DNA from: Candidatus Thorarchaeota archaeon
GTDB taxonomy: Archaea > Asgardarchaeota > Thorarchaeia > Thorarchaeales > Thorarchaeaceae
Direction: 5' to 3'
Assembly: GCA_048882485.1 (NCBI GenBank)
Contig: JBHLRP010000003.1
Span: 1 to 64,000 of the forward strand
DNA length: 64,000 nucleotides
Shown: positions 1-64,000 of the stretch, in pieces
How positions within the stretch are numbered: the stretch's first letter is position 1
Layout: each line of letters starts with the position of its first letter
Program-made: the position numbers and the translations under genes
The notes under the pieces: model-generated
The model's database searches: none
Seen by the model: the letters and a program-made list of their open reading frames with translations, nothing else
What the model was told of the DNA's origin: nothing

Positions 1-65
1 GCTAGCTCGTAGATCTTACGCTCCTCATTCACATGAGGTCATTAATGTCTCCGTGCACCTCCCGG

Positions 66-122
66 CAAGGCGAGACAACGTGGGGATGAAACGTTGGGTA
101 TCATCCCCACACCCCCTCCTTG
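66..122 (+). promoter_or_regulatory. Structured 5' leader/hairpin upstream of the micro-ORF
   Basis: Perfect 10-bp IR gtggggatga (80-89)/tcatccccac (101-110); alternative pairing caacgt (76-81)/acgttg (91-96); outer caagg (66-70)/ccttg (118-122). Confidence 0.5.
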
Positions 123-131
123 GTGATTGTT

Positions 132-248
132 ATGGCTACTACTGAGAGAACAAAGCTTGCGCGATCAAAGGGGTCTGCAACTGTTCTCCGGAGATATCGC
201 GTTGGACCGAACAAGAGAGTCCGGACTCGACTGAAGAAGATGAAATGA
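132..248 (+). CDS. Small basic protein, 38 aa (MATTERTKLARSKGSATVLRRYRVGPNKRVRTRLKKMK), below the ORF-track cutoff
   Basis: Manually translated: ATG 132 to TGA 246-248; GGTGA SD at 122-126; 14 K/R versus 1 acidic residue. Confidence 0.6.
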   Translation: MATTERTKLARSKGSATVLRRYRVGPNKRVRTRLKKMK

Positions 249-300
249 ACTGCTTCTGATAATAATTCTTCAATGAGGTGTTAAGTCAATTCATAGACAA

Positions 301-318
301 TTGGAACACGTGTTCCAA
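301..318. promoter_or_regulatory. Perfect 18-bp palindrome, candidate operator upstream of metG
   Basis: ttggaacacgtgttccaa is its own reverse complement; intergenic. Confidence 0.45.
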
Positions 319-528
319 ATAGACTGATTCATCGTTACAGTTATATCCATAGAGCCGGCAGAGCAATCTAACATTCTAAGGCGGGAAACAAGCTTCAAGG
401 TCACAAAGAAAGAACATCTGTTCAAACGAATTCCACGAGAGAGCCCGCCATTTTGGATTATTCTGCTGATTACTACTGCAGTCAGACAGGAGGCGGCTCT
501 ATAGTCCCGTCCTTAGAATGTCAGGAGT

Positions 529-2616
529 GTGACAAAAATGAGTAAGAAGAAGATGAAATATCCTACCAAGGATCCGGTGTGTGTGACATGTGGACTTCCA
601 TACGCCAGCGGCCAGATGCACATCGGGCATCTCCGCACGTATGTCCCGGCTGATGTGTTTGTCAGACTCCTGAGGAAGATGCAAGTGGATGTGACCTTCA
701 TCTGCGGCTCAGACACTCATGGGACACCAATTCTGACAACTGCGGAGGCTGAGGGCCTGACTCCCAAGGAGGCGTACCTCAAGTATCATCAACATTACGT
801 GGATACCTTTCCAAGGCTGAACATCCACTTCGACAATTATGGCTCTACCGATGACCCTGAGAATCATCACAGGACTAGGCAGATTGTCACCGCATTGCAG
901 GAAAATGGATATGTGTACGCACAGGAGCTTGAAACGCCCTACTGTGACACTTGCGGAAGGTCTCAGCCGGACCGTTTCGTGCGAGGTACCTGTCCGTATT
1001 GTGGCGCTGATGCCAGAGGTGATGAGTGTGACCAGGGTTGCGGTAGATATATCGAGCCAGGATTGATACTCAATCCCCGCTGCGCTGTGTGTGGAAATCC
1101 GACAAGACCGGTGACACGTACTCACTACTACCTCAAACTAAGTGCGTTCGAGGACTTTCTGAAGGACTATCTAGAGAATCTAGATGGAACCAAGATTGCC
1201 CGAAACTACGCACTGGGGTGGGTAAAGGAAGGACTCAGGGACTGGTGTATCACTAGAGACCTCGACTGGGGAGTGAAGTTCCCTGGTGATGAGAGTCTCA
1301 CCCTATATGTATGGGTCGATGCTCCGATAGGCTACATGTCGAGCACGGAACAGTGGGCCAAAAAGATTGGTAAGCCCAATGAGTGGGAGAAGTATTGGAA
1401 GCCGGGTGATGGACGACTCGTCCATTACATTGGTCAAGACATCGTCTACCATCATTGCATCTTTTGGCCATCGATGCTAAAGGGCAGTGGCTACAATCTC
1501 CCCGATGCTGTAGTGGCCTCTGGAATGGTCAAGATAGAAGGTCACAACTTCAGTCGTAGCAGAGGATACATCGTCTGGATTGAGGAGGAGTATCTAGCTA
1601 AGGGTCTTGATCCTGATTACCTCCGTTACTATATGGTGGCATCGACATCCCAGACAAAAGACCTTGACTTTGCATGGACATCCTTTGCGGATAAGGTGAA
1701 TAACGAGCTAGTGGCAACTCTTGGCAACTTCATCTATCGAGGCCTCCACTTCACGAAGAAGCACTATGGCGAGGTACCAAAAGGCACACTTGACAAGAAG
1801 CTGAAAAAGGCGATAGAAGACACCATCGAAACGGTGATTGATGGAGTCAATGAGTACGAACTCAAGAAGGTATCTGACGCCATTCTTGGCCTAGCTACAG
1901 TGGGCAATGAGTACTTTCAAGCCAATCAACCATGGGCCCTTGTCAAGGAGGATAAGGAAAAGTGCGGAGAGGTGCTATTCAATGCCTTATCATTGACAAA
2001 AGCGTTGGCTGTTCTGATTGAGCCTATTCTACCCTCTGCAGCAGAAATTATCTGGAAGCAACTTGGTCTTGATTCCGATGTACATGCTGTGTTGCTGGAG
2101 GAGGCTGTCGATCCGCTAGAAGTAGGCGGAAAGCTTGGCAAGCCAGCACCAGTTATATCAAAGATTGATGACACACTACTTGCTGAACTGCAAGAAACTA
2201 CCTATGCCCGCATCAAAGCAGCTGAGGCTGTCCAGAAAGGCGAAACTAAGGAGGACGAAGAAGTGACAGATCATGAACCTGTAAAAGAGACGATAACTTT
2301 CGATGAGTTTCAGAGAGTTGACCTTAGAATAGGCAAGATCACAAAGTGTGAACGGATTCCAAAGAAGGACCGACTCCTGAAAATAACTGTTGACATTGGC
2401 ATCGAGGAGCGGACAATGGCAACTGGATTGGGTCATCTATATGAGCCTAACGAACTTGAGGGCTTGAGTGCCTTATTCTTGGTGAATCTGGAGCCAAAGA
2501 AGATCGGCGGCATTGAGAGTCATGGAATGATTCTAGCCGTGGAGAAACTAAATGACCCAGGCAAATGGGTGCCTGTCACAGTGGATGGCGTTCCTCCAGG
2601 TAGTAAAGCCGCTTGA
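529..2616 (+). CDS. metG: Methionyl-tRNA synthetase with C-terminal tRNA-binding (Trbp111-like) domain
   Basis: HIGH motif (MHIGH), GSDTHG, CxxC zinc knuckles, DWCITRD, YVWVDAPIGY, C-terminal DLRIGKI...NLEPKKIGGIESHGMIL; GGAG before GTG. Confidence 0.97.
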   Translation: MTKMSKKKMKYPTKDPVCVTCGLPYASGQMHIGHLRTYVPADVFVRLLRKMQVDVTFICGSDTHGTPILTTAEAEGLTPKEAYLKYHQHYVDTFPRLNIHFDNYGSTDDPENHHRTRQIVTALQENGYVYAQELETPYCDTCGRSQPDRFVRGTCPYCGADARGDECDQGCGRYIEPGLILNPRCAVCGNPTRPVTRTHYYLKLSAFEDFLKDYLENLDGTKIARNYALGWVKEGLRDWCITRDLDWGVKFPGDESLTLYVWVDAPIGYMSSTEQWAKKIGKPNEWEKYWKPGDGRLVHYIGQDIVYHHCIFWPSMLKGSGYNLPDAVVASGMVKIEGHNFSRSRGYIVWIEEEYLAKGLDPDYLRYYMVASTSQTKDLDFAWTSFADKVNNELVATLGNFIYRGLHFTKKHYGEVPKGTLDKKLKKAIEDTIETVIDGVNEYELKKVSDAILGLATVGNEYFQANQPWALVKEDKEKCGEVLFNALSLTKALAVLIEPILPSAAEIIWKQLGLDSDVHAVLLEEAVDPLEVGGKLGKPAPVISKIDDTLLAELQETTYARIKAAEAVQKGETKEDEEVTDHEPVKETITFDEFQRVDLRIGKITKCERIPKKDRLLKITVDIGIEERTMATGLGHLYEPNELEGLSALFLVNLEPKKIGGIESHGMILAVEKLNDPGKWVPVTVDGVPPGSKAA

Positions 2617-2628
2617 ATTCAGTCCAAA

Positions 2629-2676
2629 TGGGGTGGGGGTTTATCCCCCTCTCGCTTTCTTTACTGCTTTCTTCTC
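2629..2676 (+). terminator. GC hairpin followed by a pyrimidine tract after metG
   Basis: ggggtggggg-tttat-ccccctctc followed by ctttctttactgctttcttctc. Confidence 0.55.
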
Positions 2677-2775
2677 GTATCGCATGAGTGTGGTGGCAAA
2701 CACAACAGGGTTGATATTGGACATATTCCTAATTAATCACTGCGCCATTCCTGAACAGAAGGAGGGAGACCCTAG

Positions 2776-5076
2776 TTGCGACTAGCGAGTTGTACATTCA
2801 CATTCGTTCTAGTCGTTATCATTTCCTGTACGAGCTTCCTTTCCTATACGGCTCTATTCATGCCGGCCTACATACCTCCTTCAAACACCCTGGTCTTGGA
2901 GGTAATTAATGAGCCCGAGTCACTAGATCCCCATGCCAGTGTTCGCTTTTCAGACATATCTTCTTTGTACAACGTATACGAAACTCTCTACATCTATCCC
3001 ATAGGAAACAATGATACTGGACTAATTCCTCTTTTGGCAGAAGACATGCCTGACATCTCTCCAGACGGGATATCATACGCAATTAAGCTTCGGGAGAATG
3101 TCATTTTCCATGATGCTACTCCATTCAACGCAAGTTGTGTGAAGTGGAATATTGAACGATTCCTCAAGATTTTCTACCCTAATGGACCTGCATATTTGTT
3201 CGCTGAAGTCTTGAGAGGAGGACAGGTCCTCGAAGAAACCGCGGCACTGAATGGCACTTCTTCGGATGCTTTCAGAGCTGCGTTTGAAGATTGGAGAATG
3301 AACTCAAATTCAATAGAGATCATTGACAACTATCGAATTCGATTTGCATTAAATCGAGCCTACTCGCCTTTTATTCATCTCCTGGCTGTATCTGGAGGCT
3401 CTATGATCAGTCCCACATATGTTCTCAGTAGTCCGAATAACGATAGCACGCCGATAGGAGGTGACTGGAGAGAACATTATGGAGTCAACTACGGTGATAG
3501 CAGCACATACATGGACGCGCATACTTGCGGTACTGGTCCGTATCTTGTTGAAGAGTGGTCAAAGCTAAACTTCCTTCACTTAGAACGTTATGGGAACTAC
3601 TGGCGTTCGAATGAAACTGAATCCTCAATATCTCCCTCCGAAAGCGCTGGTACAATTGAATCGGTATATATCCGATTTAATCCTGACAACACTGGACGTT
3701 CACTTAACCTCCGTACTGGCCTCATTGATCTAGCCAGCTGGCCTTTGGACATCGCAGATGAGATTTGGGACAACTTGACTCTCAGCTCAAAGGATCCCAA
3801 CATCAATGTATCAGCTGGAGGACTGTATTTCACTCTATACAATCTAGGATACAATATGGGTAATTTGACAGTGGACGTAAACTCGACTAGAGTCATCACA
3901 CGAAGTCCGTTTGCAAACTCCCATTTCAGACTTGCAACTTCGCTCGGATTTGATCATGAAACATTCGTTGGCGGTACATTTGGCTTCGCTGTTCAAGCAC
4001 TGGGGCCAATTCCTCAAGGTATGTTTGGGCATAACGGTAGTCTGTTCGAATCCTCCTACAATATTTCTGCGGCAGTAGAGCAATGGAATCTAGCTATGAT
4101 GGATTCAATCTTCGTTGAATCATTGAACGACTTGAACAACACAATGAAAATTCCATACCCTGCAACAAGTAGCGGGGGGATTCCTGTGGAAGTATTGGTT
4201 CTTCGTGGTCTAGAGCAAATACTTGCCCACCCAGAGGCCAATCAGACAGGCTTGGATAGAGAATTGCAGTTTCTCCTAGAGCCCGTCCCTTGGGGTACAT
4301 ATTTCGAATATCTAGCTGAGGACAAGCTGCCTTTGATTCATGCAGCCTGGAATGCAGAAATCGCTCATCCTATAGAGTTTCTTAAGGCATTCTGCTACCA
4401 CAATGGGCCATATGCCCTGCAAATAGGCTATAACAACACGCTAGTGAACAACCTGTGCCAGTCAGTTCTCGCAACAATTGATCCGCTAGAGCAGCAGACA
4501 TACATAGACCTCATTCAACAGGAATTGGCAAACGATGTCCCGTATCTCTGGATTCAACAGCAGACTGAGTTCCGAACGTGGAGGTACTGGTTGCTCGGTG
4601 AGGGTTTAGTCTTCAATCCCATGCATAGCTTCTACTTCTATGAAATATACAAGGACTATATTTCAGCACCTGATTTTGTCTATAACGCTCAGTCTCAGAC
4701 AGTGGCGCTTGTCTTCCTCCTTGTGGGGTTAATCGGGATATTCCTCTTCATGGCAAAAGATGACTTCAGAGAAGGGACTCTAGTATGGAGGAAAAGGCTT
4801 CTGGGCCTGCATCTTATCATCATGGCATATAACTCGATTCTGATTCAGCTCGTTGAGTTTTGGAGCAGTATCTACATGACTCGTGGCTTGTATTTCTTGA
4901 TTTTCCCCGTCATGTCTGTGCCTGTCTTCCTCCTCACTTTCATCATTCCTGCAGTCCTCATGTATCTTGACATCAAGAGAAAGACTGATCCAAATCCAAA
5001 GTACTGGCTACTAATCTATTTCATACTCATGCTGTTGCTTGCAGGCTCCCAACCAGTAACTATAATGTTAGCCTAA
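2776..5076 (+). CDS. ABC transporter substrate-binding protein, family 5 (OppA/DppA-like), with a multi-pass C-terminal membrane region
   Basis: Signal/TM N-terminus, EPESLDP, NVYETL, PLLAE, LRENVIFHD..PFNA..VKWNIER, GTGPY; about 4 hydrophobic helices at the C-terminus; GGAGGGAG before TTG. Confidence 0.88.
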   Translation: MRLASCTFTFVLVVIISCTSFLSYTALFMPAYIPPSNTLVLEVINEPESLDPHASVRFSDISSLYNVYETLYIYPIGNNDTGLIPLLAEDMPDISPDGISYAIKLRENVIFHDATPFNASCVKWNIERFLKIFYPNGPAYLFAEVLRGGQVLEETAALNGTSSDAFRAAFEDWRMNSNSIEIIDNYRIRFALNRAYSPFIHLLAVSGGSMISPTYVLSSPNNDSTPIGGDWREHYGVNYGDSSTYMDAHTCGTGPYLVEEWSKLNFLHLERYGNYWRSNETESSISPSESAGTIESVYIRFNPDNTGRSLNLRTGLIDLASWPLDIADEIWDNLTLSSKDPNINVSAGGLYFTLYNLGYNMGNLTVDVNSTRVITRSPFANSHFRLATSLGFDHETFVGGTFGFAVQALGPIPQGMFGHNGSLFESSYNISAAVEQWNLAMMDSIFVESLNDLNNTMKIPYPATSSGGIPVEVLVLRGLEQILAHPEANQTGLDRELQFLLEPVPWGTYFEYLAEDKLPLIHAAWNAEIAHPIEFLKAFCYHNGPYALQIGYNNTLVNNLCQSVLATIDPLEQQTYIDLIQQELANDVPYLWIQQQTEFRTWRYWLLGEGLVFNPMHSFYFYEIYKDYISAPDFVYNAQSQTVALVFLLVGLIGIFLFMAKDDFREGTLVWRKRLLGLHLIIMAYNSILIQLVEFWSSIYMTRGLYFLIFPVMSVPVFLLTFIIPAVLMYLDIKRKTDPNPKYWLLIYFILMLLLAGSQPVTIMLA

Positions 5077-5159
5077 ATGCGGCCCAGAGTTCAAGCATCC
5101 TGATTCAATCAACAGAATTATGTTTCAGTATTTGAAGCATTATAGAGAGGACATACAAA

Positions 5160-6614
5160 ATGCCAAGAATCAACTTCCTCACGCGTTCAGATTTGGAGGC
5201 GATCCATATTGCCTCTCTCACCGTATTGGAGAAGACGGGTATTGCTGTAAAGAACGAGAACGCGATGCGACTTCTGAGTGAGGCGGGCTGTTCGGTTGGG
5301 TCAGAGGTTGTCAAAATCCCACCTAGTCTTGTTGAGGAAATGGTTCGAACCCCTCCAAGCTCATTTTCATTGTATTCACGTGATGGCAGACAAAGCACAG
5401 TGGTTGGAGAAGATAATGTCATCTATAATCCAGCATCATCGTCCATTTATTTCAAAGATAGTGATTCAGGTGAGATTCGCAAAGCCACCACAGATGATTT
5501 TGTGAAGTTCGTCCGGCTCGTTGATTGCATGGAATATGTGGGTGCGCAAAGTACTGCAATGGTTCCTTCAGATGTTCCTATCCCGATATCTGATCTGTTC
5601 AGGCTCTACTTGATTTTGAAGGAGTCACTGAAGCCTATCATCACAGGAGCCTTCTCCAAAGAGGGACTTACTCATATGAGGCGCATCCTCGAGGCTGCTG
5701 TGGGCGGAGAGGATGAACTCGCAAGGAAACCAAGAGCGGTCTTTGATTGCTGCCCGCTGTCAGTTCTGATATGGGGCGATGTTTCTTCGCAGAACCTCAT
5801 CGATTGTGCAAATCATGGAATTCCAGCTGCAATAGTTCCTGCACCATTGGTAGGTGCTACAAGTCCAGTAACACTTGGAGGAACGCTGGTGCAATTCAAT
5901 GCGGAGGTTCTTAGCGGCATAGTGATTAGTCAGCTAGCAAAGCCTGGTTCTCCATTAGTCTATGGAGGCGCAGCCTCCATTCTCGACCAGCGACACGGCA
6001 CAAGTAGCATCGGGGCACCTGAAGCGGTCATTATTGCCTGTGCTTCTGCTGAAATGGGGAAGTTCTACGGATTGCCAACACATGCATACCTTGGCGTGTC
6101 TGATTCAAAAGCCATTGATGCTCAGAGCGGCTATGAGTCTGCAATGGGTCTGATTCAAGCTGCACTTGCTGGCATTAACCTTGTTTCTGGTCCTGGTATG
6201 TTGCTAAGCATCAATTGTCAATCCTTAGAGAAACTAGTTATCGACGATGAGATCTGTGGTGCTGCATTGAGGCTTCAAGAAGGAATAAGCATCGATGGAA
6301 TTGAGGAGATTCCGGAATTAATTCGAGTGGCAGGTCCAGGAGGAAGCTACCTGAAGGAGAAGCATACCCGGAAGCATCTTCGGAAAGAACATATCTTTCC
6401 TTCTACTGTCATAGACAGACTAGCCCTCGACTCGTGGTTGGAACGTGGTTCAAAGGATTCGAATAAGCTAGCCAGAGGACGAGTTGTATACTTGCTAGAG
6501 AACCACCAGTCAGATTTTCTCTCTGATGAAAAGCGCGATGATATGAATTTGGTCATGAAGGAGGTCCTTTCCAAACATAACATAAATAGTTCCCAGTTCT
6601 CACTTCCTCCTTAG
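5160..6614 (+). CDS. mttB: Trimethylamine methyltransferase (MttB) superfamily protein, non-pyrrolysine type
   Basis: IHIASLTVLEKTGI, GATSPVTLGGTLVQFNAEVLSGIVISQL..PG.P, SDSKAIDAQSGYES, SLEKLVIDDE; no in-frame TAG. Confidence 0.9.
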   Translation: MPRINFLTRSDLEAIHIASLTVLEKTGIAVKNENAMRLLSEAGCSVGSEVVKIPPSLVEEMVRTPPSSFSLYSRDGRQSTVVGEDNVIYNPASSSIYFKDSDSGEIRKATTDDFVKFVRLVDCMEYVGAQSTAMVPSDVPIPISDLFRLYLILKESLKPIITGAFSKEGLTHMRRILEAAVGGEDELARKPRAVFDCCPLSVLIWGDVSSQNLIDCANHGIPAAIVPAPLVGATSPVTLGGTLVQFNAEVLSGIVISQLAKPGSPLVYGGAASILDQRHGTSSIGAPEAVIIACASAEMGKFYGLPTHAYLGVSDSKAIDAQSGYESAMGLIQAALAGINLVSGPGMLLSINCQSLEKLVIDDEICGAALRLQEGISIDGIEEIPELIRVAGPGGSYLKEKHTRKHLRKEHIFPSTVIDRLALDSWLERGSKDSNKLARGRVVYLLENHQSDFLSDEKRDDMNLVMKEVLSKHNINSSQFSLPP

Positions 6615-6638
6615 ACGACTCAAATTAGGGCGAAGCCA

Positions 6639-7994
6639 CTAGCGGAGAAATGGGAGCACAGGATCCGTAATTCGTTCAAAGACATCTGCAGCCGCTCTTC
6701 CCAGGATGCCTCTCCGACGGAGAGAATGCTGAATACTCCCCTTCCGTTTAGCAAATCGAAGCTTCGCTTGAGAAAACTCACCGGCAAACAGCAACTGATG
6801 TCTATTTGCTTTGCCTCTCTGTTTCCTCCATTCAGGCTTGTTTATTCGGTCTCTAACTTTTGTGTATAGGCCTGTTCCCACAATTGGATATGGAAATGAA
6901 TAAGACAGATAGTCCAAAGGGAGGCGCGATGAGAATTTCAGAGTTTGCAGAAGTGAGGAATTAGTTTCTCCAGGATAGCCTAGAATGAAGAAACCGCCAG
7001 TTTCAATTCCAACTTCAGAGGCAGCGGCTATAGCTCTCTTTACCTCATCGAGATTGATGCGCTTATTCATAACTTGAAGCATTCTTTCATTCCCAGACTC
7101 GATTCCAAAGAATATCCGTGCGCATCCTGCTTTCTCCATTCTCCTAGCGAGATCTCTGCCTAAAGTATCAGCACGGCTTAGACACATCCATTGAAGGTCC
7201 AGAGATTCCTCAATCAGGATTTCACAGATTTGCTCTACTCTCTTGGGATTCTGTGTGAAGCAATCATCCGTGAAGAAAACTCGATCATATCCTAGCTGTT
7301 CTATCTCTCGCATCTCTTCGACAACATTTCTAGCAGAACGTTCGCGATAAGTCCGACCAAATACAGGATTACTACAGAAGTCACAAAGATATGGGCAACC
7401 CCTTGTTGTGATTTGGCTTGTAGCAGAATATCCATGATACTTTTCCCAATGCTTCTTGTATGCATTATGGGGAAACATATCTCGGGATGGGAATGGTATA
7501 CTATCGAGGTCCTGTTCCAATGGACGGGGACCAGTGCTTGTACATGTGCCTCTCTCGTTTCTGTAAGCTACGCCAGCAATGCCAGTCCAAGGCATTCCGT
7601 CTAAGTGCTTTCTTACAAGCTCCAAGAAAGTGTGCTCTCCTTCGTAAAGAACTACCGCATCAAAGGTGTCAAGGAATTCATCTGGAACAAGACTTGGAAG
7701 TGGCCCTCCAGCAACGATAAGGTCTATTGACGCTCTCACGGATTGAGCAATCCAAATCGCATTATGGTTGATTGTGACCATAGAATAGATGCCAAGTATT
7801 CTTGGATTCAATCTCTGGATTGCTTGTAGCATCTTGTTAGGTGACGAAAATGTGCCATCTAGAATCCTGACTGAGATTCCAGCGTTCCTCAGCACTGACG
7901 CAAGATAGCCAAGACCAAGTGGGGGATATCTGAAAACTGACCTGTCGAGTTCATTGTTGAAATAGGGGTAAACAAGCAATACATCTAGATTCAT
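6639..7994 (-). CDS. Cobalamin-dependent radical SAM protein
   Basis: PPLGLGYLAS B12-binding N-domain, GGP, EGE, TRGCPYLCDFC (CxxxCxxC), FGIESG, FILGYPGET; likely start ATG 7994 after GGTGGTGA. Confidence 0.92.
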   Translation of the reverse strand: MNLDVLLVYPYFNNELDRSVFRYPPLGLGYLASVLRNAGISVRILDGTFSSPNKMLQAIQRLNPRILGIYSMVTINHNAIWIAQSVRASIDLIVAGGPLPSLVPDEFLDTFDAVVLYEGEHTFLELVRKHLDGMPWTGIAGVAYRNERGTCTSTGPRPLEQDLDSIPFPSRDMFPHNAYKKHWEKYHGYSATSQITTRGCPYLCDFCSNPVFGRTYRERSARNVVEEMREIEQLGYDRVFFTDDCFTQNPKRVEQICEILIEESLDLQWMCLSRADTLGRDLARRMEKAGCARIFFGIESGNERMLQVMNKRINLDEVKRAIAAASEVGIETGGFFILGYPGETNSSLLQTLKFSSRLPLDYLSYSFPYPIVGTGLYTKVRDRINKPEWRKQRGKANRHQLLFAGEFSQAKLRFAKRKGSIQHSLRRRGILGRAAADVFERITDPVLPFLR

Positions 7995-7998
7995 GAAT

Positions 7999-8853
7999 TC
8001 ACCACCACTTATCACATGGTCCCAATTCAATGCTATACTGCAGATTCACAGATGATGGAGGAAGCATCAAGATAACTCCACTCCAGGAAATGTCCGGCCC
8101 GATGATTTCCCTTCCCCGAAAAGCCTCAGCTTCTTTAGGTATTTTAACACGATAACCAAAATCAATCTCTGGTGCACAGAATGCCGCCCAGTCAGCTGAG
8201 ATTCGATCCCAACCGGTTATCGCTTCTTTCAATAGTTTCAATCCTGAGCTATCAGTATAATGATCAAACATACTCCCACCCAATTCGTTGGATACATAGA
8301 TATGCTGAAGACTGGCTCTTTCAATGTTTGAGAAGTCCATCTTAACTTGCATACTCCTGCCTTTGATATCTAGCTCGTAGGATGTCTGTATCTCTCCCTT
8401 ACTCTTAACACGGAAGAATTTTGACGGCGATCTCCCCATGCGCTCTCCAGTTCTTCTTCTCCTGATTTCTGTCAGGTCCAACAGTTTTCTGCCTTGGACA
8501 GATTTGTAGAGCCGATTGTATATCCTTTGATAGACCCACGAAAATGCCTGAATGGTTTCGAATCTATTTGTCTGATGTCTCTCTACCAAGTTGACATCAA
8601 ATTGCTTCCAGGCATTCTTGCCCCCCACTACGCCTTCTTTGGATACTGATGCTTTTCCTGGAAAGAAGAAATCTCTGCGATATTGAAGCAACGGCACTCC
8701 AAATCCAACACCTTCTTCACACAAGTCTGCGCCTCCATTACTCCTGCTTGGTACAAGTCCTTTTTGAATTGGAGATGCTTTTCCAAAGTGTGGACGGGTG
8801 CTACTACTAAGGAAATATGATACTCCAGCATTGGGTTGTGGCATCCGCATCAT
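7999..8853 (-). CDS. Hypothetical protein, co-oriented directly upstream of the radical SAM gene
   Basis: 284-aa ORF ending 4 nt before the radical SAM start; no motif recognised. Confidence 0.65.
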   Translation of the reverse strand: MMRMPQPNAGVSYFLSSSTRPHFGKASPIQKGLVPSRSNGGADLCEEGVGFGVPLLQYRRDFFFPGKASVSKEGVVGGKNAWKQFDVNLVERHQTNRFETIQAFSWVYQRIYNRLYKSVQGRKLLDLTEIRRRRTGERMGRSPSKFFRVKSKGEIQTSYELDIKGRSMQVKMDFSNIERASLQHIYVSNELGGSMFDHYTDSSGLKLLKEAITGWDRISADWAAFCAPEIDFGYRVKIPKEAEAFRGREIIGPDISWSGVILMLPPSSVNLQYSIELGPCDKWW

Positions 8854-8967
8854 TGATGAACTATAGTTTATTAGTATCTAAAGATGATGCTATGGCAATT
8901 TTCGACGAAATGATTTTCGTGGTGATAGCACATTCCTTTTATCCCGCCAATCTCCAAAATTAAGAAG

Positions 8968-9408
8968 GTGTTTTCCATGGGAATACTGGGAACAGCTGCT
9001 GAAACAATCTTTGAAATCAATCTTATGCTGCAGTTCACGCTGGTTATTCTCCTTGCTCTTGGCTTCTATCAACGGCGTACATTTGTTCAACATGGGAGAA
9101 TAATGGCTTTGGCGACTATATTGAACCTTGGTGCCACTGCACTAGTCATGCTTCCTTCATTGATTCTCAATTTTGGTGCGCTTGTAGGTGGACCCTTTAA
9201 TGCAGGAGTAGGGATAACCATCGGTCACAGCATTGGAGGGAGTATAGCTCTTGCGCTGGGACTACTCTTTTCGGTCCGTTTCCTTATAAAGACGAGGAAC
9301 TCTCAGCCATTGACCTGTGGTACTAGACGAACAATGTATCTAACGCTAATCTTATGGTTATTCGCATTAAGCGCCGGTCTTGCCTTCTTTGCTTTCTACT
9401 ATCTTTAA
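8968..9408 (+). CDS. Four-TM membrane protein (DUF420-like, intramembrane His residues)
   Basis: Four hydrophobic helices; HGRIM and HSIGG His motifs; AAGGTG SD, likely start ATG about 8977. Confidence 0.7.
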   Translation: MFSMGILGTAAETIFEINLMLQFTLVILLALGFYQRRTFVQHGRIMALATILNLGATALVMLPSLILNFGALVGGPFNAGVGITIGHSIGGSIALALGLLFSVRFLIKTRNSQPLTCGTRRTMYLTLILWLFALSAGLAFFAFYYL

Positions 9409-9426
9409 TGTTCAATTGAATGAAAA

Positions 9427-9582
9427 TCAGGTTGAAGTGCGCTTTCTTCGCGCATGCTCAACAGCATAGTTCTTTCTTTCCACCTCAATCTCTTCCAGTG
9501 TCTTGCTTTTTGTTTCAATAGGCTTCGCAGCTATTGAGAGAAGCGGTATTATGATTATAAGGCCATCAAGGCCATCTTGCAT
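9427..9582 (-). pseudogene. Probable remnant of an MFS transporter C-terminus
   Basis: Short hydrophobic stretch followed by ETKSKTLEEIE, matching the PETKGxxLEEI motif at the end of MFS sugar porters; no upstream body. Confidence 0.45.
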
Positions 9583-9656
9583 TTTCAAGAGATCAGGTGG
9601 CAATATATTTGTGTCACGCTGTAATCGCACAATGATGTGCCCTGAGGTGATTTGAG

Positions 9657-10067
9657 GTGTCTGAATTCAAGTATCTATCAAGTGAATGGATGGACGCAGT
9701 TATTGAGCGTGTGAAAGCCAATCTTACTGCAGTGGAGATGAAACATGTTTCTTCATCAATGGTCAATATTGTGGAGAATTGTCCAGACGGGAGTAGGCGT
9801 TACATGTATTTCCGATTTGAGGACGGACTTCTTGCTGAGGGTTTAGTAGGGACGGACGATGATGAAGTTGCATCCAAAGAAGCAGAGTTCAGAATAATTG
9901 GCGATTATGATACATTTGCCAAGATTTCGAAAGCAGAGCTGGGCGCTCGCTCAGCTCTAATGCGCAACAAAATTAAGCTCAAAGGCAACATGGTGAAAGC
10001 TCTACGCCTATCTAGCGTTGTTGATAAGTTGAACAAGATTATCGCTCAAGTTCCTACTGACTTCTGA
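9657..10067 (+). CDS. SCP2 sterol/lipid-binding domain protein
   Basis: YLSSEW, AEFRIIGDYDTF..I, ALMRNKIKLKGNM; GAGGTG SD. Confidence 0.85.
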   Translation: MSEFKYLSSEWMDAVIERVKANLTAVEMKHVSSSMVNIVENCPDGSRRYMYFRFEDGLLAEGLVGTDDDEVASKEAEFRIIGDYDTFAKISKAELGARSALMRNKIKLKGNMVKALRLSSVVDKLNKIIAQVPTDF

Positions 10068-10076
10068 GGTGATACA

Positions 10077-11267
10077 ATGGGTGAGTATGACTACTCCATC
10101 GATCACAAGAAACGTCTGTGTGCAATCCAAGACAAGATGCAGGAGAAGGGGATTCCTGTTCTCCTGGGTTCTCGGCTCAGAACAATAAGCTATGTAGGTG
10201 ATGTCTTTTGCCCGTGGAGATCATTCATTGTTATACCACAGGATGGAGATCCAACAATCTACACATTTGTCATAGATGCAGAACGCACCCGTGCTGATAG
10301 CTGGCTTGATGATGTACGTGGTTTTGGACCCTTGGGCGGTGGCCACCAGATTGACGTAGTTGCAGATGCAATCTTGGAACACATGCCTAGCCCAAAGAGT
10401 CGTGTGGGTGTTGAACTCGGCATGTCCTGCTATCTTCCTGAGGGAAATCTTACCTCCGAGGAACTTGATATGCTCCAGCGAGCTTTGCCAGAAGCCTCTC
10501 TTGTTCAGTCGATTGATATCATCGATGAGTTATCAATGATTAAGGACAAAGGCACAATCAATAGATTCCGAAAGGCATCTGATATTGTTGACATTGGGCA
10601 CAAGACGGTTCTGGACGAATTTGAAGTAGGCATGACTGAAACTGAGATAGCAGGAATTGCGGAGGCTGCAATGAGGAAAGCTGGGAGTGAGTGGTCTTGG
10701 AGCTTCACAGCAGGCAACGAAATTGCATCTGGATATCGCACAAGCTATGCGATGGGGGCTTGCACACCAGCAACTCGTCGTGCAACACAGAATGGTGAGC
10801 CATTGATGGTCGATCTGCATGCTATGTTTAAACTCGGACTTGGTGATCATTCACACAACTATCTTCTATCGCCAGTTTCTGATAGACAACGAGAATTGGC
10901 CGACTACTTCATAGAAACAATCAGCAGGGTCATTGACATGTACGCTCCTGGAATGACTCCAGGGAAGATGGCTGATGACATGATGGACTGGGCTGATGCC
11001 AATGGGATTGCACAATACTTGGTTCCGGGCTTCGAGCATGGAATAGGTGTGATGGGTGATGAATGGCGAATTGGCATGAATACCGGGCCCATGCCATATT
11101 GGACAGATCCTGACCATGTGTATGATGAGAATCAGGTCGTGATATGCGCCATGCAGATGATGGTTCCAGAGGAGGAAATAGGATTCAGATATGAGGCGCC
11201 TATCGTTATAATCGAATCCGGATGTGATGTTCTTGCAAAGACCCCTCTCAAAGTCACAGAGCTATAA
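10077..11267 (+). CDS. M24 family (Xaa-Pro peptidase/creatinase-like) protein
   Basis: Creatinase N-domain, IKD..I...RKAS, GMTETEIAG, HGIG, RYE; GAGGTGA SD; 9 nt after the SCP2 gene. Confidence 0.85.
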   Translation: MGEYDYSIDHKKRLCAIQDKMQEKGIPVLLGSRLRTISYVGDVFCPWRSFIVIPQDGDPTIYTFVIDAERTRADSWLDDVRGFGPLGGGHQIDVVADAILEHMPSPKSRVGVELGMSCYLPEGNLTSEELDMLQRALPEASLVQSIDIIDELSMIKDKGTINRFRKASDIVDIGHKTVLDEFEVGMTETEIAGIAEAAMRKAGSEWSWSFTAGNEIASGYRTSYAMGACTPATRRATQNGEPLMVDLHAMFKLGLGDHSHNYLLSPVSDRQRELADYFIETISRVIDMYAPGMTPGKMADDMMDWADANGIAQYLVPGFEHGIGVMGDEWRIGMNTGPMPYWTDPDHVYDENQVVICAMQMMVPEEEIGFRYEAPIVIIESGCDVLAKTPLKVTEL

Positions 11268-11285
11268 TCTTGGGAGCAGAAGCTG

Positions 11286-11909
11286 ATGAATGAGGAACTT
11301 GAAGCCCTGCTGATGAAATGCACGAGGTTGTTGGAGGACTTCAAGTATGAGGAGGCTGAGAAAGAGCTGAAAATTGCTGTGAGTCTTTCGCCTAATCACC
11401 CAGAGGTCTGGGATCTACTTGGAACCTGCTATCTATTCCTCAACAAGATGGGTGATGCAGAGCGAGCATATCGTAGAGCTATGGAGCTTGATCCTTCTGT
11501 TTCTAAATACTGGCATTCTCTCGGATCTACACTCGGTCACCTAAACCAGTTTGAAGCTGCTGAGAGTTGTCTACGTAAAGCGTTGGAAATTGGACCAGAA
11601 ACTAGTCGATCTTGGTCCTCTCTTGCCAGCTCCCTGCTAAACCAGAATAGATATGATGAGGCGCTTGAAGCAACACAAAAAGCCGTACAGATTGATACTG
11701 CGTCCTTTGACGCGTACTTTACAATGTCACTAGCGCACTTCTATAAAGGCCAAATGGATGAAGCTGAGCGTTCGATGAAGAAAGTAGTAGAGATTGCACC
11801 TCGATTAACGCAGGCGTGGGAGGTCTTAGCTGAAATCTACAAGAGGAAGGGCCAAGCTCAAGAAGCTGAAAATGCACTCAAGAGAATTGATGAATTGCGT
11901 GACCAGTAG
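11286..11909 (+). CDS. TPR protein
   Basis: Repeated W..LG..Y.....A...Y..A.EL.P pattern. Confidence 0.88.
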   Translation: MNEELEALLMKCTRLLEDFKYEEAEKELKIAVSLSPNHPEVWDLLGTCYLFLNKMGDAERAYRRAMELDPSVSKYWHSLGSTLGHLNQFEAAESCLRKALEIGPETSRSWSSLASSLLNQNRYDEALEATQKAVQIDTASFDAYFTMSLAHFYKGQMDEAERSMKKVVEIAPRLTQAWEVLAEIYKRKGQAQEAENALKRIDELRDQ

Positions 11910-11914
11910 AGCCA

Positions 11915-13339
11915 TCACATTCTGGGATCAGTAGCTTGGATGATGACTGATACTGAGTTTTGATTGAATCCCTTGAACCCCTGTCTTCTTTCAATCAATT
12001 CCAAGTGGCTGCCAATTGCTCCTATCTGCTCAAAGAAACCTTGTCGTTCAGGTCTGATATGTCCTTTATTAACGAGTTTTTGCAGTCTTATCTGTTCAAC
12101 CGGCCTTCGCTCAGATTCAGCGAACGCCTGCTTGAGGAATTTAAAGTCTGAAAAGGGCTTCATTCTCATGACTCCATGAGGCATGAGTCCTGCTTCTGCC
12201 TGTTCAAAATCGACTCGAGCAGCGAGATGATGCATTCCCCCTTGGAGGATGCTTTCTCCATGAAGCGATACCCAAAGTCCTACTGTTCCGACATCTTTGT
12301 GGTCCTTCATCTCCTCGTGTGCGAAGTCTATTTCGCGTTCTCTCTCTGTGATATCTACATCTGCGAAAATCGTTATGCCGCAGATTGGATGCTCAAGGAC
12401 TTGAGCTCCCCATCCACCATCAGCCGCAAAGAACTGCTCTCGTGGTAAAAAGCCCATGGTTTCGAATATCGCGATGAGAAGATGAAAATTCCCTCTTGAT
12501 GAGCGGTAGGTGTGGTGATCATGATTCCCCCAACCCAGACCGAGGCGGTCTTGTAGTGCTCTCTGAATCATCCCGCCTCTATCTCTGCTTTGCCAGAATT
12601 GTCGTTCTGAACGAAAGAATGCGTCGGCAACAAGCTCTGCTCGAGAACCCTTGACAAATTGCTTTACGGTTTCTAGCAGCGTTTCCAATCCATCTCTATC
12701 CCGAGAAAAGTGACGTCTCCTCATTATGAAATGCTGCAAATTCGAGAGATACTCCTCTCTATCATGGTGCTGTTTGGGATCAGAAAAACCTTTGAATCCT
12801 CTTCTCTCCACAGCCCATAGCTCAGACTGGTCCTCATCGCTCACTAACGCACTCTGAAACATGCCAAGGCTCCTGCCTAAGAAGTCCGTCTTAGGTCGTG
12901 ACTGTTCATCCAGAGCTGAGATGTCATCATTCCAGCTATAGTACCTGCCAGTTATCTGCAGGAAATGTCCCAGGATTTCCGGCTTTAGCGCAACTTGAGT
13001 ATGGCTGCCTGAAGAGAGAAGAATGGGGAATAAGGTGGATCCTTCCTTGGTGTAGACCTTGGTGCCCCTTGGCTTCTTTATTCCCTTGGCCAGCTTGAAA
13101 TCAAGGTCATTCAATGTATCTACATTTACCATTTCATCAGGAATGACAATATGGTCAATCCAATCAAAGAACCGAGTAGAGCTTTCGTTCAGCATTCTAT
13201 CAGAGAGCTCTCTGGCGGCTCTGTTCTGCTTCAAGAAGTCTGATACTCTTAGCTCAAGGAACGCCTCAGCACGAGGATGAATCTTCCAGTCATATTTCCT
13301 TGAGTCATCTTGAGCCGCCATTTTGATACCCCAAGACAA
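11915..13339 (-). CDS. Conserved hypothetical protein, probable VOC/glyoxalase-fold metalloenzyme
   Basis: WIDHI, GWGNHDHHTYRSSR, GGMHHLAAR and HLELIER motifs; 474 aa. Confidence 0.65.
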   Translation of the reverse strand: MSWGIKMAAQDDSRKYDWKIHPRAEAFLELRVSDFLKQNRAARELSDRMLNESSTRFFDWIDHIVIPDEMVNVDTLNDLDFKLAKGIKKPRGTKVYTKEGSTLFPILLSSGSHTQVALKPEILGHFLQITGRYYSWNDDISALDEQSRPKTDFLGRSLGMFQSALVSDEDQSELWAVERRGFKGFSDPKQHHDREEYLSNLQHFIMRRRHFSRDRDGLETLLETVKQFVKGSRAELVADAFFRSERQFWQSRDRGGMIQRALQDRLGLGWGNHDHHTYRSSRGNFHLLIAIFETMGFLPREQFFAADGGWGAQVLEHPICGITIFADVDITEREREIDFAHEEMKDHKDVGTVGLWVSLHGESILQGGMHHLAARVDFEQAEAGLMPHGVMRMKPFSDFKFLKQAFAESERRPVEQIRLQKLVNKGHIRPERQGFFEQIGAIGSHLELIERRQGFKGFNQNSVSVIIQATDPRM

Positions 13340-13452
13340 ATGATATTCAGCTCTCCTCCACTTAAGGATGCAGCTATTACATTATCAACTTCCTTCCTAT
13401 TCAAAACACTATTATCGGTGACAAACATAGGATTAGGAAAAGGCCATTTGCG

Positions 13453-13939
13453 ATGCAACAGGGGAATGCGGCCAAAATAGCAGGTCGGATCGCTTTAATT
13501 GCAGCTGCTCTATTCATTGTGCTAGGCTCAATGCCAGTAGCTGCGCATTCGCCATCAAACATGACTTTGGAACATGACTGTCTACAAGCATGATGTAAAA
13601 GTAGCCTCGAGGGCATACACAAGTCAGGGAAGCACAGTGAGCGCTAGTGATACCTTCAATTTAGCCTCGGTCGACGGTGATGTATTCAGAGTATGGGCTG
13701 AATGCAACGGGTTTGGAACTCTTGAAGATACCTTAACTGTCACTGAGCCAGCTGCGACTTCAACGACATCAACGCCAACAGATGGAACTACAACATCCAC
13801 TCCTGATGAAACTAACACTCCAACCGATGGCACAACACCACCCCCACCTGGAATGGGATTAGAAACCCTTGCCTTTATAGGGGTCATAGGTTTTGGAATA
13901 GTGGTTATAGTCGCCATAATTATCATTAGGAGAAGGTAG
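13453..13939 (+). pseudogene. Frameshifted secreted/membrane-anchored protein (signal peptide part 13453-13593, remainder 13574-13939 in the +1 frame)
   Basis: Frame 1 gives MQQGNAAKIAGRIALIAAALFIVLGSMPVAAHSPSNMTLE then a stop at 13591; the next frame carries a beta domain, Thr/Pro linker, TM and RRR; direct repeat aacatgact at the junction. Confidence 0.65.
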
Positions 13940-13960
13940 TTTTCCTGCTACACAGGAGCA

Positions 13961-14743
13961 ATGTCGAAAATTAAGATAGTGCCAACTGAGTTTGAATCAG
14001 AGGGTCATGTCCTCAGAGGGGATTTTGTCATCCCGATGGGGGAGGGACCCTTCCCGGGCATATGCAAATTCCATGGCCTACCTGGAGGAGCAGATCAAGT
14101 CAGCGGCCTTGCAACTCGCCTCGCAGAAGCTGGGTACGCAGTCCTTGCTTTCGATTTTCGTGGGTTTAGGAGAAGTGAGGGTCTTTTCAGCCTAGAGAAT
14201 GAGATTCTAGACGCAAAGAACGCAGTATCCCACCTAATTGAATCTCAGTATACGATTGATGACTGGGTTGGTGTATACGGAGCAAGCTATGGTGGAGCAG
14301 TTGCCGTCTGCTCTGCTGTGCGTGATGCGCGGATTAGCGCCGTTTGTGTGAGGGCTCCCGTCTATGACACGCTCTGGTTTGCAAAATCCCCGATGATCAA
14401 ACCAGCCGTAGACGAGATTTTGCACGTTACACCCAATGAGATGCATGGGCTATCAGACCCAGCAACTCAAGCAGAAATACTCAGGAAGATGATTGATGAT
14501 AGCATGGTCTACAATCCAATAAATGAAGTTGATCAAGTCCATCCTCGTCCTATCTTCATTGTTACTGGAAGCGCTGATAGGGGCATACCACTGGAGGGAG
14601 TACGTCAGCTTTTTGACGCAGCGAAACGGCCTAAGGAGTTTGCTGTAGTCGAAGGTGCTGATCACAACTTGTCCAATCCTGACCACTATGCAATGACCTC
14701 TGAGTTGGTTGTTTCGTGGTTTCGAGAAGCATATTGCCAATAG
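13961..14743 (+). CDS. Alpha/beta hydrolase (S9/S15-like)
   Basis: HG, FDFRG..SEG, nucleophile elbow GASYGG, catalytic D (GSAD) and H (GADH). Confidence 0.9.
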   Translation: MSKIKIVPTEFESEGHVLRGDFVIPMGEGPFPGICKFHGLPGGADQVSGLATRLAEAGYAVLAFDFRGFRRSEGLFSLENEILDAKNAVSHLIESQYTIDDWVGVYGASYGGAVAVCSAVRDARISAVCVRAPVYDTLWFAKSPMIKPAVDEILHVTPNEMHGLSDPATQAEILRKMIDDSMVYNPINEVDQVHPRPIFIVTGSADRGIPLEGVRQLFDAAKRPKEFAVVEGADHNLSNPDHYAMTSELVVSWFREAYCQ

Positions 14744-14800
14744 AATCATCACACGAAGCCTTTTCTTTGGAAGCAAGACCCAGTCCAACGGTGAGCCACG

Positions 14801-15319
14801 ATGGCTAAGAAAGTCAAGAAAGCAATGATTACGAATTTCGATGAATTCAAGGCTGCATGGGAAAAGGAGGCAAGTGACCCCTATGATACCATATTCTACT
14901 ATCTAATCGCAGCGCTGAACATTGAGAAAGATCCCAAACTTGCTGACGCTATGATGACTGTTGTTGTGTCAAAGAGGGATTCCATGGATTCCTCCAGTTC
15001 ACCCTCTGGCCTTAAACTGGGAAAGTCTTCAGCCTATTATATAGGCCAGTTCCAAGAGGACAAGAACATCGCACGTTCATATGTCGGAGCTGACTGGCAG
15101 GAAGACTACAAAGTCGACAAGAATAACCTGACAATGACCATCACGAGAGACGACGAGGTAGACGATAAGACGAGAAAGGTCTTCATTCATAGCGGAGGTG
15201 CTGACTCCGCGCGACCTGTGACAGTGAAGCGGAACAAGCATGGTCAGTGGAAACTAACCAACTACGGTTCGCTGTGTGTGGGAGTAAGGAAGCCCGCCTC
15301 TGAAGTGGATGATTTCTAA
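14801..15319 (+). CDS. Conserved hypothetical protein (DUF6935-like)
   Basis: IARSY.GA, SGGADSARPVT, GQWKL; GGTGA SD; family name from recollection. Confidence 0.7.
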   Translation: MAKKVKKAMITNFDEFKAAWEKEASDPYDTIFYYLIAALNIEKDPKLADAMMTVVVSKRDSMDSSSSPSGLKLGKSSAYYIGQFQEDKNIARSYVGADWQEDYKVDKNNLTMTITRDDEVDDKTRKVFIHSGGADSARPVTVKRNKHGQWKLTNYGSLCVGVRKPASEVDDF

Positions 15320-15397
15320 TTTCAAGTTTAGAGCCAGACGGGCTCCCTCCCTCTCTATCTAGTATGTATAGGTGTAACATTATCACTATTGCATGCT

Positions 15398-17437
15398 CTA
15401 CCACTGAATGTCTGCCCAATATGCGGGGTGGTCTGACTGGGGGTCCGTCACATACCGGCAATCAGACACATCTAATCCGGGAGAGAGGAATATGTGGTCA
15501 ATTCTGCGTGTGTTGTTTTCACCCTGACTATTGATTCCAGTGGGCCATCTGACCCACCACGAGTCTTCCAAGACAGCGGTCGTGATATTGTAGGGTTCAC
15601 TGAATGGCCTGAAATTAAAATCGCCCATGAAAATCACGTTGCTCTTCCCATTGGCAGCATTGAGAATATCATTCTGAAGTATTGCCTTCGTTGATGTTCT
15701 ACCATAGGTATGCGTGATGTATACAGTAAAGGTGCTTGAACCTACGGTTATCTCAGCCTCGATTGTTGCAGTCTGCTTTTGATCCACGTCTTCACTAAAA
15801 TGGTAAAGAGTTCTGGCGGTTTCAATTGGATACTTCGACAGTAGCGCAACCCCTGTGGTTCCTGTCACTCCCTTTGGTCCAAAATACGAATATAGGTTCA
15901 ATTTGCCCGCAAAGTATCTGACCACATCGCTGTTCCCTGCGATTTTGCTAGTTTCTTGAAGACCGATTATGTCTGCATCTATCTCTCTAATTAGTTCAAG
16001 TTGTCCATCATAGTTCTTGTTCTGCGCATCATTCACTCCCTGTTGAAGATTGTAGGTGAGAATTCTAATGGAAGTCACATCGTTGGAAGGCGCAATTGGA
16101 TTTGCCTCCAGAACAACAGCACCGACAAGAGTTCCCATAAGCATGAGCACTACGACCGTGACCGTCACGGTTTCGACCCTTTGAGCTCTGCTTGGTGCAT
16201 CAATAGTCGGGATTTTATCCCTGGCTAGGTAGACCACAACCAGAAGCACCAGGCCAGCAATGAGAAAGATGAACCAGAAAAGGTCGCGCAGCATTGGGCC
16301 AATGATTGGCACAAATCCCCACACTGATGTGAGGATGAGTGTGAACAACAGAAACAGTATGAAGGCACCGCCTCCGAGAGTGAAGCTGATTCCTGCCGCT
16401 CGGGAAGTTGGCACTAAATCGAGCTTGACCAGTTCATATGATAATAGGATAAAATCGATGAGAATGATGGGGTAGGCAGCTATCATCGTGTAAAGCAGAG
16501 CGTGATGCAGTATGGTTGTTGGAGGGGCTTCGATAGGATATGGCCCAACAGTATCCGGGAATACAATCTGATTGACGAGGACAGTCAGCACAAAGAGCAC
16601 TATAAAGATCAGATTCCATAGCACAATCACTTGGGATTTCAGTCTACCAATGAATTGAGGTCTATATACTGTGAAGAGCACGAACAATGTCGTCATCAGA
16701 GCAACGCCAGTCACCACTGCGACATAGCTGCTCTCTGTCCATCTTGAAATAACGCCAGGACTGCTGAATGCAAATCCAACGAAGAAGAGGATGCTTGTCA
16801 AACCAAGAGTAATCCCTGTCAGTCTTCTCTTTCGAATTGGATGTTGAACATCTGAAGTTCCATCAATATTCGGATTTGGGGTTCCTGAGCCAAGTAGTAT
16901 CGATGAGAATCCGATCAACATGATAACTTCTATGCCCGCGAGAATCCACCCAATTGCCTGTCCCAATCCGTAAGTCGAGACGTCGATTGTGTTGTTCAAT
17001 GTTCTGAGCAGTATGGAAGCTGCGATAGCTATTGCGAAACTCATCCCCAAGATGAGTGCTCGTTGACGCTTTTCTATTGGATTTCGCGCTAGCAGGATGG
17101 CGGGAAACAGGATTAGGAAGCAACCAACGCCAAGTCCAGAAAGCACCATTCTTGATGTAGTATCAAATAGAGGCTCTGTCACTCTACACGCTATCATGAT
17201 CCCTCCAACGATTATTAGAAGTCTGTCAGGAATGCTCCTCCTGAAAATCAACAGAACGAGTGGTGAAAAGAAGAATAGAAGGACTACGGTATTCTGATTC
17301 AGTGACAGTGTCATGAGGAGGAGGATGTAAGTAGACTCCACAAAGTCGGAGAACAGCTGCAGGAAAAACAGTAACATGATACTGGTGAACACTAGCTCAG
17401 AGTAATACTTCTCAAAGGACTCAGCAATCAATGGCAT
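15398..17437 (-). CDS. Polytopic membrane protein with C-terminal endonuclease/exonuclease/phosphatase domain (Cwh43/PGAP2IP-like architecture)
   Basis: About 13 TM helices, then TYNLQQG, DIIGLQE, GVALLSKYPI, THT, GDFN, IDHIF, SDH. Confidence 0.88.
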   Translation of the reverse strand: MPLIAESFEKYYSELVFTSIMLLFFLQLFSDFVESTYILLLMTLSLNQNTVVLLFFFSPLVLLIFRRSIPDRLLIIVGGIMIACRVTEPLFDTTSRMVLSGLGVGCFLILFPAILLARNPIEKRQRALILGMSFAIAIAASILLRTLNNTIDVSTYGLGQAIGWILAGIEVIMLIGFSSILLGSGTPNPNIDGTSDVQHPIRKRRLTGITLGLTSILFFVGFAFSSPGVISRWTESSYVAVVTGVALMTTLFVLFTVYRPQFIGRLKSQVIVLWNLIFIVLFVLTVLVNQIVFPDTVGPYPIEAPPTTILHHALLYTMIAAYPIILIDFILLSYELVKLDLVPTSRAAGISFTLGGGAFILFLLFTLILTSVWGFVPIIGPMLRDLFWFIFLIAGLVLLVVVYLARDKIPTIDAPSRAQRVETVTVTVVVLMLMGTLVGAVVLEANPIAPSNDVTSIRILTYNLQQGVNDAQNKNYDGQLELIREIDADIIGLQETSKIAGNSDVVRYFAGKLNLYSYFGPKGVTGTTGVALLSKYPIETARTLYHFSEDVDQKQTATIEAEITVGSSTFTVYITHTYGRTSTKAILQNDILNAANGKSNVIFMGDFNFRPFSEPYNITTAVLEDSWWVRWPTGINSQGENNTRRIDHIFLSPGLDVSDCRYVTDPQSDHPAYWADIQW

Positions 17438-17485
17438 GTTTCAACGATAGACATTCTTGGCTAAATGTATGTCGAAGAAAAAGTG

Positions 17486-17531
17486 AGAGGACGCGCCTGT
17501 CCGAATTCTGATGTGGATAGGCGGTTCCTCT
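17486..17531. terminator. Long GC-rich hairpin downstream of the ARPP-1-like gene
   Basis: agagga..cgcctgtcc / ggataggcg..tcctct IR flanked by A/T tracts on both sides. Confidence 0.55.
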
Positions 17532-17546
17532 TTTGGTGGTAGCTAT

Positions 17547-18545
17547 TTACATACCTAGAGTGAAGTACAAAAGCTTCGCAAGGCCTTCTCGAGTTTCTCC
17601 TGCAACAGCTTCGCCCTTGAGATCCCCAAGTCCAACAACAATGTTGCTTGAGTCCTTGGCTGAAATTGCTTCCTTCTTCCTTGCTCTCTTGAGATGTCCC
17701 ACTAGCTGCAATGCCTCTTCGCGTGCGGTCTTCTCAGAAACTGGTTTCTTCTCATTGTCACAATATTCAGCGACTAGGGATTCTAGAACTCCGGAACGAT
17801 GTCTAAAGGCTTTTGAATTTCTATAGAATTCCAAGGCGACTGGTTGCCCATCAGTATTGATGACGATAAAGCCGCAGGTATTCTCTGGTAGACGGTTTCG
17901 AATCTCTTCGGCTATCTCCCTGGTCTTCTTCTGAATCTTGTCCATAGCATCTGCATACTTGGATGTATCCTTGATTCCAAGCCTTTTACCTTGGCGCTCT
18001 ACCTCTGCCCAGACCTCGCTCTGATCAACTGCTGTTTCAGGCATATAGTGCTCAACATCAATCATCACTGACTGATACTTCATCCTCCTCATCCCCGATT
18101 TCAGAGGCACGGAACCGCCGCCGATAGAACTGTATGTAGACCCTCTATTCAGTCCATGAGGAGCATGTACACACTTCACTGGGATCCTAATCTCTTCACC
18201 CGGCTGAATAATGACACTGGCAACAACTATTCTGTCCTGACTGTCACCAGTAACAAGAACTTCAGCTTCTTCAATAAGCACCGGTATATCTCCAGTGTTT
18301 TTTGCGAGTAATGAATTCACAGCGTCACCTGCTTCTGTGATCACAAGTGTGCCTCTCTCTAGAGCTGCTGCAGCATTGATGTAGTCTTGACTCACTGTCG
18401 TTTCAGCTATGACAATTGGGACCACCGACATGCCTTGATGGGATATAGGCTTCTCAAGGCTGAATGTGCTCCCTTCTAGGAGTTCTCCCGCAAAATCGCG
18501 GATTTGCTTTGTTGCTTCAGTAGCTGACATTTTCCACATTTCCAT
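17547..18545 (-). CDS. ARPP-1 family (DUF6569-like) protein
   Basis: ITE...VNSLLAKN....VLIEEAEVL....QDRIV, IPVKCV, DQSEVW.EV, GFIV pattern. Confidence 0.75.
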   Translation of the reverse strand: MEMWKMSATEATKQIRDFAGELLEGSTFSLEKPISHQGMSVVPIVIAETTVSQDYINAAAALERGTLVITEAGDAVNSLLAKNTGDIPVLIEEAEVLVTGDSQDRIVVASVIIQPGEEIRIPVKCVHAPHGLNRGSTYSSIGGGSVPLKSGMRRMKYQSVMIDVEHYMPETAVDQSEVWAEVERQGKRLGIKDTSKYADAMDKIQKKTREIAEEIRNRLPENTCGFIVINTDGQPVALEFYRNSKAFRHRSGVLESLVAEYCDNEKKPVSEKTAREEALQLVGHLKRARKKEAISAKDSSNIVVGLGDLKGEAVAGETREGLAKLLYFTLGM

Positions 18546-18554
18546 TGAAACACT

Positions 18555-18616
18555 GTAATAGTATTACGTTTAGTATTAAACAACTATACTTATAAACTCT
18601 AGTACATTAAACTCTA
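18555..18616. promoter_or_regulatory. Divergent promoter with tandem palindromes and direct repeats
   Basis: gtaata-g-tattac (18555-67), gttta-gtat-taaac (18568-81), taaactcta x2, TATA-like ttataaa. Confidence 0.55.
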
Positions 18617-18681
18617 TGGTTGATTGTTGGCTTGTGGATGTGGCCCTCTTGGATTTGCATGATGAAGAACCACGGTTGAAC

Positions 18682-18996
18682 ATGGCGGATGTGAAAGAAG
18701 AAATCCTGGACCGATTTGATGATGAGGGCTTTGGACTCAAGAGGCGTGAAGTCTCTGTTATGTGTCGTCTGAATGTGAAGGCGGTAGCAATACTTGATGC
18801 TCTTGTGGAGCTTGAGATCTTTAAGAGCAAGTCGGAGGCTATCGCGGCTTTCCTCGATCAAATATTTCTGGAAAAGGAGGAGCTCTTCGAAGAAATTCTA
18901 ACTCAGGCACATGAGATCAATGCGAAACGTGAGGCAGCAAAACACCTTGCCTACAAGACAGTGATGGGAAGCAGCAAGAAATCGAAAAGAAAGTGA
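18682..18996 (+). CDS. Ribbon-helix-helix (CopG-like) protein with C-terminal coiled coil
   Basis: VSVMCRL..LDALVEL..FKSKSEAIAAFL fits the RHH pattern; start uncertain (18616 or 18682). Confidence 0.7.
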   Translation: MADVKEEILDRFDDEGFGLKRREVSVMCRLNVKAVAILDALVELEIFKSKSEAIAAFLDQIFLEKEELFEEILTQAHEINAKREAAKHLAYKTVMGSSKKSKRK

Positions 18997-19008
18997 GAGC
19001 AGAACTAC

Positions 19009-19314
19009 ATGACATCATTCAGCACTGTGCTCGCAGAGTGTCCACAATGCGATCACCGATGGAATGCTCCTGTGTTCATGTCTTTATGCACTTGGCTAAA
19101 TCCAAAGATGGTGAAAGACCTCTATGAGAATGGCAGCCATATCGAGTGCCCAAACTGTGGCACGAGCATTCAGGTGCATCATAATATTCTAATCAACTGT
19201 CCGAAGGGGATGTTCTATATCGACACGAGTCAAGACATCTTTGATATGAGGTATAAGCTCTATGAATGGGGAATTGTCAATCTGGACGGAGAAGTTGTGA
19301 ACTCGCAATTCTAA
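19009..19314 (+). CDS. Zinc-ribbon protein (CpXC-like)
   Basis: CPQC and CPNCG pairs. Confidence 0.75.
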   Translation: MTSFSTVLAECPQCDHRWNAPVFMSLCTWLNPKMVKDLYENGSHIECPNCGTSIQVHHNILINCPKGMFYIDTSQDIFDMRYKLYEWGIVNLDGEVVNSQF

Positions 19315-19319
19315 CTAAG

Positions 19320-19392
19320 AAGAAGGTGAGCGGACGACAGCCCGAAGACATGTCGTCCGCTCGGCCGAGCTCGACTCGGATCTTACTCGGTA
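19320..19392 (-). ncRNA. Candidate small non-coding RNA with cUUCGg-capped hairpin
   Basis: Minus strand: 12-bp perfect stem gagcggacgaca/tgtcgtccgctc plus gtc-TTCG-ggc; ccgag/ctcgg hairpin; upstream TATA (ctatatatg about 19412-20); downstream ccttcttctt. Confidence 0.55.
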
Positions 19393-19504
19393 ACAAGAAC
19401 TATTGATTTCTCATATATAGGGCATGCAATACCGGCAAAACAGGTGTATCTAAACACACTTAGACTTTATCGGGTTCTGAACGAAAATGAAATTGAAAGG
19501 AGGA

Positions 19505-19539
19505 GTTGAGTCAGGATTGTATACACTATCCTGGTCAAC
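19505..19539. terminator. Hairpin 3' of the small basic ORF
   Basis: gttga-g-tcaggat / atcctgg-tcaac. Confidence 0.4.
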
Positions 19540-19562
19540 ACATCCTTCTGATCTGAGTTATA

Positions 19563-19766
19563 TCAGCGAACGATTGTGGCTCTATTATCGATAAGCCCTC
19601 TATCTTTGAGCCGCTCCAAGTTCTTAACCGCTGCTTCTGCCGCTCTGTGACGGCGAACGATTTTGACGTCTGGATGCTCTGTGGTGATCTCATCCATCCT
19701 GCTCTTCAGCGGTCTAATCTTGGCAATCGCTCTCTTGAGGGTTGGAATTCTCTTTACTTCTAACAT
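19563..19766 (-). CDS. Small basic hypothetical protein (67 aa)
   Basis: MLEVKRIPTLKRAIAKIRPLKSR...; protein-like amphipathic composition; GAGTGTGA SD-like sequence upstream; 3' hairpin. Confidence 0.65.
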   Translation of the reverse strand: MLEVKRIPTLKRAIAKIRPLKSRMDEITTEHPDVKIVRRHRAAEAAVKNLERLKDRGLIDNRATIVR

Positions 19767-19792
19767 TATTATCACACTCTATATCCAGTGAG

Positions 19793-20100
19793 TTACAATG
19801 GCAGCGAATATCCATGATCCTGCCAATACCTTGGCACCTGTTTCTGAGGAGGAAGTGTTTCCAATGGACCGAAACGAAATCATGGCCAATGTTCTCGCAT
19901 TGGCAAGAAATTCTCCATCAATTGCCATTTTAGGTGATTCTTGGCATTGGGGTTGGACTTTCGCTGCCATTTGTAATCATCATCCCGAAAATATGGCAAT
20001 TTATATATAAATTTATTGCCCAAAGCAAGATTTATCAACGATTGCCGATACTAAGATATATGGTGGATTACCGGTAGCATACTTTTTAAGTAGGTTTGCC
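19793..20100. promoter_or_regulatory. Array of GGCA-N17/18-TGCC inverted sites, long inverted repeat and palindromic TATA in the divergent intergenic region
   Basis: Pairs at 19800/19821, 19902/19923, 19943/19965, 19995/20017 and degenerate 20076/20097; atggcagcgaa (19798-808)/ttcgctgccat (19960-70); tttatatataaa 20000-11. Confidence 0.6.
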
Positions 20101-20146
20101 GACAATTTTTCACTGTCTGGGAGCGAATACTTGAGTTGAAGACCTA

Positions 20147-21238
20147 ATGAAAATCCACGCGAACTTGGACGAAACCGATGTACGAATTCTGAAATCTCTA
20201 GCCGAGCATAGGAAGAAAGTATCAACCCGTGAATTGAGTGATGAGCTTGACATACCAGACAGAACTGTCAGATATAGACTGAGGAAGCTCAAGGAGAAAG
20301 GATTGCTATGTCCTCCCAAGCTCCAGACGTATGAGAGAAAACTTGGTCTAGGTGAGAACCTAGTGCTTCTCCAGAGTAATCCGTCAATGGAGCAGCAATT
20401 GATTGATCTCTTGGACGATACCGAGTTCTTTTACTATTATGGGCCCACCTATGGCAAATATGATGGCTTCATGGTCTATGCAATGTATCCACTAGTAACG
20501 CCGAGGATGGTGCAGCAGCTAGCTGAAGAGATGATGGACAGGGATCTTATCAAGGACTACTTCATAATGGATATGGTAGACTACACTCGAAAGATGGCAG
20601 TACTCGAGCCTCTATTACCCGAGAGTGACTGGTCATGGGATGAATGGTCTGAGAAGATTGAACAGATCATGAAGAATGACTGTGAGATCGATTTGGGTCT
20701 CGAGGAATTCCCAAAGGCGGTGAAATTCGACTATACCGATATCCAGATCATCAAGCATATGGTAGAGAATCCGACCAGTACTCTGAAAGAGGTTGGTGAT
20801 GCATTGGAGCCAGCAATGTCTCTGACTCAGGTACATAAGCGTGTCAAGAGGCTGGAGGATGAAGGAATCATCAGAGGCTTTAAACCCTCTTTCACGCCTT
20901 TCAAGGAATCTGTTTCAGTTTCAATATTCTTCAAATCCCGCGACCATGCGAAGAAGCTTCTATGTGGCTTCACAAGGCTGCCTTTCGAAATCAATATCGC
21001 AATGGAGAACAAGTCAACCTACAACATATGGGTGATGATGCCATCGAGTGAATTGAATCAGTTCCTCCAGAGAATTAACTTCTTCAGAAAATATACCGAA
21101 GAATTCTTCATCCAAATGTTCATCAAAGGCAAAAGCAAAGGCTACACCCATCTACTTACAGCATTCAATCTTGATACTCAGAGCTGGGAGATGCCTATCT
21201 CCGAAACCTTGGTGAAAATCAAGGAGATCACCCAGTAA
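20147..21238 (+). CDS. Lrp/AsnC-like transcriptional regulator with two wHTH-RAM modules
   Basis: LDETDVRIL..L...STRELSDELDIPDRTVRYRLRKLKEKG and FDYTDIQII....TLKEVGDAL...VHKRVKRLEDEGII. Confidence 0.88.
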   Translation: MKIHANLDETDVRILKSLAEHRKKVSTRELSDELDIPDRTVRYRLRKLKEKGLLCPPKLQTYERKLGLGENLVLLQSNPSMEQQLIDLLDDTEFFYYYGPTYGKYDGFMVYAMYPLVTPRMVQQLAEEMMDRDLIKDYFIMDMVDYTRKMAVLEPLLPESDWSWDEWSEKIEQIMKNDCEIDLGLEEFPKAVKFDYTDIQIIKHMVENPTSTLKEVGDALEPAMSLTQVHKRVKRLEDEGIIRGFKPSFTPFKESVSVSIFFKSRDHAKKLLCGFTRLPFEINIAMENKSTYNIWVMMPSSELNQFLQRINFFRKYTEEFFIQMFIKGKSKGYTHLLTAFNLDTQSWEMPISETLVKIKEITQ

Positions 21239-21295
21239 GGCATCCACAAATGTTACAGAGACATCAAGGTTTAAAACAGAATTTGCCTTTGCTGC

Positions 21296-21460
21296 GTTGA
21301 CAGAAATGCCACGAGGAAATATCACACATTATTGGTTCCCGCTTATTAGTGGGAACTAGTGTTGAGCTCTCTTCCTCGTGTTGTCGACTTCTTCTGATTG
21401 CGGTCCTCTCGGGGAAGAGGACTCCATTGCCAGCTACACGCCAGGGGCGATAAGCTGTCA
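21296..21460 (+). ncRNA. Highly structured RNA / 5' leader
   Basis: Stems 21296-302/21382-88, 21310-18/21372-80, 21333-43/21348-58 (G-U pairs on + strand), 21403-09/21416-22, 21431-35/21453-57; TATA tttaaaa 21270-76. Confidence 0.6.
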
Positions 21461-21493
21461 TCTGTGTGCTAACCTCGAGGAGGAAAATGGAAA

Positions 21494-21706
21494 ATGTCAG
21501 CTCGAGAAGCACGAAAACGAAAACGCAAAGTAAGACGTGAAATGAACAAGAATGAACTTAGATGGTACACCGCTGCCTTCGCAGATATATTGGATACTAG
21601 GCATACCTCTCCTAACTTACCACTTCGTGACTATATCGCGTTGACACCGCGGATTAATTCCAATCGACGTCTGGGCAGATATATTGACACGAAGGTGAAG
21701 GAATAA
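21494..21706 (+). CDS. Small basic protein with N-terminal Arg/Lys-rich motif
   Basis: GAGGAGG SD at 21477-83; MSAREARKRKRKVRREMNK...; 3' hairpin. Confidence 0.7.
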   Translation: MSAREARKRKRKVRREMNKNELRWYTAAFADILDTRHTSPNLPLRDYIALTPRINSNRRLGRYIDTKVKE

Positions 21707-21747
21707 CCGCAGCTCCATTCCTACAAGAAATAGTGTTTTGGACCAAA

Positions 21748-21790
21748 GCCCTGTGCATCAATCAGGCACATATTTGCTATTGCACAGGGT
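21748..21790 (+). terminator. Hairpin 3' of the small basic ORF
   Basis: gccctgtgca / tgcacagggt followed by ccttattttc. Confidence 0.5.
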
Positions 21791-21999
21791 ATACCTTATT
21801 TTCAGCCAAACTTACAGCAATTTTCCTGCCCGGTCAACTGCCTTTTCCTTTGAAGACATTGTTTTCTTGTGAGATTTCTTCATGTGACCGGCTTTTTCCT
21901 CATTAGAATGAAATGTTTGACCGCATGCTCCACAGGTTACTTTCGCTGAGATAGTACTCATACTCATCAGTTTCATATTTGGAATTAACTATAATGAAC

Positions 22000-22401
22000 T
22001 CATAATCTGGTTTGCTTTTCGCCAACAAATGCGACAGCATCAATCTCAATCAAACATCCATAGTGTAGCTCAGTTGTTGGGACCACAGTCCGAGCAGGTC
22101 TATGGTCTCCAAAGAATTCAGCGTACACCTCATTCACTCTACTCCACAGCGACACATTGGGAATGTAGGCTGTGGTTCTTAGCACATTTTCTTTTGAGCT
22201 GCCAGCAGCTTCTAGAACTTTGGAGAGGCTCTGCAATGCAGATCTTGTCTGTTCCTCGATTCCTCCTTCAACCGGTTGCCCCTTCTCTGGATCCATCGGC
22301 AATTGGCCTGAAACATATACAATGCCATCATGTACGACTGCTGAGGAGTAGTGAGCCTTGCTCTTCATCCTAGCCCTACTATCAACATCAACCATCTTCA
22401 A
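22000..22401 (-). CDS. RidA/YjgF family reactive intermediate deaminase
   Basis: YS.AV, VYVSGQLP, IEEQT, VNEVYAEFF...PART, IEIDAVA. Confidence 0.93.
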   Translation of the reverse strand: MKMVDVDSRARMKSKAHYSSAVVHDGIVYVSGQLPMDPEKGQPVEGGIEEQTRSALQSLSKVLEAAGSSKENVLRTTAYIPNVSLWSRVNEVYAEFFGDHRPARTVVPTTELHYGCLIEIDAVAFVGEKQTRL

Positions 22402-22437
22402 GCTACTTCACTCCTGGCCTTCTATGCAACCCAGTTT

Positions 22438-23889
22438 CTACGTGCGAGTCATTGTCGCGGCCTCTCTTGCCACGTCGTGTGGAGGCTTCACATTATTGGG
22501 AATGGGGCATTTATACTTGCGACCCATCAATCGTTCACTGAATTCGTCCTTTACAGCCTTTAACTTCCCTGGCTTTGTCAGAAGATCTAGGACTGCACCT
22601 GCAATTGTCTTTGCGGCGAATAGCATGGATTTGTGCCCAATACTCATTCCACAAACTGCAACTGTCTGCCATGAGTGTCCTGGGTCTCCTAGAAGTCCTG
22701 TAGCAGTTGTGAATTCCATTGTAGGTGTGACCCAACTCACATCTCCTACATCAGTAGATCCGGGCCAGACTCTTCCCTTGTCCCAAGGATCTGGGATTGT
22801 CCTATCTACTAGCACATCCACAAAGTCTTCCCAGTCGGGACGCTTCGTCATTCGTAGGAAATCTATCTTAGCTTCTTTTGCTATTGACTCATTCATTTTC
22901 TTGAGGAAGTCCATTTCTGCCTTCGAGTATTCCGGTGCCCCTATCTCTCTCATGTTTGCCAGGACTACATCACTTAGACTCACACTTGGAATGACATTTG
23001 TGCATCCTTCAAGGATCTCATATTCAAAAGATGTGCGAGCCATTAATGATGCGCCTTTGGCAATGTCCAGAATCCATGTGATCATATCGTCAACTTGACT
23101 CATCTCAGGAGCTCTGATGTAGTACCAACTTCTTGCATAGTCCGGAACGATATTAGGCTGCTGACCGCCCTTCTCTATTACGTAATGGATTCTTGCTTCC
23201 TCCATCACATGCTCTCGCATGTAGTTCACTCCGACATTCATCAATTCGAGTGCGTCTAGTGCACTTCGCCCATGCTCAGGCGTGAAAGCAGCATGTGATG
23301 TCAAACCGTGGAAGTGGAACTTTGCTGACTTCACGGCCAAAGAGCTTCCTATGCCAGCAGTATTGGTACTGCCTGCGTGGTGGCTGAGAGCAGCGTCTAC
23401 ATTGTCATAGCAGCCATCTCGAACCAAGAACACCTTTCCACTGTAGGTCTCTTCTGCTGGACACCCGAAGAACTTGATTGTGCCCTTGATATTGTCTTTC
23501 TCCATTGCCATTCTGGCTGCAATGGCTCCGGCCATCCCCGATGCGCCATGTATGTTGTGTCCACATCCATGGCCCGGTGCTCCCTCTTCAAGAGGCTCTT
23601 GATCTGCTATCGCCTTCTGTGATAGTCCTGGCAGGGCGTCATACTCCCCATTGATTGCTATCACAGGTGATCCTGAACCATAAGTAGCAACGAAGGCTGT
23701 TGGCATGTCAGCGATGCCGCGTTCAACTTCAAAGCCATATTCTTCCAGGGTTTTAGCAAGAATCTCAGATGACTTGAACTCCAGCAGTCCAAGCTCCGCC
23801 AGTTCCCACACCTTATCACTAACCTCGATCATTTGCGATTCATTTCTCGATATCCAGTCCCAAGCAAATTCCTTGGCCATATTATGCAC
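22438..23889 (-). CDS. M20 amidohydrolase (AbgB-like, p-aminobenzoyl-glutamate hydrolase subunit B family)
   Basis: GEYDALPGLSQ, GHGCGHN, GCPAEE, GRSALDALELM, GSTDVGDVSW, HSWQ. Confidence 0.92.
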   Translation of the reverse strand: MHNMAKEFAWDWISRNESQMIEVSDKVWELAELGLLEFKSSEILAKTLEEYGFEVERGIADMPTAFVATYGSGSPVIAINGEYDALPGLSQKAIADQEPLEEGAPGHGCGHNIHGASGMAGAIAARMAMEKDNIKGTIKFFGCPAEETYSGKVFLVRDGCYDNVDAALSHHAGSTNTAGIGSSLAVKSAKFHFHGLTSHAAFTPEHGRSALDALELMNVGVNYMREHVMEEARIHYVIEKGGQQPNIVPDYARSWYYIRAPEMSQVDDMITWILDIAKGASLMARTSFEYEILEGCTNVIPSVSLSDVVLANMREIGAPEYSKAEMDFLKKMNESIAKEAKIDFLRMTKRPDWEDFVDVLVDRTIPDPWDKGRVWPGSTDVGDVSWVTPTMEFTTATGLLGDPGHSWQTVAVCGMSIGHKSMLFAAKTIAGAVLDLLTKPGKLKAVKDEFSERLMGRKYKCPIPNNVKPPHDVAREAATMTRT

Positions 23890-23949
23890 CCGGTCAGAAG
23901 CAATGTCATGCCTTCTCTTATCTTAGCTGGATTGCGTAGGTCAAAGAGA

Positions 23950-24831
23950 TTACTGCTCAATGTCTTCTGAGCGGCCAAGGAGAAATCGAACATAAGTGCC
24001 GAAGTCCCCGGGATTGACACGCAGTCCTGGAACCCTCTTCATATACTCGGAATATCCATTACCGAACCTCTCTACTAGTTCCTTCTCCTCAACTGATATT
24101 TGCGCTCTCCAAGCAGCATAAAACAATACAAAGAACACCATTGCGTAGATGGACATCCGGAAGAGCATTGCAGATAAGCCCAACAAGACTCCGGCGAAGT
24201 ATGTCGGATGACGGATTATCGAGTAAATCTCCCGCTGCTGAATCTCGGATTCATCAGGGAAGTAGAGGTATATCACAATCATATAATCGATGCCAAATGT
24301 AAGAACAGCACGTCGCATCGTAAGTAATCCCAGCAACACAAAGAAGCTGCCAAGAACAATCCGTAGAGGGACATCAATCTCGATAGGGACGCCAACAAGA
24401 GGAAGGAGCGCCTGCGAGAAGAGAGTTGTCAAATCGTTTACTGGAGGTCCGGGCGGCAGAGACCTCACAGACACAAACATATGTACTAGACATGCAAACA
24501 GCAATCCAATTCCTGAAATCCCGCGAGGAATGACGCATTGATAGGCCAATTTTCCATGCTCAGCTTGAAGCTCCTCCTTCTTCCTCCAGACTCCCCAGAC
24601 GAGCCAAAGTCCGATATACAGTAAAATCACCATGGCTACGATTGGTAGCAGTGGCTCCACTAAGGCCAGGAAAGACATCTGTACAATAATGCGGGGTAGA
24701 ATGTCAAGCAATAGCAGGAATGCAAGTCCAAGCAGTGCCATTCCAAACATAAGAAGTGGAACAAATGCCAATCTCCACCCCGGATATGCAGGCAGTTTCT
24801 CGCGGACTTTCTCCATCCCTTTCAGTTGCAT
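23950..24831 (-). CDS. Isoprenylcysteine carboxyl methyltransferase / PEMT family membrane protein
   Basis: Multiple TMs; IYSIIRHPTY, EEKEL..RFG..Y.EY..RVP. Confidence 0.85.
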   Translation of the reverse strand: MQLKGMEKVREKLPAYPGWRLAFVPLLMFGMALLGLAFLLLLDILPRIIVQMSFLALVEPLLPIVAMVILLYIGLWLVWGVWRKKEELQAEHGKLAYQCVIPRGISGIGLLFACLVHMFVSVRSLPPGPPVNDLTTLFSQALLPLVGVPIEIDVPLRIVLGSFFVLLGLLTMRRAVLTFGIDYMIVIYLYFPDESEIQQREIYSIIRHPTYFAGVLLGLSAMLFRMSIYAMVFFVLFYAAWRAQISVEEKELVERFGNGYSEYMKRVPGLRVNPGDFGTYVRFLLGRSEDIEQ

Positions 24832-24933
24832 ATGTAGCCCCGTTCCTACTCAACACCCATTCGTAAAGATAACTCCTTTGAAATTGAAACGCTGCTGGGT
24901 CAGTATGATTGATAACCTGTTTTCACTCGATAT

Positions 24934-26601
24934 GTGACTTGGTGCATGAATCTGAAGACAAGCTCCGTTGCTCTGGTCTGGATAATTTTAGTCCTCCTAT
25001 CACCCATATTGCTGCAGGATAGTGGGGTATTAGTTAAATCCAATCGAGTGGCGCAAAGCGCTCAGACAGATTCAGTTGAAGAACGTGCTGCTGAGGCAGG
25101 GAGAATTACGTCCATCGCACAGACAGACGCGAGAAACATTCTCAGAAGTGCCTACAATGAGTCAGTGACTCAATGGGATGTTTCCAAACACCTTGAAACT
25201 GTGATGCGAGCAGAGGGAGCAGATGGCCCTCTTGCGTTCGCTACACTCACGATGTCAGGTCTAGAGCTATTAGAGCCGCATGGCAACCCATACGACGACC
25301 ATGGACATATTATTGATCCTACAACTGAGCCTATTGTCATGATAGATATGGGATGCAAGTATGAAAACCATAGTTCTGATGTCACCAGGACCTATCTCTT
25401 TGAGAGTGCCACTCAGAAAATGAAGGATGCGTACTCAGCTGTCTTGGCTGCTGAAGAGGCAGCTATCGCCGCAATAGCTCCTGGGGTGACAATTGGGGAA
25501 CTTGATACAATTGTGAGATCTGAATTATCTGCCTACATAGGAGTTGAAGGTATTTCCTTCTATCCTTACTGGGGGCATGGAGTTGGATTCTTTGTCCATG
25601 AGTACCCCACATTGTACGAAGGGCATGCCGGAATCAAACTGACGGAAGGCCAGGTACTTGCTCTAGAGCCCAACTTGTTCTTTGATGATGGGTGGGCTTT
25701 AAGAGTGGAGGACATTGTTTTGGTCACATCTACAGGAGTTGAGGTCCTTAGTGACTCCCCAAAGGCTCTTGAAAGCGTGACAATCAGTCCGGAGGACCCG
25801 CTTGTATCCACAACCATCACAATCAGCAATTATGAGTACAATCAGAATGTGAACATGGCTGTAGAAGTAGAGGACTCATCGGCAAGGTTTCCCACTCACG
25901 CAGCCTTCTTTGACGGCCGTTCTTGGCACACAATGACCCAGACTGGAAGCAGGGAGTTCTCACACAGCTATTTGCTGTTGGAGGACCTCTATTCAGGTCT
26001 CATAGCTTCGGCTTTCAGAATACACTTTTCACAGGACACGGTGTACTTCACTGAAGATCTATTGGCCACTCCGTCCAATACATCAGAGGTTAGCCTCAGC
26101 TCTCCCGTTGTTCTTGTTTCCGAGGGGGCTGGCGTTTCCACTGCTACAGTTTGGACATTCAGTCATGAAAATGCCATGATGGTTAGACTACATTTCAATC
26201 GTCTGGCCACAAACGATGGCTCGCAAACACTTCTCACCGATAGTGATGGTCGAGTGGTCGAAGATATTCGAATACCGGAAGCCCAAGACCTGTGGTCACC
26301 TTGGGTTGCTGGAGATACAGCACAGCTTAGTGTGAATCCTATCTCATCCAACGGAGTCAATGGGGTTGGATTCATCGTGGAAAGATTGGAAGTTGCTTAT
26401 CCGGCAGATTATACGCCTTTTACAACTAATAGCCCCACCACACCTACAACAAGCCCAACACCCTACCCAACTCCGCCAACATCGCAGGAGCCTCCTCCTG
26501 CACCAGGAGGTGTGATAGACCTAGCTCCGCTTATTGCGGGCGTTGTCGGTTTCGCCGCAATTGGCATCATATTTGTCATCGCAAGAGACCTCAAATCCTA
26601 G
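24934..26601 (+). CDS. Secreted, membrane-anchored M24 metallopeptidase with CUB-like domain
   Basis: Signal peptide; DMG, SSDVTRT, GHGVG..VHE, EP, RVED ligands; W.F....VRLHF...WSPW..G...GF CUB-like segment; Pro/Thr linker and C-terminal TM. Confidence 0.85.
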   Translation: MTWCMNLKTSSVALVWIILVLLSPILLQDSGVLVKSNRVAQSAQTDSVEERAAEAGRITSIAQTDARNILRSAYNESVTQWDVSKHLETVMRAEGADGPLAFATLTMSGLELLEPHGNPYDDHGHIIDPTTEPIVMIDMGCKYENHSSDVTRTYLFESATQKMKDAYSAVLAAEEAAIAAIAPGVTIGELDTIVRSELSAYIGVEGISFYPYWGHGVGFFVHEYPTLYEGHAGIKLTEGQVLALEPNLFFDDGWALRVEDIVLVTSTGVEVLSDSPKALESVTISPEDPLVSTTITISNYEYNQNVNMAVEVEDSSARFPTHAAFFDGRSWHTMTQTGSREFSHSYLLLEDLYSGLIASAFRIHFSQDTVYFTEDLLATPSNTSEVSLSSPVVLVSEGAGVSTATVWTFSHENAMMVRLHFNRLATNDGSQTLLTDSDGRVVEDIRIPEAQDLWSPWVAGDTAQLSVNPISSNGVNGVGFIVERLEVAYPADYTPFTTNSPTTPTTSPTPYPTPPTSQEPPPAPGGVIDLAPLIAGVVGFAAIGIIFVIARDLKS

Positions 26602-26603
26602 AT

Positions 26604-26706
26604 TTATGGGCCCCATTTAACGTATTGAGGACTTTGATATCAATACATAGGTCTTTTTCATCAAAAATAGACCTCCATTCACCCCATTATGTAAATGGGG
26701 GCCGTA
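26604..26706. repeat. About 20-bp imperfect inverted repeat enclosing two hairpins (ncRNA- or MITE-like)
   Basis: ttatgggccccatttaacgta / tatgtaaatgggggccgtaa; inner gtattga/tcaatac and aggtct/agacct. Confidence 0.5.
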
Positions 26707-26839
26707 AGAGGCTATTATTAGATATCATTGGGAGTTAATAAGAGAAATCATGATTCAGCAACAGTGCCAAATTCACTTCTGATTATGTCATGTTCATCAG
26801 TCAATGCGAGACACGCGACTGATAGGAGCAAGACTGCAG

Positions 26840-26956
26840 ATGTCGAAAAAGAAGAGGAGTAAGGCCTCTGAAAAGAGGAACGAGCAGAAGACCAAGAAAG
26901 AGGTCGACTGGGTTCTAGCTTTTGAGTGGGCCAAGACTGGATACAAAGGACCCTGA
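26840..26956 (+). CDS. Small basic protein, 38 aa (MSKKKRSKASEKRNEQKTKKEVDWVLAFEWAKTGYKGP), below the ORF-track cutoff
   Basis: Manually translated; AGGAG upstream; ends 24 nt before the TPR gene. Confidence 0.6.
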   Translation: MSKKKRSKASEKRNEQKTKKEVDWVLAFEWAKTGYKGP

Positions 26957-26980
26957 TACAACTGGTGCGAGGGAAATCAG

Positions 26981-27520
26981 ATGTCTGAAGCTGAGGCGAA
27001 ACCTGGGGTAGAACCGGTGGATTACCTCAAGACAATTCACGCAATGATTTCAGCGAATAGTTCGTCCAAGGAAACTGCTGAGAGAATGACAGGTTCTGAT
27101 GTAGAATTGGATGAAGGGTTGGCTGAACGTGCCTGGATAAACTCAATGCTGCTGGAACCCAAGAATCCTACTTTCTGGAATGCCTTTGCTTTGGTCTATA
27201 TGATGAATGGTGACTACGACGCCGCCGGGAGTGCCATCGAGCGTTCTTTGGAGATTGACACTGGAATTGCATGGACGTGGAGAATCTGGGGCGACCTATT
27301 TCTGAGAATTGGTAGGACTGGTGAAGCAGAGCGTGCCTACCGCATGTCTCTCGAGCTCAAGCCATGGAGCACTCACTCCATGCAGCAGCTGTCGAGCCTC
27401 TATATGCGAAGAGGGGCATTTCCAGAAGCTGCCGAGCTGATAAGCAGATTGGTGCTTATTTCACCAAACAATCAAGAGCTCTGGGATTCACTCACGCATT
27501 GCATACGCAACTCGTTATAA
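26981..27520 (+). CDS. TPR protein
   Basis: TPR-like repeats (W...A..Y...G.Y..A......LEI; W..WG......G...EA..AY..SLEL.P). Confidence 0.85.
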   Translation: MSEAEAKPGVEPVDYLKTIHAMISANSSSKETAERMTGSDVELDEGLAERAWINSMLLEPKNPTFWNAFALVYMMNGDYDAAGSAIERSLEIDTGIAWTWRIWGDLFLRIGRTGEAERAYRMSLELKPWSTHSMQQLSSLYMRRGAFPEAAELISRLVLISPNNQELWDSLTHCIRNSL

Positions 27521-27591
27521 TGGGTCACGGATCAATTGCTATCACAATTGCTAAGTGAAATGATTACCCATATCCATGGCTGGGTGAATGA

Positions 27592-28245
27592 GTGTCTTGG
27601 TCGTATCGTAATCGTACTCATGCTGGTCTTGTCCTGACTGAAGAGCTGGCAAAGATAGACTATGGAAGCAATCCTCTTGTCTTGGCAATTCCAAATGGTG
27701 GAGTTGCAGTAGCCCTTCCAATAGTAGAGTCAATTGGTGCTGACCTGGATGTGATAATTGTGAGAAAACTGCAGATTCCACACAATCCAGAAGCGGGATT
27801 CGGTTCTTTGACATCGCTTGGCACTATGATTCTAAACGATGCTCTTGTAAACCGCATCGGACTGACTGAGGAAGAGATTAAGCGCGTTCGAAGTAGGACC
27901 GAGAAGCAGATCGAAGAAAGAAGAATGGCATATGCAGACTTGGCTGGTCTTTTTCATCCCCGTGAAAGAAATGTCATAATCGTTGATGACGGGCTTGCCT
28001 CCGGGTATACGATGCTCGCAGCCATTCAGTCAATACGTGAATCACAGCCTATTGGAATCACAGTCGCTGTCCCTACATCATCATCCAGTGCAGCCTCAAG
28101 GGTTAGCGCAGAAGTTGATCAGTTCATATGTCCTCGAGTAGAATCGGGATTTGTATTTGCAGTGGCAAATGCATATGAAAACTGGTACGACGCTCCAGAT
28201 GATGAAGTCATTGACGCCTTGGCGCGTGCACGAAAACAAGGTTAG
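27592..28245 (+). CDS. Phosphoribosyltransferase-family protein
   Basis: VLAIPNGGV, VRKL..P.NPE, PRPP motif VIIVDDGLASGYT. Confidence 0.9.
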   Translation: MSWSYRNRTHAGLVLTEELAKIDYGSNPLVLAIPNGGVAVALPIVESIGADLDVIIVRKLQIPHNPEAGFGSLTSLGTMILNDALVNRIGLTEEEIKRVRSRTEKQIEERRMAYADLAGLFHPRERNVIIVDDGLASGYTMLAAIQSIRESQPIGITVAVPTSSSSAASRVSAEVDQFICPRVESGFVFAVANAYENWYDAPDDEVIDALARARKQG

Positions 28246-28291
28246 TTTCGACCCTCCACACTAATATGATACCTTTCTGTTCAGAAAATCC

Positions 28292-29527
28292 ATGGCAATC
28301 AAAGTCATACCATTCTTTTCACCATTGACTCCCGAGAACCTTCGTGATGCGGTTCTCGATATGATGAAGATTGATGATGTTGAGGTTTTGATGCCTGAAG
28401 ACTATACCACAATGATGCAGATTGAACCCGAGGGTGTCAGAGGGCAGACATACCTACTAGTTGGGTCTGGCGGCTCAGAGAATCTCATAAATGACTTCGT
28501 CCATAAGACTTCGCTCAGGTCCATCTTCTTACTCAGCCACAATCTGAATAATTCCCTGCCTGCTGCGATGGAAACTCGTGCATCTTTGGCAGAACAAGGA
28601 CTCCGGTCGAGAATAGTTCATGATTCGCTGGCCAAACTGGCTGAACAGCTTCAGATGCGGGCACAGTATGCTGCCGTTATCGAGAAGATTGCAGCTAGCA
28701 AGCTAGGAATCATTGGTAAACCCTCACACTGGTTGATTGCCTCAAGAGTGGATGATGCTCTAGTGAAAGAGCGATGGGGGCTTGATTTTGAGCACATGCC
28801 CATCGAAACCTTGCTCGATAACCTAGATCCAGAATTGGATGAAGAATCTGAGAGTCAATTCAAAGAATTCTTGAGTAGCGCAGCCTGCACCGATATCTCT
28901 GAGGAGGAGGTCGAGAAAGCTGCACTAGTTGCACAGCGTGTGTCACAGATTGTGGAGTCCAAAAGATTGAATGCAGTTACCATAGAATGCTTTGATCTTC
29001 TGATGCAGACTAAGATCTCAGGGTGCTATGCAATGTCCACTCTCAATGAGCGAGATCTCCTGGTTGCTGGATGTGAAGGAGATATCCCCTCTACATTTAC
29101 CATGCTATTGGCAAAGCATCTGTCAGGAAAGCCTGTTCTAATGGCCAATGTCATTGATGTCGATCTGGAGGCAAACACCGCTACATTTGCACACTGCACA
29201 CTTCCAACTTCTCTTGCATCAGACTACAGAATAATGACCCACTATGAGACTGGAATGAGTCTGGGTTTGAGAGGAACAATCATTCCCCAGAAGATTACTG
29301 TTCTGAAGGTCTCTGGTGAAGAGCTGACGAACTATTGGGTTTCCAGCGGAGAGATAGTTGAAAATCTTGAGAACGAAACCGGATGCAGGACCCAGATACG
29401 TGTGAAGTTGGAGGAATCAGTGTCTTACTTCTTAGATGACTCATTGGCGAATCACCATATCATCATTCTCGGCGATTTCGCGGAAACTTTCAATGATTTC
29501 TTTTCTTTCGCAATCGATGGATGGTGA
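28292..29527 (+). CDS. L-fucose/L-arabinose isomerase-like protein
   Basis: TIECF, GCEGD, AHCT, THYE, GCRTQ, NHH motifs. Confidence 0.75.
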   Translation: MAIKVIPFFSPLTPENLRDAVLDMMKIDDVEVLMPEDYTTMMQIEPEGVRGQTYLLVGSGGSENLINDFVHKTSLRSIFLLSHNLNNSLPAAMETRASLAEQGLRSRIVHDSLAKLAEQLQMRAQYAAVIEKIAASKLGIIGKPSHWLIASRVDDALVKERWGLDFEHMPIETLLDNLDPELDEESESQFKEFLSSAACTDISEEEVEKAALVAQRVSQIVESKRLNAVTIECFDLLMQTKISGCYAMSTLNERDLLVAGCEGDIPSTFTMLLAKHLSGKPVLMANVIDVDLEANTATFAHCTLPTSLASDYRIMTHYETGMSLGLRGTIIPQKITVLKVSGEELTNYWVSSGEIVENLENETGCRTQIRVKLEESVSYFLDDSLANHHIIILGDFAETFNDFFSFAIDGW

Positions 29528-29616
29528 AATCTTTTCCCTACAAGGCTAGCGCGAAAACCGTAATAAGAAGGTCTGCGCATCAGAAAAACCTTGTACATTT
29601 CTTAGGGGAATGAACT

Positions 29617-30189
29617 TTGACAGAAATACCATTACCTCCTGGTGAATATGAAGCGCCGCCTGCTCCAAGGAAGGAGCGGGGATGCGGTACGACGGTCATA
29701 GTTGTTCTAGTCATCGCTATCATTGTCGTGGCTGGTGTTGTCATAGTGATGATGTCTGGACTGGGCAACGGAGGCACAAGTTACGATGAGAGAGCAATTG
29801 CAGATTACCAGAACCAAGACATCGATTTGACTCCAACCTACTACCGGGGAGGCTTTTCCGTTTCCAGCAGTGAGGTACAAACAAGCATTGTGCCTGATCT
29901 GTTTTTTGAAATCGAAGTGAAAGATACTGGAACTGACGGCGTATCCGTATCTGCTCATATCGCAGTATATGAAACATCAGTAAGTATTGTTGATGGCGCA
30001 TCCACCTGGGGAGACCTAGACACGTACTTGGTGGGCGAAGGAACCTATCCAAGTCCATTCTCCCAACGGGTTGATCTCTACAATTATGCATCATCTTACA
30101 CCTGGGTCATTTGGTTTGAGGCATCTGCAAAAACCGATGTCTGGGATGTCGATATCACACTGACCCTTAGATACAACTGGGTGACTTAG
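29617..30189 (+). CDS. Single-pass membrane protein with Pro-rich N-terminus and beta-rich ectodomain
   Basis: PLPPGEYEAPPAP, basic patch, 22-aa TM; AGGGG before TTG; terminator follows. Confidence 0.75.
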   Translation: MTEIPLPPGEYEAPPAPRKERGCGTTVIVVLVIAIIVVAGVVIVMMSGLGNGGTSYDERAIADYQNQDIDLTPTYYRGGFSVSSSEVQTSIVPDLFFEIEVKDTGTDGVSVSAHIAVYETSVSIVDGASTWGDLDTYLVGEGTYPSPFSQRVDLYNYASSYTWVIWFEASAKTDVWDVDITLTLRYNWVT

Positions 30190-30219
30190 GGGATTTGAGA
30201 TTCCCCTTCACTCCTTTTT
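30188..30219 (+). terminator. Hairpin followed by a T tract
   Basis: aggggat-ttgag-attcccct...ccttttt. Confidence 0.55.
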
Positions 30220-30365
30220 ACTAAAGAGAGGCATCAGGATTTCTCGTAATCCTTCCTTCAGAAGCTATTTTACCCAAAGATGGAAATCCATTGGCTTAAG
30301 TGATTGATTCTATTTGGTAGCGTGTCCCCTTCAGGGATAAAGGAGCATCAGGAAGTAGCCTGAGC

Positions 30366-30974
30366 CTATCTCTGGATCAGATGAGCAAGGACATGTTCTT
30401 CGATAATATCTGGAGGGATTGAACTGGTGTATAGAATGACATCAGAGTCTACACTGAATTCAGAGAGCTTTGGACATCTAAGAAGGGAAGTGACATCCAA
30501 TTCTGAAAATCCATTGAACTCGAGTGCTAGGAAACGCAGATTTGAACATGTCTGAAGGTGGCTGAGATCTAGTGAAGCTAATCTGTTGTGTGCAAGTGAT
30601 AGCCAGCTTAGACTCGTACATGAACGTAGGGGTTCAAGGTCAATTATCTCTAGGTTGTTTTCAAAGAGCCATAGATCCCTTAATCTTGTAGCTCCAGCCA
30701 GCGGGCTGAGATCAATTGACCGCATTATATTGCCATATAGAACGACTGACTCCAAGCTCTTCGATGACTCCAACGGGCTGAGGTCAATATGTTCGATGTT
30801 ATTTCCGCTCAGATCTACGCTTCTAACATCTTCAAATGATCTTAGTGGTTCAAGGTCAATTGACTTGATGTCATGGTCTGATGCAATGACGTCGAGTGCA
30901 TTCTCTTCCCGCTTTAAGGGGAGATACTGTTGCCAACCTGCACTTGTGGTGAACACTAGCTCGACTTCATCCAT
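30366..30974 (-). CDS. Leucine-rich repeat protein
   Basis: Repeated LxxLxLxxNxLxxIDLxPL units; likely start ATG 30974 after GGAG (ORF track starts at 31064). Confidence 0.9.
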   Translation of the reverse strand: MDEVELVFTTSAGWQQYLPLKREENALDVIASDHDIKSIDLEPLRSFEDVRSVDLSGNNIEHIDLSPLESSKSLESVVLYGNIMRSIDLSPLAGATRLRDLWLFENNLEIIDLEPLRSCTSLSWLSLAHNRLASLDLSHLQTCSNLRFLALEFNGFSELDVTSLLRCPKLSEFSVDSDVILYTSSIPPDIIEEHVLAHLIQR

Positions 30975-31065
30975 CCGATTCTCTCCCGAATAAGACAGTA
31001 AGGTTTCGAGAACCATAGGAGCAATTAGAGTTTCGGAAGCACCAAAACTGAGATGAATAATCATC

Positions 31066-31854
31066 CTACTTAAACAGAGATTGGATATACTGACTGAGAC
31101 CTACACCCATTTCTACTGGAGTCGATGCATCCACTTCATCCTTTGAGATGTCAATCTCCAAGTCAAGTTCATAGAGCTTCCTCTGGATTGCATCACACCC
31201 CTCCGCATCCGTTACAAGGCCTAGACCTAAAGCATGCACCAGCTCAAAGCCCCATGCAGTCATGATAATCGGTGTCAGGTCTATGACTCCATCCCTTTCG
31301 ACTAATGTAACCCCTTGGATCTCTTTCTTTCGCAACTCGAGAACTCTCGGCACATGTACTGCCAGTTCCGGGATTTCCTTCATTTCATTAATGTTAAAGA
31401 AATGAGTTGGACCACCTTGCATAACTTGGTTTTTCAGCAATCTAAGGAGGTCAGCCCGGATATAGGTTCTGAGATTTGCATAATCGGATTCATCCAAGGC
31501 CGCGCGAAGGGCAGGCACAATGCTTGAATTGAGCCCGCGATAGCATGGCAGATAGACACGAAGGTCAAGTAAACAATTGATCTGTGCTCTATGCCTCCAC
31601 AAGGAGTCAGGTGAATCCTTCAGCCTCTCGACTGCTGCAACAGTCATTGCGAGTAAATTCTTAGTTTCCCAATTGATTGGGTATTCGCTCAGCTCTCTTA
31701 CAATCACGCGGTCTCCAATTCCGACAGCAAGGAAGTGCCTCTCGCTCTCTGGAAAGATGATGCTGTCTCCGTATGGAAGGCTTCTCAGGGAGCTGTCGCT
31801 ATCCAAGGCATTGATTCTTTCCTCATGCTTTCTCGAAAGTTCATTCTCAATCAT
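31066..31854 (-). CDS. Hypothetical protein (resembles the non-repeat C-terminal domain of Asgard LRR proteins)
   Basis: GAGG SD; LELRKKE, IDLTPIIMTAWGFELVHALGLGL; family link is recollection, not a search. Confidence 0.65.
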   Translation of the reverse strand: MIENELSRKHEERINALDSDSSLRSLPYGDSIIFPESERHFLAVGIGDRVIVRELSEYPINWETKNLLAMTVAAVERLKDSPDSLWRHRAQINCLLDLRVYLPCYRGLNSSIVPALRAALDESDYANLRTYIRADLLRLLKNQVMQGGPTHFFNINEMKEIPELAVHVPRVLELRKKEIQGVTLVERDGVIDLTPIIMTAWGFELVHALGLGLVTDAEGCDAIQRKLYELDLEIDISKDEVDASTPVEMGVGLSQYIQSLFK

Positions 31855-31935
31855 AGCAGCATGTTCCTCTTAGACCACTGTGAGAATTGATTGTCTGAAA
31901 TCTTACAGATTTCACTCATTTGACATTGGTGGTCA

Positions 31936-32424
31936 CTACATCGCTTGCTTAGGCGGATTAATTGGAGAGAATAAAGCTGGCATATCGTCATCATCTTTTG
32001 CTGGACTGCTACGCAATTGCTCGTTTTCTAAAACGGTGGATGTTTCCATCCACATTCTCAGCTTATCCACATGGCCTCTAAGTTGGATGATGCTGTCCAT
32101 CTGTCCTAACGACATTGAGACAAGACCTATGCGCCTCCCCTTCTCATGCGCCTTAAAGAAGCTCGCCTGGAACCCTTTGGCCTTGAATTGTTGAGCACGC
32201 TTTCCCAGAGTCATGACTAGGTCTAGGTCCTCCTCCGATTCGAGGTTCAAGTAGTATGCGGGACGAAGTGGATGTGAAGTATCAGTAAACTTGACGATAT
32301 GCGCGCCATGCTTGAAGCGTTGATTCACGCATGCACTACATCTGTACTTGCCTTCCTCAGAGAAGGAATCGTATACGAGCTGAACATTGTCTGTTGAGCC
32401 GCATCTACTGCATCTCAAGACCAT
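31936..32424 (-). CDS. Zinc-finger hypothetical protein
   Basis: CSRCG...CSAC; AAGGAG SD before ATG 32424. Confidence 0.7.
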   Translation of the reverse strand: MVLRCSRCGSTDNVQLVYDSFSEEGKYRCSACVNQRFKHGAHIVKFTDTSHPLRPAYYLNLESEEDLDLVMTLGKRAQQFKAKGFQASFFKAHEKGRRIGLVSMSLGQMDSIIQLRGHVDKLRMWMETSTVLENEQLRSSPAKDDDDMPALFSPINPPKQAM

Positions 32425-32607
32425 TGCTTTGTCTCCTTCGCATTTTCTCTTCTGCAACTTAGCGAGATTAATGCGAAAACACTGAACTTGAGAAGCTGTG
32501 TTTCCTGAGTGATACAAGCTCTATTGGGAAAAGGGAGGTCTTTCACGACTCTTATTGGTTTCAATCCGCTGGGATCCTCTATGGCGCTGAAACAAAGCTT
32601 AATATGA

Positions 32608-32640
32608 TGCAAAGTACTTTGCAATGCAAAGAACTTTATA
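32608..32640 (+). promoter_or_regulatory. Palindromic operator overlapping the promoter of the membrane protein/wHTH operon
   Basis: Perfect 16-bp tgcaaagtactttgca (32608-23) followed by a second copy tgcaaagaacttta. Confidence 0.65.
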
Positions 32641-32647
32641 TTAATGG

Positions 32648-33289
32648 ATGAACACAATGAACGAAGAAATCGATCTAGTGAAACTGGAGCAAGCAACATT
32701 CAGAACAGCGAATCAAGACGGGCTTACTGAGATATGGATGGGCTTGATGATAATGGCAATTGCTCTCGTACTAATACAGACAAGTTTCGTCGGTACTGTG
32801 GCGATTCTCATTATATTCCAGGCGGCATTCAATGAAAAAGTGAAGGAGCGGTTTACCTACCCTCGAATTGGGAAAGTGAAGCTTCGTGGAGAAAGTGAGA
32901 TTCCTTCAGGATATGGATGGATCGTGGTTCTGGTCACCATGATTCCAGCACTGTCCGCTGTCATGTTTTCGGTGAGGATTGAGAATGATTTGCTCTATCT
33001 CATCGCAAGATGGGCTCCACTTATAGTTGGGATTGGACTGATTCAGCCAACAGCATACCTAGTAGAGCGTTCGGGTCTCAATAGATACTATGCTGTTGGA
33101 GCTATTGTCGCGATCTTAGGTGCAGGCTTCACCATCCTAGAGTTTGCTTCACCAGTGGACAGAATGATAAGCTACATGGCTCTGGTGGGTGGACTCTTCA
33201 TCCTAGCTGGTCTTGTGAGTCTCACACTGTTTGTGAAGAAGCATCCAATCCTCGATTTGGAGGAGATGGGTAATGGGCAAGACCAATGA
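32648..33289 (+). CDS. Six-TM membrane protein
   Basis: DGLTEI, KERFTYPRIG, hydrophobic helices; overlaps the downstream regulator. Confidence 0.8.
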   Translation: MNTMNEEIDLVKLEQATFRTANQDGLTEIWMGLMIMAIALVLIQTSFVGTVAILIIFQAAFNEKVKERFTYPRIGKVKLRGESEIPSGYGWIVVLVTMIPALSAVMFSVRIENDLLYLIARWAPLIVGIGLIQPTAYLVERSGLNRYYAVGAIVAILGAGFTILEFASPVDRMISYMALVGGLFILAGLVSLTLFVKKHPILDLEEMGNGQDQ

Positions 33290-33590
33290 TCCCGAAAAGG
33301 CGCATGAGATCGACAAGGTCATTCATGAGCCTGCGCGGCTCAGAATAATGGCTCAGCTATATGTCGTGGAGTCTGCTGACTTCACGTTTCTCTTAAATCA
33401 ACTTGGATTCACCTGGGGAAACCTCTCTTCTCACCTAGCAAGGCTTGAGAAGGAAGGCTATATTCTGGTGGAAAAGGAGTTCGTTGATAGGAAGCCTCGG
33501 ACAACTTTGAGCCTGACAGAGGCGGGCAGAAAGGCCTTTAGAAAATACAGAACGACAATGAAGTCGGTAATAGAAGAGCTCCCAGATTAA
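33273..33590 (+). CDS. Winged-helix transcriptional regulator (HTH_34/ArsR-MarR-like)
   Basis: IHEPARLRIM, GNLSSHLARLE..GYI..EK.F..RKP.T...LT..GR.AF..Y. Confidence 0.92.
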   Translation: MGKTNDPEKAHEIDKVIHEPARLRIMAQLYVVESADFTFLLNQLGFTWGNLSSHLARLEKEGYILVEKEFVDRKPRTTLSLTEAGRKAFRKYRTTMKSVIEELPD

Positions 33591-33823
33591 ACTCGGAGTT
33601 TCCGAGTGTCAGTAATATATCGACCTTCATTGGTTTCAGATGCTGCTTCACCTGATACTTTCGACCATCTCCCTCAGACGTTGATGTTTCATCGACCGAA
33701 CTCATCCGAACGGCAAACTCCTAGTAGAAGTGTGATTCGTTCGGTTGTTGTCGAGGCATAGCACAAATCCAAAGAGTTACTTGTAGTCAGGTGTGAGCGA
33801 CACTGACATAGAGGTCCGAGTAG

Positions 33824-35809
33824 ATGGCAGAGTTCAAACTTGAGGCCCCCTTTGAGCCAACTGGCGACCAGCCGCAGGCGATTGACAAACTAGTGGAGGG
33901 TCTCGAAAATGGATTGCAGCATCAAACTCTACTAGGCGTCACGGGAAGCGGTAAGACGTTCACTATGGCAAATGTGATCGAGAAGTACAACAAGCCAACT
34001 CTAGTCATCTCTCACAACAAGACTCTCGCAGCACAGCTGGCCTCAGAATATCGTCAGTTCTTCCCAGATGCAGCCGTGGAGTATTTTGTTTCTTACTACG
34101 ATTACTATCAGCCCGAAGCTTATGTTCCGTCTAAGGATATGTATATCGAAAAAGAATCCGATATCAATGAAGAGATCGAACGCCTCAGGCATTCAGCGAC
34201 GCACTCGTTGAGGTCTCGAGAGGATGTCATTGTGGTCGCTTCGGTGTCTTGCATTTATGGAGTTGGTAATCCGTCTGAGTACGACTACTTCCGAATGATG
34301 GTGGAGGTTGGAAAAGAGATAGACAGACGAAGTCTACTCGCGAAGCTTGTAGCTATGCAATATGACCGGAATGACATGGAGGTAAAGCCAGGAACATTTC
34401 GTGTGAGGGGCGATGTGATTGACGTCTGTCCAGCAGCCTCAAGAAACCTCATCAGGATTGAACTCGATGGAGATGAAGTTGAAAGAATCTCTGTACTCGA
34501 GGCTCTTACCTCAAGGCACCTGGAGCGTTTGAAGTGGATCGAGCTGTTTCCCGCCAGACATCATATTGCACGGTATGAAAGAATCACAGACTCATTAGAT
34601 GCTATCGAGCAGGAGATGAGAGACCGAGTTGAGTGGTTCAGACAGCAAGGGAAGCTTGTTGAGGCTGATCGACTCAAGAGACGCACCCTCTATGATATGG
34701 AGATGATGAGGGAGACCGGCAAAACTCAAGGGATTGAGAACTATTCACGGTATATAGATGGGAGAAAGAAGGGTGAGAAGCCGTATGCATTGCTGGATTA
34801 CTTCCCTGAGGACTTCCTGATGATTATCGATGAGTCCCATATGACCATCCCACAGATCCGGGGCATGTACCACGGAGACCTCTCAAGAAAACAGAACTTG
34901 GTTGATTATGGATTCAGACTACCATCCGCCTTTGATAACCGACCACTGAAGTTCCCCGAGTTCGAGAAGTACATGAAGCATGTTGTATACACCAGTGCCA
35001 CTCCTGGCTCCCACGAAAGGAAAATGAGTGAACAGATAGTCGAGCAGCTCCTCAGACCCACAGGTCTCCTCGATCCAGACATCACAGTTCGTCCAGTCGT
35101 AGGACAGGTTGACCATCTGTTAGGGGAGATAAAGCAGACTACTGCAGACCGTGACAGAGTCCTAGTGACCACTCTCACAAAGAAGACTGCTGAGATGTTG
35201 GCAGAGTATCTTGTAGAGGCTGGGATCAAGGCGAGATATCTTCACTCAGACATTGGCACTGTCGAGAGGATTGAGATTATTCGGCAGCTCAGACAAGGAA
35301 AGTTCGATGTCCTTGTTGGTATCAATCTGCTCCGTGAGGGACTCGACCTTCCAGAAGTGGGTCTAGTAGCGGTTCTTGATGCAGACAAGGAAGGATTCTT
35401 GCGTACTGACTGGGCACTTATTCAAACAATGGGTAGAGCCTCTCGCAATGTTCGGGGTCGAGTCATTCTATATGGAGATCATGTGTCTAATGCCATGCAG
35501 AGCGCGATAGATGAAACAAATCGCAGACGCAGCTATCAGATTAAGTTCAATGAGGAACACAACATTGAGCCTCGTACCATTGTGAAAGACATTCGTGACA
35601 TTGCTGAGGGTATTGTCAGACTGGAGAAGACTGTACAGACAGAGATTGGTGACTTCGATCCATTGGAGATTGAAGACATGATGGACTACATCATCGATCT
35701 GGAGGAACAGATGAAGGAGGCTGCTAGGAACCTCGAGTTCGAAAGAGCGGCTAAACTGCGAGATCAGATACTGGATTTGAGAAAGAAGGTTGAGGGCAAC
35801 GGAACGTGA
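33824..35809 (+). CDS. uvrB: Excinuclease ABC subunit B
   Basis: GVTGSGKT, HNKTLAAQL, beta-hairpin YFVSYYDYYQPEAY, DESH, GINLLREGLDLPEV, C-terminal UVR domain. Confidence 0.98.
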   Translation: MAEFKLEAPFEPTGDQPQAIDKLVEGLENGLQHQTLLGVTGSGKTFTMANVIEKYNKPTLVISHNKTLAAQLASEYRQFFPDAAVEYFVSYYDYYQPEAYVPSKDMYIEKESDINEEIERLRHSATHSLRSREDVIVVASVSCIYGVGNPSEYDYFRMMVEVGKEIDRRSLLAKLVAMQYDRNDMEVKPGTFRVRGDVIDVCPAASRNLIRIELDGDEVERISVLEALTSRHLERLKWIELFPARHHIARYERITDSLDAIEQEMRDRVEWFRQQGKLVEADRLKRRTLYDMEMMRETGKTQGIENYSRYIDGRKKGEKPYALLDYFPEDFLMIIDESHMTIPQIRGMYHGDLSRKQNLVDYGFRLPSAFDNRPLKFPEFEKYMKHVVYTSATPGSHERKMSEQIVEQLLRPTGLLDPDITVRPVVGQVDHLLGEIKQTTADRDRVLVTTLTKKTAEMLAEYLVEAGIKARYLHSDIGTVERIEIIRQLRQGKFDVLVGINLLREGLDLPEVGLVAVLDADKEGFLRTDWALIQTMGRASRNVRGRVILYGDHVSNAMQSAIDETNRRRSYQIKFNEEHNIEPRTIVKDIRDIAEGIVRLEKTVQTEIGDFDPLEIEDMMDYIIDLEEQMKEAARNLEFERAAKLRDQILDLRKKVEGNGT

Positions 35810-38694
35810 AGGCTGCGACAAGGAAGCGCAAAGGTGACCCGACTGAGTTCGATGGACCGAGGTCTATCGTCGTTATGGGTGCAGCAGAGAACAATCTGCG
35901 GCACATCGACGTGGAGATTCCGAAGAACACCCTGACAGTCGTAACCGGGGTTTCAGGCAGTGGAAAGTCTAGCTTGGTCTTTGATACCATCTTTGCAGAA
36001 GGCCAGCGAAGATTCGTGGAGTCGCTTTCACCCTATGCCCGTCAGTTTCTTGGGATGCTGGAGAAGCCCAAAGTCGATTTCATGTCCGGTCTCTCGCCGT
36101 CGATATCAATTGACCAGAAGAGTGTAGGAAGGAACCCTCGCTCCACAGTCGGCACAATAACAGAGATCTACGACTTCCTGCGATTATTGTACGCTAGAGT
36201 GGGTGAGCCTCATTGTCCCCAGTGCGGAAAGAAGATCGAGCCCCAGACATCACAGCAGATGGTAGACAACGTCCTCCAGCTTGAAGAAGGCACCCGAATC
36301 ATGATTCTGGCTCCTATTGTGCGAGGGAGAAAAGGAGAGTATCGCAGGGAGTTCAGGAACCTTCTGAAGAAGGGCTACATCAGGGCTCGTGTAGATGGCG
36401 AGCTAAAGGACATCGAGGAGGGAATGTCCCTCGACCGTTACTTCGAGCACACTATTGAAGTTGTGATTGACAGAGTACGTGTCAAACCATCTGAACGGGG
36501 AAGAATCTCTGAGGCTGTAGAGACCTCCCTGAACATGGCGGATGGTGTCGTAGTCATATCAAAGCCAGATGGCGATATCACTCTCTCAGAGCAATTCGCC
36601 TGCGTGGACTGCGGTATCAGTCTGCCTGAGATGGAACCTCGTATCTTCTCATGGAACACTCCCCAGGGTGCATGTCCTCAATGTACAGGCATCGGTTCAG
36701 TCCGGGAGTTCGACCCTGACAGGTTCATTGAGAATCCTGAACTCACCATCCGTGAAGGTGCTTTAAGGGGCTACGAGTGGAAGCTGAAGCGGACTCGCCT
36801 GAAGAAAGTCGCTGAGAAATATGGCTTCACCCTCGATACAAAGTGGAACGACCTAACCAAGAAGCAGAAACACGTCCTGCTTCATGGATCTGGTGAAGAA
36901 AGGTTTGAGTCGACGTGGGAGGGTGGGAATGAGGACTATGGTGTTACCTATTCTGGGAAATTTCAGCGGCCCTTCGAAGGTTGGATGCAGAGAGCAAAGC
37001 GAGTCTATAGCACGACAAATTCTGAATACAGCAGGAAGCAGATTGAGTCCCTATACATGTCGGAGCTTACATGCCCAACATGCAATGGTAGCCGTTTGCG
37101 CCCCGAGTCCCGCGCCGTGACATTTGGGGGAAAGTCCATTGCCGAGCTTGATGTCTTGTCAGTGAAGGGGCTGCATGAGTTCTTCAAGAGTGTCAAGATA
37201 GATCCTCGCTTTCAGCCGGTAGCCGAACCAATACTCAGAGAGATTATGGGTAGAATAGGCTTCCTGAGAGATGTTGGCCTCGACTATCTGACTCTGAACC
37301 GAACCGCCCCGTCTCTCGCAGGTGGCGAGGCACAGCGCATACGACTAGCCAGTCAGATTGGCTCGAATCTTGTTGGAGTGACCTATGTGTGTGATGAACC
37401 ATCGATTGGGCTTCATGCACGTGACAACAAGCGTCTACTCAACTCGTTGATGCGGCTGAGAGACCTCGGAAACACTGTCTTAGTGGTCGAGCATGACGAA
37501 GAAACCATGAAGAGCGCAGATTATATCGTCGATCTCGGACCGGGTGCTGGGGCTGAGGGTGGAGAGGTTGTTGTTGCTGGAGAATTGAGTGAAATACTCA
37601 ATGCAAAGGACTCGATCACAGCCAAGTATCTCCGTGGAGAGGTTGCGATTCCAGTCCCCAAGAAGCGAAGAGGGCCCAATGGCCGCTTCATCGAGTTGCG
37701 TGGTGCTCGACATAACAACCTCAAGAATATCAATGTCAGGATTCCACTTGGGATGTTTATCTCAGTGACTGGTGTGTCAGGTAGCGGCAAGTCAAGTCTC
37801 ATTGTTGAAACGCTTCAGAGAGAGCTGGCGCACAGGTTCCACAAGGCTGAGAAGAAACCTGGCGACCATGATGATATCGTTGGGGCCGGTCAGCTCGACA
37901 AGGTAATTGTCATTGACCAGAGTCCCATCGGCAGGACACCCCGGTCGAATCCCGCGACGTACACTGGACTCTGGTCTCCACTTAGAGAGCTATTTTCCAG
38001 TCTTCCTGAGTCACAGATCAGAGGATACAAGCCAGGGCGATTTTCCTTCAATGTTAAGGGCGGTCGCTGTGAGAAGTGTCGCGGTGCAGGAGTAGAAATC
38101 ATCGAGATGCAGTTTCTCCCTCCCGTTCAGGTGACATGCACTGAGTGCAAGGGGCGGAGGTATAACAGAGAAACCCTTCAGGTCCGCTTCAAGGGAAAGA
38201 ACATAGCAGACATCCTAGACATGAGGATAGACGAGGCGGTGAAGTTCTTTGAAGGTGTGCCTTCGATTCATAGACGACTCGAAACATTGTGTGCAGTGGG
38301 GATGGGCTACATCAAACTTGGGCAGCCTGCAACAACTCTCTCGGGCGGCGAGGCACAACGTGTGAAGCTGAGCAAGTTCCTCTCGCGACCTGCAACCGGA
38401 CAAACTCTGATAATGCTAGACGAGCCTACAACTGGGCTTCATTTTGCGGACATCAAGAAGCTCCTTGAGGTCCTGCACAGACTAGTCGACCTAGGGAACA
38501 CTGTACTTGTGATTGAGCATCAGTTGGATGTCGTGAAGACCAGTGATTGGGTGATCGATCTTGGACCTGAGGGAGGCGATGAGGGGGGATATGTTGTAGC
38601 AGAGGGAACTCCTGAGGACATCGTAGCAAAGAAAAACTCCTTCACAGGGAGATTTCTGAAGGACTTGCTTGCGGAGGGAGGTGTGAGGGGATGA
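35806..38694 (+). CDS. uvrA: Excinuclease ABC subunit A (copy 1)
   Basis: Two ABC ATPase modules (GVSGSGKS x2; [16 protein letters not shown]), zinc fingers, UvrB-binding insertion; GTGA overlap with uvrB. Confidence 0.97.
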   Translation: MKAATRKRKGDPTEFDGPRSIVVMGAAENNLRHIDVEIPKNTLTVVTGVSGSGKSSLVFDTIFAEGQRRFVESLSPYARQFLGMLEKPKVDFMSGLSPSISIDQKSVGRNPRSTVGTITEIYDFLRLLYARVGEPHCPQCGKKIEPQTSQQMVDNVLQLEEGTRIMILAPIVRGRKGEYRREFRNLLKKGYIRARVDGELKDIEEGMSLDRYFEHTIEVVIDRVRVKPSERGRISEAVETSLNMADGVVVISKPDGDITLSEQFACVDCGISLPEMEPRIFSWNTPQGACPQCTGIGSVREFDPDRFIENPELTIREGALRGYEWKLKRTRLKKVAEKYGFTLDTKWNDLTKKQKHVLLHGSGEERFESTWEGGNEDYGVTYSGKFQRPFEGWMQRAKRVYSTTNSEYSRKQIESLYMSELTCPTCNGSRLRPESRAVTFGGKSIAELDVLSVKGLHEFFKSVKIDPRFQPVAEPILREIMGRIGFLRDVGLDYLTLNRTAPSLAGGEAQRIRLASQIGSNLVGVTYVCDEPSIGLHARDNKRLLNSLMRLRDLGNTVLVVEHDEETMKSADYIVDLGPGAGAEGGEVVVAGELSEILNAKDSITAKYLRGEVAIPVPKKRRGPNGRFIELRGARHNNLKNINVRIPLGMFISVTGVSGSGKSSLIVETLQRELAHRFHKAEKKPGDHDDIVGAGQLDKVIVIDQSPIGRTPRSNPATYTGLWSPLRELFSSLPESQIRGYKPGRFSFNVKGGRCEKCRGAGVEIIEMQFLPPVQVTCTECKGRRYNRETLQVRFKGKNIADILDMRIDEAVKFFEGVPSIHRRLETLCAVGMGYIKLGQPATTLSGGEAQRVKLSKFLSRPATGQTLIMLDEPTTGLHFADIKKLLEVLHRLVDLGNTVLVIEHQLDVVKTSDWVIDLGPEGGDEGGYVVAEGTPEDIVAKKNSFTGRFLKDLLAEGGVRG

Positions 38695-41549
38695 CTGGCT
38701 ACATCAAAGTCCGTAAGGCTGAGGAACACAACCTCAAGAAGATAGATGTAGACATCCCTCGAGACCGTCTTGTCGTCGTGACCGGGCCCTCAGGCTCAGG
38801 TAAGTCTACTCTGGTCTTTGACACAATCTTTGCAGAAGGACAGAGAAGGTATGTTGAGTCACTCTCCTCATATGCCAGACGCTTCCTAGGGAGGCTGGAC
38901 AAGCCCAAGGTTGACAAGATTTCAGGACTTCCTCCAGCTATCTCGATTGAGCAGAAGGGAAGGACCAAGAATCCCAGATCGACCGTTGGTACGTCAACAG
39001 AGATTCATGATTATCTGCGTCTACTCTACGCCAACATCGGTGTTCCACATTGTGTCGAGTGTGGACGTGCAATGGAGCAGCTAACTGCAGAATCAGCTGC
39101 ACGACTTCTCTTGGATGAGAATGGTGGTCATCGCGTCTTCGTTCTAGCACCTGTCGTGAGAGGCGAGGCGGGGAAGCACGAGGAAGTCTTTGAGGGGCTA
39201 CTCAAGAATGGCTTTGCCAGAGTCCGGGTGGATGGAGATGTACATGACATCGATGGCATTGAGATTGATGGTCGAAAGAAGCATAACATCGAGGTCGTTG
39301 TTGATCGTCTCGAGATAAGCCAAAAGGTTAGAGAACGGCTCATAGGGTCCCTAGAAACCGCACTGGAAACCGGTGAGGGTGCGGCTGTCATTTCACGAGA
39401 AGAAGAACCTGACCTCATGTTCGCTGAGCAGCTGATGTGTCCGAAATGTGGCCTTCAGTATGAAAAGCTTGGTCCCAAGGCGTTCTCCTACAATCGTCCA
39501 GATGGAGCATGTACTGAATGTAATGGTCTTGGGGTCACTATGGCGGTTGACCCTGATTTGGTGATACCCAGCAAGTCAATGACCATCCATGACATTAGCA
39601 GGAGAGTAAACGGTTCCGATAGGCCATGGTTCACTCGCCGTCTTGAGGCGCTGGGTGAACATTTGGGCTTCACACTAGAAACTCCTTACTCAAAGCTCAA
39701 CAAGTCGCAGCGCGAGGCCCTGTTGTGGGGAAGGCCTGAGATTACGCTTCATTACATTCAATATACTGAGTCATCACAGTGGGAGATTACACGGAAGTGG
39801 TTGGGCCTTATTCCTTGGATAGAAAAGGTGTTTGAGGACGGGAGGACAAGCGAGAAGCAGTGGTATCAGTATCGAGCAAGCTACATAGCTAATGTTCTCT
39901 CTAGGAAGATGGCATGCGAGTCATGCGGTGGTAGAAAGTTGAAGCCTCAGAGTCTCGCAGTAACAGTAAGTGGCAAGCCAATTGACGCTGTCACATCAAT
40001 GACTATTGAAGAGGCTGCGGACTTCTTCGAGAGGATTGACCTAACCGAACGTGAGATGAAGATTGCAGAACTCGTATTGAAGGAGATTCGAGCTCGACTG
40101 AAGTTCCTTATCTCTGTAGGTCTTGAATATCTGAATCTAGATAGACTCTCAATGAGTCTCTCTGGTGGCGAGAGCCAGAGAATACGACTTGCAACACAGA
40201 TCGGCTCTGCACTGACTGGAGTCCTTTACTGTCTCGACGAACCTTCGATCGGGCTCCATCCACGCGATATCAACCGCCTCATCGAGACCTTCTATCACCT
40301 GAGGTCTCTTGGGAATACTGTTGTAGTGATAGAGCACGATCGGGATACGATTCATGCGGCAGATCATATCATAGATCTCGGTCCTCTGGCTGGCATACAT
40401 GGAGGCCGCGTAGTGGCTGAGGGACCTCCAACAGATGTTCTTGCAGATCCAAAGTCGCTCACTGCGCAATATCTTGCAGGAAAGAAGCAGATTCCTGTGC
40501 CTAATGAGAGGCGAGAAGGGAATGGTGCGAAGATTATACTGAGAGGTGCGAGTCAGCACAATCTCAAGAATATCACTGTGGAGTTTCCGCTTGGTAAGCT
40601 CATCTGTGTGACAGGGGTTTCCGGCAGTGGAAAGAGCACCCTGACTTATGAAACACTATATAGAGCACTTCAGCGGAGAATGGGTTTAACGGGCCCACCT
40701 CCGGGGGCTCATGACGGGATTGAGGGCACAGAACATATCGATAGATTGGTGCTAGTTGACCAATCGCCAATTGGACGCACACCTAGATCCAATCCCGCGA
40801 CCTATACGAAGACATTCGCATCGATAAGAGCACTCTTTGCTCAGATGCCTGAAGCAAAGGCTAGGGGATTCAGTAAAGGGAGATTCTCTTTCAATACACG
40901 TGAAGGTCGATGCGAGAAGTGCCAGGGAAGTGGAGTGCTTACGGTTGAGATGCACTTCATGAGTGATGTCTTCATGACCTGTGATGTGTGCAAGGGAGAC
41001 CGCTTTGACAGAGAGACTCTTGAAGTGACCTACAAGGGCAAGAACATCACAGAAGTCCTCTCTATGACAATCGAGGAGGCTCTAGAGTTCTTCCGTGATA
41101 TTCCAAAGGTCGCAGATAAGCTCCAGACACTAGTCGACGTAGGTCTTGGATATCTGGAACTGGGACAGCCTGCGACGACTCTCTCTGGTGGTGAGGCGCA
41201 GCGAATGAAAATAGCCTCAGAACTTTCACGGCGAAGCACAGGCAAGACGCTATATCTGCTTGACGAGCCAACGACAGGGCTATCAGCATCTGATGTTCAT
41301 GTGCTGCTCCGAGTGTTGAATAGGCTAGTGGAGGGTGGCAACACAGTCATCATGGTTGAACATAACCTTGAGGTCATCAAGACCGCAGACTGGTTGGTCG
41401 ATCTTGGACCCGAAGGCGGAGATGCCGGAGGTCAGGTTGTTGCAGTGGGTACGCCTGAAGACCTCTGTGATGCGGTAGAATCGTATACAGGCAATCATCT
41501 ACGCGATGCTCTGTATAGCGGAAGGGTCAGGTATGGGCCCCTGAATTGA
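38691..41549 (+). CDS. uvrA: Excinuclease ABC subunit A (copy 2)
   Basis: [32 protein letters not shown], zinc fingers, UvrB-binding insertion; ATGA overlap with copy 1. Confidence 0.97.
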
Positions 41550-41664
41550 AACGCGCCAACCGTTGCCGATTTCTCGTAGACCCTTTCAAATTATCATACG
41601 TCTCCAAATCTTATATTAGTGGAAATTTCAGAGTGTTTCTAGTCCGTCGGGAGGACAGGCATCA

Positions 41665-42120
41665 ATGACTTCAAGTAGACGAAGAGTGGACTCTGTCTCA
41701 CCACTCAAAATGTCAGCCTACGAATCTGACCTTCGTAGACGCATAGCGACTTTTCCGAGAGACGCACACTCATGGTTCTCCCTAGGTAAATATCTTATTA
41801 CTAGAGGACGGCATCGCGAGGCTGAAGGAGCTATTCGGAAAGCCATATCCCTTAATCCTCAACCCAAACAATACTGGGAAGAACTCGAAGAAGTCCTATC
41901 AGTCCTCAGGGAGACTAGCGTTGTTGACGAAATAGATCGGAGAATTGACAGATTGAAGAAACTCGAAGAGAGCGTGGAAGGAGCGAAACCTTCTCGCGTA
42001 TCGTCAGATGTTTCACCTTGTGTATCATGCGAGCACTACACTTACTATGGATGCTCAAAGGGGCAGTCATGTGACGCTCTCCTGAGTTGGCGTGCCCAAT
42101 TACTTCGAGCGTCGGAATGA
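41665..42120 (+). CDS. Small protein with one TPR and a C-terminal four-Cys motif
   Basis: W.SLG......G...EAE.A.RKAI.LNP; CVSC-x6-C-x5-C; GGAGG SD. Confidence 0.75.
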   Translation: MTSSRRRVDSVSPLKMSAYESDLRRRIATFPRDAHSWFSLGKYLITRGRHREAEGAIRKAISLNPQPKQYWEELEEVLSVLRETSVVDEIDRRIDRLKKLEESVEGAKPSRVSSDVSPCVSCEHYTYYGCSKGQSCDALLSWRAQLLRASE

Positions 42121-42193
42121 AAGCTGAGTGAACTGGCACCTTCCGAATCACTGATTTGCAGGTCTTTTTCTATGGATAGATAGAACCATAGAT

Positions 42194-44008
42194 GTGACCA
42201 ACATGGTTGACCTTGCCGAGCTTGTAAATGACCTGCCCGATGTTCCAGGAGTCTATCTCTGGAAGGATGAGAATGGGCAGATACTATACATTGGCAAGAG
42301 CAAATACCTCAGGCGAAGGGTAAGCTCCTATCTGAATCCTAATGGTCAGTATCGTAGAACAGCTGAAATGATGCATGCCGCGAGAGACTTGGATACAATA
42401 GTCACGAACACCGAAAAAGAAGCCATTGTTCTTGAAGCAACATTGATTCAGAACCATCGACCACCGTATAACATCAAGCTGAAGGATGACAGACGGCATG
42501 CTTGGATAAGAGTCGACCTAGGCTCGAAATACCCTGTTTTTGAAATCACTCGTGATGCTGAAAGAGATGGAGCGGTCTATTTTGGACCATATGGAAGCAC
42601 CAAGCGCCTTGAACGGTTCTTGGATACAATAAGGAAGTTCATTCCTATTGCCATGTGCAAGGATCCCACCAAAGTCAAGCGGGCGTGTATGGACTTCCAT
42701 CTTGATAGATGTACAGGTCCATGTGAGGAACACATTAGCGAAGAAGCCTATCGTTCTCTAGTAAAACAGATGTGTATGTATTTGGAGGGTCGATCTGATG
42801 AAGTGGCTGAGATGCTAGAGGATCAAATGAAAGAGGCCTCTGAGAACATGGAATTCGAAAAAGCTGCAGAGTTGAGGGACAGGCTGACTGATATGCAGAT
42901 TCTAATGAGTCGACAGAAGGTCGTAGAGTTCAAGGGTACCAACCGTGATGTCCTAGGGATTTCACGAACGGAACAAGCTGCCTTGGTAGAGATGCTAATC
43001 ATCAGGAATGGTCGATTGATAGGTCAAGACAATTTCTACTTCGATGTGGACTTGGATACTCCTGACCAAGATATATTGACTGCGTTTATTGGTCAATTCT
43101 ATTTCACGATTCCTAGAGTCCCAGACCAGATTATTCTCCCAACAGAAATTCCTGAGATGGATAAGCTCGGTGAGTGGCTTACAGAAACGGACGAGCATGT
43201 AGTTGAGTTCCTGCTTCCTTCAGACCAGAAATCCCAAGACTTGGTGGAAATGGCCAACAAGAACGCCTACCGTGCTCTAAGGAAGATTCTGATTCTTGGA
43301 GAAAGCAGCGAGGAAATTGTTCATGATGGTGTGAAGCAGTTGAAGGAAGCGCTTCGTCTGACCCAAGCACCAATGCACATCGAAGGCTTTGATATCGCAA
43401 ATATCCAAGGAACTGACCCAACTGGTTCTTGTGTTGTCTTCATTAATGGGGATCCGGATAATTCCAAGTATAGAATGTTTAAGGTGCGTGGGAAAACCAC
43501 CCCTGATGACTACGCGATGATGAATGAAGTCATATTTCGTCGATATAAGGGGGTGCTGATGCGTGGCGATCCTCTGCCAGATCTGATACTAGTTGATGGT
43601 GGGAAGGGGCAGCTAAGTGCAGCTCATAAGGCTCTTTCGCAGCACGGGCTCGAGTACTTGCCGCTCATTGCTCTGGCAAAGAGAGAAGAGATGATATTCA
43701 CAAGGGATGCAAAGGATGGGATCGAGTTGGAGGTTTCATCGGCGGCATTGAGATTGGTTCAATCAATCAGAGATGAGGCTCATAGATTTGCTCAGAGATA
43801 TCATCACAAGCTGCGAGAGAAGAGATTCACCGGCTCAATCTTGGAAGAAGCTCCAGGTATAGGACCGAAGAGACGTCAGGCGCTTCTCGAATCATTCGGA
43901 AGTTTCGATGCAGTAAAGGATGCAACAGTTGAAGAGATTAGAGAGGTAGAAGGTATGACCCAGAAGTCTGCAGAATCTCTCAAGAAGTGGCTTGACGAAC
44001 ATGGCTGA
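42194..44008 (+). CDS. uvrC: Excinuclease ABC subunit C
   Basis: GIY-YIG (PGVY...YIGKSK.LRRRV.SY), Cys cluster, UVR domain, RNase H-like (EGFD, DDY, VDGG, RDEAHRFA), HhH. Confidence 0.97.
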   Translation: MTNMVDLAELVNDLPDVPGVYLWKDENGQILYIGKSKYLRRRVSSYLNPNGQYRRTAEMMHAARDLDTIVTNTEKEAIVLEATLIQNHRPPYNIKLKDDRRHAWIRVDLGSKYPVFEITRDAERDGAVYFGPYGSTKRLERFLDTIRKFIPIAMCKDPTKVKRACMDFHLDRCTGPCEEHISEEAYRSLVKQMCMYLEGRSDEVAEMLEDQMKEASENMEFEKAAELRDRLTDMQILMSRQKVVEFKGTNRDVLGISRTEQAALVEMLIIRNGRLIGQDNFYFDVDLDTPDQDILTAFIGQFYFTIPRVPDQIILPTEIPEMDKLGEWLTETDEHVVEFLLPSDQKSQDLVEMANKNAYRALRKILILGESSEEIVHDGVKQLKEALRLTQAPMHIEGFDIANIQGTDPTGSCVVFINGDPDNSKYRMFKVRGKTTPDDYAMMNEVIFRRYKGVLMRGDPLPDLILVDGGKGQLSAAHKALSQHGLEYLPLIALAKREEMIFTRDAKDGIELEVSSAALRLVQSIRDEAHRFAQRYHHKLREKRFTGSILEEAPGIGPKRRQALLESFGSFDAVKDATVEEIREVEGMTQKSAESLKKWLDEHG

Positions 44009-44009
44009 T

Positions 44010-45524
44010 TTAATCCTCATCTCCATTGGATTCCATCAGCTTCTCAACCATCGGTATTTCTGATTCAGTGATCGGAGTAAAGTGTCCAAAAGCGTTTTCA
44101 CTTCCAAGATTCAATTGAATCACGAATACTGATTTTGCTACTCTTTCGGGCCGACTCTCACGCAGTCTCTCTATGCTTTGTCGACGTCCATAGGCGACAT
44201 AAATCAGGAATCCAATCAGTCCAAGCCAGAATCCCATTGAGAGAGCCTCCAATGATTGATACAGAATGAAAAGTAGACAGATTGCTACGCCCAGTATTGG
44301 GAATAGAGGATAGAATCTAGCCTTGAAGGTACCTGGAACATTTAGCCTTCTGATACGCATCACTATCACGGAAGAGTTCACAATGGCCTGTCCTACAAGG
44401 TAAGCTAGCCCAGCAAGGGATGCCACTAGGTCAACCCTTCCAGTTAGCGCGAAAGCACTCACAGCGACAAAAGTAACAAGAAGCGCTGGAATTGGAGTCT
44501 TGAATCTTGAACTTACTCTTTCGAGAAAGCCAGGTAGGAAGCGGTCTCGGCCTAGAGCATATGCCACCCTAGCTGTGGATAGGAATGTAGCATTGAGAGC
44601 AGCGTAATTGGAGGCTGCCATTCCTGCTAGGCCAAAATAGAATGCACCAGTCCCGAACATTGAGGCATATACATGAGCAACAGGAACCGGTGATTCGAGA
44701 CTCGCCAATTCATTGTAGGGTACCACACCTACCATGACAAAAGCTGCGGTGACATAGATTGTTGTAGCAATCATTAAGGTGAGAAGAATGGCTCTTGGAA
44801 TGTTCTTCGCAGGTTCTTTGATTTCCTCTGAAGCAGTGGTGATGAGCTCGTATCCTATGAAGCTGATATAGATGAAAGCGACAGTAGCCATCAACTCCAT
44901 GAATCCAGTTCCTGGCGCAAAGAATGGATCGAGATTAGTAGGTTGGACAAAGAATAGTCCCAGCCCGATGAAGGAGAAGAGTACAACCGACTGAGCAATG
45001 TTGAACACACCCAAAACTCCGCTGACTCCTTTCACACTTAAGATATTCGTGGTCAATGTGAACGCGATTATGACTACTGCAATTGTGGTCACCATCTCAG
45101 GGGTTGCTATTGGAATGAATAAAGCGAGAGTGTGGGCAACGGCGAGAGAATAGAGACCACATGCAACAATATTCCCGATTAGTAGATACCATCCAGTCAG
45201 GAACGCGGGGAGTCCACCGTATGTGTCATGGACAAATGTGTAGCCGCCTCCCTGCTTTGGGATTGATGACGACAGTTCTGCATAGTTGATTGCAGTAAAG
45301 ATGGTGAGAAGTCCAGTTGCTAGATATGCAATAATGAGTCCAGGTCCAACCATGCCTGCTGCGATGCCTGAGATGACATAGATTCCGCCACCGAGCATAG
45401 CCCCCAGGCCAAGGTTGGTTGCTCCCATGAGACCAAGTCGTCGAGCAAACTTTCCATCTGAGCTGTCTTGCCCGACTACCTCTGACATCGTCTTCACCAG
45501 AAAATCCTTCAGTTTCGCCCTCAT
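44010..45524 (-). CDS. APC family amino acid permease
   Basis: GAMLGGGIY, YAELSS.IP..GG.Y, GYE......EE.K.P..NIPRAI; about 12 TM. Confidence 0.93.
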   Translation of the reverse strand: MRAKLKDFLVKTMSEVVGQDSSDGKFARRLGLMGATNLGLGAMLGGGIYVISGIAAGMVGPGLIIAYLATGLLTIFTAINYAELSSSIPKQGGGYTFVHDTYGGLPAFLTGWYLLIGNIVACGLYSLAVAHTLALFIPIATPEMVTTIAVVIIAFTLTTNILSVKGVSGVLGVFNIAQSVVLFSFIGLGLFFVQPTNLDPFFAPGTGFMELMATVAFIYISFIGYELITTASEEIKEPAKNIPRAILLTLMIATTIYVTAAFVMVGVVPYNELASLESPVPVAHVYASMFGTGAFYFGLAGMAASNYAALNATFLSTARVAYALGRDRFLPGFLERVSSRFKTPIPALLVTFVAVSAFALTGRVDLVASLAGLAYLVGQAIVNSSVIVMRIRRLNVPGTFKARFYPLFPILGVAICLLFILYQSLEALSMGFWLGLIGFLIYVAYGRRQSIERLRESRPERVAKSVFVIQLNLGSENAFGHFTPITESEIPMVEKLMESNGDED

Positions 45525-45605
45525 TCAGCGTATTTGATTGTTCTCTGCGCGACCTTGAGGAATGCTTTTGAAAGTTGCGAAGTCGCCAATTAGGCGAGTT
45601 GTCCA

Positions 45606-45622
45606 ACCCCGAAGTTTAAATG
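45606..45622 (+). promoter_or_regulatory. BRE-TATA promoter of ferredoxin 1
   Basis: accccgaagtttaaatg, identical to 45959-45975. Confidence 0.7.
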
Positions 45623-45684
45623 TAACATGTGGCGGCACTCACTTGTAGGACTTGCAAATTAGTCCAATAGCGAAGTGACTGACC

Positions 45685-45867
45685 GTGATTTGGAAAGTAA
45701 CTGATGCATGCACTGCATGCGGCACATGCGCCGACGTCTGCCCAGTTGATCCTACATTGTACGTGGTCAACGACATAGCTGTGTATCAGATAGACCGAGA
45801 AGATGAGTGCACAGAGTGCTATGCTTGCGTCGATTCGTGCCCTGAGGGCGCGATTGAAGAAGGCTAG
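45685..45867 (+). CDS. 2x[4Fe-4S] ferredoxin
   Basis: Two CxxCxxCxxxCP motifs. Confidence 0.93.
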   Translation: MIWKVTDACTACGTCADVCPVDPTLYVVNDIAVYQIDREDECTECYACVDSCPEGAIEEG

Positions 45868-45903
45868 GACAGAGCACCGTCTTCTATGCTATCAGTCGAT
45901 TTT

Positions 45904-45950
45904 ACGCTCATTTTGAAGATTCCTGCAAGAATGAGCGTTTCTTTTTATTT
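45904..45950 (+). terminator. Hairpin and T tract after ferredoxin 1
   Basis: acgctcatt/aatgagcgt followed by ttctttttatttt. Confidence 0.6.
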
Positions 45951-45958
45951 TGTACATT

Positions 45959-45975
45959 ACCCCGAAGTTTAAATG
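45959..45975 (+). promoter_or_regulatory. BRE-TATA promoter of ferredoxin 2
   Basis: Identical 17-mer to 45606-45622 at nearly the same distance from the start codon. Confidence 0.7.
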
Positions 45976-46038
45976 CTGAAATGAACCGCACCACAAATGC
46001 AGAACTCTATTTAGAGTCTAAAGAAGAAGTGATTCAGA

Positions 46039-46224
46039 TTGATGTGGAAGATAACTGACGCTTGTACAGGAGAAGGAACTTGTGCCGATGTCTGTCCCGT
46101 TGACCCAACACTGTTTGTGATTGAAAACGACAAAGCCATCTATCAGGAAGCTCGTGCTGATGAATGCACTGAGTGCTACGCTTGTGTCGACAGTTGCCCA
46201 GAGGGCGCTATCGAAGAAGCATAG
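46039..46224 (+). CDS. Ferredoxin, probable [3Fe-4S][4Fe-4S] type
   Basis: CxxExxCxxxCP plus CxxCxxCxxxCP; close paralog of the upstream ferredoxin. Confidence 0.92.
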   Translation: MMWKITDACTGEGTCADVCPVDPTLFVIENDKAIYQEARADECTECYACVDSCPEGAIEEA

Positions 46225-46294
46225 TGTCCGTGCAACTAGGAATCCGACAGGGGGGCTCTACAGCTCCTGTGGTTGCTTCCCTGTCTTCGACATT

Positions 46295-46552
46295 CTATTT
46301 CTCCTTGTAGGGTTGGCCTAACACCGAGTTGAAGAAATCCCTCAGAGTTCGATCTTCAAGTATCACCTTCACAGAAGCCACACTATCTTGTGCCGGCATA
46401 TAGCTACCTGTCACTTTCACAATTCTTGATTCATCATCTAGTAACAGGATTGTTTTATCCTCATCGACCTCCTCATGCATTCCAAACTCCTCGCGAATCC
46501 TGTCCATGCAGGAACGGTACACAGCAGGGTCAATTCGATAGAATAGTTTCAT
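46295..46552 (-). CDS. Small hypothetical protein
   Basis: 85-aa ORF with GAGG SD, convergent on ferredoxin 2 across a shared hairpin. Confidence 0.7.
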   Translation of the reverse strand: MKLFYRIDPAVYRSCMDRIREEFGMHEEVDEDKTILLLDDESRIVKVTGSYMPAQDSVASVKVILEDRTLRDFFNSVLGQPYKEK

Positions 46553-46603
46553 GATGGTGAACCTCTTTGCATCCGAGACCTTGTGCTGCTTAGTAAGTTA
46601 TAA

Positions 46604-48337
46604 GTGCTACAGATGGACAGCCAGACCATCCAACGATTAACGGGAGAGATTACTTACTTGAATGCAAACCACCACAAGTTGCTAGGTTTATTCATAGTCA
46701 CTCTAATGCTTTCTGGAATCATCCCATTGGCATTTATCCAGATAGCTGATGCCAAGCCTGAAATGCAATTCACTAGTTCAGAGATCACTTGGGAAACTCT
46801 TAACAGAAACATGAACGTAACAACATTCGTGGGGCCAGATGGCAGTCGCGACGAGCTCTGGCATTTTCTGAGCAGCGCTCAGGAGAGCATCTATGTTGAG
46901 ATATATGGAATTAACAACCCGTATATCCTAGATCATATCTACACCCTGAGAGATGCGAATCCATCACTTGACATCAAGGTCTTGATGGGGTGGGAGAGTC
47001 TTGGCTACATGGAACCCTATCTTCCTAATCCGTATGTGGCGTATAACCTTACACAAGAAGGTGTACCCTTTAGATGGACCAGCGATACCGAATTCACATA
47101 CGCACATCAGAAATTCGTGATTATTGACAACAAAACCACAATTGTTCATTCTGGGAACTGGGCGAAGACAAGCTTTCCTGAGGCTGGAAAGAAGGCCAAC
47201 AGGGAATGGAGCATTGCTATGACTGACGTAGAGGTTACTGCTGTCTACAGATGGGTCTTCGATTATGACTGGCAGAATGGAGTTGCTTATGATGAAGTCC
47301 GCGACGGGACTGGAAGTCCATTGTCTTATACTCAAAGCGGAAGCTCTTATCCCAGGCCATTCAGTACGCCAGGCGAATTCTCTGGTCCAATGAATGTAAC
47401 TCCAATCTTCAGCCCCGTTACAAGTCTGCAGGGCATTCTCTATTGCATAAACTCAGCTCGAGCAACACTAGATATCCAAATTGCGTACTTCACTTCTGTT
47501 GGCGATGGTGGTGAGGTCGACCAGGTCATTGACGCTATCATTGCCGCGAAGAACAGAGGTGTCACTGTTAGAGTCATAACCGAAGAAAATGCCAAGCCTG
47601 ACATCGAGGATGTTGTAATCGAGTTCGAAACACATGGGATTCCGGTAGTCTATCAATATGAAACCTGGTTCACAGCCATGCACAATAAAGGCATTATAGT
47701 TGATGGCCGTTTGGTTCTGATTAGCAGCATCAACTATAGTGATGGAAGCATTGGAGAGAATAGAGAAGCAGGAGTCATCATTGAAAATAAAGAGGTCGCT
47801 CAATGGTACCTGGATGTTTTCGATTATGACTGGAAGCTGGGAGAGATTGCCAACTCCGATGAAGTGAATCTTGATTGGAACCCTAATATTCCTGCCAGTG
47901 ACGCAGATATCACAGTCACAGTGTATGCACATATGCTGAATAATACAGGTGATGTTGAAGAAGTCAAGCTCGGAGTTAAAATCGCTGATGGTCAATGGAC
48001 CAATCATACGATTACCTCGAGTGTCTACACTACACCCCAGAACTACCAGGATACAACTGCGAATTATGACTATGTGATTCCTCAACAGGCTGATGGGACA
48101 AACATAACTGTCAAGGCTTATGTCGAGTGGACTAATGGAACGCACACGATTTGGCATGAAAGTATGGAGCGTGTGATTCGTGTTCGTGATTCGCTTGGTT
48201 CAATACCGCCTCCCACAACCACACCTCCGCCTCCACCGCCGCCTGATGGAATAGTCGCGCTGTTAGCTGAATATGGAATCTATATCATAGCTGCCGTTGC
48301 TGCATTGGTCTTGGCTGTGGTGTTCAGAAGACGCTAA
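46604..48337 (+). CDS. Secreted/membrane-anchored phospholipase D superfamily protein
   Basis: Two HKD motifs (HQKFVIID..SGN; HNKGIIVD..SIN), N-terminal TM, poly-Pro linker, C-terminal TM and RRR; start uncertain. Confidence 0.9.
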   Translation: MLQMDSQTIQRLTGEITYLNANHHKLLGLFIVTLMLSGIIPLAFIQIADAKPEMQFTSSEITWETLNRNMNVTTFVGPDGSRDELWHFLSSAQESIYVEIYGINNPYILDHIYTLRDANPSLDIKVLMGWESLGYMEPYLPNPYVAYNLTQEGVPFRWTSDTEFTYAHQKFVIIDNKTTIVHSGNWAKTSFPEAGKKANREWSIAMTDVEVTAVYRWVFDYDWQNGVAYDEVRDGTGSPLSYTQSGSSYPRPFSTPGEFSGPMNVTPIFSPVTSLQGILYCINSARATLDIQIAYFTSVGDGGEVDQVIDAIIAAKNRGVTVRVITEENAKPDIEDVVIEFETHGIPVVYQYETWFTAMHNKGIIVDGRLVLISSINYSDGSIGENREAGVIIENKEVAQWYLDVFDYDWKLGEIANSDEVNLDWNPNIPASDADITVTVYAHMLNNTGDVEEVKLGVKIADGQWTNHTITSSVYTTPQNYQDTTANYDYVIPQQADGTNITVKAYVEWTNGTHTIWHESMERVIRVRDSLGSIPPPTTTPPPPPPPDGIVALLAEYGIYIIAAVAALVLAVVFRRR

Positions 48338-48403
48338 AATCTGCCTAGAACTGGTCTCTGCGCTCTGCTTCTAGCAGGGAGCGAGGCCATGTTCCCATCC
48401 TTT

Positions 48404-48982
48404 TCATGAATTCTCTGCAAATTCTGCGAATTTATAGCAGCTCTCGGCATCCTGAGTTTCCCCACGCTTCTCATGGAGAGCTCCTGCTATTCTATATGCG
48501 CGAGCAACCTCAGACCACTTCTCCTGAGCATCAAGGCATAGCGCAAGTGCCTTCCAAGTCTTTGGATTTTCTGAGTCGTACTTGATTGATTCATTATATG
48601 CTGCAATAGCATCGTCGATTCTCATTACGCTTTCAAGAGCCCGGGCTTTCTTCGCCCAGAGATCCGGGTCCTCTGGTGCCTCTGCAAGTCCTTTTTCTGC
48701 CGCAGCCAAGGCTTCTTGAAACTCACTCAGAGTCAGAAATGCCTCCGCCTTGTGGCTATACGCTCTAGGGTCGCTGGGATCAATAGAGATCGCAAGATCA
48801 AAGGCGTTTAACGCGAATGTCTGTTCTCCTATGAGAATATGGACGAGGCCCATCTCATTCAACGCATCGAGGTTAGAATTATCCAGTTCCATTACCTGTC
48901 TGTACACATCCAGTGCTTTCTGATATTCTCCTTGCTGACGCAACGCTCTGGCGTTGTCAAGGAGTTCCGCACTAGATGACAT
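48404..48982 (-). CDS. TPR protein
   Basis: Tandem TPR consensus; GAAGGTG SD. Confidence 0.88.
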   Translation of the reverse strand: MSSSAELLDNARALRQQGEYQKALDVYRQVMELDNSNLDALNEMGLVHILIGEQTFALNAFDLAISIDPSDPRAYSHKAEAFLTLSEFQEALAAAEKGLAEAPEDPDLWAKKARALESVMRIDDAIAAYNESIKYDSENPKTWKALALCLDAQEKWSEVARAYRIAGALHEKRGETQDAESCYKFAEFAENS

Positions 48983-49128
48983 ACACCTTCTCCCGAATCT
49001 TCATGTTTTAATGCTATTTCCTGTGGACAACGAAGAGCCTGAAAAACCTCGAATCCTGGACTCACAAACAACAACTGTTTTAACCCACACGCAACCACGA
49101 CAGTCTACTCAACCTGTGAGGGAGCAAA

Positions 49129-49695
49129 ATGCCAAGTGAAGAGTTCGATTCCGAGGATGAGTACGATGAGTTTGAGGATGAAGACGACGAGTCCTATGAT
49201 GATGAGGACGATGAGTACTATGAAGATGAAGAGGACTTTCCTGAAGAAGTAGAACAAGCCTTCATACAGCAGCGCGAGTCTCGTTTCACTGGCTTCTTGG
49301 AGGATCCTTGGCCAAAGACTGCATTCATTCTGATTCTTGTCGGCTTTGGCATCATTCTTCCGTGGCCTGAGGCTATCTGGTTCACATGGTTGTATCACAT
49401 AATTGCTCTATACGGGCTTAGCATATTGGGCCTTGTAGCAATTATCTACTCGCTGAAGGCATGGATAACCTCTAGCACTAGAATTCGCTTCATAGGTATG
49501 CTATTCATCATAATCTCTATTGTAAGTCTGGTCGTTGGGTTCATTGACACTATTGCATGGGCATTAACTGGCTATTCATTCATTCCTGTCCTCCAAACAC
49601 CCCTGGTTGTCCTATTCATCGTGGTTGAGGTCTTTCTGATCTACACATTGTGGATTATGCGTAGTCAGTTTATGGCACCCGAAGCTGAGGATTAG
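49129..49695 (+). CDS. Four-TM membrane protein with highly acidic N-terminal tail
   Basis: About 40-aa D/E/Y/F tail, then 4 hydrophobic helices; GAGGGAG SD. Confidence 0.8.
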   Translation: MPSEEFDSEDEYDEFEDEDDESYDDEDDEYYEDEEDFPEEVEQAFIQQRESRFTGFLEDPWPKTAFILILVGFGIILPWPEAIWFTWLYHIIALYGLSILGLVAIIYSLKAWITSSTRIRFIGMLFIIISIVSLVVGFIDTIAWALTGYSFIPVLQTPLVVLFIVVEVFLIYTLWIMRSQFMAPEAED

Positions 49696-49705
49696 GTGTT
49701 GTAGA

Positions 49706-50077
49706 GTGAGCCAAGACGAGCGCTCACTAGAATACCTAATCTTGCGAATACGTGAATTCGTCGAAGAACGCGGATGGGAGAAGTACCAGAAGCCAGGGTC
49801 ACTGGCTGTTTCAGCATCAATAGAAACAGGAGAATTGCTGGAACTCTTCCAATGGCTCAATGATGAAGAGATTGACCAATACCTCAAAGACGAACACTAT
49901 CGGTCTAGGCTTGCTTCGGAGATAGCAGATGTCATGATTTACATACTGAGGCTGGCAGATGTTACAGGAATCAATCCTTTTGATGCCATTCTCAATAAGA
50001 TGAAAGAAAATGAGAAGAAATATCCGTCAGATGAATGGCATTCACGAATCCCGAGTAAGACTAGGGAACCTCGGTAA
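49706..50077 (+). CDS. MazG-like NTP pyrophosphohydrolase (dCTPase family)
   Basis: F..ERGW, IETGELLELFQW, EIADV.IY...L, KYP. Confidence 0.92.
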   Translation: MSQDERSLEYLILRIREFVEERGWEKYQKPGSLAVSASIETGELLELFQWLNDEEIDQYLKDEHYRSRLASEIADVMIYILRLADVTGINPFDAILNKMKENEKKYPSDEWHSRIPSKTREPR

Positions 50078-50876
50078 GTCGTTTGTAGAGGTCTGGGCGT
50101 CTATCAGCGATTGCGTCATTACGTGCAGTCATTGTCTTATCGTCTGCTTCGATGAGGGCCAAATCTGCCCATTGGAGATCACTGACTCCTTCACCTATAC
50201 GAAGAAGGACTTCCCCTCCTGGCGTTGTTATCTGCGAGCCGCCAACGAAATGCACATCTCGTTCCTCGCCGGTCCTACCTGAAGTGGCTGTAAATACGCG
50301 GTTCTCAATTGACCTTGTGATCATCGCATCTGGACAGAACGGGAGGACAAGATTTGCTGGATGCAGGATAATCTGAGCCCTTTTGATTGCTAATATCCTG
50401 GAAATCTCAGGGAATGCCCAATCAAAACATATCATTATTCCAAAACGATATCCATTATGTTCAATTACTGGGGGCTCTTCATTTCCAGGAAGAAACCATT
50501 CCTTCTCTTTATCGAATAGCTGAATCTTGCGATAAGTAGTGAGATGCTTTCCGGCGCCAAAGATTGCCGCAGAGTTGTAGAGATCGCCCTCCGCTCTCTC
50601 GCATAATCCCGCGGTGACTAGCCCTCCTCTGTTCGACCATTTCAATAGATGTCTTGAGAAATCTCCCTCTGGAATTGTTTCTGAGAGAGCGTATGCTTCT
50701 TCGCGACTGTCGAAGACATAGCCGGAGTTTGCTAGTTCGGGAAGGACAAGAACATCGACCTGGTTGTCGGATGAAGAATCAAGAATATCATTCATCTTGG
50801 TCAGATTACCTTCTAAGTCGCCAATGATAGGCTCTATCTGACCAACAGCTACTCTGACTGACACAGTGGCACCCAA
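50061..50876 (-). CDS. Carbon-nitrogen hydrolase (nitrilase family)
   Basis: LPEL, YRK, ICFD catalytic triad; RSIENRV. Confidence 0.92.
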   Translation of the reverse strand: MGATVSVRVAVGQIEPIIGDLEGNLTKMNDILDSSSDNQVDVLVLPELANSGYVFDSREEAYALSETIPEGDFSRHLLKWSNRGGLVTAGLCERAEGDLYNSAAIFGAGKHLTTYRKIQLFDKEKEWFLPGNEEPPVIEHNGYRFGIMICFDWAFPEISRILAIKRAQIILHPANLVLPFCPDAMITRSIENRVFTATSGRTGEERDVHFVGGSQITTPGGEVLLRIGEGVSDLQWADLALIEADDKTMTARNDAIADRRPDLYKRLTEVP

Positions 50877-50973
50877 TTTCTCATGTCAAGTCATAGGCTA
50901 TCACTGCTTCGGTAGGGTCCGCCAGCAAGCCTTTTTTCATCTGAGCTACTATACTAATGCAAAGGTGAACTCA

Positions 50974-51054
50974 GTGTTCTTCGATGATGATGATTGGTAC
51001 GACGCCGAAGAGGACTGGGAAGACGATGAATGGGAAGACGATGACGATTGGTAG
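50974..51054 (+). CDS. Acidic Trp-rich micropeptide, 26 aa (MFFDDDDWYDAEEDWEDDEWEDDDDW)
   Basis: AAGGTGA SD before GTG 50974; TAG 51052-54; codon-periodic GAY/GAR/TGG bias; downstream hairpin. Confidence 0.7.
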   Translation: MFFDDDDWYDAEEDWEDDEWEDDDDW

Positions 51055-51091
51055 TATCCATATTATCTGCCTTTCATCGTCCGTAGTAGAC

Positions 51092-51124
51092 TAGGGGTGC
51101 GGGTCTGAAAGGACTCGCTCCCTA
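51092..51124. terminator. GAAA-loop hairpin between convergent genes
   Basis: agggg.gcgggtct-gaaa-ggactcgc.tccct. Confidence 0.55.
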
Positions 51125-51133
51125 TGCTTGCTT

Positions 51134-51994
51134 TTAGAAGAGGCCGCCTTTCATTTTGGTCTGGCAATCACAACCTGCATCCGTTGGGATATTGTCAATC
51201 ATCTCAAAGGTGAGCTTCCTCACGCGATCAACGTTGTCAGCCATAGTTTTCAATACAGCCTCGTGTGTGACAACTTCTTCCCCATGGACATCATAGTCAG
51301 TCGGCATACTCACATTAACAAAACATATCCCTGCTTCCATCGCGAGGGCTGCTTCTGGGTATGCGGTCATTCCAATGACCTCCCAGCCCTGATTGTGATA
51401 GAACATTGACTCGGCTCTAGTGGAGAATCTAGGTCCATTGATGCATACATATGTTCCCTTGTCATGAATCTTATACTTCAGCTTACCAGCGGTTTCTACG
51501 GCAACCTTGCGAAGTTCGGGACAGAAGGGTTCCGCAAATGGAAGGTGTGCGATAGGCCCTCCCTCGAAGAACGTGTCTTTCCTTCTTCCGAAGGTTCTAT
51601 CAAAGATTGAGTCGGCAATCACGAATTCGCCAAGTTTGACCTTATCTGGTTGCAGGCTCCCACAAGCGGCAGGACTGATGATTCTTGTGACGCCAAGAGA
51701 TTTGAGGCCCCAAATATTGGCTCGATAGTTGATGGCATGAGGCGGAATTGTGTGACCTCTACCGTGTCGTGCTAGAAACACAAAGGAACGGCCCTTTGCC
51801 TTTCCAACGATATAGTTGTCCGAGGCCTCACCATATGGAGTGAACACCTTGATCTCCATAGGGTTCTCTATGACTGTAGGATCATAATTGCCACTACCCC
51901 CAAACATGCCAATCTCAATCGGGAGCAAGTTCTCTATTTCTTCCTTCTGAGTACGGTCTATTGGGACAAATTCAAGCTTCGCTTCGAATGCCAT
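51134..51994 (-). CDS. mtnP: S-methyl-5'-thioadenosine phosphorylase
   Basis: GGSG, TPYG, LARHG..H.IPPH.INYRANIW, GPRFSTRAE, IGMT..PE, TDYD, C-terminal CxC. Confidence 0.93.
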   Translation of the reverse strand: MAFEAKLEFVPIDRTQKEEIENLLPIEIGMFGGSGNYDPTVIENPMEIKVFTPYGEASDNYIVGKAKGRSFVFLARHGRGHTIPPHAINYRANIWGLKSLGVTRIISPAACGSLQPDKVKLGEFVIADSIFDRTFGRRKDTFFEGGPIAHLPFAEPFCPELRKVAVETAGKLKYKIHDKGTYVCINGPRFSTRAESMFYHNQGWEVIGMTAYPEAALAMEAGICFVNVSMPTDYDVHGEEVVTHEAVLKTMADNVDRVRKLTFEMIDNIPTDAGCDCQTKMKGGLF

Positions 51995-51998
51995 TATT

Positions 51999-52682
51999 TC
52001 ACTCCTCCTTCAGTTTCCAGACCTTATCAAGAGGATAGACAATCCTACCTAGGAAACCAAGATGCGCCTTGATTTTGGACAATTGATCATCTGATAGAAC
52101 CACATTGTTGTACTCTCTAAGATGCTTCTTCAGCTGCGCAGTGGTCATCTCCTTGACATCTTCGCCCTCAAAAATCTTTGAAATTAATGACGAAACGTCT
52201 TCATAGAAGTTCCAAGGCCAAATTTCCCACGCCCATGTTATCTCTACACCATAGTAATCCGGAATAAACTTGGAACCATCAATGTGCATTAGAGCTGCTG
52301 TCTTTACATCTGCAGGATTACCCGCTTCTTTGATGTGGTTCACAGCCATAGTAAGGCTTTGGCCGGTATCCGTGATATCATCAACAACGAGGACTCTCTT
52401 TCCTTCAACGCTACCAACCAGAGGGACTGAGAGCTTTGCATGCCCATCTTTAGTTGCTGTGACTCCCCAGTGGTCGACCTTCACACTAAAGAGGTCCTTG
52501 ATTCCCAAGAGGTCACACTGAATCCTCGCGTGAACCCATCCACCACGAGCAATGCCAACCACAGCATCTGGGCGCCAGCCAGACTCCTTTATCTTCAGAG
52601 CAGTCTGATAGGCATAGCTATAGATATCATCCCAATCCAGAATATAACATAATGGGCCCTTGAGTTCCATGGTAATCACCAA
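51999..52682 (-). CDS. Purine (hypoxanthine/guanine/xanthine) phosphoribosyltransferase, archaeal type
   Basis: IARGG, VLVVDDITDTGQSL, PDYY, W..WPW; operon with mtnP. Confidence 0.88.
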   Translation of the reverse strand: MVITMELKGPLCYILDWDDIYSYAYQTALKIKESGWRPDAVVGIARGGWVHARIQCDLLGIKDLFSVKVDHWGVTATKDGHAKLSVPLVGSVEGKRVLVVDDITDTGQSLTMAVNHIKEAGNPADVKTAALMHIDGSKFIPDYYGVEITWAWEIWPWNFYEDVSSLISKIFEGEDVKEMTTAQLKKHLREYNNVVLSDDQLSKIKAHLGFLGRIVYPLDKVWKLKEE

Positions 52683-52792
52683 CCAGTCATTCGGCCTACC
52701 GATATATGATAAAAGTATGCCCCTTCCAAGATTCGCTATTGACTCGGCTATCTTGGAGTGACCTTTATCTGTTCGGCATTGATTTCCATCAT

Positions 52793-53353
52793 ATGTATGA
52801 TGGTACTCCCGTTACTTTGAGAGCCTTAGAGATGTCTGATCTTGATGCAATCGAGGAGCACTGGAACAGCTGGGAGCTTAGAAGAACCATTGGAGTTCCA
52901 CTTCCAGGTTCTAGACGCGAATGGCTTGAGTTTGCGACCAAGGCTAATCCCTGGAAAGATGGCGAGCTACACCTAGCCATCGTCGAGAAGAAGACGGCCA
53001 AATTCCTAGGCACAATTGGCCTCAGAGACATAGCCTTCCCTCATCGAAGAGCTGAGTTTGGAATTTCCATTCACAATCCTAGGAACCGCTCTAGGGGCTA
53101 TGGAACGGATGCAACGCGATTGATGCTCTGGATTGGATTCCACCTTCTTGGGCTAGAGAGCATCTACTTGGACACTTTCCCGGATAATATGGAAGCCCAT
53201 CGTGCATATGTGAAGGCAGGCTTTAAGGAGGTTGGTTTCTTGAGAAATACGGAATTTCGCGAGGGCAAGTATGGCGATCTTCTAATCATGGACATAACTC
53301 GGGAGGAGTTTTTCAAAGCCTACCCGCCCGGTACTTTCATTGCTGATACTTGA
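52793..53353 (+). CDS. GNAT N-acetyltransferase (RimJ/RimL family)
   Basis: LRALE..D, AEFGI.I....RSRGYGTDA, N..A...Y.KAGFKEVG; start uncertain (ORF track starts at 52706). Confidence 0.88.
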   Translation: MYDGTPVTLRALEMSDLDAIEEHWNSWELRRTIGVPLPGSRREWLEFATKANPWKDGELHLAIVEKKTAKFLGTIGLRDIAFPHRRAEFGISIHNPRNRSRGYGTDATRLMLWIGFHLLGLESIYLDTFPDNMEAHRAYVKAGFKEVGFLRNTEFREGKYGDLLIMDITREEFFKAYPPGTFIADT

Positions 53354-53354
53354 T

Positions 53355-54212
53355 TCAATTCTCTGATTTCATTACCTGGCAACATAGGCTAAGCGAATCA
53401 ACAATAGCGGGAGAGTAGCTCACTTCAAAGTAGAGAATATCACCTTCTGAAACACTCACTGGATCATTCAGCGGAAGAAGGAGATCTCTCCAGCCGTCCT
53501 CCATTGTCAATATTATATCTTCAATGAGCGGAGCTTCAAACATGCCGACGAGTCCATGAACGACACCATCCTTTAGAGCCACGAATTCAAGCTTCTTGTC
53601 TACTTTCCAGTCACTCTGATGGAGCTGAAAGTCGAACTCCTCCAGTACAGTGAGATTAGCAAGGTCTCGCGAAGGATCCCTCTCCATCGTCTGAGGGACT
53701 TTGGGAAATCTGAAGCCAGAGCTCTGGAATCTGTCCCAAATATCAGAGCACTGTATGGGCGTCACATAAACAGTCGCACTTCGTGGAAGGAGAATGCCCC
53801 GCTCCCTCAAGATATTCTGAACCGCCCACTGGCTAGCAGGTATTTGCGGCTCAACAAGCATTACTGAAGAGAGCATCTCGCATGTGACAATGTCTGCTCG
53901 TTTCTCTGGCTTGAAATCCCCGTAATGGCATCTGACTACCTCGACAATGTCGTCTAACCCATTTTGTTTGACGGCTTGTTTGGCATATTCTACTGAGAAT
54001 CTATCCATCTCTACAGCAGTGACTTTCCGAGCACCAGCCCTAGCCGCCAACATGGCCAAAATTCCAGTCCCTGTGCCAAGATCCACAACATACGAATCTT
54101 CCGTGACAGTCCGCTGGAGGGCTTGCTCGAACTTGGAGAGCCTCGACTGCTGACTCAAGAGTCCAGCAGCATGCAATATTGAGAATGGCGTGGAAATTTC
54201 ATGTTCGTCCAT
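53355..54212 (-). CDS. SAM-dependent methyltransferase with PRMT-like architecture
   Basis: VVDLGTGTGILAM.AARAGA.KV.AVE, DIVTCEMLSSVMLVE double-E-like loop, C-terminal HGLVGMFE...W...LLPL..P..V..GD; likely start 54212. Confidence 0.8.
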   Translation of the reverse strand: MDEHEISTPFSILHAAGLLSQQSRLSKFEQALQRTVTEDSYVVDLGTGTGILAMLAARAGARKVTAVEMDRFSVEYAKQAVKQNGLDDIVEVVRCHYGDFKPEKRADIVTCEMLSSVMLVEPQIPASQWAVQNILRERGILLPRSATVYVTPIQCSDIWDRFQSSGFRFPKVPQTMERDPSRDLANLTVLEEFDFQLHQSDWKVDKKLEFVALKDGVVHGLVGMFEAPLIEDIILTMEDGWRDLLLPLNDPVSVSEGDILYFEVSYSPAIVDSLSLCCQVMKSEN

Positions 54213-54307
54213 CGTCAAATTGCCATATCCAGAGGTTCTTATAATATGATATGAGCCACTGCGAATGTTAGAGCGCATTGCCAAACTTGATCGGTGATCA
54301 TGAATTG

Positions 54308-55468
54308 ATGGATGAAAGTATAAAGCTCGCATTGGACGCCCTAGAGGAAGGACGGCCAAACGATGCCATCACTATACTGGAACCATTGATTGATGAATCT
54401 CTTGATAATGAAGCGGATATTCTCATGTATCTCGGTATCGCATATGTTCAGACCGAGCAACCACGCAAAGCAGTGGAAGTACTTGAAAGGGCTGAAGATC
54501 TTGTTGAAGAACACTGCGTCCTCTCAATGTTTCTGGGTCGCGCTTACCGTGCACTTGCAAGGTTTGACGACGCTGAAGACGAGCTAAGTCGCTCAATCTC
54601 TCTTGATCCAGAAACCCCTGAGCCCTATGCCGACCTTGGTTGGGTTCTTCTTAAGAAAGGCGAATATGCCAGGACTGTCAAGACATTGGCTTCAGCCTGT
54701 GAAACTTTCCCTGAGGACCTCGATATCCGAGCAATTTATGCGCTTTCGCTATACAGATTGGGCGACTTCACAGCTGCCGCGGAACAATGGGCGATGATGC
54801 ATCGCCAAGAACCGGAGTTCATGTCAGCAATCTCGAACTACGCTTTCCTCATGCTCACTCTGGGTCGTTCCTATGAAGCGGCTCCGTTTGTTGGACGAGC
54901 GAATATGCTGGCGCCAGATGACTATAGATCCTTGATACTCTTAGGAGAATTACGATTCCAGTCAGGTGAACACGAGGGTGCCAGGGAATGTTTCCAGAAG
55001 GTCTTGGAGCAAGATCCGGAGAATGTGGAGGCATTGTCGCGCCTAGCAATTCTTTACAATCATTTGCTCGATAGGACTTCTTGCAACGACCATTTGGAAC
55101 GAGCGAAATCTCTAGTCGGAGGCACTCCGGAGGGTTGGCGCAGCTTATGTTATGCGTTGTCTATGATTGGGCGTGATGAAGACTTCATCAATTGCCTAAT
55201 AGAATGGACACGACTGGATCCTACTTCTGCAACTCCATGGGTTGCTCTCGCAAAGCATTATGACCGAATAGGTTTACTAGAGTATTCTAGAAATGCTTGG
55301 CGAGTTTCCTTTGAATTGCGAGAATACGTTAAGATTCTATGCAACTCATGTGGCAATGAAGTCCGCCATCCCTATGATTCGACCGTGGGATTTGATATCT
55401 ATGCAATAAAGATTTGTCAGAGATGTGGTGAAACCATTCCAATGCCAGCTGGCTTAGCAGAGTTCTAG
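54308..55468 (+). CDS. TPR protein with C-terminal zinc ribbon
   Basis: About 8 TPRs; CNSCG...CQRCG; GGTGA SD. Confidence 0.88.
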   Translation: MDESIKLALDALEEGRPNDAITILEPLIDESLDNEADILMYLGIAYVQTEQPRKAVEVLERAEDLVEEHCVLSMFLGRAYRALARFDDAEDELSRSISLDPETPEPYADLGWVLLKKGEYARTVKTLASACETFPEDLDIRAIYALSLYRLGDFTAAAEQWAMMHRQEPEFMSAISNYAFLMLTLGRSYEAAPFVGRANMLAPDDYRSLILLGELRFQSGEHEGARECFQKVLEQDPENVEALSRLAILYNHLLDRTSCNDHLERAKSLVGGTPEGWRSLCYALSMIGRDEDFINCLIEWTRLDPTSATPWVALAKHYDRIGLLEYSRNAWRVSFELREYVKILCNSCGNEVRHPYDSTVGFDIYAIKICQRCGETIPMPAGLAEF

Positions 55469-55486
55469 AATACTCGGATAAATGAG

Positions 55487-55948
55487 GTGTCGATTCTGGC
55501 TAGTCGTCGCTATCCAAAGTTTCCTATTCCTGGTGTGGCTGGGATTGTGGCTGGACCTGAGGGAATACTCCTGGTAGTAAGAGATAAAGAGCCTGCAAAA
55601 GGGCGTCTTAGTTTTCCAGGCGGAGGAGTTGATGTGGGTGAGACTCAGGAAGAAGCCATTGTAAGAGAGGTGCGAGAGGAAACAGGAGTAGAATGCGAAG
55701 TAATCAAGTTCGTAACTACTTCTGATTTAATCATCCCTGACAATGAAGGTGCAATCGAGTTCCACTTTATTCTCAACCATTATCTCTGCCGAGCATTATC
55801 TTTCGAACTGCGAGCAGAGAGTCCTGACGCTCAGCCTATTTGGATTGAGCCATCGAGACTTCGCGAATTCGATATACCTCCTCGAGTTCTTGAGATATTG
55901 TTTGACAATGTCGATGACATCGCATTAATCATGGCACAAAAGGAGTGA
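55487..55948 (+). CDS. Nudix hydrolase (ADP-ribose pyrophosphatase-like)
   Basis: Nudix box GGGVDVGETQEEAIVREVREETG. Confidence 0.93.
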   Translation: MSILASRRYPKFPIPGVAGIVAGPEGILLVVRDKEPAKGRLSFPGGGVDVGETQEEAIVREVREETGVECEVIKFVTTSDLIIPDNEGAIEFHFILNHYLCRALSFELRAESPDAQPIWIEPSRLREFDIPPRVLEILFDNVDDIALIMAQKE

Positions 55949-56050
55949 GTCTGGCACTTTTCGTTGTAAGCAGCATTTGTCTTTGTCCATGAAATATAAA
56001 AGCATAGATGCGCCACGCTAGATGTACCTATTACTTCACCCACATAGGAC

Positions 56051-56524
56051 GTGTTATCGACAATGTTCAGAACTATTATGGCGCTTGTGATTGCGCTAGT
56101 CGTTGCTATCGTAATTGGTGTATTTCAGATTCTTGGTTTGACAATTGCAGACCTACAGGCAATTATCGGATCCACAGATCTCACTGATATCGTGGCATAC
56201 CAAGGCGGAGTCCTTTTCGGACAGCTCATCTTTCCATACACTTTTGCAATTAGCGGCATCTATACACCGCTTGTTGCTCTCGGAGTCGCTGGATTCATTG
56301 CCGGGCTGATTTCAAAGAGCGGCGTGAGAATGCTCTTTGTATCTCTAATTGCAATCGGTCTATTCTTTGTCGGATATGTAGTTCTCACCATGGGATATTC
56401 TGTAAACGACGTAGATGCCATGGCTACATTGGCACAGAACATAGCAATCGACCTTGGTGTATCATTCGCACTCCTTTTCGTACCAGGCATTATTGGAGCT
56501 TCACTCACCGCTGAGGAATACTAG
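56051..56524 (+). CDS. Multi-pass membrane protein
   Basis: 4-5 hydrophobic helices with GxxxG (GFIAGL, GIIGA). Confidence 0.8.
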   Translation: MLSTMFRTIMALVIALVVAIVIGVFQILGLTIADLQAIIGSTDLTDIVAYQGGVLFGQLIFPYTFAISGIYTPLVALGVAGFIAGLISKSGVRMLFVSLIAIGLFFVGYVVLTMGYSVNDVDAMATLAQNIAIDLGVSFALLFVPGIIGASLTAEEY

Positions 56525-56550
56525 TTCCAGCAATCGCTCCAGAGGGGGTC

Positions 56551-58089
56551 CTATCCCCCTTCCTGCCTTTTTTCTGCAATTTCCTTCATGAGAGTATCTT
56601 TTCTTTGAAGGATTCTGGAAAGAACAAGATCAATCGAAACTAGGTCCAGATAGTCATCGATGTAATCAGCATGAACAAATGCTCCCGCTGCCATCGGGTG
56701 TCCACCAGCCTCTACAATTTCCTGCCCTATTGCCTCACTAATTTGCTCACCAGCGCGCACAAATGATTCTTTGAGGTTGACACCTTTGTTCACGAGACTC
56801 TGTCTCGCACGACCTGATATCTTGATTAGCTTGCTTTCTTCAGTGCTGTTGGTACTCACCCCAATGATAGGTTTGTCTATCGGCACGATTCTTGACCCTT
56901 GAGCCATGCCAATGACAATGCCAATGATTGTATCTGAAGTGAGCGGGTCCTTGACGACGTACATTCCCTCCATCTCAGCATACTTGTGTTCCTCTAGTCT
57001 TCTCAAGGCAGCTGCAAGATTTGCACGATGTTGCTGCAGAAGCGCGGTGCCTTCTTGATACGCATCCTCATCCCCAAGGCAAATCTTGACTCCCACATGT
57101 GGCTGTCTATTCCTGCCACAGGCGTTCAGAAGCGTCGAAAATTCCTTTGCCGAACGCATTTCAGTTTCTTCAGGTCGGTTGACTAATGTTATGACATCCC
57201 CCACTATTCCCGTCGCAATTCTTGCGTCGCCGTAGACTTCAATTATGTAGTCGATTAGATATTGAATTACAGTCTGCTTCTCTTTCTTCTGTAGTCCTGC
57301 CCAGATTCTCCAATTGTCGTCAGGATCCTTTACTGGGATCTTGAGTTGTTCAAAGACGCCATAACATGCCGCCTCATTTCCAGTGATTCCTGGAAGATAG
57401 GGTTCTGTGGCATATTCAAGCAAGTAGGGCAAAGGTCTTGTATTAATGCCGAAAAAGGTGAGGTCTTTTCCTAATTTGATGTATCCTGATTCTATTCCTA
57501 ACTGGACAATGTCTTGGTTTATTCCTTGGAAACCTTTGCCGTAATAGTCCTGCAGATCTCCTGTTGCGCCTACAATTGCCAATTCTGTCAGGTCCACATT
57601 CTGATTGGAGAGGGCATATGCTACCAAGAACGCAATCCCTGCCCCGGATATGTCGTATCCCCCGTCGAGCTCGTGTTGATTTGGATTGATCTCGATTAGT
57701 GAATCAGCACTCCTTTCCGCCTCAACGTCCTCATTTGGCAGATGATGATCGAGCACGATTATTCGTTCCACAGCGCCATTTCCGACAATAGAATCTAGGA
57801 TTAGTCCCATCTGACCTGTCCCAAAATCGCTGAAAACCAAGAGGTCTGGCTTGTTTTCCTTGACTAGCTCTTCAACATCAATAATGGTTTCTGAATTCAG
57901 CTGGTGGAGGTTTCGCCATACAACATCTTTCCCCTCTCTTTCCAGCATTTTCACAACGATTGAAAGAGCACTTATTCCATCAGCGTCAATATGAGAAACA
58001 GCGAGAACCTTGCGCGAGGTATGAATTGACTTCACTGCCTCATCAATTCTCTCTTGCATAGACTGTGGCAGTGCTGTTAGAATTGACAC
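56551..58089 (-). CDS. RecJ-like DHH phosphoesterase (archaeal RecJ/GAN-Cdc45 family)
   Basis: HIDADG, SDFG, DHH, GATGD, LLNACGR, GGHPMAAG. Confidence 0.9.
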   Translation of the reverse strand: MSILTALPQSMQERIDEAVKSIHTSRKVLAVSHIDADGISALSIVVKMLEREGKDVVWRNLHQLNSETIIDVEELVKENKPDLLVFSDFGTGQMGLILDSIVGNGAVERIIVLDHHLPNEDVEAERSADSLIEINPNQHELDGGYDISGAGIAFLVAYALSNQNVDLTELAIVGATGDLQDYYGKGFQGINQDIVQLGIESGYIKLGKDLTFFGINTRPLPYLLEYATEPYLPGITGNEAACYGVFEQLKIPVKDPDDNWRIWAGLQKKEKQTVIQYLIDYIIEVYGDARIATGIVGDVITLVNRPEETEMRSAKEFSTLLNACGRNRQPHVGVKICLGDEDAYQEGTALLQQHRANLAAALRRLEEHKYAEMEGMYVVKDPLTSDTIIGIVIGMAQGSRIVPIDKPIIGVSTNSTEESKLIKISGRARQSLVNKGVNLKESFVRAGEQISEAIGQEIVEAGGHPMAAGAFVHADYIDDYLDLVSIDLVLSRILQRKDTLMKEIAEKRQEGG

Positions 58090-58162
58090 CTTTGCTCCTG
58101 TAAATTCCTTCAGAGAGGCAATATAAGTAGGCCTCTCTGTGGCGTTGAGTTATTTTATTTAC

Positions 58163-58504
58163 TCACTCAGCCCCGCGCATCACTCTTGATAGAGCGAGAA
58201 AGATCACAAGAAATACGCTCGCAACGGCAGCTAATGCCTTTGCTATTTTCTGCCAGTTAGTTAATGGGACTTCAAAATCTCGAAGCTCATTTGTGACTCT
58301 CTTGATATAAACTCTCATTTCGGTGTAGAGCGCTTCTTGATCATCAATTCTGGTTGAATACTCTGACCAACTCTTGTAATAAGGTGCTTCTGGTTTTGTC
58401 TGGAGCCATTCATGCCAAGCTCCCAGTATCTTTTCTCTATGTGATTGAGGGAACTGTTCTATACTTTTTCTTACACTGCTTTCCCATTCTGTAGGCAACA
58501 TCAA
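58163..58504 (-). CDS. Tail-anchored small membrane protein
   Basis: Trp-rich helical domain and a single C-terminal TM; GGGTG SD. Confidence 0.75.
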   Translation of the reverse strand: MMLPTEWESSVRKSIEQFPQSHREKILGAWHEWLQTKPEAPYYKSWSEYSTRIDDQEALYTEMRVYIKRVTNELRDFEVPLTNWQKIAKALAAVASVFLVIFLALSRVMRGAE

Positions 58505-58643
58505 TGCGCACCCCTTTATTCTCCCGGCAGAGGGACAGTTCAGTTTCGCCAGGACTGCTATTAAGTATTCACCAGATTTTATCCGCTTTTAAAGGGCAAT
58601 AAGGATATGGTTATGGAAGCGCGCGCTTCTTGAAATGCGCATT

Positions 58644-59171
58644 TTATCGTGCTTGAGCTACTTCCTTTTGCCAGCCCTTCAGATCATTCCTGAGCTTCTG
58701 AACATCTGATGGATTGATTGGATCCACTCTTCCATATGTCTTTAGTATTCTTACCCATCTTTGCATTTTTACAACAAGCTGACCTAGTCCTCCCCTTTGC
58801 TCGAGAGTGCTGGCTGCTTGAGCGATTTTGATGGACAAGTCGCTGGCAATGACTCCCTCTCGAACCTGTGAATCCAGAGTATCAAGTACGGCTTGCAGAC
58901 TCGAAACAGCTCCTTTTTGCTGAAGGGTTGCTGCTTCTACAGGTCGTGCTAGACCAGAAGCGGATATATTCTCAATTTTCGCCATGAGTTCGTCCAGCTT
59001 CTCACTATTGGATGCAACTGCTAGTGATATCTCGGAGTTGGAGTCTTGGACCTCTGTGATTTTTGAGAGGACATCTATCATTCTGTTAAGCATCTGTGTG
59101 AGCCGTTCAATTGCGCCATTGATTTCAGTCAGTTTGGCTCTAACATATGTATCATCGTCACTCATTCGCAT
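58644..59171 (-). CDS. Coiled-coil hypothetical protein
   Basis: N-terminal ~65-aa heptad repeat plus helical C-domain. Confidence 0.78.
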   Translation of the reverse strand: MRMSDDDTYVRAKLTEINGAIERLTQMLNRMIDVLSKITEVQDSNSEISLAVASNSEKLDELMAKIENISASGLARPVEAATLQQKGAVSSLQAVLDTLDSQVREGVIASDLSIKIAQAASTLEQRGGLGQLVVKMQRWVRILKTYGRVDPINPSDVQKLRNDLKGWQKEVAQAR

Positions 59172-59306
59172 CCCTTCTGTAATTTTGGTCGCTCGGGATT
59201 GTCGTCAGTATAGTGGTGATTGCAGGGCTTCTCACATTAAGCTTTCTGTGGTGCAAAAGGGAGCCGCACCTAACTTAAGACCTTTATAGAGGCAATTCGC
59301 CCAGAC

Positions 59307-59693
59307 ATGTCAATAATCGCTTCAAAATGGAGGCTGCGAAAATTGTACGTTGCGAACTACGAAGAACGCGAAAGAACTGAAGTTCCATTGCCGGGCGTTG
59401 CTAAGACAACGATGCGCTGGCTAATTGGTAGACGTACAGGTGCAAAGACATACGCTATGAGGCTTTTTGAGATGCAGCCTGGAGGTATAATCCCACTACA
59501 CTCCCACGGTGAGGAGCATGAGATATTCGTTCTGAATGGCGAAGCCAAGGTATTGGGAGAGAGCAACAAGGATGTGGCGAAGAAAGATGATGTGATCTTC
59601 ATTCCGCCAGATCATCCTCATGGCTATGATAACACAGAAGGAACAGAGGTATTCAGTTTCATCTGTGTTATTCCGTTGCGAGAGAAAACATAG
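59307..59693 (+). CDS. Cupin domain protein
   Basis: PLHSH..EHEIFVL.G, IFIPPD.PHGY; true start probably about 59343. Confidence 0.9.
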   Translation: MSIIASKWRLRKLYVANYEERERTEVPLPGVAKTTMRWLIGRRTGAKTYAMRLFEMQPGGIIPLHSHGEEHEIFVLNGEAKVLGESNKDVAKKDDVIFIPPDHPHGYDNTEGTEVFSFICVIPLREKT

Positions 59694-59747
59694 AGGCTTC
59701 AGAGCCTTAGAGTCACATTCTTTTGTTGCCTAAACACAAAGGCAGGT

Positions 59748-60563
59748 GTGTCTGAGATGGATATTCGTGAGAAGCGCCTTTGGCTATTTGATGTAGACAA
59801 CACCCTCATCCGCGATGTCGAACATCCTGAAGTATTTGAAGACGCAATGAATCTCTGGAACGTATTGCGAGAAAAACGAAAGACAACTGCAATTCTTACC
59901 AATGTGGGGCGTCTATCTTCTCGACAGATTCATGATGTATTGGAATCAGTCGGATTTCGGGTTGAGCACGAGAACACCTTCAGCGCTGGCGCAGCGGCAG
60001 CGGCCTATGTACATAATCGGTCACCTGGTGCCCGCTGTTTCGTTATCAGTGAGGGTGGAGCAACTGAGGACTTTGTGGCAAGGGGTCTGAATGTGACTAG
60101 CAACCCGCCAATTGAGTTTGTGGCAGTTGCAGCAGATCGAGGTCTCACTTATGCAGAACTCAACTTTGCAACGAAGATGGTTCGAAACGGTGCACAACTC
60201 ATCTGTGTCAGCGGCAGCTACGACTACGGGGGAGTATATCTCGGAACTGAGGATGTCTACATTGGAGAACGGTCGATTGTAGCGGCTATTGAACATGCCA
60301 CTGGTGTCACTTCGGTTGTTGTTGGAAAGCCTCTTCCGGAGATTTTCACTGAAACAGTTGCTATTCTAGGTTACAACCCTGAAGATGCAGTAATGGTGGG
60401 TGACAATCCTGCCTCAGACATTGCGGGCGGCAATGCTGCCGGAATGACCACGATACTAGTGAATCGTAACCCGGATAATACTGTTCAGTTTGACTCTCAA
60501 AGTCTTGATCAAAATGCAGACATTTTCGTAAGCAGCCTTGATGAGGTCATCGAGTTTCTTTAG
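59748..60563 (+). CDS. HAD-IIA family phosphatase (NagD-like)
   Basis: FDVDNTL, LTN, GKP, MVGDN..SDI.GG..AG. Confidence 0.92.
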   Translation: MSEMDIREKRLWLFDVDNTLIRDVEHPEVFEDAMNLWNVLREKRKTTAILTNVGRLSSRQIHDVLESVGFRVEHENTFSAGAAAAAYVHNRSPGARCFVISEGGATEDFVARGLNVTSNPPIEFVAVAADRGLTYAELNFATKMVRNGAQLICVSGSYDYGGVYLGTEDVYIGERSIVAAIEHATGVTSVVVGKPLPEIFTETVAILGYNPEDAVMVGDNPASDIAGGNAAGMTTILVNRNPDNTVQFDSQSLDQNADIFVSSLDEVIEFL

Positions 60564-61206
60564 ACGACATCTTCTTTTTGCCACCCAGAGAGGGTTGTAA
60601 GGGCTTTTTAGGTGAAGCGATCCCCTTCAGTTCTTTCCACCAATTATGCCCGCTCCGTACTATGCTTTGAGATTCCTCATGTACCATTTTGCCGATAATC
60701 TCAAAGAGATCAGTGATATTTGAACCATCAAGGGCACTTGTCATGACATAGGGGGCTCCGAGATTCTTGGCAAAATTATTAATGTCCTTCTCTTCAACGC
60801 GGTGCGGTTTCTTGTCAACCTTATTGGCGACTACCACTACTGGCACTTTCCCTCCGATATTCTCCTCAGCTTCCTTGAGCCATTTCGGCAACTGATTGTA
60901 AGTTCGCTTTCTGGTGATGTCACACATGAGTACCAAACCAGTTGCTCCATCATAGAACGATTTGCGAAGTTCTTTGAAGACATCTTGCCCTGCCATATCC
61001 CACAGGATTAATTTGATTGGTGCCTTTTTCTTGCCCTTTCCCAGTGACAAGTCGCGACTAGAATGCTGGACGCCCACAGTTGATTTATAGTCATGCCTGA
61101 ACCAGCCATGAGCCCATCTATTAACGGTGCTCGTCTTGCCTACACTTTCAGGTCCAATGATACAAATCTTGTAGACATATTTGGATCTGACAATTCTAGT
61201 TTCCAT
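60547..61206 (-). CDS. Rab-like small GTPase
   Basis: G1 GPESVGKTS, G2 STVG, G3 WDMAGQ, G4 NKVD, G5 TSAL. Confidence 0.93.
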   Translation of the reverse strand: METRIVRSKYVYKICIIGPESVGKTSTVNRWAHGWFRHDYKSTVGVQHSSRDLSLGKGKKKAPIKLILWDMAGQDVFKELRKSFYDGATGLVLMCDITRKRTYNQLPKWLKEAEENIGGKVPVVVVANKVDKKPHRVEEKDINNFAKNLGAPYVMTSALDGSNITDLFEIIGKMVHEESQSIVRSGHNWWKELKGIASPKKPLQPSLGGKKKMSSKETR

Positions 61207-61319
61207 ATCCTCAAATCATCCTATAGCCATGCGCTAATTATGGTGGAGGCATAAGCTTTGTGGCTTCCGGGACTGCATTTGTTCGCAAGACTCAAAGGCC
61301 TTAGCACCTCTTTGGCATT

Positions 61320-62012
61320 TTGATAGGAATGACCAAATTACCCGAATTGAGATTTGAAGTGAATCGAGAAGGTCTCAGTGTCTGGTTGGCCAAGATTGGC
61401 GACCTCAAACTTGGGAAATCCAGCAAGGAATTCGAGAACTATGAACAGGAGATTTTCAATGAGATTCGGTTTCAAGATGACTTGGAAAGCATGAAGGATG
61501 ACCCTCTATTTCGTTCCTATAGAGATCTCTATTGGACATTTGGCATGGATCCAACAAAGCTGCGTGTTTCTAGTGAAGCATTACGGCGACGTATTCTGCG
61601 TGGGCTTAATCTCTGGAGAATCTCTGATGTAGTTGATGTGGCGAATTTGGCGTCTGCGTATCATAAGCTCCCAATTGGGCTTGTTGATGATGCAAAGCGA
61701 AGTGGGGAATTGAGAATACGAACTGCCAAGAAAAGTGAGGAGTTTGTGAGAATTGGCGGAAAATCTATTCATTGTCGAGGTAGAGAGATTGTTCTTGCAG
61801 ATGATGAGAAGATAATCTGCCTTGGATATGCAACACATGATTCTGAGCTGACAAAAGTCGTTCCTGACACCAAGGATGTTCTCTTTCTAATTTATGGTGC
61901 CCAAGCTGCTACGAATCGAATAATGAATTCGGCAATCGAGATTACAACAGATATGATTGATCGCTGGATACATTGTTCTATGATTGACCATCGCGTCTTC
62001 AGAATTGCATGA
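61320..62012 (+). CDS. B3/4 domain protein (stand-alone PheRS-beta editing-like domain)
   Basis: YR..Y...G.DPTK.R.SSEAL.RR, VVD..N.AS....PIG..D. Confidence 0.88.
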   Translation: MIGMTKLPELRFEVNREGLSVWLAKIGDLKLGKSSKEFENYEQEIFNEIRFQDDLESMKDDPLFRSYRDLYWTFGMDPTKLRVSSEALRRRILRGLNLWRISDVVDVANLASAYHKLPIGLVDDAKRSGELRIRTAKKSEEFVRIGGKSIHCRGREIVLADDEKIICLGYATHDSELTKVVPDTKDVLFLIYGAQAATNRIMNSAIEITTDMIDRWIHCSMIDHRVFRIA

Positions 62013-62023
62013 GCAGAACAGAC

Positions 62024-63991
62024 TTAGAACTGCAGGAATGGTTCTCCCAACACGATTCGCTCAAGCAGGCCTGACTTTGATGCTTTCTTCACAATCTCTT
62101 CGAACCTCTTCTTAAGTCGTGCCTCGTCAACATACTCTGGTTGTTTGACACCCATGGCTTTAATGACTTCAATCATAACGTACTCGAAGTCGTAGACAAT
62201 GAACTCTATCTTCTTTGTCTTTCCCCGCTTTGTTACTTCTTTCTTGACCTTCTTTGCCAGACCCTGCCTAATCGCTGCTTTTGTTTCTTTGAGATAATAT
62301 GTTAACGCCTTCTCATAGTTCAATTCGCCGACCTTGACGAGTTCTTTGAGAAATGGGAGGCCAAATGCCGTCTTCGCAACCTTCTCGATTTTCGCCACAA
62401 ATCCATTCATTAGGTCCTCATACGAAACCATCCCAGCTTGCCCTCGGGTGTCAAACACCTTCTCGTCATTCTTGGCACTCTTGAACCTGGCCTTCTTGGC
62501 AGCCAATTCTTGCTCGCGACGCTTCCTCTCTTCCTCTTCTTTTTTCAGACGTTCTGCTTCTGCCTTGGCCTTCTCAGCTTCCTTGCGTTTTCTTTCCTGC
62601 TCAGCTTTTCTTTCAGCGGCCTTCTTCTCTCGCTCTTTTCGTTCAGCCTCCTCTCTTGCGAGTCGTTCTTGCTCGAGTTTCTTCAAGACCTTCTCTTGCT
62701 CTTCCCTCAGGACCGACATGTGCTTCTGAACATCTTTCTCTGTAAGAGTGATATGCTTCGTGAGAAGCCATCTGACACCGATGTGATTCACCTTTGGTTT
62801 GTGGTCAGCTGAGGAGAAGATGAAACTCGCAGTCTGCTGTCCAGGCAAAGCACCTATGATCTCTTCGGATGCCTTTTCTCCAGCGATTGGTTCAAGTATT
62901 CTCTCTAGTACCTTCAGAGATTGCTCACTGCTAATTCTTCCTGAAGCAATTGAGTTGAACTGCTCAAAGGCCTTGTAATCAATGTCCTTTGGGCTCTGTG
63001 TCGCAATCAGGCATTCAACTCCATATTTTCTAGCCTGCCTAAACAGGAGCAGGAACGTCTCTTTTGGTCCCGGTGCGCGCATGCCTGCGGGAATGAAAGG
63101 TGCCGCCTCATCTTGGAACAGAATCATTCTTGGGTCATCAGTGAATCCTTGGCGCAGCATCCAAGAATAGAGCTGGTTTAGGACGATTGAGATGAAGAAA
63201 TGTTTCTCTTCCTCACTTCTGAGTGTCTTTAGGAAGATTACATTGATTGGTGTCTTACCATCTACTTCCTTAGTAAGATGATCGAAGTCAATCTGCCCTT
63301 CCTCCTTGAAGAGAAGCTGCGATGATCCAACGGTCAATGTCCTAATTCTTGTAGCTAATGTCTGCCTTTCGGTGAACTTCATGTACGGCTCCAAATCAAC
63401 ACCTATTTCTTCAGCAGGAGCTGTCAGCAGATTTGCGAGTTCTTTCAGGTCTTCTACGTCTCTTCCGCTCTCCCAAATTGTCCTTAGAAGCTCGTATAGG
63501 ACAGCAAAGGACTTGCCCTCCCAAGATCTTGAGAGACCACCCACCTTTGTGAGTACCTTTGTCAGTGTCCTTGAGCAATTATCCAGGAGCCGAATGATGT
63601 CGTCTTGGTCGGCCTTTGGATCTGGCAATTTCAATGGATTGATTGAGATGGCGAGACCCTTGCTGCTCGCAGGAGTATAGACTCTTACAATCACCTTATC
63701 CATGTACTCCTTCAGCAAGCTATCCGGAACTCCCTTCTCATTCAGCTGCTTGGGGTCTCCAGGCAGCATTAGTGATGCAATATCGCCCTGTGGGTCAAAT
63801 GCTATAACTGGAATTCCCTCCAGAGCTGCTTCCTCAAGGATGACTTTGCTTAGAACTGTCTTTCCTGATCCAGTCGAACCAAAAATCCCTCCATGTCGAC
63901 GAAGAAGATCCACAGAGATTTCGAATTTCTTTTCGGTTCTCTTTCCATCGTTGTCAAGATAGTTGCCGAGCCATAGCTTCTTGTCTGCCAT
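62024..63991 (-). CDS. HerA/FtsK-VirB4-like ATPase (DUF87/DUF853-like) with charged coiled-coil tail
   Basis: RRH..IFGSTGSGKT, FDPQGD, FQDEA, RQARKYG...ATQSP; E/K/R-rich helix around residues 425-505. Confidence 0.88.
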   Translation of the reverse strand: MADKKLWLGNYLDNDGKRTEKKFEISVDLLRRHGGIFGSTGSGKTVLSKVILEEAALEGIPVIAFDPQGDIASLMLPGDPKQLNEKGVPDSLLKEYMDKVIVRVYTPASSKGLAISINPLKLPDPKADQDDIIRLLDNCSRTLTKVLTKVGGLSRSWEGKSFAVLYELLRTIWESGRDVEDLKELANLLTAPAEEIGVDLEPYMKFTERQTLATRIRTLTVGSSQLLFKEEGQIDFDHLTKEVDGKTPINVIFLKTLRSEEEKHFFISIVLNQLYSWMLRQGFTDDPRMILFQDEAAPFIPAGMRAPGPKETFLLLFRQARKYGVECLIATQSPKDIDYKAFEQFNSIASGRISSEQSLKVLERILEPIAGEKASEEIIGALPGQQTASFIFSSADHKPKVNHIGVRWLLTKHITLTEKDVQKHMSVLREEQEKVLKKLEQERLAREEAERKEREKKAAERKAEQERKRKEAEKAKAEAERLKKEEEERKRREQELAAKKARFKSAKNDEKVFDTRGQAGMVSYEDLMNGFVAKIEKVAKTAFGLPFLKELVKVGELNYEKALTYYLKETKAAIRQGLAKKVKKEVTKRGKTKKIEFIVYDFEYVMIEVIKAMGVKQPEYVDEARLKKRFEEIVKKASKSGLLERIVLGEPFLQF

Positions 63992-64000
63992 TTGTTGCCA

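Follow-up and report, generated by a model that had tools for sequence, protein, structure and literature searches.

Layout of the locus and the regulator unit

The window, a 64-kb stretch of Thorarchaeota DNA, contains a region of about 2.5 kb in which a tandem Lrp/AsnC-type regulator is flanked by two genes for small orphan proteins, orfL70 (67 aa) and orfR70 (70 aa), and by two structured RNAs, a small RNA (sRNA) and the leader of orfR70. All elements listed here by a first-pass annotation were found to lie about where it had placed them, each of them above chance or conserved, and both small ORFs, both RNAs and the operator-like sites were conserved in related Thorarchaeota and look functional. 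The amount of non-coding space that it had singled out was also found to be unusual: on the two sides of the regulator lie ORF-poor gaps of 832 and 761 bp, which rank third and fourth in size in the window, where the median gap between ORFs is 71 bp. Its author had recognized no named system, and searches agreed. The Rfam 15 covariance models gave no match anywhere in the 64-kb window at gathering thresholds and none for the leader or the sRNA at E <= 10, and a tRNA scan returned nothing relevant. Neither orfL70 nor orfR70 matched Pfam or NCBIfam, and only Thorarchaeota hypothetical proteins were recovered for the two mini-proteins from these databases, the ESM Atlas, a word search of 5.8 billion proteins and a profile search of 1.84 billion proteins; for orfR70, the profile search returned only 16 clusters among 1.84 billion representatives. 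AlphaFold2 gave a single long helix for each, at low to medium confidence (a single basic helix 3-36 in orfR70; a C-terminal helix 32-66 in the low-confidence model of orfL70), and an RNA-binding role for the two small basic proteins can be guessed from their composition. A repeat or mobile element was ruled out as a reading of the locus, as the leader RNA and the sRNA are each single copy in the genome.

The regulator (20147..21238, plus strand) is a chain of 363 aa with two modules, as had been described, each with an HTH and a putative effector domain. HTH_24 (E = 1.9e-18) and HTH_AsnC-type (E = 1e-12) each matched it twice, at residues ~7-53 and ~195-243, and both halves matched Lrp/FFRP proteins in PDB as well as NCBIfam LrpA, LysM and Lrp. 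The N-terminal AsnC-type wHTH that defines Lrp/AsnC (FFRP) members is thus present. For the effector region, Pfam PF01037 gave no match; the alignment with PH0061 (residues 6-116) and that with NCBIfam LysM (residues 195-314, profile positions 2-119 of 136) nevertheless extend through this domain. Divergent from the regulator lies orfL70 (19563..19766, minus strand), with the conserved motif RRHxAAEAAxxLExxKxRGL. It adjoins regulator orthologs in the same divergent arrangement at 11 loci, including genus g5, and is retained down to 46% identity. The predicted 3' hairpins of both small ORFs were conserved: a terminator-like hairpin with a T-rich tract follows orfL70 (19479..19548, minus strand) and is kept in six genomes with diverging flanks, and another, CCCUGUGCA/UGCACAGGG with a T run (21748..21803), lies between convergent genes beyond orfR70, with an invariant stem and a variable loop in six genomes.

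The intergenic region between orfL70 and the regulator, described as packed with GGCA/TGCC sites, is indeed enriched in them (11 in 371 bp, where the window averages 2.9 +/- 1.8), but it measures 380 bp and not ~300 bp. Four GGCA-N17/18-TGCC palindromes form a candidate operator array at 19798..20023 (19800-24, 19902-26, 19943-68 and 19995-20020). The last of these brackets a palindromic TATA box (20000-20014) and is retained in orthologs at 46-56% identity, and the conserved blocks of the spacer coincide with the GGCA/TGCC half-sites. The 64-kb window has six GGCA-N16-19-TGCC sites, four of them in this spacer; the spacer also contains three of the 36 strict TGGCA-N16-18-TGCCA sites of the 3.96-Mb genome, and these three form the genome's sole cluster. 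A regulon search with the palindrome found that these 36 genome-wide sites are close to the number estimated by hand from pentamer frequencies, with clustering at the regulator locus only. Proximal to the regulator lies a second TATA-like box, CTTTTTAAG, with a TTTGCC half-site behind it (20082..20100, plus strand); this pair is retained in genus g1 as well as in the g5 ortholog. A 70-codon frame at 19798-20010 seemed conserved by tblastn; its conservation tracks the GGCA/TGCC blocks and not codons, and it was rejected as a gene, being interrupted by a TGA in frame in G005 and by a frameshift in G011.

The cluster of sites between the regulator and orfL70, with one over a TATA box, fits autoregulation. 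The regulator would most likely bind the four helically phased palindromes cooperatively and repress or tune its own promoter and that of orfL70. This arrangement is like that of other Lrp/AsnC (FFRP) regulators with clustered phased operators, which also combine wHTH modules (here with putative effector domains) with multiple palindromes in their own promoter region, one of them over the TATA box. It differs from them in that a single 363-aa chain unites two apparently complete modules, the half-sites are spaced by two helical turns, and the partner gene encodes an orphan 67-aa protein.

The sRNA and the linkage of the units

The stand-alone GC-rich small RNA proposed on the minus strand is supported. 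It is ~75 nt long (19317..19391) and consists of a 5' ACCGAG, a hairpin 1 with CCGAG/CUCGG, a hairpin 2 of 12+3 bp with a UUCG loop, and a pyrimidine-rich tail. Its predicted fold has an energy of -38.9 kcal/mol (z = -5.5). In the alignment of six genomes of the genus, 98% of cells are paired, four pairs are changed on both sides, and one position shows three pair types. It has its own promoter (19410..19438, minus strand), composed of a TATA box (19410-19421) that is invariant in the six genomes and an upstream element, TTGCCGGTATTGCAT; the predicted RNA start lies ~22-25 nt downstream of the TATA box. No C/D boxes and no ACA box with a pocket, as in archaeal guide RNAs, were visible in the sRNA. 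Base pairing between the sRNA and the leader was considered and dropped, since only a 7-nt palindromic match was found by eye and it is not conserved in G016.

The first-pass annotation had joined all these elements into one circuit, with the sRNA, the leader and both basic peptides under the control of the tandem-Lrp regulator. We consider this very unlikely. The proposed synteny was confirmed: at least 10 genomes of the genus, with regulator identities as low as 54%, share the order small ORF, regulator, leader, small ORF. A CCGGTA..GCAT element that lies upstream of the TATA box both at the sRNA and at the proximal promoter of the regulator, and the position of the sRNA ~100 bp from the leader in G016, also speak for a common circuit. 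Against it, the units dissociate across genomes. The regulator adjoins the leader and orfR70 in genus g1 only; in genera g5, g6, g7, g23 and g25, the leader and orfR70 occur without the regulator beside them, and in G012 and G016, the leader is present and no regulator ortholog was found. Conversely, G020 carries the regulator and the 67-aa gene and no leader. The palindromes are restricted to the spacer between the regulator and orfL70, none being found at the sRNA and leader promoters, and a GGCA/TGCC pair around the leader TATA box is not conserved. In G004 and G006, an extra gene lies between the regulator and the leader.

The leader was found in 37 of the 87 genomes of the order, representing six of 17 genera, all in one family, and in none of 125 sampled genomes from other families of the phylum. 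It was accompanied by orfR70 in all 36 testable genomes, and orfR70 occurs only immediately behind the leader. Across genera, the leader unit has no conserved gene neighbourhood, its neighbours differing in every genus. We therefore favour, with fair confidence, the view that the 2.5-kb region contains three independent conserved units (regulator, leader and sRNA) that are neighbours only in this genus, and that the leader unit is a ribosome-operated switch.

A conserved reading frame and alternative pairings in the leader

A multi-stem RNA of ~165 nt had been predicted upstream of orfR70. Its structure (fold z = -3.2) and its start, as predicted from a TATA box, were upheld, but rather than being a free small RNA, it forms the leader of an mRNA and carries a conserved upstream ORF (uORF). 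The TATA box lies at 21270..21276 (plus strand), with a predicted start at ~21299-21302, and sequence conservation starts at this predicted transcript start. The uORF (21306..21359, plus strand) has 17 codons, MPRGNITHYWFPLISGN, and the stop TAG; its AUG and an in-frame stop are present in 37/37 genomes. All 36 loci compared have a TATA-like box that begins 32-38 nt before the AUG, a fixed distance that implies a near-leaderless first cistron. The second cistron, orfR70 (21494..21706, plus strand), has a strong Shine-Dalgarno sequence (SD); its product carries the pattern MS[AG]..RKRKRK..R..K.E[VI]R....FAD.I....FP.REY..LT.

The uORF peptide has a variable N-terminal half and a conserved C-terminal [YN]W[FL][HP]x[IL]SG[N], a division that may be likened to that of arrest peptides. 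At least four independent indels in the uORF are all multiples of three, and in genus g5 the AUG is shifted by 3 nt; indels directly downstream are of 1-2 nt. The Gly codon occurs as GGG, GGA, GGT and GGC, and the Trp codon is absent in three of the 37 genomes (G015, G080 and G076).

Within the leader, three GAGG-type and three CCUC-type segments can be recognized, which could pair either as helices 1:2 and 3:4 or as a mutually exclusive helix 2:4 of 10-13 bp. Helix 1:2 (21310..21380) joins CACGAGGAA (21310-18), inside the uORF, with UUCCUCGUG (21372-80) and encloses hairpin H1 (21330-21362), in which the Tyr-Trp codons are paired with the uORF stop codon. Hairpin H2 (21402..21423) is helix 3:4, formed by segment 3, GGUCCUCUC, and segment 4, GGGGAAGAGGAC. 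The alternative partner of segment 4 is segment 2 (21367-21380). An optional, variable hairpin H3 (21427..21461) shows six covarying pairs within genus g1 and is missing in g7, G016, G083 and G063. Last come the CCUC segment 5 and segment 6, the SD GAGGAGG of the main ORF (21473..21483), conserved in most genera. An H/ACA guide reading of H1 was rejected, with no ACA box and a non-conserved 3' side of the internal loop, and a second coding frame over H2 was discarded because the frame differs among genera, so that the stretch is not coding.

Both pairings are supported by genome comparison. In the resting structure (1:2 plus 3:4), 97% of cells are paired, against at most 57% in slid controls, with six compensated pairs; helix 3:4 has four pairs with compensatory change. 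For helix 2:4, 92-93% of cells are paired, against at most 71% in slid controls, and in shuffles, 31-159 of 500 matched the observed pairing. The covariation statistics are weak because the helices are almost invariant. Several changes are nevertheless coordinated: segment 4 has a G replaced by A in G066 and G081, and there both segment 2 and segment 3 show a C-to-U change; the g7 genomes G055, G022 and G057 have lost a U from segment 2 along with an A from segment 4; and G022 shows a U-A to C-G swap in helix 2:4. Predicted duplex energies are -21.3 kcal/mol for 2:4, -15.2 for 1:2 and -13.3 for 3:4, making 2:4 the most stable, and when the uORF was blocked in silico, the minimum-energy folds of several genera adopted 2:4. 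Comparison of the genomes thus shows a conserved reading frame together with two predicted alternative shapes of the RNA.

A candidate ribosome-operated switch and its alternatives

The folded leader with its mini-gene probably lets ribosomes flip the RNA between the two shapes, thereby controlling the small basic protein. The transcript would start 3-8 nt before the AUG of the 17-codon mini-gene, continue through a structured spacer of ~130 nt and reach the SD-led orfR70. At rest, helices 1:2 (segment 1 being uORF codons 2-4) and 3:4 would be formed. While a ribosome translates the uORF or pauses in it, segment 1 and H1 would stay open, and the freed segment 2 could then form the stronger helix with segment 4. 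Formation of 2:4 would release the CCUC-rich segment 3 to pair with the GGAGG ribosome-binding site of orfR70, for which segment 2 would also compete; predicted complementarity to the SD is -14.7 kcal/mol for segment 2 and -8.7 for segment 3. Ribosome occupancy of the mini-gene would thus set the output of orfR70, and it could follow the supply of Tyr-, Trp- or Phe-tRNA at the YWF codons or arrest by the conserved C-terminal peptide. That the leader is translated, what signal it reads and in which direction it turns orfR70 on or off are what we infer from this arrangement. In thermodynamic and ensemble models, the SD did not become cleanly more or less accessible from one state to the other, and in G000 the SD was mostly paired in both.

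The leader might instead act purely at the RNA level, as a small-ligand riboswitch or as a site at which orfR70 represses its own translation in the manner of ribosomal-protein leaders, the short frame being accidental. Stems and loops are nearly invariant (H2, and UAGUG in H1), as in aptamers or protein sites, and orfR70 has an Arg/Lys-rich helix. Moreover, because the Tyr-Trp codons and the stop pair in H1, RNA pairing alone could be enough to conserve these codons and the R in third position of the stop codon, and RNA constraint could mimic coding conservation. We regard this reading as unlikely, however: the multiple-of-three indels within the frame contrast with those outside it, the spacing between TATA box and AUG is fixed at all loci, the third base of the Gly codon varies to the non-pairing U and C, and no Rfam family matches. 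The invariance is also explained by each segment having two alternative partners.

A plain two-gene operon, with the 17-aa peptide as a functional product (a micropeptide or the precursor of a modified peptide) and a spacer that only stabilises the mRNA or sets the protein ratio, would account for the conserved C-terminal motif and for the strict linkage of the peptide with orfR70. It has little probability in our view: no conserved maturase or transporter gene is found nearby among neighbours that differ in every genus, the N-terminal half of the peptide evolves freely, and the spacer has conserved, mutually exclusive helices that involve the uORF.

A ribosome-read switch in the leader would have its closest parallels in bacteria. 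In translational attenuators (ermCL-ermC, cat86 and cmlA), a short leader ORF likewise lies on the same mRNA, inside the first strand of mutually exclusive helices, and ribosome-driven re-pairing alters access to the SD of the next gene, as proposed here for a uORF whose translation we infer. The use of leader-ORF sequence in one of two mutually exclusive pairings, typical of the erm/cat type, was observed (1:2 plus 3:4 versus 2:4). The present leader differs in belonging to an archaeon, in its near-leaderless first cistron, in the lack of an antibiotic-resistance gene, and in its wiring, where 1:2 and 3:4 alternate with 2:4 rather than 2:3 and the SD occupies a sixth segment, not segment 4. 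With the enterobacterial attenuators (trpL, pheL and hisL; Rfam RF00513 and relatives), it shares a leader peptide with particular codons, here Tyr-Trp-Phe in a row, and alternative hairpins dependent on ribosome position. Unlike those, it has no terminator, the U tract expected after H2 being absent (H2 is followed by CUCCAUUG or CUAGGUCU), and no Rfam match; each regulatory codon is single and not invariant, and the downstream gene encodes an orphan basic protein with unrelated neighbours and not a biosynthetic enzyme of a cognate pathway. In the mycobacterial poly-Cys attenuators, a leaderless short first-cistron ORF is likewise reported to control downstream genes, and its codon repeats match the regulated pathway, whereas the uORF here has no codon run or known pathway (bioRxiv 10.1101/834739).

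Taken further, these features suggest, tentatively and with somewhat less than an even chance, that Thorarchaeota, a group of Asgard archaea, use ribosome-read leader mini-genes as switches, in which a five- or six-segment relay (1:2 and 3:4 versus 2:4, followed by pairing of 3 or 2 to the SD) on a leaderless first cistron senses aromatic aminoacyl-tRNA or peptide arrest and controls a lineage-specific nucleic-acid-binding mini-protein. A literature search found no published case of leader-peptide attenuation in archaea, only cases in bacteria, eukaryotic uORFs aside, and the archaeal Ribo-seq papers that it covered list candidate uORFs and nothing further. To our knowledge, few cis-acting RNA switches are known in archaea. 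The device proposed here is bacterial in style and would be an archaeal counterpart of bacterial attenuation. If the proposal is right, coupling between ribosome position and mRNA folding serves regulation in the lineage closest to eukaryotes, and the leader, at ~190 nt, would offer a compact testable model; the locus also flags two orphan mini-proteins and a new sRNA.

Arrest uORFs, such as TnaC and the eukaryotic CPuORFs (e.g., AdoMetDC MAGDIS), resemble the uORF in having conserved C-terminal residues beside the stop and a variable N-terminus. The uORF motif W-F-(H/N)-x-I recalls the KWFNID of TnaC, which we take as a lead only; the spacing from Trp to the stop is 7-8 residues in the uORF and 12 in TnaC.

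Layout of the region and separability of its parts

Judged by the named sources of its identical and near-identical proteins, the window comes from a Candidatus Thorarchaeota assembly. The region is bordered on one side by a CpXC zinc-ribbon gene (19009-19314) and on the other by a RidA gene (22000-22401). Between them, the minus strand carries a GC-rich double hairpin and then a 67-aa ORF (19563-19766). Next come a 380-bp spacer, the gene (20147-21238) for a 363-aa protein whose two wHTH domains are AsnC-type, a second spacer of 255 bp, a basic 70-aa ORF (21494-21706) and, 3' of the latter, a hairpin followed by a convergent 54-aa C2H2-like ORF. Scans against Rfam and for tRNAs gave no match. 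Two of the small ORFs are of zinc-binding type, the CpXC-type ORF of 101 aa at 19009-19314 and the 54-aa ORF at 21812-21976, whose matches to C2H2 zinc fingers were weak and below the cut-off, and which is kept in G011, G015 and G016 among the related genomes. The first-pass annotation had singled out this stretch for its structured non-coding sequence, an observation that was borne out because the minus-strand double hairpin and the 255-nt spacer fold better than shuffled sequence (z = -5.5 and z = -3.2), the genome has one copy of each spacer RNA, and the two ORF-poor gaps flanking the regulator rank among the four largest in the window, where the median gap is 71 bp.

The same annotation had taken the two RNAs, the two basic small ORFs and the regulator for a single module, whose parts separate beyond the genus. 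Orthologs of the regulator were found in at least 11 related genomes (97% to 46% identity), and within the genus the order of divergent small ORF, regulator, structured spacer and small ORF persists where regulator identity is as low as 54%. The leader, the structured RNA 5' of the 70-aa gene, was searched for in 87 genomes of the order, first by DNA search and then with a covariance model of the spacer RNA. It was found in 37 of them, representing 6 of 17 genera and as a single copy each time; among 125 genomes sampled in other families of the phylum there was no copy. The 70-aa protein, searched for with a profile, was matched in 36 genomes, always directly behind the leader RNA; at the 37th copy a contig end cuts the locus. 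The regulator adjoins this pair only in the window's own genus, the genes flanking the pair are different in every genus, two genomes (G012 and G016) carry the pair and no regulator ortholog, and one of another genus (G020, g5) has the regulator and 67-aa gene without the leader RNA. Because the leader pair and the regulator are separable among genomes, the proposed module is at least two autonomous units, neighbours here by happenstance.

In G004 and G006, a membrane-protein gene lies between the regulator and the leader RNA; this insert encodes a Lys/Glu-rich protein of 126-168 aa with a hydrophobic C-terminal part (oriented coordinates 2722-3228 in locus L011 of G004 and 2841-3221 in locus L012 of G006). 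Genomes of g7 have a distinct AsnC-type HTH regulator, with one module only, no more than about 1 kb upstream from the leader unit (minus strand, 1-495 in locus L043 and 3-398 in locus L046), in one case with a GNAT plus OB-fold gene between the two.

The cargo of the leader unit, the 70-aa protein, matched no Pfam or NCBIfam family and fell into only 16 clusters, all small, among 1.84 billion representative proteins; its named homologs are all Thorarchaeota hypothetical proteins. AlphaFold2 models residues 3-36 as a single long basic helix (pLDDT about 90) and the rest as disordered. That it binds nucleic acid is a guess from its composition.

A probable mini-gene at the start of the leader

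Alignment of the leader, with 30 copies at first and later with 37, showed that conservation starts at the transcript start predicted from the TATA box. In 36 of 36 loci a TATA-like box starts 32-38 nt upstream of an invariant AUG, and the predicted 5' UTR is therefore only about 3-8 nt long. No copy interrupts the frame that this AUG opens (21306-21359, plus strand, 17 codons in the window); its length is 16-18 codons, and its TAA or TAG stop falls at the same alignment position throughout. The window's version encodes MPRGNITHYWFPLISGN, followed by the stop. All length changes of this uORF are multiples of three, namely three separate gaps and, in genus g5, an AUG displaced by one codon; gaps just downstream of the uORF measure 1-2 nt. 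All four Gly codons (GGG, GGA, GGT and GGC) are found at the penultimate position, and the N-terminal half of the peptide is free to vary while the C-terminal [YN]W[FL][HP]x[IL]SG[N] is retained. Archaeal operons usually have a leaderless first cistron and a second one led by an SD. This layout, together with the three-nucleotide indels, the synonymous Gly codons and the kept C-terminus, leads us to read the leader RNA as part of a putative bicistronic mRNA whose first cistron is the mini-gene, and we consider translation of the uORF likely. Leader hairpin H1 joins the Tyr-Trp codons to the last codon and the stop codon by base pairing, so part of the uORF conservation is explicable at the RNA level.

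The leader TATA box is also bracketed by GGCA (21240) and TGCC (21283), with 39 nt between them (region 21240-21286). As a conserved site this bracket was rejected; it is probably due to chance, since neither half is kept in G002, G011, G014 or G009.

Alternative leader folds and a candidate switch

Six stretches of the leader are able to pair. Segments 1 (uORF codons 2-4, CACGAGGAA), 4 (GGGGAAGAGGAC) and 6 (the SD, GAGGAGG) are GAGG-type; segments 2 (CUCUUCCUCGUG), 3 (GGUCCUCUC) and 5 (the CCUC directly before the SD) are CCUC-type. The resting fold, composed of 1:2 around H1 and of hairpin 3:4 (H2), is 97% paired across the 37 copies, compared with at most 57% in slid controls, and six of its pairs are changed on both sides. 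The competing helix 2:4 is complementary over 10-13 bp and 92-93% paired (at most 71% in slid controls), and its duplex is the most stable, at -21.3 kcal/mol versus -15.2 for 1:2 and -13.3 for 3:4. Shuffle statistics for these helices are weak because the nearly invariant segments hardly vary. Where they do vary, the few changes are informative: a G-to-A change in segment 4 of G066 and G081 is matched by C-to-U in both segment 2 and segment 3, g7 genomes lack a U of segment 2 together with an A of segment 4, and G022 has a U-A to C-G swap in 2:4. Between genera the primary sequence of the leader is about 75-80% identical, compared with about 35-45% for the protein behind it, because each segment has two partners. 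Within the genus, hairpin H3 shows covariation; it is dispensable. H2 as coding sequence was ruled out, since its frame differs between genera.

A relay would be the simplest model of leader control. With the uORF idle, 1:2 and 3:4 would form and the SD would be held by the weak local 5:6 stem only. A ribosome on the mini-gene would have to melt H1 and hold segment 1; 2:4 would then form, segment 3 would pair with the SD, and the main gene would be turned down. When the uORF and the next 12 nt were blocked, the minimum-energy folds of several genera formed 2:4 and left segment 3 unpaired, and complementarity to the SD amounts to -14.7 kcal/mol for segment 2 and -8.7 kcal/mol for segment 3. Ensemble calculations gave no clear direction of control; on the window's own sequence the SD was mostly paired in both states. 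As to the signal, the consecutive Tyr-Trp-Phe codons suggest aromatic aminoacyl-tRNA sensing, and the conserved peptide tail beside the stop codon points to nascent-chain arrest. With no U tract 3' of H2, trp-type termination of transcription is unlikely.

In this model the leader works like the erm/cat translational attenuators, and its likeness to trp-type attenuators is looser. It differs in its wiring, with 2:4 pairing in place of 2:3, in having a leaderless first cistron, and in the host domain and the cargo. No archaeal or Asgard case of such a leader was found in the literature searched; an archaeal Ribo-seq paper only lists possible uORFs (PMC11456600).

The tandem regulator, its predicted operators and the small RNA

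Each half of the 363-aa regulator aligns with full Lrp/FFRP proteins. Nowhere in the window are GGCA/TGCC sites denser than in the spacer that separates the regulator from the 67-aa gene, which contains four of the window's six GGCA-N17/18-TGCC palindromes; under the strict definition, 3 of the 36 sites of the genome are located here, the sole cluster genome-wide. By arithmetic on the site coordinates, the distances from one palindrome centre to the next are about 102, 42 and 52 bp, near whole helical turns, and the half-sites coincide with blocks of the spacer conserved in six genomes. The site at 19995-20020 brackets a palindromic TATA box and is kept in orthologs of 46-56% identity, including that of genus g5. 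The arrangement matches the classic one in which an archaeal repressor occludes TBP/TFB at the promoter of its own gene, here possibly a bidirectional one, and the regulator is predicted to bind these sites. The orphan 67-aa protein contains a conserved helix, RRHxAAEAAxxLExxKxRGL. A 70-codon frame in the same spacer was rejected as a gene, being broken in two genomes. In mid-spacer, a GAGGAGGAAG block (19848-19857) is conserved in six genomes, and distant orthologs have the similar GAAGGAGGAGAA. Read on the minus strand, the block would be rich in CCUCC and fall within a long 5' UTR belonging to the 67-aa gene.

The minus-strand double hairpin appears to be a real small RNA of about 75 nt (19391-19317). 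About 22-25 nt separate a conserved TATA box (19410-21) from ACCGAG; two hairpins follow, the first CCGAG/CUCGG and the second of 15 bp with a UUCG loop, and then a pyrimidine-rich tail. Pairing in the second hairpin reaches 98%; four of its pairs have changed on both sides, and one position shows three pair types. The RNA is present in six genomes of the genus at varying distance from the 67-aa gene and absent from the close relative G011; in G016 it lies about 100 bp from the leader, divergent from it and with no regulator between. A similar CCGGTA..GCAT element precedes the TATA boxes of the small RNA (19421-19438) and of the regulator's proximal promoter (20068-20081) and may be a promoter or factor site common to both; G016 is without it. 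The window's own genome also encodes a 371-aa paralog of the regulator with 34% identity (locus L097, contig C10, 15400-20400), in which a divergent 94-aa wHTH gene takes the place of the 67-aa orphan and a DNA-methylase-like ORF follows.

Follow-up and report, generated by a model that had tools for sequence, protein, structure and literature searches.

A putative small RNA of the Thorarchaeota with complementarity to the 5' ends of peptide-transporter mRNAs

On the minus strand of the 64,000-nucleotide stretch of Candidatus Thorarchaeota DNA analysed here (the window), between two convergent open reading frames, lies a short GC-rich element that, on balance, we lean towards reading as an independently transcribed, trans-acting antisense small RNA directed at the mRNA of a peptide transporter. 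Sequence analysis establishes its conservation, structure, strand, promoter architecture and complementarity. Judged by alignment, the window RNA is a diverged sister copy of an RNA found throughout its Thorarchaeota family, whose main copy stands next to a protease gene. The core of this RNA is the reverse complement of the first nucleotides of the predicted mRNA of an OppA-like peptide-binding protein.

Results

Position and structure of the window element

The features of the element, together with its main copy and target site elsewhere in the source genome (G000), are collected in Table 1. The initial annotation, made from the letters of the window, had proposed a stand-alone minus-strand small RNA with its own TATA box, and comparative evidence supports this proposal. 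The TATA box is present and starts 28 nt ahead of the predicted start, and the 12-bp perfect stem, bulge and 3-bp stem, which contains a U-G pair and closes a UUCG loop (19343-19346), all lie where they had been placed, followed by the pyrimidine-rich stretch described for them. The RNA had also been called richer in G+C than its flanks; it contains 59% G+C, compared with 38% in the 100 nt on either side. No conserved ORF is found inside it, in line with the initial annotation, and its single AUG frame is missing from relatives.

Table 1. Features of the window RNA gene, with the main copy and the target site in the source genome.
Feature	Position	Strand	Remarks
Upstream palindrome	19442..19461	minus	AAGTGY-N8-RCACYT type; fixed spacing to the TATA box in both copies and across genera
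TTGC element	19435..19438	minus	between palindrome and TATA box; present in nearly all copies
TATA box	19412-19420	minus	CTATATATG; ATATATG invariant in six copies of the window genus
Predicted transcription start	19391	minus	A after pyrimidine; placed from the TATA distance
Window RNA gene	19391 to ~19316	minus	predicted, ~76 nt, GC-rich, two hairpins
Single-stranded 5' tail	19380..19391	minus	specific to the sister copy; extra unpaired CCGAGU seed copy
Hairpin 1	19365..19379	minus	invariant core; first 10 nt (CCGAGUCGAG in the window) form the predicted seed
Hairpin 2	19328..19362	minus	12-bp stem (19362-19351 with 19339-19328), 1-nt bulge, 3-bp stem
3' tail	19311..19327	minus	conserved ACC, then pyrimidine-rich tract
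Main copy of the source genome	G000:C36:17563-17667	minus	between S8 subtilase gene and mfnB
Target site of the source genome	G000:C2:41646-41662	plus	predicted 5'-terminal mRNA hairpin

On the minus strand the RNA folds at -38.9 kcal/mol (z = -3.65), an energy equalled by none of 200 shuffles, and the plus-strand fold is weaker at -33.2 kcal/mol. The motif CCGAG occurs three times (19390-19386, 19379-19375 and 19364-19360, minus strand) and its complement CUCGG once (19369-19365), as had been pointed out; just two of the three CCGAG copies are kept in relatives. Comparison across genera indicates that the functional core is the CCGAG-containing hairpin 1 and not the UUCG hairpin, and hairpin 2 is probably a stabilising 3' hairpin. 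The 3' end that we infer for the window RNA is uncertain, because this copy contains no run of four or more T residues and its tail offers merely a CUUCUUCUU tract. Transcription might therefore read antisense into the convergent gene that ends at 19314.

That gene (19009-19314, plus strand) is a 101-aa zinc-ribbon ORF, whose stop codon abuts the RNA. On the other side, a 70-aa ORF (19563-19775, minus strand) ends 171 nt before the predicted RNA start and is followed by its own hairpin (about 19531-19510) and T-rich tract, matching the upstream ORF with its own hairpin that had been noted some 170 nt away. This small basic ORF (67-70 aa among relatives) is conserved at the protein level in five genomes of the genus and has no Pfam match; compared with the C-terminus of the subtilase encoded beside the main copy, as a possible remnant of a segmental duplication, it showed no similarity. 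Its distance from the RNA ranges from 145 to 395 nt among relatives. The downstream neighbour also changes within the genus: a convergent zinc-ribbon gene in two genomes, a convergent DUF6935 gene in two, and a same-strand 450-aa ORF in at least two. The zinc-ribbon gene is absent from relatives that retain the RNA. Gene order in the genus thus indicates that the RNA is not bound to the 3' end of either flanking gene. Further along the window, a 363-aa protein with two winged-helix modules of the Lrp/AsnC type (20147-21238, plus strand) is syntenic with the RNA in five genomes and is a candidate regulator.

Conservation and covariation within the genus

The source assembly comprises 3.96 Mb in 157 contigs and is 90.5% complete. 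BLAST finds a single copy of the element in it, and a covariance model adds just one further, diverged sister copy; the copy count that the initial annotation had suggested as a test of a repeat origin is thus one plus one sister, not that of a dispersed repeat. Within the window, no repeat family includes the RNA. BLAST matches the RNA and its promoter in five other genomes of the genus, at 72-93% identity. The conserved block starts about 70 nt upstream of the RNA with the palindrome, runs through the TTGC element and the TATA box and stops shortly past hairpin 2. Promoter, RNA and pyrimidine-rich tail move as one unit, in at least three gene neighbourhoods among the six genomes.

When the six copies are aligned with MAFFT, 98% of the cells in the two hairpins are paired, a share that drops to 29-46% on sliding the partner columns; both-sided changes occur at four pairs. 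Nine cells of this alignment hold G-U or U-G pairs, and since all nine would become A-C mismatches on the opposite strand, the transcribed strand is the minus strand. Hairpin 2 shows compensatory changes at 9-10 pairs overall, and across alignments 94-98% of its cells are paired, falling to 26-46% when partner columns are slid by one to three positions. RNAalifold, applied to an independent MAFFT alignment of 24 copies, returns the identical two hairpins, with 9 of 17 pairs compensated. Homologues and compensatory changes, which had been proposed as a check on the element, are thus both at hand, in the form of six copies in the genus, a family defined by the covariance model and a covarying hairpin 2. 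The further claim that the wobble pair and the tetraloop work on the minus strand only is borne out by the covariation alignment as regards the wobble; the UUCG loop is restricted to the window genus.

A family-wide RNA with a main copy and a sister copy

A covariance model was built from six copies and then rebuilt from 15 matches (model R2). Within the same taxonomic family it matches 60 of the 86 genomes and 13 of the 16 genera, mostly once per genome; among 124 genomes from 26 other Asgard families it matches none. In four genera where the model missed some or all genomes, diverged copies were recognised by eye after the subtilase gene. In another family of the same order (f2), a subtilase homologue occurs without the RNA behind it. 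RNA length across copies is 76-105 nt.

The main copy lies 58-108 nt past the stop codon of a gene for a 691-aa S8 subtilase, of secreted type, at all 30 loci compared. The gene after it varies, being an MFS transporter at 22 loci, mfnB in the window genus and others elsewhere. Two RNA copies per genome are found in the window genus and in one neighbouring genus. The window copy shares with the main copy the promoter palindrome, the core and the 3' hairpin, and differs from it in the 5' tail, where main copies have an A/C-rich tail. Its hairpin 1, with 5 bp and a 5-nt loop, is also tighter than the one in the main copy, and the loop sequence differs.

Across 13 genera, hairpin 1 is invariant and reads CCGAGUCGAA, one or two variable bases and then UCGGA(U); the top of hairpin 2 is variable across the family. 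The main copy of the source genome, on contig C36, carries a 22-nt hairpin inserted into hairpin 1. A run of at least five T residues follows hairpin 2 at a distance of 6-16 nt in 17 of 30 main copies, and a run of four T residues is present in three of seven sister copies.

Promoter architecture

The upstream palindrome, AAGTGTGTT, is identical in front of the window copy and of the C36 main copy. A transcription factor acting as a dimer probably binds there. In the source genome, the combination of palindrome and TTGC element is found in non-coding DNA only at the two RNA genes, the other sites being in coding sequence. Both RNA copies are probably switched together, because this promoter site is common to both. 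Main copies have TTTAAAAG at the TATA position and sister copies TATATAT, and the spacing to the AC start, which is kept in 37 aligned RNA copies, is preserved. Taken computationally, the case for a promoter belonging to the RNA consists of the conserved TATA box, AC start, palindrome and TTGC element, which accompany the RNA in at least three gene contexts. Where an MFS gene lies downstream, it has a TATA-like box of its own in the gap after the RNA.

Three further promoter observations were made. In the gap between RNA and MFS gene, a CAGCAC-TTTACATA-like box is conserved about 40-55 nt before the MFS start codon (six loci); it is probably the MFS gene's own promoter. Promoters of the transporter genes discussed below have in common, 50-70 nt ahead of the mRNA start, a GTGTATC-type half-site and CATAAC-GC beside the TATA box. 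This half-site looks similar to one half of the RNA palindrome, a weak lead towards a common regulator of RNA and transporter; the strict palindrome of the RNA genes is present in just 7 of 33 transporter promoters. Finally, three tandem palindromes of the GGGTGTG-GAAA-CGCACA type precede a TATA-like box elsewhere in the source genome (G000:C1:257519-257640) and are probably the operator array of another regulator.

Complementarity to OppA-like transporter mRNAs

An OppA-like gene, for the peptide-binding protein of an Opp-type ABC transporter, has a 5' UTR whose first 16-17 nt match the core of hairpin 1 in reverse complement. The complementary parts are the first 10 nt of hairpin 1 and a further 5-6 nt beyond the variable bulge. 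With at most one mismatch, the 17-mer complement occurs in 54 of the 86 genomes of the family, against three control matches, and in some 40 genomes it points to a second locus apart from the RNA gene. At each second locus examined, a TTTTAT-type TATA box starts 29-30 nt ahead of the 17-mer, a distance that puts the 17-mer at the predicted start of the mRNA; next come GGAGAUAGAGAGAAU and the AUG of an SBP_bac_5 protein with a signal peptide. A 16-nt form of the target, without the variable base, is present in additional genera.

In the source genome, the gene concerned (contig C2) encodes a 630-aa family-5 solute-binding protein (SBP_bac_5, OppA/DppA type), with a Pfam match to profile positions 143-344 near the protein N-terminus. 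It comes after genes for OppC-like and OppB-like permeases, with a promoter of its own. The target stretch of the mRNA is itself predicted to fold as a 5'-terminal hairpin just ahead of a Shine-Dalgarno-like GGAGA. A motif consisting of the seed complement, 0-14 nt and GGAGA is found at 61 sites, spread over 52 of the 86 genomes and 14 of the 16 genera, against six control sites, and some genomes have two to four such sites, before different binding-protein paralogues.

The window RNA would form 10 bp (one of them G-U) with the C2 mRNA, followed by one mismatch and 4 bp, in a duplex of -24.9 kcal/mol. When co-folded with the 5' end of this mRNA, the window copy gains a net -7.2 kcal/mol and the main copy -8.6 kcal/mol, and the C36 RNA co-folded with the mRNA has all 17 nt paired, in a three-way junction. 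All seven sister copies retain 9-10 nt of the seed.

Scans within the source genome place the transporter 5' region unremarkably for the window copy, at rank 340 of 4,042 by duplex energy and 43 of 4,048 by contiguous pairing; the scan of 4,042 start regions is noisy, and the transporter does not stand out in it as the partner of this copy. The case for the target therefore rests on comparison across genomes. Likewise, the degenerate 14-mer complement with one mismatch allowed has seven matches in the source genome against 15 in the control, which is no enrichment, and the useful 14-mer match gained meaning only through the family-wide test. A better target for the 5' tail of the window copy was sought by short-query BLAST on both strands, which returned only 11-14-mers at chance level, and a genome-wide search for a better complementary site for the window RNA found none. 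Assignment of the window copy to the transporter is drawn from family membership, retention of the seed and the shared promoter, and on these grounds there is about an even chance that it acts on the same OppA-like target as the main copy.

A 15-nt same-sense match to the core was also seen in the first codons of a GNAT acetyltransferase gene (AUGAGUCGAAAUCGGAUU, G000:C10:60583-60597). It may be a chance match or a competing site, and it indicates that such matches can arise outside the proposed circuit.

Comparison with known RNA classes

No Rfam family matches the window at gathering score; a permissive scan of 19100-19700 returned two chance-level hits (E-values of 1.4 and 7), both outside the RNA. 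ARAGORN predicts no tRNA. A box C/D sRNA was rejected, since the CUGAUGA of the main copies is fully Watson-Crick paired in hairpin 2, covaries away in the window copy and has no 3' D box to go with it. A hammerhead ribozyme fails in a similar way, its CUGAUGA and GAAA motifs being present but paired and covarying away. Hairpin 2 is a perfect 12-bp stem without a pocket and the conserved 3' motif is NCC rather than ACA, which argues against a box H/ACA sRNA. Against a riboswitch or leader stand the lack of a constant downstream gene, the convergent arrangement in the window, and the T-runs and second TATA-like box that lie between the RNA and the gene beyond it. The absence of a conserved ORF speaks against a small peptide or RiPP precursor between protease and transporter. 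A REP repeat or bidirectional terminator does not fit one copy plus a sister, G-U pairs that suit one strand, and persistence of the element where there is no convergent gene. A SECIS element and a tRNA-like minihelix (a 12-bp stem followed by NCC) were considered and dropped, and pairing between the 5' and 3' ends of the RNA proved to be trivial A/U pairing only.

Discussion

A first question is whether the complementarity acts as RNA or as a shared DNA element. The 16-17-bp site, with its CCGA/TCGG arms and 7-bp centre, could be a transcription-factor site located downstream of both starts, the complementarity at the RNA level then being a by-product of its opposite orientation in the two genes. 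The motif is an imperfect palindrome, as is often seen in sites of dimeric factors; it spans +1 to +17 of the transporter gene and roughly +13 to +29 of the RNA gene, both typical positions for a repressor; and both partners are nearly invariant, so that covariation cannot part a DNA from an RNA constraint. RNA-mRNA covariation accordingly amounts to a handful of events, and the variable central position shows none. We nevertheless consider such an operator rather unlikely. Two insertions split the site and leave its halves in place: the 22-nt hairpin at the variable bulge of the main RNA copies of the window genus, and a 17-nt hairpin at the matching position in the middle of the target in a single transporter 5' UTR, that of G055:C17, some 30-70 nt ahead of the start codon of the binding protein. 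Both halves stay complementary in either case. These insertions favour RNA pairing, because they would destroy a DNA site and can be accommodated in an RNA three-way junction. In another genome (G045), a U-to-C change in the mRNA seed site is matched by an A-to-G change in the sister RNA copy. Roughly five of the eight uncompensated deviations, a small sample, yield G-U pairs. Several transporter paralogues retain just the 10-nt half adjoining GGAGA, and the orientation relative to transcription is constant at every locus. In genus g5, an RNA tail peculiar to that lineage (CCUUU) and an insert in the mRNA lengthen the duplex to 15 + 5 bp (-32 to -36 kcal/mol). A search for a compensated mRNA site in genus g27, where the RNA core reads GUCAAA, found no enrichment, all matches being coding.

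The remaining alternatives concern the window copy itself. This copy might be a real RNA that works otherwise, as a holder of a protein, a decoy for the partner of the main copy, or a regulator of some other mRNA through its 5' tail. The tail and the loop of hairpin 1 are indeed unlike those of the main copy, hairpin 1 is tighter, pairing with the transporter is not outstanding within the source genome, and the invariant loop might just as well be recognised by a protein. No better complementary site turned up in the genome, though, the promoter site is that of the main copy, and the seven sister copies keep the seed, one of them with the change that compensates its own mRNA; we therefore judge a separate role unlikely, if to be taken seriously. 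Distinctly less probable is a cis-acting element, either a terminator or 3' stabiliser of the convergent flanking genes or a leader of the downstream gene. Its place between convergent ORFs, against the stop codon of the plus-strand gene, would suit the former, and the same-strand 450-aa ORF that comes next in two relatives the latter. Relatives without the zinc-ribbon gene still have the RNA, however, at a variable distance from the upstream ORF and with the conserved TATA box and palindrome moving along with it; the wobble pairs suit one strand only, and what follows downstream is in turn an MFS gene, mfnB or a convergent gene, with T-runs and a second TATA-like box intervening. Nothing beyond the palindromic appearance speaks for a REP-like dispersed repeat or a GC-rich palindrome arisen by chance, and the probability of this reading is negligible in view of one BLAST copy in 3.96 Mb, one sister by covariance model, no repeat family in the window and covarying conservation across genera.

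For the trans-acting antisense RNA that we favour, the following mechanism can be envisaged. The complementary hairpins of RNA and mRNA, with stems of 4-5 bp, might contact each other loop to loop and zip into a duplex of 15-17 bp. This duplex would displace the 5'-terminal hairpin of the mRNA and end 2-10 nt before the Shine-Dalgarno-like GGAGA, where it could hinder ribosome loading or alter 5'-end-dependent decay of the transporter mRNA. As to the direction of the effect, repression would be our guess. The unpaired CCGAGU at the 5' end of the window copy might offer an open toehold to the same arm of the mRNA. From complementarity and promoter architecture we infer transcription of the RNA, its pairing in the cell and an effect of that pairing, and the RNA probably tunes peptide import. 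Its fixed site beside the subtilase gene, along with its dedicated promoter, suggests that this control may be tied to the supply of protein or peptides.

The closest functional parallel is GcvB of enterobacteria, which regulates oppA, dppA and other peptide and amino-acid transporter mRNAs (PMC3658540, PMC9299463). Like GcvB, the Thorarchaeota RNA would be a stand-alone RNA with its own regulated promoter and a conserved seed against the 5' UTRs of peptide-ABC binding-protein mRNAs, and in some Thorarchaeota genomes several binding-protein paralogues carry the target motif. The resemblance is confined to the proposed function: the two share no homology in sequence or structure, the Thorarchaeota RNA has no Rfam match, and it comes from an archaeon, in which no Hfq-dependent pathway has been demonstrated. 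Moreover, the GcvB seed is linear, GU-rich and directed at CA-rich sites, whereas the seed of the Thorarchaeota RNA sits in a hairpin, is complementary in near-perfect fashion over 16-17 nt and mirrors a hairpin at the 5' terminus of the mRNA. Among archaea, sRNA132 of Haloferax volcanii is an intergenic RNA linked to the transcript of an ABC transporter operon (PMC6560208; reviewed in PMC4152357 and PMC5867862). Both are intergenic archaeal RNAs with a link, in our case a predicted one, to an ABC transporter and a promoter logic of the BRE/TATA type. They are unrelated in sequence, and the Thorarchaeota RNA belongs to the Asgard archaea and would target the extreme 5' end of its mRNA. RNAs of the sRNA132 type were found by experiment, while ours is predicted from sequence comparison alone.

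Pairing between complementary hairpins recalls CopA/CopT and RNA I/RNA II, the kissing-hairpin antisense pairs of plasmids, in which the two RNAs of a pair come from opposite strands of a single locus. In the Thorarchaeota, too, complementary stem-loops could pair loop to loop and extend, with a central bulge tolerated. In contrast to the plasmid pairs, the Thorarchaeota RNA and its target genes are unlinked, so their complementarity must be maintained by selection. The presence of two copies has a counterpart in sibling small RNAs such as OmrA/OmrB and Qrr1-5. As in these, paralogous RNAs in one genome have the same promoter site, seed and 3' hairpin and differ in the 5' tail; there is no homology, and the sibling relation of the Thorarchaeota copies is deduced from alignment. 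A full-text search of the accessible literature found no description of a regulatory RNA in Asgard archaea or Thorarchaeota. The combination proposed here is that of a protease-adjacent RNA, with two sibling genes under one type of promoter site, that pairs hairpin to hairpin with the 5' ends of peptide-binding-protein mRNAs, and we see an even prospect of its being correct.

If true, this would be the first conserved pair of small RNA and regulated mRNA to be defined in the Asgard archaea. Hosts of this group are uncultured or barely cultured, so their regulation must be read from genomes, and the present work offers a concrete pair, an RNA of 76-105 nt and a 17-nt mRNA site, each found in more than 50 of the 86 genomes of the family. 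The covariance model and the promoter palindrome can also serve as a template when the RNA is annotated in new genomes. The pair would also link the breakdown of extracellular protein to the uptake of peptides at the post-transcriptional level. Thorarchaeota are thought to live largely on peptides, and control of the main peptide-binding protein by an RNA encoded beside a protease gene would bear on their core metabolism.

What the first reader, a model, noticed from the sequence alone, without database searches (positions are those of the whole stretch)
21270..21706. Riboswitch-like structured leader in front of an Arg-rich peptide
TATA at 21270-76 predicts a TSS near 21296, exactly where a 93-nt hairpin begins (7-, 9- and 11-bp helices with G-U pairs on the + strand). 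Two more hairpins follow, then a strong GAGGAGG SD and MSAREARKRKRKVRREMNK.... The N-terminus resembles arginine-rich RNA-binding motifs (lambda N/Rev type), suggesting autoregulation by binding its own leader or formation of an RNP. Few archaeal riboswitches are established, so a new cis-element would matter.
Basis: partly seen in the sequence, partly recalled or inferred. Interest (0 to 1): 0.7.

Follow-up and report, generated by a model that had tools for sequence, protein, structure and literature searches.

The report
Switchable leader RNA with mini-ORF
In front of a small arginine-rich protein gene of a Thorarchaeota (Asgard) genome lies a conserved, folded RNA leader that can adopt two mutually exclusive shapes and carries a conserved 17-codon reading frame at its 5' end, so it looks like a leader-ORF-driven attenuator, a device I found no published archaeal case of, rather than a metabolite riboswitch.

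Summary
A TATA box (21270-77), a ~190-nt folded leader (z = -4.4 on the + strand), a GGAGG Shine-Dalgarno (SD) site and a 70-aa Arg/Lys-rich ORF (21494-21706) are all present.

The unit is conserved as a single copy in 36 of 85 genomes of one Thorarchaeota family, in 6 of 16 genera. It was found in no other family of the phylum. It matches no Rfam, Pfam or NCBIfam family.

The leader is more conserved than the protein, but in an unusual way: its stems are nearly invariant and its loops vary. That is the opposite of a metabolite aptamer.

Two things seem to explain this:
- **Mini-ORF.** A 16-18-codon ORF (21306-21359) starts about 4-6 nt after the predicted transcription start. It is open in every homologue, and all four indels inside it are 3 nt long.
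- **Alternative helix.** The block CUCUUCCUCG can pair either with the mini-ORF's CGAGGAA or with the loop and 3' arm of the invariant second hairpin. This alternative helix is 98% paired across 36 sequences.

My best reading (about 0.42) is a ribosome-dependent RNA switch controlling ORF2. Three points weaken it: the peptide shows no amino-acid-level selection, leaderless starts are not typical of this genome, and the predicted SD opening appears only in the window's own clade.

This scan already noted the same class on another genome (e1-5639560), with a similar reading.

The parts
21270..21277 (+). TATA box (TTTAAAAC); predicted transcription start about 21299-21302
   Evidence: A TATA-like hexamer (TTTAAA, TTAAAT or TTATAT) starts 32-36 nt upstream of the mini-ORF ATG in nearly all homologues. 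The start site itself is inferred from the usual archaeal TATA-to-start spacing, not measured.
21306..21359 (+). Mini-ORF, 17 codons plus stop (MPRGNITHYWFPLISGN*), about 4-6 nt from the predicted 5' end and without an SD
   Evidence: It is open, with ATG and TAG/TAA at homologous positions, in all unique leaders, including the divergent L024, L078, L079 and L089. All 4 distinct gap runs inside it are 3 nt, against 6 of 29 multiples of three downstream. The G.U pair between the Trp codon and the stop codon is kept in 35 of 36 sequences. There is no frame-specific dN/dS signal.
21310..21318 (+). Block a (CACGAGGAA), the 5' strand of helix P1; lies within codons 2-5 of the mini-ORF
   Evidence: The P1 core pairs are invariant in 35-36 of 36 sequences.
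21330..21361 (+). Helix P2, the apical hairpin of hairpin 1; holds the Tyr-Trp-Phe codons and the stop codon
   Evidence: 88% of cells are paired and 4 pairs carry compensatory changes. In L089 the stem is rebuilt by several double changes.
21368..21380 (+). Block b (CUCUUCCUCGUG), the switch strand. It pairs with block a (P1, 21372-80) or with 21410-21420 (alternative helix, 21368-78).
   Evidence: The alternative helix is 97.7-98.2% paired across 35-36 sequences, against at most 74% when the partner strand is slid. It has 2 compensatory pairs.
21388..21395 (+). Pyrimidine tract CUUCUUCU, complementary to the SD (anti-SD). In other lineages it is a U4-U7 run.
   Evidence: RNAalifold pairs it with AGGAGG in the consensus fold.
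21402..21423 (+). Hairpin HP2 (GGUCCUCU-CGGGGA-AGAGGACU). Its loop and 3' arm (21410-21420) are the partner of block b in the alternative fold.
   Evidence: 97.6% of cells are paired and 5 of 8 pairs show compensatory changes on the model-fitted alignment. In L089 the stem is replaced by GGAUU/AAUCC while CGGGGAG is kept.
21431..21457 (+). Hairpin HP3, variable in sequence and absent in some lineages
   Evidence: 8 pairs carry compensatory changes in alignment A1. It is absent in L031, L034, L037, L040 and L044.
21477..21483 (+). Shine-Dalgarno site GAGGAGG, preceded by a conserved CCUC
   Evidence: GGAGG lies 10 nt before the ATG and is conserved. The anti-SD CCUCC is present at the 3' end of a relative's 16S rRNA. 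SD use is the norm in this genome.
21494..21706 (+). ORF2, a 70-aa Arg/Lys-rich protein of an orphan family restricted to Thorarchaeota
   Evidence: It follows the leader in every locus. pN/pS is 0.56 in frame. The family has 13 close clusters and 16 clusters among 1.84 billion representatives. No Pfam, NCBIfam or PDB match. AlphaFold2 gives a helix at residues 3-38.
21749..21789 (.). 9-bp inverted repeat (CCCTGTGCA / TGCACAGGG) between the convergent ORF2 and a zinc-finger ORF; possibly a 3'-end structure
   Evidence: inverted repeat I7. It is kept in close relatives. Its function was not tested.

Best explanation
The region is one transcription unit: promoter, a roughly 190-nt regulatory leader, then a small basic protein gene (ORF2).

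The leader is a two-state RNA switch.
- **State A.** Block a (in codons 2-5 of a 17-codon mini-ORF at the 5' end) pairs with block b to form P1. P2 and hairpin HP2 are also formed. The pyrimidine tract between b and HP2 is then free to pair with the SD of ORF2.
- **State B.** Block b pairs instead with the loop and 3' arm of HP2 (CUCUUCCUCG with CGGGGAAGAG). This dissolves HP2 and encloses the anti-SD tract in a loop.

The most likely trigger is a ribosome on the mini-ORF.
- On the early codons it masks block a and drives the leader into state B.
- At the stop codon, 8-13 nt before block b, it masks b and lets HP2 re-form.

ORF2 output would then follow ribosome traffic or pausing on the mini-ORF, as in bacterial leader-peptide attenuation.

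What is shown: conservation, the two compatible folds, frame maintenance of the mini-ORF, and RNA-library contigs that join leader and ORF2.

What is inferred: the start site, translation of the mini-ORF, the direction of the effect, and whether the output is SD access or premature termination at the pyrimidine/U tract.

ORF2 itself is probably a nucleic-acid-binding helix. Its function is unknown.
For: 1. The unit is conserved. TATA, leader, SD and ORF2 are collinear in all homologues. The covariance model R1 finds it once per genome in 36 of 85 family genomes, in 6 of 16 genera, and in no other family among 151 phylum genomes.

2. State A is supported. 91.6% of cells are paired, against at most 63% when the partner is slid. 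Nine pairs carry compensatory changes, a count reached by 0 of 500 shuffles. HP3 has 8 covarying pairs.

3. State B is supported. An 11-bp helix is 98.2% paired in 36 sequences, against at most 72% slid. Compensatory changes are U-A to C-G in L024 and C-G to U-A in L076. By my own reading of the sequence, L089 shows the same U-A to C-G change. In L089 the HP2 stem is rebuilt from other nucleotides while the b-complementary CGGGGAG is kept.

4. Masking block a makes the b:HP2 helix the minimum-free-energy fold in all six printed lineages.

5. The mini-ORF is maintained.
   - Start and stop sit at homologous positions in all unique leaders.
   - Codon 2 is lost as exactly 3 nt, with ACA-AUG kept.
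   - 4 of 4 gap runs inside are triplets, against 6 of 29 outside (my Fisher test gives about 0.005).
   - The G.U pair that a stop codon requires is kept in 35 of 36 sequences, where a G-C pair would be more stable.
   - CGA to AGA in L019 is synonymous but breaks a P1 pair.

6. The TATA-to-ATG distance of 32-36 nt implies a 0-6-nt 5' UTR. Leaderless transcripts are defined as having 0-5 nt upstream of the start codon in PMC4983044.

7. The pattern of invariant stems and variable loops is what overlapping constraints would produce: two pairings plus a reading frame.

8. In the window's clade, the modelled unpaired probability of the SD rises from 0.19 to about 0.55 with a ribosome on codons 1-7.

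9. Contigs from RNA libraries join leader and ORF2: X18 covers 21312-21630 and X17 covers 21336-21547. X15 has a 98-nt piece identical to 21327-21424.
Against: - The mini-ORF shows no amino-acid-level selection. pN/pS is 0.84 in frame against 0.72 and 0.78 out of frame.
- Its conserved residues coincide exactly with RNA stems, and its variable residues with loops.
- TAG/TAA alternation is equally explained by pairing with U.
- Leaderless initiation is not typical here. Genome-wide, TATA-like motifs show no peak 30-36 nt before start codons, while SD motifs peak strongly at -11 to -15.
- The modelled SD opening is absent in most other lineages, where a local CCUC...GGAGG pairing keeps the SD closed in all states.
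- The mini-ORF has no run of codons for one amino acid that would name a signal.
- Covariation is sparse because the stems barely vary. Alignment A5 was fitted to state A.
- The start site is not measured. RNA-library contigs may contain DNA.
Confidence: 0.42

Rival explanations
1. Protein-mediated autoregulation without a role for the mini-ORF. ORF2's basic helix, or another protein, binds the sequence-invariant HP2 or hairpin 1 and locks state A, which closes the SD. The small frame is a by-product of conserved stems.
For: - ORF2 always accompanies the leader.
- Its N-terminal 38 residues are modelled as one Arg/Lys-rich helix with high confidence.
- Stems that are invariant in sequence, not only in pairing, fit sequence-specific recognition.
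- The mini-ORF peptide shows no selection.
- Leaderless starts are atypical in this genome.
Against: - It does not explain the triplet-only indels, the retained ACA-AUG after loss of codon 2, or the conserved G.U at the stop codon.
- In L089 the HP2 stem sequence is replaced while the b-complementary loop is kept. That favours RNA-RNA pairing over protein recognition of HP2.
- No binding data exist.
Confidence: 0.25
2. Same switch, different output. Hairpin 1 followed by the pyrimidine/U tract acts as a premature transcription stop. A coupled ribosome on the mini-ORF prevents the hairpin and lets RNA polymerase read on into ORF2 (transcription attenuation).
For: - A 7-12-nt pyrimidine tract follows hairpin 1 in most of the 35 sequences listed. 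It contains runs of 4-7 T in about half of them and T6 in L089.
- The earlier scan note on another genome describes an attenuator-like end (a lead only).
Against: - In the window's own clade the tract is CUUCUUCU, with no run longer than two T.
- The terminator scan finds nothing in 21150-21900.
- The alternative partner of block b lies downstream of the tract, so it cannot act before the polymerase passes.
- RNA-library contigs run through the tract into ORF2.
Confidence: 0.12
3. The 5' 130 nt is a stable small RNA, or the RNA part of an RNP with ORF2. It would have a function of its own (dual-function transcript) rather than regulating ORF2.
For: - The RNA block 21297-21431 is conserved further than the ORF2 sequence in blastn.
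- One RNA-library contig covers just 21327-21424, with no mismatches.
Against: - The RNA is never found without ORF2 directly downstream at a fixed distance, and never as an extra copy.
- The anti-SD/SD complementarity links it to ORF2 translation.
- Contig ends say nothing about RNA ends.
Confidence: 0.1
4. A metabolite- or ion-binding riboswitch.
For: The leader is highly conserved, structured and two-state, and it lies before a gene.
Against: - No Rfam match, even at E = 10.
- Junction and loop nucleotides vary in sequence and length while stems are invariant.
- It occurs at a single locus per genome, before one gene with no metabolic or transport link, and without conserved neighbours.
Confidence: 0.06

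Closest known systems
Leaderless polycysteine short-ORF attenuators of mycobacteria (Canestrari et al., bioRxiv 10.1101/834739)
   Same: A short ORF at the very 5' end of the transcript, without an SD, precedes an SD-led gene. [quoted passage not shown]
   Different: That system is bacterial. Its sensor is an obvious run of Cys codons and the regulated genes are cysteine metabolism. Here there is no codon run, the regulated gene is an orphan basic protein, the organism is an Asgard archaeon, and translation has not been shown.
Leader-peptide translational attenuation of ermC/cat (ErmCL; PMC5499644 listed)
   Same: A leader ORF of about 19 codons overlaps the first strand of a set of alternative helices. 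Ribosome position decides whether the downstream SD is sequestered.
   Different: In ErmCL the peptide sequence is essential, because stalling depends on the nascent chain and on a drug. Here the peptide is not conserved beyond what the RNA stems impose.
Enterobacterial leader-peptide transcription attenuators (trpL, hisL, pheL; Rfam Trp_leader RF00513 and relatives)
   Same: The logic of four segments with mutually exclusive pairings. A ribosome early in the leader ORF gives one outcome and a ribosome at its stop codon gives another.
   Different: There is no Rfam match, no run of regulatory codons, and no hairpin-plus-U-run terminator in the window. The alternative pairing here is 2:4 rather than 2:3.
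Autoregulatory ribosomal-protein leaders (for example L20, S15, L1)
   Same: A small, very basic protein is encoded behind a structured, conserved leader that can hide its SD.
   Different: ORF2 matches no ribosomal protein family. The leader shows no similarity to the 16S or 23S rRNA of relatives that carry it.
Arginine-rich-motif peptides binding RNA hairpins (lambda N-boxB, HIV Rev-RRE, Tat-TAR)
   Same: A helical Arg/Lys-rich N-terminus sits next to an invariant hairpin.
   Different: The resemblance is in composition only. There is no sequence relationship and no binding test. The basic stretch here continues into a conserved amphipathic part (FADxI...FPxxEY).

Membership tests
Any Rfam 15 family (riboswitches, leaders, sRNAs) | Covariance-model score at or above the family's gathering threshold | tested here: not met
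   There are no matches over the whole window at gathering thresholds. At E up to 10 over 21100-21900 there are only two chance hits, to a fly lncRNA and a miRNA.
Ribosome-dependent (leader-ORF) attenuator | A short ORF in the leader with conserved start, stop and reading frame | tested here: met
   The ORF is open with homologous ATG and TAG/TAA in all unique leaders. All indels inside it are triplets.
Ribosome-dependent (leader-ORF) attenuator | Mutually exclusive helices, one strand of which lies inside or just after the leader ORF | tested here: met
   P1 (a:b), HP2 and the alternative b:HP2 helix are all 91-98% paired and have some compensatory changes. Masking block a switches the predicted fold.
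Ribosome-dependent (leader-ORF) attenuator | Sensor codons (a run of one amino acid) or a conserved arrest peptide | tested here: not met
   There is no codon run. The peptide varies wherever the RNA is unpaired, and pN/pS is 0.84, no lower than out of frame. The Tyr-Trp-Phe triplet is replaced in L078, L079 and L089.
Ribosome-dependent (leader-ORF) attenuator | An output element that is switched: SD sequestration or a terminator | tested here: inconclusive
   Anti-SD/SD pairing appears in the consensus fold. SD opening is predicted only in the window's clade. No terminator was found in the window, although other lineages have U runs.
Ribosome-dependent (leader-ORF) attenuator | The leader ORF is translated | not testable with these tools
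   Only contigs of RNA libraries were available. There is no ribosome profiling or proteomics. Genome-wide, leaderless architecture is not common.
Metabolite riboswitch | Conserved unpaired core nucleotides with covarying stems | tested here: not met
   The pattern is the reverse. The stems are nearly invariant, and both sides of the internal loop and the apical loop vary in sequence and length.
Metabolite riboswitch | Association with genes of one pathway or transporter, usually at several loci | tested here: not met
   There is one copy per genome, always before the same orphan ORF. No neighbours are conserved outside the genus.
Metabolite riboswitch | Specific ligand binding | not testable with these tools
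   This needs in-line probing or ITC.
Autoregulatory r-protein leader | The regulated protein is a ribosomal protein and the leader mimics its rRNA site | tested here: not met
   ORF2 has no r-protein family match. Only chance 8-11-mers are shared with the 16S/23S rRNA of G012, G035 and G022.
Arginine-rich-motif RNA-binding peptide | A short basic helix that binds a specific RNA hairpin | not testable with these tools
   A basic helix is predicted. Binding to HP2 or hairpin 1 was not tested.

The most novel reading that the evidence does not exclude
This is a ribosome-dependent leader-ORF attenuator in an Asgard archaeon. A leaderless 17-codon frame, whose translation rather than whose peptide matters, flips a three-way-constrained RNA between two folds. 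That sets the output of a lineage-specific Arg-rich RNA-binding protein, which may in turn bind the same leader. I found no published archaeal case of such a device.
Probability: 0.35. Interest if true: 0.75.

Novelty: new variant of a known kind. Interest (0 to 1): 0.6.

Why it matters
Cis-regulatory RNAs are poorly known in archaea, and I found none reported in Asgard archaea: full-text searches for Asgard riboswitches and for archaeal leader-peptide attenuation gave no relevant paper.

A conserved two-state leader with a mini-ORF would show that ribosome-sensed RNA switching, a hallmark of bacterial gene control, also operates in the closest prokaryotic relatives of eukaryotes.

It also offers a compact element of about 130 nt that can be tested by mutation. 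And it flags an orphan basic protein family that selection keeps under tight post-transcriptional control.

Even if the mini-ORF turns out not to be translated, the element is a new, well-delimited structured RNA family. A usable alignment and covariance model now exist for it.

Tried and rejected
- **Rfam.** Nothing at gathering or permissive thresholds.
- **Repeat or mobile element.** One copy in the genome.
- **Pattern scans.**
  - L036 (Anaerolineae), L049 (Desulfurococcaceae), L054, L056-L061, L064, L069 and L072 are chance matches without the upstream blocks.
  - The weak model hits L080 and L081 are also chance.
- **Minus-strand 82-aa ORF (21264-21512).** Rejected. 23 of 29 gap runs downstream of the mini-ORF are not multiples of three, and the HP3 segment is missing in several lineages.
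- **Peptide-level selection on the mini-ORF.** No frame-specific signal.
- **Universal SD-opening model.** Ribosome masking opens the SD only in the window's clade.
- **Leaderless starts as the genomic norm.** No TATA peak at -30 to -36.
- **rRNA mimicry.** No significant similarity to the 16S/23S rRNA of three carriers. The window's own genome lacks an assembled 16S, and G004 has only a 23S fragment.
- **Conserved neighbours as a functional clue.** The two-HTH Lrp-like gene is upstream only in the window's genus. RidA and the M20 peptidase appear only in close relatives. Other genera have unrelated neighbours: TPR/CN-hydrolase, GNAT, ferredoxin and unknowns.
- **ORF2 relatives.** Nothing in Pfam, NCBIfam, PDB sequences or the ESM Atlas.
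- **ORF2 homodimer job.** It returned no verdict and is used neither for nor against.
- **Uncovered stretches in RNA-library contigs.** Upstream of 21312 the contigs left the window uncovered except for one short dissimilar piece (X17, 21182-21222), and they left 21720 onward uncovered.
- **Fold search with the ORF2 model.** Not run, because a single helix gives meaningless matches.

Full report
**What is there.**
The window comes from a Thorarchaeota (Asgard) metagenome-assembled genome. Close homologues are labelled Candidatus Thorarchaeota.

After the stop of a two-HTH Lrp/AsnC-like gene (20147-21238) come, in order:
- a TATA box, TTTAAAAC, at 21270-77;
- a strongly folded stretch;
- GAGGAGG at 21477-83;
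- a 70-aa ORF at 21494-21706.

The + strand of 21290-21500 folds at -78.7 kcal/mol against -60.6 +/- 4.2 for shuffles (z = -4.37). The minus strand gives z = -2.7. Rfam has no match. The sequence is single-copy in its genome.

**Conservation.**
Blastn over 60 relatives recovered the locus in 17 genomes of the window's own family (13 of 16 in its genus), plus two short stray matches in other families that I set aside. The RNA block 21297-21431 is detectable further out than the ORF.

Exact-pattern scans of genome and metagenome collections added more loci, almost all labelled Thorarchaeota. About a dozen chance hits were discarded.

I built a covariance model (R1) from 32 unique leaders (A2).
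- It finds one copy per genome in 36 of 85 other genomes of the family, in 6 of 16 genera.
- It finds nothing convincing in the 26 other families sampled across 151 genomes of the phylum.

In every locus the same small ORF follows the leader.

**The protein, ORF2.**
- It is under frame-specific purifying selection: pN/pS is 0.56 in frame against 0.99 and 1.15 out of frame.
- It forms a tiny orphan family: 16 clusters among 1.84 billion representatives and no match in Pfam, NCBIfam, PDB or the Atlas.
- AlphaFold2 models residues 3-38 as one confident basic helix and leaves the rest undefined.

**Neighbours.**
The Lrp-like gene is upstream only within the window's genus. Elsewhere the neighbours differ. 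The unit is therefore autonomous.

**Anatomy of the leader.**
The consensus fold has these elements:
- P1, 21310-18 with 21372-80;
- P2, 21330-39 with 21352-61, extended in the window;
- HP2, 21402-23;
- the variable HP3, 21431-57, which covaries at 8 pairs but is absent in five lineages;
- a pairing of the pyrimidine tract 21388-95 with the SD.

The conservation pattern is the reverse of a riboswitch aptamer. The stems are nearly invariant in sequence, while the internal-loop and apical-loop nucleotides vary in sequence and length. Two further findings explain this.

*First finding: a mini-ORF.* Hairpin 1 contains a small reading frame at 21306-21359, encoding MPRGNITHYWFPLISGN.
- Its ATG lies 32-36 nt after the first T of the TATA box in nearly all homologues. 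That predicts a 5' UTR of 0-6 nt. Leaderless is defined as 0-5 nt in PMC4983044.
- The frame is open, with start and stop at homologous positions, in all unique leaders. This includes the divergent L024, L078, L079 and L089.
- All four distinct gap runs inside it are exactly 3 nt. One of them is a clean loss of codon 2 that keeps ACA-AUG. Only 6 of 29 gap runs downstream are multiples of three (my Fisher test gives about 0.005).
- The pair between the second G of the Trp codon and the U of the stop codon is kept as G.U in 35 of 36 sequences, although G-C would be more stable.
- CGA to AGA in L019 is synonymous but breaks a P1 pair.

Against a functional peptide:
- pN/pS is 0.84, no lower than in the other frames.
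- The conserved residues are exactly those encoded by stems.
- Codons 13 and 17 covary as RNA pairs: CAC/GUG, CGC/GCG and CCC/GGG (alignment).

If the frame matters, it is its translation that matters, not its product.

*Second finding: an alternative helix.* Block b (CUCUUCCUCG, 21368-78) is complementary both to block a and to the loop plus 3' arm of HP2 (CGGGGAAGAG, 21410-20).
- This alternative 11-bp helix is 97.7-98.2% paired in 35-36 sequences, against at most 74% when slid.
- It has compensatory changes in L024 and L076, and by my reading of the sequence also in L089.
- In L089 the HP2 stem is rebuilt as GGAUU/AAUCC while the b-complementary CGGGGAG is retained, and P2 is rebuilt by several double changes.
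- When block a is made unavailable, the b:HP2 helix becomes the predicted minimum-free-energy fold in six lineages examined.

The leader is thus a conserved two-state RNA. Block b is constrained by two partners and block a by pairing plus coding. That accounts for the invariance.

**Mechanism.**
The geometry is that of a leader-ORF attenuator.
- A ribosome on codons 1-9 covers block a and frees b, giving state B.
- A ribosome at the stop codon, 8-13 nt before b, covers b and lets HP2 re-form.

In the window's clade the modelled SD accessibility rises from 0.19 to about 0.55 in state B, because the anti-SD tract is enclosed in a loop. In most other lineages a local CCUC...GGAGG pairing keeps the SD closed in every state. 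The output step is therefore unresolved.

In about half of the lineages the pyrimidine tract is a run of 4-7 U directly after hairpin 1. That allows a transcription-attenuation variant. The window itself has only CUUCUUCU and no terminator-like site.

**Expression.**
Contigs from four metatranscriptome libraries lie on 21312-21719. Two of them join leader and ORF2 (X18 21312-21630; X17 21336-21547). One 98-nt piece is identical to 21327-21424. These are contigs and may include DNA. They show neither ends nor levels.

**Caveats.**
- Genome-wide, this organism uses SD-led starts (a strong peak at -11 to -15) and shows no TATA peak 30-36 nt before start codons. A leaderless mini-ORF would therefore be unusual here.
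- The anti-SD CCUCC is present in a relative's 16S rRNA.
- Covariation statistics are limited by low variation, and A5 was fitted to state A.

**Comparison and verdict.**
The closest mechanistic relatives are the mycobacterial leaderless short-ORF attenuators (10.1101/834739) and ermC/trp-type leader-peptide attenuation. Unlike them, this element has no sensor codons and no conserved peptide.

- The riboswitch reading fails its testable criteria.
- Autoregulation by the Arg-rich protein remains a live rival.
- rRNA mimicry was not found.

That is not independent evidence, although I re-derived the mini-ORF and the two folds here before I saw it.

I rate this a new variant of a known kind, with interest 0.6.

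Noticed in passing
L086:3100-3160 (16S rRNA 3' end of relative G012): The 16S rRNA carries an insertion of about 35 nt that forms a hairpin (GGAAG...CUUCC). It lies between the conserved GCGGAUGG and the terminal AUCACCUCCU anti-SD, so it is an expansion right next to the anti-SD.
   Followed up: no
whole genome G000: Across 2889 long ORFs, SD-like motifs peak sharply at -11 to -15. TATA-like motifs show no preferred distance to start codons. This Thorarchaeota genome therefore appears to use mostly leadered, SD-dependent initiation.
   Followed up: partly
window 21812-21976 (-): A 54-aa ORF has weak C2H2 zinc-finger matches (Pfam E about 1e-3). It is convergent with ORF2 and is conserved at 41-61% identity in a few relatives (L010, L011, L019).
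   Followed up: partly
window 21749-21789: A perfect 9-bp inverted repeat (CCCTGTGCA / TGCACAGGG) lies between the two convergent small genes and is kept in close relatives. It may be a shared 3'-end structure.
   Followed up: no
L065:2450-2584 (-): In this metagenome contig ORF2 is cut to 45 aa by a premature stop, while the leader is intact and has the best model score. This is either a pseudogene or an assembly error.
   Followed up: no
L046 (JBHLLF010000081.1), L027/L033/L052/L053: Contigs 91-97% identical to this Thorarchaeota locus are deposited under the labels 'Hermodarchaeota' or 'Promethearchaeota archaeon'. The taxonomic labels in the source records are inconsistent.
   Followed up: no
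window 20147-21238 (+): The upstream 363-aa protein has two winged-HTH (AsnC/Lrp-type) modules. It stays upstream of the leader unit throughout the window's genus, down to 52% identity, sometimes with an inserted gene in between. It is not there in other genera.
   Followed up: partly
window 60-248 and 26604-26956 (earlier notes e1-5637632, e1-5637634): Other first-reader notes on this window describe further unannotated small basic ORFs behind structured leaders. If these are real, small basic proteins with folded leaders may be a recurring theme in this genome.
   Followed up: no
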